Positions 1 through 12,046 are shown, counted from the stretch's first letter. The stretch is 12,046 nt of DNA from Bdellovibrionota bacterium (GCA_044356295.1 JBIKWN010000071.1:1-12046); one strand, 5' to 3'. Numbers and translations: made by a program. The notes: generated by a model not told the origin, from the sequence alone.

Positions 1-1
1 T

Positions 2-559
2 ATAACTCTTGAAACTTCAAAAAAAGAGATAGATGCACTCACAAAATTGCCTTCTACTCTCGAAGTAATACTCAAAAGTAGTAAGAAAATTGAAAAACTT
101 TCGAAGCTTCATTACCGTGCTCGTGATTTTCTTTTTCTTGGAAGAGGTATCTGTTTCCCGATTGCACTTGAAGGTGCTTTAAAATTGAAAGAGATTTCAT
201 ACATTCATGCTGAAGGATATCCAGCAGGTGAGATTAAACATGGACCACTCGCTTTGATAGACGAAGATATGCCAGTGGTTATGGTTTTGAATCAGTCTGC
301 AATTCTTGAGAAAGCAATTTCAAATTTGAAGGAAGTTGAAAGTCGTGGTGCGAAATTGATTTGCGTTACAGATACAATGATTGATGAAGGTATGATCGGC
401 AATCAAGAAGGGTTTATTCCAGTACCGTTTATTAGTGAATCGCTTGCGCCAATTCTTTTGAATATTCCTCTGCAACTTTTGGCTTATTTTGTTGCTGTGC
501 ATAACGGGACTGATGTTGATCTTCCTAGGAATCTTGCTAAGAGTGTTACTGTTGAGTAG
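2..559 (+). CDS. glmS: Glutamine-fructose-6-phosphate aminotransferase, C-terminal SIS domain (5'-partial, runs off the window start)
   Basis: Frame is open from base 2 (ITLETSKKEIDALTKLPST...). Contains the GlmS motifs FLGRG, ALEGALKLKEISYIHAEGYPAGEIKHGP and the terminal PRNLAKSVTVE. Confidence 0.98.
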   Translation: MTLETSKKEIDALTKLPSTLEVILKSSKKIEKLSKLHYRARDFLFLGRGICFPIALEGALKLKEISYIHAEGYPAGEIKHGPLALIDEDMPVVMVLNQSAILEKAISNLKEVESRGAKLICVTDTMIDEGMIGNQEGFIPVPFISESLAPILLNIPLQLLAYFVAVHNGTDVDLPRNLAKSVTVE

Positions 560-578
560 TCATTTATAGAGTCATTTT

Positions 579-1328
579 ATGTGGAAGAAATATACATTCA
601 TCATTTTTTTCTTTGTATGCACAAGTTGCCCAGTTGTTTTTTCTGAGGAAAGTCCGCGTCAGGGGCTTTTTGAAGTTGAGGCTGGAGCCTTGTTTACAAA
701 TAATATGTTGCTCTCTGGGTACAACCAGGCAAATGCAACTTCTGATTGGGATAGTTTTGCTCCAACGGCTCGTCTTGAATATTGGTCAGTTAAAAAAGAT
801 GGTTGGAACTACGGAGTTGTTGCCCAACCCCTTTTTGCAAGTTACTCGGGTACGCTCAGTAGTGATTTTAATACCGATGAGAGCGAGTACAAAAAAAATG
901 AATCTGGTAGTTTGAGTTATCAGTTCCATACCTTGAGGGGCACTGCTAACTACCCAATCGTTACCTCTGCTGATAAAAAAAGTTATCTCCGTGTTGGTGG
1001 TTCTCTTGTTACAAGGTACGTTGATATTAAGTTTAAAGCAGGACAGGAATCATTTCAGAGAAGTGGTTTTATTGCTTTTCCGGTTGCGAATTTTGAAGGA
1101 GAGCTTTTTTTAGACTCAGACTATAGCCTCTTTACGAGAACCGATTTTTTCCCTGCTTCAGGGGGTGAGGGGTTATACGATTCGCTTATCGCTGTTAGAA
1201 ATCACTTTGATACGAGCAGCGTCGATTTTGGGGTACGTTTATTCTTCGGAGGCTATGATCCTGACGAGGAAGGAAAATTTGCCAATAAGATTTTTTATAC
1301 AGGTGCTGTTATTCGATACCTGTGGTGA
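579..1328 (+). CDS. Hypothetical exported protein, probable outer-membrane beta-barrel
   Basis: 249-aa ATG ORF. N-terminal MWKK plus hydrophobic signal peptide, many alternating aromatic/polar segments (e.g. GWNYGVVAQP, YLRVGGSLV, VDFGVRLFFGG), and a C-terminal aromatic strand (YTGAVIRYLW) typical of beta-barrel OMPs. Confidence 0.7.
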   Translation: MWKKYTFIIFFFVCTSCPVVFSEESPRQGLFEVEAGALFTNNMLLSGYNQANATSDWDSFAPTARLEYWSVKKDGWNYGVVAQPLFASYSGTLSSDFNTDESEYKKNESGSLSYQFHTLRGTANYPIVTSADKKSYLRVGGSLVTRYVDIKFKAGQESFQRSGFIAFPVANFEGELFLDSDYSLFTRTDFFPASGGEGLYDSLIAVRNHFDTSSVDFGVRLFFGGYDPDEEGKFANKIFYTGAVIRYLW

Positions 1329-1347
1329 GGAGGCATTTTTTTTTAAA

Positions 1348-1734
1348 CTACTTCCCTTTATAGTTATCAGTAGTTTTTTTGACCTCAGAAGCAGTGGTAT
1401 TTGGCATTGCATCATTTTTAGAAATTCTTAAATCCTGAACATAACATTCGCCGCCTTCAGAATGAGTGATGCTTTTCCATTCTTTGCATGACTCTTTCGG
1501 GATGCTTCTGTCTTTGCATGTATAAGGGCAAGCAGACCTCGTTACAGCACCGTGTGCATCAACTGCTCGGTATTCGAAAGGCTTCATGTCGCCGTCTGTG
1601 TTCTCTCTCCATTCCTCTGCGCTAATTGTAAATGCAAAACACAGCGCAGCTGTTGAGAACCCAACGATCAGGTCTCGTTTCGTTATGTAGAGATTCGTTA
1701 AGCGGCGAGGAGTTTTGTAATCAGTTTTAATCAT
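1348..1734 (-). CDS. Hypothetical small secreted protein with four Cys in the mature part
   Basis: Part of track ORF 1348..1782. ATG at 1734 (MIKTDYK) or 1746 is more plausible than the TTG at 1782. Basic N-region, hydrophobic LIVGFSTAALCFAFTISA, probable cleavage ISA|EE, then CPYTC...C...C. Fills the gap between the OMP gene and mraZ. Confidence 0.6.
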   Translation of the reverse strand: MIKTDYKTPRRLTNLYITKRDLIVGFSTAALCFAFTISAEEWRENTDGDMKPFEYRAVDAHGAVTRSACPYTCKDRSIPKESCKEWKSITHSEGGECYVQDLRISKNDAMPNTTASEVKKTTDNYKGK

Positions 1735-1860
1735 CGGTAAATCCATAAGGTAGCAGAGCTTCCCTTTTAAACGAATAACCAAGGAAGACTATTCAACGAA
1801 AACTATTTTTTCTTCTCGTTTATCCGCGAAAAAGTTTTCCAAACACTTAAAAAAACAACT

Positions 1861-1900
1861 TGGGATAAAGCATAAAGTGGTGTAAAGTGGGATAAAGCGG
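1861..1900 (+). promoter_or_regulatory. MraZ operator: direct repeats with 10-bp period
   Basis: cataaagtgg (1871-1880), tgtaaagtgg (1881-1890) and gataaagcgg (1891-1900), plus an out-of-phase tgggataaag (1861-1870), directly upstream of the mraZ ATG at 1902. MraZ is known to bind GTGG/TGGG-containing 10-bp-period repeats upstream of its own gene. Confidence 0.85.
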
Positions 1901-1901
1901 C

Positions 1902-2405
1902 ATGGATAGTACAAAATCCGATAAAATTCCAGAAAATCAAGAGGTTAAGCCAACCTTTAGGGGACATTTCACCCATAATTTAGATCAAAAAGGGCGAGTA
2001 AGCCTTCCTTCAGACTTTAGAAAGGTGCTTGAAGACTCACAATCAACCAGTGTTGTGTTAACGAACTATATTTCTGATGGCTCAAGATGCTTAGAAGGAT
2101 TTACCTCAAAAGAGTGGACTGATTTTGAACGTAAACTTCGAGAGAAAAGTAGGTTCTCTGCAAAGCTTCAAAAGCTAGAAAATTTTTATCTTTCACGTGC
2201 TTCGGATTGTGCTCTTGATGGAAGCGGCAGAATTATTATTCCTCAGTATCTGCGCACCTACGCAAGTATTGATCGAGAAGTAACTTTTACTTCATCAATT
2301 CACGGATTTCGTATTTGGGATACTCGGGTCTGGAGTCATATTTTTAGTGAAGCAGAGAGTGCGTTGCTTCAAAATCCAGATCTTTTTTCGGATGTTGATA
2401 TATGA
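1902..2405 (+). CDS. mraZ: Division/cell wall cluster transcriptional repressor MraZ
   Basis: Two SpoVT/AbrB-type motifs, FRGHFTHNLDQKGRVSLP and LDGSGRIIIP, and position at the head of rsmH-ftsL-ftsI. Confidence 0.96.
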   Translation: MDSTKSDKIPENQEVKPTFRGHFTHNLDQKGRVSLPSDFRKVLEDSQSTSVVLTNYISDGSRCLEGFTSKEWTDFERKLREKSRFSAKLQKLENFYLSRASDCALDGSGRIIIPQYLRTYASIDREVTFTSSIHGFRIWDTRVWSHIFSEAESALLQNPDLFSDVDI

Positions 2406-3382
2406 ATCAGCAATCCGAAACAACAATTCATTACTCGGTGCTAAAGGATGAAGTTATCGAACAGCTTGCGCGCTGTCGGCAGGGCACGGATGCCCATCAA
2501 TGCCGTTTTCTTGATTGCACACTTGGTGGTGCAGGTCACACTGAAGCATTACTCGAAGCTCTTCCAGATTGTACCGTCATTGCATGTGACCGCGATAATC
2601 GAGCGATAGAGAGAGCTGAAAAAAAATTATCCGAAAAATTCAGTAGTGATCGATGGAAGTTGATTCATACAGCTTTTTCACAGGTTGAAGATTCACTTTC
2701 AGATGATGAGAAAAACTTTGATGGCATGCTTGTCGATCTTGGACTTTCAACTGATCAGATAAAAGAAAACCGTGGGTTCTCATTTCGTGACGAAGATAGT
2801 CTAGACATGAGAATGGATGAATCAATCGGGATTACAGCTGCTGATATAGTAAATGATTCGTCTGAAAAGGATCTGCTTCGAATACTACGTCGTGGAGGAG
2901 CGGAAAAAGAAGCATTCTCTGCAACAAAAGCAATCGTTGAGCATCGCCCTTTTAAAAGCACTGCTGCCCTAAGCGAAGTGGTGAGTAATGCGCTTCAGTG
3001 GTTAGAAAGAAAAAAGAAACAGCAACGAAGTAACTATCACATTAAAACAAATGCTGCGACGGTGGTACTTCAAGCAATTAGAATTGAAGTGAATAAGGAA
3101 TTTGAAGAGATTGATGCAATGCTTGATGCTGCTCCACGACTTGTCAAAAAAGGTGGACGACTTGGTGTTATTACTTTTCATTCACTCGAAGACAAACTTG
3201 TCACAAAACGTATGCGTGCTTGGGCACAGGGCAATACTGCGCCGGCATACCTAGGGATAATTGATCGTGGTTCGAAAGGACGATTTATAACCAGTCAACC
3301 AATTGTGCCTTCTGAGAAGGAAATTGAAATCAACCCAGCATCAAGAAGTGCACGATTAAGAGTTTTTGAATTTTTATCGTAA
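2402..3382 (+). CDS. rsmH: 16S rRNA m4C1402 methyltransferase RsmH (MraW)
   Basis: Motifs DCTLGGAGH, DLGLS...RGFSF, LDMRMD, QAIRIEVN.E, GGRLGVITFHSLEDKLV and NPASRSARLRV. ATGA overlap with the mraZ stop. Confidence 0.97.
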   Translation: MNQQSETTIHYSVLKDEVIEQLARCRQGTDAHQCRFLDCTLGGAGHTEALLEALPDCTVIACDRDNRAIERAEKKLSEKFSSDRWKLIHTAFSQVEDSLSDDEKNFDGMLVDLGLSTDQIKENRGFSFRDEDSLDMRMDESIGITAADIVNDSSEKDLLRILRRGGAEKEAFSATKAIVEHRPFKSTAALSEVVSNALQWLERKKKQQRSNYHIKTNAATVVLQAIRIEVNKEFEEIDAMLDAAPRLVKKGGRLGVITFHSLEDKLVTKRMRAWAQGNTAPAYLGIIDRGSKGRFITSQPIVPSEKEIEINPASRSARLRVFEFLS

Positions 3383-3393
3383 AGGATTACACC

Positions 3394-3714
3394 ATGGCTA
3401 TAGCTCTTGATTATCAAACTGTTTATGTCCGCCGAAAACCGGTAAACCTTCCTGTTTCTTGGCATTTAATTGCTGGTGTATTTCTTTTTATTGCACTGGT
3501 TGCAAAAGTTTGGATAACAATCGAATCCACTGAGCAAGGATATAAACTAGCACGTGCAAGACAAGAAGCTGTGCAACTTGATATGGAACGTCGTGAGTTA
3601 GAATTACACTATTCAGTTTTACTAAAACCAGATAACTTAGTGATGAGAGCTCATAAACAATTGGGACTACAACCACTTAATCCAGCACAAGCTAAAAGGA
3701 TCTATACTCGATGA
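3394..3714 (+). CDS. ftsL: Cell division protein FtsL
   Basis: 106 aa with a short cytoplasmic N-terminus, one TM helix (WHLIAGVFLFIALVAKVWI), a coiled coil after GYKL, and ending RAHKQLGL..LNPAQ. Canonical position between rsmH and ftsI; aagga RBS upstream. Confidence 0.85.
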   Translation: MAIALDYQTVYVRRKPVNLPVSWHLIAGVFLFIALVAKVWITIESTEQGYKLARARQEAVQLDMERRELELHYSVLLKPDNLVMRAHKQLGLQPLNPAQAKRIYTR

Positions 3715-5594
3715 GATCAAGGAGACAGCAAAAAGCACAGTTTTCACTTAATTTTGCACGCTCTGCCCAGTCAGCTTACCAATATGGCAACGTCAACCGT
3801 GGTGAAGATGTTTCGGGTAATAGTGGAATAATTCTTCCTCCAAAATCACGAAAAATTAGAATGACTGCAATAGGTCTTCTCGCATTTGCATGGGTTGGAG
3901 TTATTGGAGCTAGACTTTATTTTTTACAGGTTTCTGATCAATCAAGATGGCAATCATGGGCATTAAAGCAACACTTTGCTGATGTTGAACTAGCTTCGGA
4001 ACGTGGTCCTATCCTTGACCGAAGTGGGAAATTAATGGCGGTGTCTGTTCCGGCTGGTTCAGTTTATATCCGACCAAAACAGATTAAAGATAAAGAAAAA
4101 ACGGCTTTACAGCTTGCCGCACTTCTTGAAATGGACAAGCGAGATATTCTTAAAAAAATGGAGGAGAAATCCCCATTTGTTTGGATCCGTCGACAATTAC
4201 CCCGAGCGATTGCGGATAAGATAACAAACTTAAAAATGAGTGGTGTTAATTACGTTTTAGAAGCCAAACGTTTTTATCCTTTTAGTAATGCTGCGAGTAC
4301 TCTTATTGGAAAAGCTGGAGTGGATGGCACAGGGCTTTCTGGCATTGAAAAGCTCTATGAAAAAGAGCTCCACGAACAGAGCAAGAAACAAAGAGTGGTT
4401 CGAGATGCTTACGGAAATCCGATTCAACTTACTGCATTTGCAGCTAATGAAATGGAACTTCCTAAAGGCGAAGAGTTAAAACTGACACTTGATAGTGATA
4501 TTCAACAAATTGTCGATGAAGAAGTAGAGCTTGGAGAGACTAATGCAAATGCACAATCTGTAGCAGCAGTGATGATCGATGCTGATACAGGAGAGATTCT
4601 TGCAATGAGTCAATCATCGAGCCCTAACTTTAATATGGCAGGGACTGGTTCCAAAGATGAAACCAAAAATAAACTGGTAGAAGCAGTCTTTGAACCTGGC
4701 TCAATTTTTAAACCATTAGTTGCTGCAGCAGCAATCGAAGAAGGGGTGCTCAAACCAACGGATATTATTAATTGCGAAAACGGTAAGTACCCCTTTATGA
4801 AGCACGTTATTAAAGATGTGCATCCAAGTGGGTCGATTTCTACCTTTGATGTTGTTGTACGATCATCAAATATTGGAATGACCAAAATTGGAATTCGTCT
4901 TGGAAAAGATCGTCTCTATGATTGGATAAGACGTTTTGGGTTTGGTTATAACACCAAGCTTGGACTTCCTGGGGAAACCGCAGGAATTTTGAGACATGTT
5001 AATTCGTGGAGTGGTGTTGATGTTGCAACTCATTCTTTTGGTCAAGGTGTGGCGGTTACTCCACTCCAAATAGTACGTGGAGTTGCAGCGGTCGCAAATG
5101 GTGGAAAGCTTCCGACACTTAAACTTATTCTAGATCAAAAAACTCCTGAACCATTAAGAATTCTTAGTGAAAAAACTGCTGAAACAGTACAAGAGATGAT
5201 GTACGGCGTTGTCGAAGATGAGCATGGTACAGGCGGCAAGGCTACGATTGAAGGGCTTCGAGTGGGTGGAAAAACTGGAACTGCTCAAAAAGCTCGCCCT
5301 GATGGAAGAGGTTATGCTGCAGGAAGTTATGTTGCATCGTTTGTTGGTTTTGCTGATACCTCAGGACTAGGAGTAAAGAAAAAATTAGTTTTGTTAGTTA
5401 CTGTTGATGAGCCTCGTACTACTTCAATTTATGGAGGAACACTTGCAGCTCCGGTATTTAAAAGAATTATTCAAAGAACGGCGCACATGATGGTGACAAG
5501 AGAATCGCTTGGAGATAAACCTGCGGTGCCGATTCAGCCATTTATTGAAGCTAATGTGGTTCCTCAGGATATTCCTTCTTTGGTTCGTTCTTAA
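3711..5594 (+). CDS. ftsI: Class B penicillin-binding protein FtsI/PBP3
   Basis: N-terminal TM helix, RGPILDRSG, RFYP, G..GIE..Y, and transpeptidase motifs EPGSIFK (SxxK), SSN (SxN), KTGTAQ. ATGA overlap with ftsL. Confidence 0.95.
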   Translation: MRSRRQQKAQFSLNFARSAQSAYQYGNVNRGEDVSGNSGIILPPKSRKIRMTAIGLLAFAWVGVIGARLYFLQVSDQSRWQSWALKQHFADVELASERGPILDRSGKLMAVSVPAGSVYIRPKQIKDKEKTALQLAALLEMDKRDILKKMEEKSPFVWIRRQLPRAIADKITNLKMSGVNYVLEAKRFYPFSNAASTLIGKAGVDGTGLSGIEKLYEKELHEQSKKQRVVRDAYGNPIQLTAFAANEMELPKGEELKLTLDSDIQQIVDEEVELGETNANAQSVAAVMIDADTGEILAMSQSSSPNFNMAGTGSKDETKNKLVEAVFEPGSIFKPLVAAAAIEEGVLKPTDIINCENGKYPFMKHVIKDVHPSGSISTFDVVVRSSNIGMTKIGIRLGKDRLYDWIRRFGFGYNTKLGLPGETAGILRHVNSWSGVDVATHSFGQGVAVTPLQIVRGVAAVANGGKLPTLKLILDQKTPEPLRILSEKTAETVQEMMYGVVEDEHGTGGKATIEGLRVGGKTGTAQKARPDGRGYAAGSYVASFVGFADTSGLGVKKKLVLLVTVDEPRTTSIYGGTLAAPVFKRIIQRTAHMMVTRESLGDKPAVPIQPFIEANVVPQDIPSLVRS

Positions 5595-5657
5595 TTACTA
5601 GATTATCGATTGATAAAAAGATTCCCTTTCCCGTGACCCTGAGCGTAGGCGTGAGCG

Positions 5658-5738
5658 AAGGGATAGGAAAATCAAAGCTCTTTCTGTAAGGAGCTGATAG
5701 AATGGACTATTGCTCAAGACTTTATGAGTGAGTGGTAT
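5658..5738 (-). mobile_element. IS91/ISCR-family oriIS-like end, copy 1 (81 bp)
   Basis: aagggataggaaaatcaaagctctttctgtaag...gagtgagtggtat; 75/81 identical to 11667-11747. Minus strand ends GCTTTGATTTTCCTATCC, resembling IS91/ISCR oriIS ends (TTCCTAT core), and lies directly downstream of a transposase fragment. Confidence 0.8.
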
Positions 5739-5928
5739 AAGTTACGATGTCATCTTGAATGGTAAGTTTCTCTAGGGATATGGGTCCCCGTTCAACGTAC
5801 CTTGCAACAAACTTCTCTGAACCCTCATCCTGGAAGGGATCTCCTAACCACACCGAGAACCCCGTATGCTCTTGAGATAGGATCTTCCTGTCCGTTATCT
5901 TTGAAGCATCTATCGTTAATTTTAGTAC
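5722..5928 (-). pseudogene. Internal fragment of an IS91/ISCR-family HUH (rolling-circle) transposase including the catalytic Tyr region
   Basis: Manual translation of a stop-to-stop frame: VLKLTIDASKITDRKILSQEHTGFSVWLGDPFQDEGSEKFVARYVERGPISLEKLTIQDDIVTYTTHS*. HxGFSV...ARYxxRxPISLExL...VTY matches the IS91/ISCR transposase core (Tyr codon 5797-5799). No start codon upstream of the motif, and the HUH and Zn-binding regions are missing. Confidence 0.8.
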
Positions 5929-6128
5929 TTACATACGCAATATAATTAGTTTTTTGTGAATTTTTTTTGTACAGAAAAATGTATTTTTCCTGATACAAAT
6001 GAAGATTAATAAAAGATATAGGTCAGGAGGGTGAACGGGTCCTATAAATCATGCTATGTCAAGATTTTTTAAGCCCTTTGTATCGTACATGATTCGTTTT
6101 GTTTTTAAAGAATGTAAATATAGCCACA

Positions 6129-8315
6129 ATGCATAGTAGTACATCACAATCGAATCAACCTCTTGAAATTGAAAAGCAGCTTTCGAATCCAGCACCCCTC
6201 GAAGCATATGAAAAAATAGAAAAGCTTATTTCTCTTTACGAGGCACTAGTCCCACAAATATATATAGATGAAGCTCAATTAGAAAAGGAAAGAGCTGCAG
6301 GCCAAGGTATTGAGTCGATAATGCAAGATTCACTCAATAATTCGAAAGTTCTATTTACTTTACTTGCAGTTGATAAGTCAATAAATCAATTAACTGGTCT
6401 GTTTGTACGAGAGATAAAATCACGTGGTTCCTTTGTGGCTGGAGCTGAGCCATTCAAATCACTAGCACTGTCAGGAGGTACTGATGAAATATTCATACAA
6501 GGTTTACAAGAAAGATACCAAAAGTACTACTGCTTACCTCCAATTATTAAAGATGAAACTGTGACTAGTCTGAATGAAGCACTATTGAGTCTCGGTGAGA
6601 GTGATTTAAAAGAAGTAGCTTTAAAACTCAGTGACGCAACAAAAAACGTAACCCAGTTTCTTTCTGTAAAGACTGTCTTGCATTCGATATTGATGTTTAA
6701 TCAGCCATTACGAGAAGAGCAACAAAGTCAAAATATCCTCCGTGAATTGGCGGAAACAATTTTATTAGTATCAGATCCTCGCGATTTTCTTCGTGGTAAT
6801 CTTGCAGCTTGTTTAATTGCAGAAGAGTCAATAAGAACTTTTCGAAGAAATAAGATTTCCAACATAAGTGATTCTATGGGCGAAAAGGCTGATGGACATT
6901 TTTTTGAATTAGCCCTCTTCGATTCTGACCTTAGAAATGAACTGTTGCAGTGTCGCACACTGCTTGGTCCGCTTTCAGAGCTACCGATTCCAGTGATTAA
7001 AATGGCTCGTGGAATTGCTTCAAATAAAGAACGTCATATTTCTGATGTTTGCAATGAGGTATTAGAACTTTGGAATAATTCTCAATTCGGTTCTCTTCCA
7101 ATGGAAGAAGCAGAACTTGTTTCGTCATATCTTTTCAAGTTCTTCAGAGAAAAAAAAGAACCTGATATTTCTTTTTTGAAAGACCTATTAAACATTCCAT
7201 CAGATCTTATAACTTTTCCTCATCATTTTGGAGAAAAAAAGACTGATATCTCTGAAGTTGGATCACTTTTTCGTCAATCGATTATTGATTCTCTTCCGCA
7301 TCTTGAAGAGAAGTACAAACTATTTTGTGAGAACATATCCATAATTAAAAAATTAAATCCAGCGCAATGTGTTGAAATCGCATATATAGCTATGAACCCA
7401 GATGTATCTACTGTGCGCTTAAGACATGTATTTAAGATTTTTGACGCACATTCTTTTGCCCCCTCTATTTTGAATAGAAAAAATATTCTTGAACTAGATG
7501 AAGATATTCTTAAAACACTATCACAGATACCTTCAGGTAAAATTCAATACGCAGACTATAGGAAATGTCTTAAAGCTCAAGATTTCACAAACCTTTCTAC
7601 CATTCTAAATGATTATTTAGACAATTCTTCTCTTCCTATAGAAGATAATGTAATTCCTTCTGTCGCAGAAAAAGTCGATAGCGAAAAAGATCAAGTTTCA
7701 ATACTTCTTAATGGAATCACGAATGAATTTATGAGAAGACGTTTCGAATACCAAAGAAGTCTTATTCAAAAAGACTTTGATGCTTTTGGTAATACTCTGG
7801 TTTCTGCAGTACTCTTAGAAAGTTCCTCTACTCGAAGAAAATATTTACAACTTTTAGAATCTGGGGAATCTATGGCAGATCGAAGAGATGTTTTAGGAAT
7901 TGATACAGTGGCATTAAGGCAAGCAGAAGTTATCCCAATCTTTTTAAAGCAATTATTTTATAATTGTGATGAGGAGCAAGTAATTCAAGAAGATTGGAAG
8001 CCTTCCTTTTCAAAAGAGTTGTCGGGTTCTTTTAAAAGAATTGTGTTCATATCTGGATTTGCAGATAACTTTCAAGTTATCGATCATAATTTAAAGAAAA
8101 AAGTGTCATTTGTGAGCTGTGACCAGGTGAGAAACTTACAGACTGGAGAAAATGACCTAGTGATACTCTTAACACCTACTATATCTCACTCCTCAGGAGA
8201 GCACGTTGAGAAAATGGCACGTGCTAACAATAGCGAAGTTGTTCTTTTAGATGAAAAAGGAATTAAAAGGATAAAACTTACTATTGAGCACTTAAGAGAC
8301 TACATCGAAATGTAA
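6129..8315 (+). CDS. Large hypothetical protein, mostly helical, with a C-terminal DUF2325-like alpha/beta domain
   Basis: Track ORF 6099..8315 (738 aa from TTG; first ATG at 6129). The last ~94 aa (8031-8315: KRIVFISG...DLVILLTPTISHSSGEHVEKMARANNSEVVLLDEKGIKRI) follow the DUF2325 pattern as I recall it. The remainder is not recognised. Confidence 0.75.
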   Translation: MHSSTSQSNQPLEIEKQLSNPAPLEAYEKIEKLISLYEALVPQIYIDEAQLEKERAAGQGIESIMQDSLNNSKVLFTLLAVDKSINQLTGLFVREIKSRGSFVAGAEPFKSLALSGGTDEIFIQGLQERYQKYYCLPPIIKDETVTSLNEALLSLGESDLKEVALKLSDATKNVTQFLSVKTVLHSILMFNQPLREEQQSQNILRELAETILLVSDPRDFLRGNLAACLIAEESIRTFRRNKISNISDSMGEKADGHFFELALFDSDLRNELLQCRTLLGPLSELPIPVIKMARGIASNKERHISDVCNEVLELWNNSQFGSLPMEEAELVSSYLFKFFREKKEPDISFLKDLLNIPSDLITFPHHFGEKKTDISEVGSLFRQSIIDSLPHLEEKYKLFCENISIIKKLNPAQCVEIAYIAMNPDVSTVRLRHVFKIFDAHSFAPSILNRKNILELDEDILKTLSQIPSGKIQYADYRKCLKAQDFTNLSTILNDYLDNSSLPIEDNVIPSVAEKVDSEKDQVSILLNGITNEFMRRRFEYQRSLIQKDFDAFGNTLVSAVLLESSSTRRKYLQLLESGESMADRRDVLGIDTVALRQAEVIPIFLKQLFYNCDEEQVIQEDWKPSFSKELSGSFKRIVFISGFADNFQVIDHNLKKKVSFVSCDQVRNLQTGENDLVILLTPTISHSSGEHVEKMARANNSEVVLLDEKGIKRIKLTIEHLRDYIEM

Positions 8316-8375
8316 GGGATAGGAAAATCAAAGCTCTTTCTGTAAGTAGTTGAGAGTATCTGCTATTCATCAAGA
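8314..8375 (-). mobile_element. IS91/ISCR-family oriIS-like end, copy 2 (shortened, 62 bp)
   Basis: First 33 bp identical to copies 1 and 3; 58/62 identical to 11667-11728, then diverges. Overlaps the TAA stop of the upstream 738-aa ORF. Confidence 0.78.
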
Positions 8376-8385
8376 GCTAAAGATT

Positions 8386-8482
8386 TTGGTACAGGGTAAC
8401 TTTCAATATGATTTAAACTACTGAAGATATTTATAATCCGAGTTACCTTGTACCAATTATTTCTCTTGTACCAATTATTTCT
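8386..8482. repeat. 16-bp inverted repeat pair plus an 18-bp tandem duplication
   Basis: ttggtacagggtaact (8386-8401) and agttaccttgtaccaa (8441-8456) are 15/16 complementary around a 39-nt AT-rich spacer. cttgtaccaattatttct occurs twice in tandem (8447-8464, 8465-8482). Confidence 0.9.
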
Positions 8483-8500
8483 CCGTGAATGTGCCTAACT

Positions 8501-11254
8501 TCATTCGTTAGTTTTCGGCCTACGGCTTGAAATTCTTTCTGACTGTTCTTGTGCCTGTTGACGATCTTGCTTAATTGCACCAATTAATCCAGCGGTTGTG
8601 ACCAAGAGTAAAAATAGGGCGCCACCAGCAACGACTTCTGGTGCAATAGGACGCTTACCTTCAACCCCACTTAACGGATGATTATTTATTTTCCTTTGAG
8701 TTTGCTCGAAAGTTTGAAGATTCTTATAATATTTTTTAAACTCATTTTGAATAATCGAATCCAGCTTGGCTGTATTTACGTGACCACCAGAAGATTGATC
8801 TTTTAGGAAGTCCAGCATTTCCTTTGACACGCTTTGCTTGAGTTCTGGGTGTGCTTTTAAAACTTCTCTAAATCGTGAAACATGATCTTTTATTGAATAA
8901 TGTTGATCTTTACGTGTGCGAAGCGCAGAAACTATCTGGGATGCAATATCAGCGCCAAATTCAATGTTTAGTGCATCAGCTAATGGCTTGACAGTCTGCG
9001 TGCTGTAGCAATCCATTAATGCTTTACTTCCAACTTTAGATTCTAAAATATCCGCGATAACTCTATATGCAGGATAGCCTTCGGGAACCCAATGCGCCGC
9101 GGATGCTCCAAGTCTTTCTGTAAGCGCTTCATTTAGACCGCTGTAGGAAAGAATTGATTCCTTAGACGGTACTCCCAATAATTCCCCTGCGTAAAACTGT
9201 GCAGAATGAATTAGCTCATGACTTAGCGTATGGTTCAATAGATACCCTTCACGTACGAATACACTTTTGGTCACGGGGTTTGCAAATCCTGCAAATGGTG
9301 TACCAATCGTTACTTTTGTATCATCAGCAAGGATATAAATCTGTGTCTCACGTAGTTTATTAGCAACTTTCATCCCAAATTCTTTACCATGGAGCCTTCC
9401 AAAAATATCCGCAACAGCAGATTTTACTTGCGCGCGTTGCCACACCATTTCGGATAGGATATGTGGTTCAATGGAAAGTCCGTGTTCTACATTAATAGTT
9501 GTAAACAAAACTCCATCTCTTCTTAGTTCGTATCTATCAAAGCGAATGGTATCTATGTGTAAACAATAAGTAGAAACACCGTCATATTTCATTTCCAGTT
9601 GTTTTAAAAATTCCATTTTTCTTGAAGATGGAATTACTTCGCTGTTCTGTAGACGTATCTCTAGGTCGGTTTTATGTTTTGGGGTGATTATTGATGAAGA
9701 TTTTTGAGGTTGGCTGGCAGCAAAGGGAGCTTGGCTATTAAGAATAGTTTCAAATTCTTTAACAGAATGCGCTTGGAATGCTTGACCAGCGATCTTGAAA
9801 TGTAAAATTCCGTTAGGACTAGTTTTTATAATCTCAATAGCGGCAGAGGTATTCTTTAACCCACGTACGACAATTCCTGCCGCATTCTTAAAGGTAAATG
9901 CCTTACCTGCAGCTAGTGCCAATAGATTTAGGGAACGCTCAAAGCGGTCCGCACTGGACACACTAGGATCTCGATCCAGAACATTAATTGCTTTTGCAAA
10001 ATCAATTATTGTTGATGGTGATTCTTTCCATACATCTTTCAAATATCTACTTATGTCGCTACTTGCCAGTTGATTCTGCTTTGCTAGTAGGGCAGGAAGA
10101 GTAATCGATCCAGAAACGAATCGAAGTGCCGCATACGCAAATGGAGCATCTGCTGCTGAAACACCAGTTAGCTTACCAAATAGATCAACGGGTATTGAAG
10201 CGATGCCAGCGATGTTTCTGTCCGCTTGAAAGGCTTTTCGAAATTGTTGGAGCTCGGGACCCGAGAGCTTTTTACCTTTTTCAAATTCATGATAAGCAAG
10301 TGCTGCTTTGAAGAACTTTTCTTCTTTTAGATATGCATCTTTTCTGCTTTTAGAAAGAAATTCTTTTTCCTTAAATGGATTTAGTTCGTTTATTTCGTGC
10401 TCTTCTCGTTGAGCTGTAGTTAGTCTTCCATCAAAATTAGTCACTAAGGTTAACTCACTCACCTGTCGCGTTGCCTCGCTCAGTTCAATAGGCTTTCCGT
10501 CATTTGATTTTACGACCTGTTGGTGTAAATCCAATGCTTTAAGAAATGATTCATACGAAAATGCAAGTTCTTTAGGCCAGTGCTTTTCCCATCTAGAAAG
10601 CAAAGGATCGACACTTTGGTGATGTTTTCCAAGTGCTACAAATTCTAGTTCGCGTTTATTAATCGTAAGTTGCCCTGATCGATCTTTGCTTTCGTCTAGT
10701 AGGGCAATTTTTAAGAATCCATTCATCGAGATCTTTACCCATTTTTCTGGGTTGTTACGGTTCATGAGGTTCCAGGAACTAGCAGCTTTTTGTAGTTCCG
10801 CAATTGTTATGCCCCCCTCAGTAAGAATACTTTTTGCGTTGCTTAGAAGAAACTTTTGAAAAGGCTTGGATTTTTCAAAAGCAAGTTCTTCATCTGTTAG
10901 ACCAAGCGCTTTGAATATTTCGTCTCTGTTGATTGCAACGGCATTTCCCTCGACGCTTGCAAGTTTTTCAAAGCTGTTGATGTTAAAGTAAACCTTGTTG
11001 CCTGGGTGCTGAAGATTAAACTGGGCTATTAGATTTTTGATCTCAACTACATCTATCCCTCCGCCTGATAGCAACTGTGTGCCTTCAGAAAACATGTGTC
11101 TTAAAAACATAGTTGATAAAGAGAACTCAACTGGGGTAGAGCGAACAGTCGTCCGTTCACTTTCTTTTGATATGCCAGGCAGCTTTCCTGCCTTGCTTTC
11201 ATTAGTTTCAGTACTGTGCGACTTATTTGGGTCATTGGATATAGGTTGGTCCAT
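8501..11254 (-). CDS. Large hypothetical protein with a zincin/gluzincin-type metallopeptidase domain and a C-terminal TM helix
   Basis: 917-aa ATG ORF with aagg upstream. HELIH (aa 679-683, nt 9206-9220) followed by GLNEALTE (N708-E713, nt 9116-9133). Hydrophobic VVAGGALFLLLVTTAGLIGAI near the C-terminus. Two ~70-aa repeats near the N-terminus. Confidence 0.8.
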   Translation of the reverse strand: MDQPISNDPNKSHSTETNESKAGKLPGISKESERTTVRSTPVEFSLSTMFLRHMFSEGTQLLSGGGIDVVEIKNLIAQFNLQHPGNKVYFNINSFEKLASVEGNAVAINRDEIFKALGLTDEELAFEKSKPFQKFLLSNAKSILTEGGITIAELQKAASSWNLMNRNNPEKWVKISMNGFLKIALLDESKDRSGQLTINKRELEFVALGKHHQSVDPLLSRWEKHWPKELAFSYESFLKALDLHQQVVKSNDGKPIELSEATRQVSELTLVTNFDGRLTTAQREEHEINELNPFKEKEFLSKSRKDAYLKEEKFFKAALAYHEFEKGKKLSGPELQQFRKAFQADRNIAGIASIPVDLFGKLTGVSAADAPFAYAALRFVSGSITLPALLAKQNQLASSDISRYLKDVWKESPSTIIDFAKAINVLDRDPSVSSADRFERSLNLLALAAGKAFTFKNAAGIVVRGLKNTSAAIEIIKTSPNGILHFKIAGQAFQAHSVKEFETILNSQAPFAASQPQKSSSIITPKHKTDLEIRLQNSEVIPSSRKMEFLKQLEMKYDGVSTYCLHIDTIRFDRYELRRDGVLFTTINVEHGLSIEPHILSEMVWQRAQVKSAVADIFGRLHGKEFGMKVANKLRETQIYILADDTKVTIGTPFAGFANPVTKSVFVREGYLLNHTLSHELIHSAQFYAGELLGVPSKESILSYSGLNEALTERLGASAAHWVPEGYPAYRVIADILESKVGSKALMDCYSTQTVKPLADALNIEFGADIASQIVSALRTRKDQHYSIKDHVSRFREVLKAHPELKQSVSKEMLDFLKDQSSGGHVNTAKLDSIIQNEFKKYYKNLQTFEQTQRKINNHPLSGVEGKRPIAPEVVAGGALFLLLVTTAGLIGAIKQDRQQAQEQSERISSRRPKTNE

Positions 11255-11269
11255 GGCTTACATAAACCT

Positions 11270-11449
11270 TCATAATTTAAGGATCGATACAGTTTTGTTA
11301 CTTTCTGTAAGGACTAATTTATGTGTAAACAGAATGTTAGATCTCGTAAAATCTATTAGAAGCTGGCTAGTAGGGTGGCTCACGCCTATTCCACCTATGG
11401 ATTGCGGTATTGAACGAGTTTCTTTTTCAATTGAAAAACCACCACCCAT
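11270..11449 (-). CDS. Putative 59-aa small protein upstream of the metallopeptidase gene
   Basis: ATG at 11449 preceded by GGAGG (11455-11459) at 5-nt spacing. MGGGFSIEKETRSIPQSIGGIGVSHPTSQLLIDFTRSNILFTHKLVLTESNKTVSILKL*. Stops 15 nt before the 917-aa start. No recognisable family. Confidence 0.4.
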   Translation of the reverse strand: MGGGFSIEKETRSIPQSIGGIGVSHPTSQLLIDFTRSNILFTHKLVLTESNKTVSILKL

Positions 11450-11666
11450 ATAAACCTCCCCAAAAGAACAAAACTATAAAACGAAAAAATATCTGATTAA
11501 TATATTTCGGTTGGAATTAGCCAAACATTACACTTATCGACTAAATATGGCATTTTGGTTCTAGGTGAATTTGTTATTTCACTTTGAAGACTTACCACAT
11601 ATTTCTTCGATGACGTTGTGTGGATAATTCAAGGCAAGCATAAACTCAGAAATCATTGAAAGAAAA

Positions 11667-11747
11667 AAGGGATAGGAAAATCAAAGCTCTTTCTGTAAGT
11701 AGTTGATAGAATGAGCTATTCATCAAGACTTTATGAGTGAGTGGTAT
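11667..11747 (-). mobile_element. IS91/ISCR-family oriIS-like end, copy 3 (81 bp shared; probably in its native context)
   Basis: Same block as 5658-5738, lying about 135 nt downstream of the stop codon of a transposase C-terminus on the minus strand, which is the normal tnp-to-oriIS arrangement in IS91/ISCR elements. Confidence 0.82.
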
Positions 11748-11881
11748 TTTTAGTTCAATCTGTTTGAAGAAAGACTGAAATCTGCAGATAAACACACCAC
11801 AAGTGCATGGGGTTAGGGCAGATCCAGAGTGTATTTTTGGTTTTGGTTCCTTGGATAGAGAGATCCATCAGTGCATTTTAG

Positions 11882-12016
11882 TTACACATCATAGTCTGGG
11901 ATTTCATCGAAGAAGATCTCATTTTTGACAGGGGGATCTGGAATAGGAGGAGCGGTGTAATTTGGAATTCCCAGAGAATGCATGATTTTCTTAATCTCTG
12001 GAGCATCGTGTAGAAA
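11882..12016 (-). pseudogene. C-terminal fragment of an IS91/ISCR-family transposase
   Basis: Minus-strand frame open from the window edge: VHDLFALPSL-FLHDAPEIKKIMHSLGIPNYTAPPIPDPPVKNEIFFDEIPDYDV*. F..D...I.KI...LG.P...PP resembles the IS91/ISCR tail. The CPxCG..M.II motif expected just before it is not present in any frame of 12017-12046, so it is probably truncated near 12017. Confidence 0.65.
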
Positions 12017-12046
12017 AAGGGAGGGTAATGCAAAAAGATCATGCAC

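Follow-up and report, generated by a model that had tools for sequence, protein, structure and literature searches.

The DNA between ftsI and murE in the genome of a Bdellovibrionota bacterium raises the question of how two large orphan genes came to lie among three same-orientation copies of one short repeat. The window analyzed here is a whole contig of 12,046 nt (GCA_044356295.1, JBIKWN010000071.1). A first-pass annotation had divided it into modules A (5661-8316), B (8317-11669) and C (11670 to beyond the edge), and had proposed that these are cassettes with IS91/ISCR-type ends, mobilized in trans and stacked in an integron-like array. On balance, we lean toward a different reading, in which the locus is the decayed product of ISCR-like, IS91-type rolling-circle capture and the orphan genes were co-mobilized into the space between ftsI and murE.

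An insert between ftsI and murE

In a genome of the same genus (G002), the PBP gene (ftsI) is followed by murE after 77 nt, so the ~6.4 kb found here are an insert. This view of the ancestral state is drawn from one congener locus, the 62%-complete assembly of another genome (G001) lacking the locus. Because the congener has the empty site, the before/after comparison is unusually clean. The non-IS spacer left in the source genome (G000) amounts to ~66 + 50 nt (~116 nt), and with so little of it both edges of the insert are IS-derived. Module C does not run past the edge of the window as had been supposed, since transposase homology itself ends at ~12019, 50 nt before the start of murE (identified by TIGR01085, 484.7 bits).

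Two repeats of the genome lie in or beside the insert (Table 1). Among the matches listed for the REP-like repeat in the source genome, ~45 of 50 are confined to 5630-5660 (query positions 1-28/31), and many of them form inverted pairs. The ~85-bp palindromic repeat has 29 matches in other contigs, ~20 of them at least 70 nt long, and its depth is 49 against ~8, with many loose ends.

Table 1. Coordinates of the features in the ftsI-murE insert and its flanks
Feature	Position	Strand	Remarks
REP-like short genome repeat, left flank	5630-5660		Final bases (…GCGAAG) give CTTC (minus strand) beside ori copy 1
oriIS-side terminus, copy 1	5661-5738	-	Minus strand ends …GATTTTCCTATCC, then CTTC at 5660-5657; nhmmer E 1.8e-13
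Internal IS91-family transposase fragment	5739-5885	-	~residues 237-290
Unassigned DNA 5' of the 738-aa gene	5886-6098		
Orphan gene, 738 aa from TTG 6099	6099-8315	+	Likelier start ATG 6129; GC 34.8%
oriIS-side terminus, copy 2	8317-8375	-	Last 59 nt and adjoining CTTA; no transposase remnant; nhmmer E 3.4e-14
Palindromic multi-copy genome repeat, ~85 bp	8380-8465		Located where ori copy 2 breaks off
Orphan gene, 917 aa	8501-11254	-	Same orientation as the transposase remnants
DNA from the 5' end of the 917-aa gene to the CTTT next to ori copy 3	11255-11669		No terIS-like sequence found
oriIS-side terminus, copy 3	11670-11747	-	Best-preserved subterminal palindrome; nhmmer E 1.5e-14
Spacer	11748-11881	-	
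Transposase end: stop and last ~45 codons	11882-12019	-	Cut at ~residue 378
Start of the murE upstream region	12020-12046	+	Continues in contig C48; murE ATG ~23 nt past the window end

The repeat as an IS91-family end

A repeat search of the window returned one family of three direct copies, at 5658-5738 (taken as reference), 8314-8375 and 11667-11747, spaced by 2656 and 3353 nt and all in the same orientation, which confirms the arrangement first described. The repeat search extended copy 2 over 81 nt (8314-8394) at 74% identity to the reference, whereas blastn limited its likeness to the first 62 nt (8314-8375), which are 94% identical to copy 3; copy 3 is 93% identical to the reference. 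The initial 33 nt (AAG + GGATAGG...GTAAG) are the same in all three copies, and the differences between copies (6 and 4) all lie inward of this core, where the inner parts are 6-7% divergent. No fourth copy was found by blastn-short in the whole assembly of 2,963,702 bases, so the genome-wide count stays at three, and all three occurrences of the 13-mer GATTTTCCTATCC in the assembly are the ori copies of the window.

As the first-pass annotation had held, the repeat comes from an IS91-family insertion sequence, of which it forms the oriIS-side end. The same terminus (…TCAACTACTTAC…TTTTCCTATCC) lies ~240 nt past the transposase stop in intact relatives from other Bdellovibrionota MAGs (239-241 nt in L047, L052, L074, L081 and L087), and the stop of the tail fragment in the window is 212 nt from the element end. 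Using nhmmer and covariance models, we located the terminus behind transposase genes at more than 20 loci and in 43 of the 91 genomes of the order. None of the findings that the annotation had named as contrary was made, namely a repeat attached to no IS91-family transposase elsewhere, the two large genes at the same locus in relatives that lack ori copies, or module boundaries that are not conserved breakpoints.

The tetranucleotides that follow …CCTATCC in the window are CTTC, CTTA and CTTT. For IS91 (PMC13181058), a CTTG/GTTC-type tetranucleotide is required next to oriIS and the final 82 bp are enough for function; the block kept here, ~60-80 nt, is of functional size. In G009, a genome carrying many such ends, the terminal C is followed by TT in 15 of 20 ori copies examined, and the same holds for only 4 of 12 from other relatives. 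Because the window has one C more than the relatives, the exact element end is uncertain by 1 nt. In copy 3, TTGATGAAT can pair with ATTC-ATCAA ~30 nt from the end, where L047 has a palindrome of 7 bp. In copies 1 and 2, whose palindromes are eroded, mismatches occur at this place, and the folding z-scores of the ori copies reach only -0.6 to -2.0.

Transposase remnants

The transposase gene survives as an internal piece in module A and as its last ~45 codons in module C, and module B contains none of it. The minus strand at 5739-5885 is 90% identical to residues 237-288 (52 aa) of a full-length 423-aa transposase (P0004) and up to 92% identical to proteins carrying PF14319 and PF04986, and the minus strand at 11885-12016 matches residues 380-423 of P0004 with 58% identity (45 aa), which confirms that the core fragment and tail noted earlier are real. 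Taken alone, the fragments are too short for Pfam detection and give a weak NCBIfam match (E 0.19), and P0004 scores 161.4 bits on NF033538 (cut-off 125), with full-length relatives at 161-170 bits. A protein search with the fragments gave 154 matches with PF04986, and most of the full-length ones also carry PF14319. Both fragments match the IS91 subfamily of the intact relatives. Membership of the ISCR clade was considered and rejected, as P0004, P0007 and the L052 protein score 139.2-149.7 bits on NF052416 against a cut-off of 925.

Ori copy 1 is joined to the internal fragment by a deletion of ~530 nt across a common 8-mer, ATACCACT, which suggests microhomology at the joint. Past position 5885 the sequence resembles neither the transposase nor the C40 copy. 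No intact cognate transposase was found assembled in the source genome; contig C69 ends in the open N-terminus of one (87 codons, 80% to P0004), so that a live copy may exist unassembled. Neither a profile of the upstream region from 15 relatives nor the corresponding cognate sequence with which C69 ends had a match in the window, so that no terIS was detected, and the modules are thus not complete IS91-family elements. In intact relatives, ~80-130 nt preceding the transposase gene are conserved, suggesting that the live element probably has a terIS.

The two cargo genes

Both long ORFs are uninterrupted. The 738-aa product has a weak C-terminal match to DUF2325 (25.4 bits, under the cut-off of 33.6), and the TAA stop of its gene overlaps the AAG adjoining ori copy 2. 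For the 917-aa product, 8 distant relatives of the N-terminal half were found, while a single HELIH motif and, at the C-terminus, a hydrophobic helix mark the other half. This motif was the sole basis for calling the protein metallopeptidase-like, and searches against families, PDB and folds returned no match in support. Searches of 60 relatives detected neither gene, and neither turned up as a whole among 5.8 billion proteins, in agreement with their description as orphans; the suggestion that they are conflict-related found no backing in PADLOC (0/2). The GC content of module A (34.4%) falls in the lowest 1.6% of 2.4-kb windows of the genome and that of module B (39.0%) is typical, indicating that the two modules are probably of different origins.

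Remnants in related genomes

In the sister family, ori-retaining copies that are 5'-truncated or transposase-less occur in 36 of 36 genomes, with up to 41 per genome. The genome with 41 ori matches (G009) has no full transposase gene in its assembly, and the 20 copies examined there have only 56-274 nt in common. Ori pairs within 6 kb in G068 and G009 comprise 16 in the same orientation and 10 in opposite orientation, each above expectation. Several arrangements occur in relatives: two loci (L213, L216) have a gene and a decayed transposase with its N-terminus between two ori copies, another (L212) is an array of three ori copies, and transposase-less, ori-bounded modules hold one CBS-domain gene in 892 nt (L214) or four small genes (L215). 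Truncation is variable, leaving residues 266-422 in L056, 423 nt in L081/L212 and 288 nt in L054, the copies in L081/L212 and L054 being 100% identical to the adjacent full copy. A 473-aa module of G068 did not recur in the 35 other genomes of its family. In the source genome itself, contig C66 carries a second IS91 subfamily as two direct copies, 86.7% identical, that flank an ATPase gene. As remnants are so abundant in the sister family, this lineage is suited to testing both the trans mobilization of IS91-type ends and premature termination as a source of copies that are dead on arrival.

Origin of the locus

The last 130 nt of the window overlap contig C48, which carries on with murE, and one contig (X1 record 8) bridges 11670-12046 and extends 5353 nt further, supporting the link from C89 to C48. 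The same modules were present at 100% identity in independent lake samples, with even depth over the modules (7.3-9.5 in X1, ~5-6 in X2). It is extremely improbable that the contig is an artifact in which the 33-nt core has linked regions that do not belong together, or brought in a circular element of separate origin. Logan contigs (k = 31) of four runs all end within this core, so that the joins across it come from the MAG assembly alone, and with such a k the graph would look no different if the spacer held one solo truncated IS and A+B formed a circle. However, the copies diverge straight after the 33 nt and are therefore resolved by ordinary 150-nt reads and larger k, and the even depth and the bridging contig also speak for a true arrangement.

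According to the capture reading that we favor, 5661 to ~12019 would be a ~6.4-kb insertion built by an IS91-family (HUH/Y2, rolling-circle) IS of a subfamily common in Bdellovibrionota, with three head-to-tail remnants that each kept the oriIS-side terminus beside CTTN. The orphan genes would have arrived as DNA co-mobilized with an ori-bearing element through one-ended or read-through transposition, as in ISCR elements. Successive units may have inserted into or next to the ori|CTTN junction already in place, the site that the transposase itself cleaves. Later deletions, one over the 8-nt microhomology, and the arrival of the native palindromic repeat would have destroyed the transposase genes, leaving what appears to be a fossil, now stably kept by the population. 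The loci L213, L216 and L212 show the intermediates predicted by this course of events. Against it, the 738-aa gene and the transposase remnant lie on opposite strands, and module B has no transposase trace, so that an origin as IS plus flank is not demonstrable for this module. No single module has an empty-site or donor-site pair, and for this reason we infer read-through capture rather than see it.

Alternatively, an accessory island with both genes may have entered the ftsI-murE spacer in another way, with 5'-truncated (dead-on-arrival) or eroded IS copies later inserting independently at CTTN sites within and next to it, so that the modules are mere gaps between IS debris. Variably truncated copies are frequent in relatives, those of G009 have little sequence in common, and CTTA is TAAG on the other strand, which makes insertion at a stop codon unremarkable. 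The clustering of ori remnants in both orientations in G068 and G009 fits debris in permissive regions as well as junction targeting. Nevertheless, we consider such an island unlikely, since IS-derived outer edges with ~116 nt of spacer against 77 nt are not what random later insertions would be expected to leave, the two module bodies have different compositions, and the window has no integrase, tRNA or direct repeat to account for its entry. Homologous recombination between full IS copies, that is, loop-out and re-integration of IS-gene-IS units as proposed for ISCR1 and IS26-type units, followed by erosion, has a possible parallel in contig C66, and the literature on ISCR arrays (PMC7722449) invokes recombination besides transposition. 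This route is very unlikely here, as it needs three full copies that all lost their terIS-side parts yet kept their ori ends, and the ori copies, with 6-7% difference in their inner parts, cannot have arisen recently from a single copy by recombination.

The cassette model of the first-pass annotation assumes non-autonomous ori-plus-cargo units, excised in trans as circles (5661-8316 and 8317-11669) by nicking at one ori and terminating at the next, and stacked site-specifically like integron cassettes. Each module does begin at ori|CTTN and end exactly at the next, so initiation and termination could use identical sites, and the identical terminal 33 nt, the transposase-less modules of L214 and L215, the 41 ori matches of G009 and a possible live copy at C69 are in keeping with it. 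Yet neither a module nor a cargo gene is present a second time in the source genome, which also has no repeat copy outside the window, the 473-aa module of G068 is likewise unrepeated, in copies 1 and 2 the palindrome has been eroded, no terIS was recognized, and the orientation bias in relatives is weak. The circle junctions that it predicts were sought, and no circle, excision or deletion joint appeared in contigs of four runs, which is weak evidence as contigs cannot reveal rare forms. Modules A and C still contain transposase debris, so their probable starting point was an ordinary IS copy or a truncated one, either autonomous or dead on arrival, and not a designed cassette. Nor is the array integron-like in its machinery, given that a recombinase is absent among the 13 window proteins and the repeat is an IS91-family end, not attC. 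We regard the model as improbable. A broader form, in which the oriIS end is a portable, transposase-independent mobilization tag and any DNA between two same-orientation ori|CTTN junctions is excised in trans as a single-strand circle, with identical sites for initiation and termination, and re-inserted at another ori junction, has a similarly low probability. If true, transposase-less cassettes would pile up head to tail in a bacterial, Helitron-like counterpart of integron arrays, and the array would shuffle orphan proteins, often secreted or membrane-associated. The capture reading instead calls for gene capture of a familiar kind, met here in a host where it is unusual, and a new cassette system is not demonstrated.

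Comparison with known systems

The window shares with the IS91 family (IS91, IS801 and IS1294; HUH/Y2 elements with distinct oriIS and terIS) the transposase family, the downstream terminus and the CTTN abutment. In contrast to those complete elements, terIS is missing here, the transposase is fragmented, and three tandem ends have foreign genes between them. No named member of the family has this terminus or belongs to this subfamily (~420-430 aa, Bdellovibrionota). Integron arrays built on attC and IntI are alike in look only, as a row of units with one site and usually one gene each; the window has no tyrosine recombinase, attC or attI, its gene orientations differ, and evidence of cassette exchange was not found. 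Helitrons are eukaryotic, gene-capturing HUH rolling-circle elements. The chemistry proposed for the window is like theirs, and they too tend to produce truncated copies that retain an end and to carry along host DNA. The element in the window is bacterial, lacks a helicase domain and has different ends.

The architecture also fits that of ISCR elements. Truncated ISCR copies that keep the ori end are known, and ISCR1 and ISCR2 are IS91-like elements that capture adjacent genes by read-through and whose same-orientation copies each lie beside a different captured gene; in our case, capture is conjectural. In the window, the ori is present, terIS is unrecognized and unrelated genes lie on the terIS side of same-orientation copies. 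Tandem structures with tet(X) for ISCR2 (PMC7722449) and tandem ISCR1-blaNDM-1 units (PMC10819877) are reported. Our locus differs from them in its cargo, two orphan genes of an environmental predator-like bacterium instead of resistance genes, and in its chromosomal site, and all its copies are dead. By itself it reveals no new mechanism, and it would extend to uncultured freshwater Bdellovibrionota an ISCR-style IS91 capture whose known cases come almost exclusively from resistance plasmids, with orphan genes captured and with a landing site in the dcw cluster, at the ftsI-murE junction that is normally invariant.

Three copies of an IS91-family terminus

A repeat search of the 12,046-base window, which is one complete contig (C89), returned a single three-copy direct repeat family whose members are spaced 2656 and 3353 nt apart, and a blastn search of the source assembly (2.96 Mb in 128 contigs, 93.6% complete) agreed, confirming the three same-orientation copies of one 62-81 bp sequence described in the first-pass annotation. 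Over 81 nt, copies 1 and 3 share 93% identity; copy 2 is alike over its first 62 nt only, at 94% identity to copy 3, and the first 33 nt are the same in all three (blastn). A sensitive blastn search of the entire assembly found no fourth copy. On the minus strand, every copy terminates in …GATTTTCCTATCC, followed by CTTC, CTTA or CTTT. Folding of both DNA strands of the three copies gave weak hairpins (z -0.6 to -2.0), too weak to serve as evidence.

The minus frame at 5722-5928 matched 154 proteins, with top identities of 90-92%. Nearly all of them carry PF04986, and the full-length ones (about 420-432 aa) carry PF14319 as well. Aligned to P0004, a full-length transposase of 423 aa, window 5731-5886 corresponds to residues 237-288 at 90% identity, and 11885-12016 to residues 380-423 at 58%. 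P0004, a second such protein (P0007) and one genome-encoded relative scored above the NCBIfam cut-off for IS91 transposases (161-170 bits vs 125) and below that of the ISCR clade model (139-150 bits vs 925). A scan with one genome per species placed relatives of the transposase at 76 loci, mostly in Bdellovibrionota MAGs.

In IS91-family elements, the terminus downstream of the transposase gene is the oriIS side. In five intact loci, the sequence …TCAACTACTTAC(A/G)AAAAAGCGATTGGTTTTCCTATCC sits 239-241 nt past the transposase stop, and in the window the repeat …TCAACTACTTACAGAAAGAGCTTTGATTTTCCTATCC lies 212 nt past the stop of the transposase tail fragment. The window repeat is the same terminus as in these five relatives, and we refer to its copies as ori copies. 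A terminus profile recovered all three copies in the window (E 1e-13 to 1e-14), and the element ends at over 20 of the 76 loci as well. One account of IS91 (PMC13181058) states that the last 82 bp of the oriIS-side end are enough for function, that an adjoining tetranucleotide of the CTTG/GTTC type is essential, and that 1-10% of events fail to terminate at terIS, whereby adjacent DNA is mobilised.

Two kinds of match to the repeat outside the source assembly were set aside as chance. An exact 18-mer occurred at 59 metagenome loci, in a scan that may have left out records of the source genome; the matches covered only about 25 nt, and none resembled the insert. A match in one further genome (G010, E 2.5e-4) had no transposase nearby.

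An insertion between ftsI and murE

The insert is preceded by a SIS-domain gene, two genes without Pfam domains, mraZ, rsmH, a weak ftsL and a class-B PBP gene (ftsI). C48, another contig of the assembly, begins with a stretch that overlaps the final 130 nt of the window at 99.2% identity. Past the overlap it encodes MurE (TIGR01085, 484.7 bits), and the next ORFs resemble murF, mraY and murD. One Logan contig from sequencing run X1 spans 11670-12046 and continues for 5353 nt, the remainder of C48. In G002, the sole same-genus genome holding the locus (86% complete), murE begins 77 nt after the PBP gene; the approximately 6.4 kb from 5661 to about 12019 is therefore an insertion in the dcw cluster. 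About 66 + 50 nt are all that is left of the spacer outside the insert, including a 31-nt REP-like repeat.

REP-like units are dispersed in the genome, with about 45 further copies, often as close inverted pairs (for example, C1:7171-7198 on the plus and 7211-7239 on the minus strand). Ori copy 1 is positioned exactly at the end of the unit in the window.

Across window 5595-12046 and on into C48, the insert parts ftsI from murE by 6.4 kb with genes on both strands. The murE-murF-mraY-murD genes can hardly be co-transcribed with mraZ-ftsI, and murE onward would thus be expected to have a new promoter within unit C or beyond it.

Structure of units A, B and C

The insert consists of three units, each opening with one ori copy.

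Features of the window; units A, B and C each open with an ori copy
Feature	Position	Strand	Size	Remarks
ORF upstream of mraZ	579-1328	+	249 aa	no Pfam match
ORF upstream of mraZ	1348-1782	-	144 aa	no Pfam match
REP-like unit	5630-5660		about 28-31 nt	CCCGTGACCCTGAGCGTAGGCGTGAGCGAAG
Repeat copy 1	5658-5738
Unit A: ori copy 1	5661-5738
Unit A: internal transposase piece	5739-5885	-	49 codons
Unit A: intervening DNA			213 nt	unassigned; between transposase piece and 738-aa ORF
Unit A: 738-aa ORF		opposite to transposase piece	738 aa	TAA stop overlaps the AAG adjoining ori copy 2
Repeat copy 2	8314-8394
Unit B: ori copy 2	8317-8375		59 nt
Unit B: palindromic repeat	8380-8465		about 85 bp	GGTACAGGGTAACT…AGTTACCTTGTACC
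Unit B: 917-aa ORF		as transposase remnants	917 aa
Unit B: DNA upstream of 917-aa ORF			412 nt
Repeat copy 3	11667-11747
Unit C: ori copy 3
Unit C: spacer			134 nt	follows ori copy 3
Unit C: transposase end	to about 12019		last ~45 codons	homology ends 50 nt short of murE start

The transposase genes are decayed. In unit A, homology to the transposase passes through the codons TAT ACC ACT, and homology to copy 3 starts at ATACCACT; from these sequences, we infer that an 8-nt microhomology marks a deletion of about 530 nt. Units A, B and C all lack a terIS: a profile built on 15 relatives had no hit in the window, and nor did the cognate upstream region at the end of contig C69.

Ori copy 2 breaks off where the palindromic repeat of unit B sits. 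This repeat has 29 matches in other contigs of the assembly, roughly 20 of which reach 70 nt or more, and its contig depth is five-fold higher.

Cargo genes

The 738-aa and 917-aa ORFs turned up in none of 60 relatives from the order, two congeners among them, and a word-indexed search of 5.8 billion proteins yielded nothing but the two proteins themselves. An exhaustive HMMER search gave eight relatives of the 917-aa protein, all through residues 19-460 and at best 40% identical, none of which carries an informative Pfam domain. Its C-terminal half has no relatives; it contains one HELIH motif and ends in a hydrophobic helix. The whole protein has no match in Pfam, NCBIfam, PADLOC, PHROGs or PDB sequences, its Atlas leads are all at or below 0.82, and AlphaFold2 without an alignment modelled residues 540-880 at a pLDDT of 39. 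For the 738-aa protein, we obtained a sub-threshold C-terminal match to DUF2325 and Atlas leads at 0.86, with nothing in PADLOC and PHROGs E values of 0.038 or more. Because PADLOC, PHROGs, PDB and the fold attempt gave nothing usable, the earlier descriptions of the 917-aa gene as metallopeptidase-like and of the cargo as conflict-related are guesses that lack support.

In composition, unit A is foreign, its GC content of 34.4% placing it among the 1.6% of genome windows poorest in GC, and unit B is not (39.0% vs a genome mean of 38.6%).

Related elements in the genome, genus and order

Traces of the same IS occur on three other contigs of the assembly. Part of the internal transposase fragment recurs on C40 at 97% identity. 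At C69:49273-49533, the N-terminal 87 codons of a transposase gene, open and 80% identical to P0004, are kept with their upstream region and run off the contig end. C61 has a weak match of 42 aa (55% identity to P0004 residues 304-345). Given these traces, an intact copy of the cognate IS may be present in the genome but unassembled. The same-genus genome G002 holds a transposase-tail remnant of 82% identity at an unrelated locus (C63:7945-8044; L032, about 1500-1600), so the genus already carried this IS.

Contig C66 (1-4900; L044) carries two direct-orientation copies of another IS91 subfamily, 86.7% identical over 1152 nt, with a transposase of 415 aa (NF033538, 168.5 bits); the pair flanks one 489-aa ATPase gene (PF01637, AAA_14, DUF234) in an IS-gene-IS arrangement. 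These copies were rejected as a source of the window elements on their identity of about 48-50% to P0004 and the internal fragment and on their unrelated downstream end.

A covariance model of the terminus gave matches in 43 of 91 genomes of the order, including all three of the window's family and all 36 of the sister family f8. Within f8, the 100-contig assembly G009 holds 41 ori matches and 12 transposase fragments, none full length, and G068 holds 19 ori matches, two full-length transposase genes and one spanning residues 3-373. Among 20 of the 41 ori copies of G009 examined, the terminal C is followed by TT (CTTN) in 15, and pairwise similarity extends 56-274 nt upstream of the end. The flanks of these 20 remnants are distinct.

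Relatives commonly carry copies cut short on the transposase side: the one in L056 keeps residues 266-422, and those in L081/L212 (423 nt) and L054 (288 nt) are 100% identical to a full neighbour. Same-orientation arrays in which non-IS genes lie between the ends also recur, as transposase-ori, 473-aa gene-tail-ori and 170-aa gene-ori in L212; ori, gene, decayed transposase including the N-terminus and ori in L213 and L216; ori, four small genes and ori in L215; and ori, CBS-domain gene and ori in L214 (892 nt). The ori matches cluster: same-orientation ori pairs at most 6 kb apart numbered 6 in G068 (0.39 expected) and 10 in G009 (1.89 expected), and opposite-orientation pairs within this distance were also enriched (3 and 7, respectively). 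The head-to-tail preference is thus weak, at 16 vs 10 pairs. The 473-aa unit of G068 was absent from the 35 other genomes of its family; being confined to 1 of 36 genomes, it gives no sign that a module moved twice.

AAA_14/DUF4143-type or related ATPase genes adjoin IS91-family ori ends at L216:2045-3385, L215:5214-6350 and L044:1582-3006, in three genomes, and may be a frequent passenger or preferred neighbour of such ends.

Origin of the array

The data show what the ends are, that the region is an insertion and that it has decayed; the route by which the genes arrived is inferred. We consider it somewhat probable that the IS itself delivered the cargo. Rolling-circle events would have begun at an ori and carried neighbouring DNA along, as in ISCR elements; later units would have landed at or beside a resident ori|CTTN junction, with loss of the transposase genes following afterwards. 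This is the simplest account because IS-derived DNA forms the two edges of the insert, with hardly any further additional DNA, a feature that sits poorly with a pre-existing island into which truncated IS copies were peppered. Such truncated copies are frequent in relatives, and we regard the island as unlikely.

The first-pass annotation had proposed a live, integron-like array of cassettes mobilised in trans. This model is mechanistically coherent, as identical nick sites bound every unit; however, there is no second copy of any unit and no circle joint as a sign of movement, the palindromes are eroded in two of the three ori copies, and the orientation bias in relatives is weak, leaving it rather improbable. 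Logan contigs of four runs contained neither circle nor module-deletion joints, rare circles or variants being beyond the reach of such contigs. That homologous recombination between full IS copies built the array seems more doubtful still. A misjoin through the 33-nt core, which no Logan contig of the four runs crosses, is very improbable; the X1 contig joins unit C to murE. Delivery by the IS remains our preferred reading.

Comparison with known systems

Among the papers listed by one literature search on truncated IS91-family elements and oriIS, none mentions Bdellovibrio. The value of the window lies in a clean empty-site comparison within the dcw cluster, and the abundant ori-only remnants in the sister family make mobilisation in trans testable. 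Resistance regions are known to hold arrays of ISCR copies in one orientation, every copy with a different captured gene next to it, and one report (PMC7722449) attributes tandem tet(X) structures to repeated ISCR2 transposition. The window array belongs to this already known kind of arrangement.
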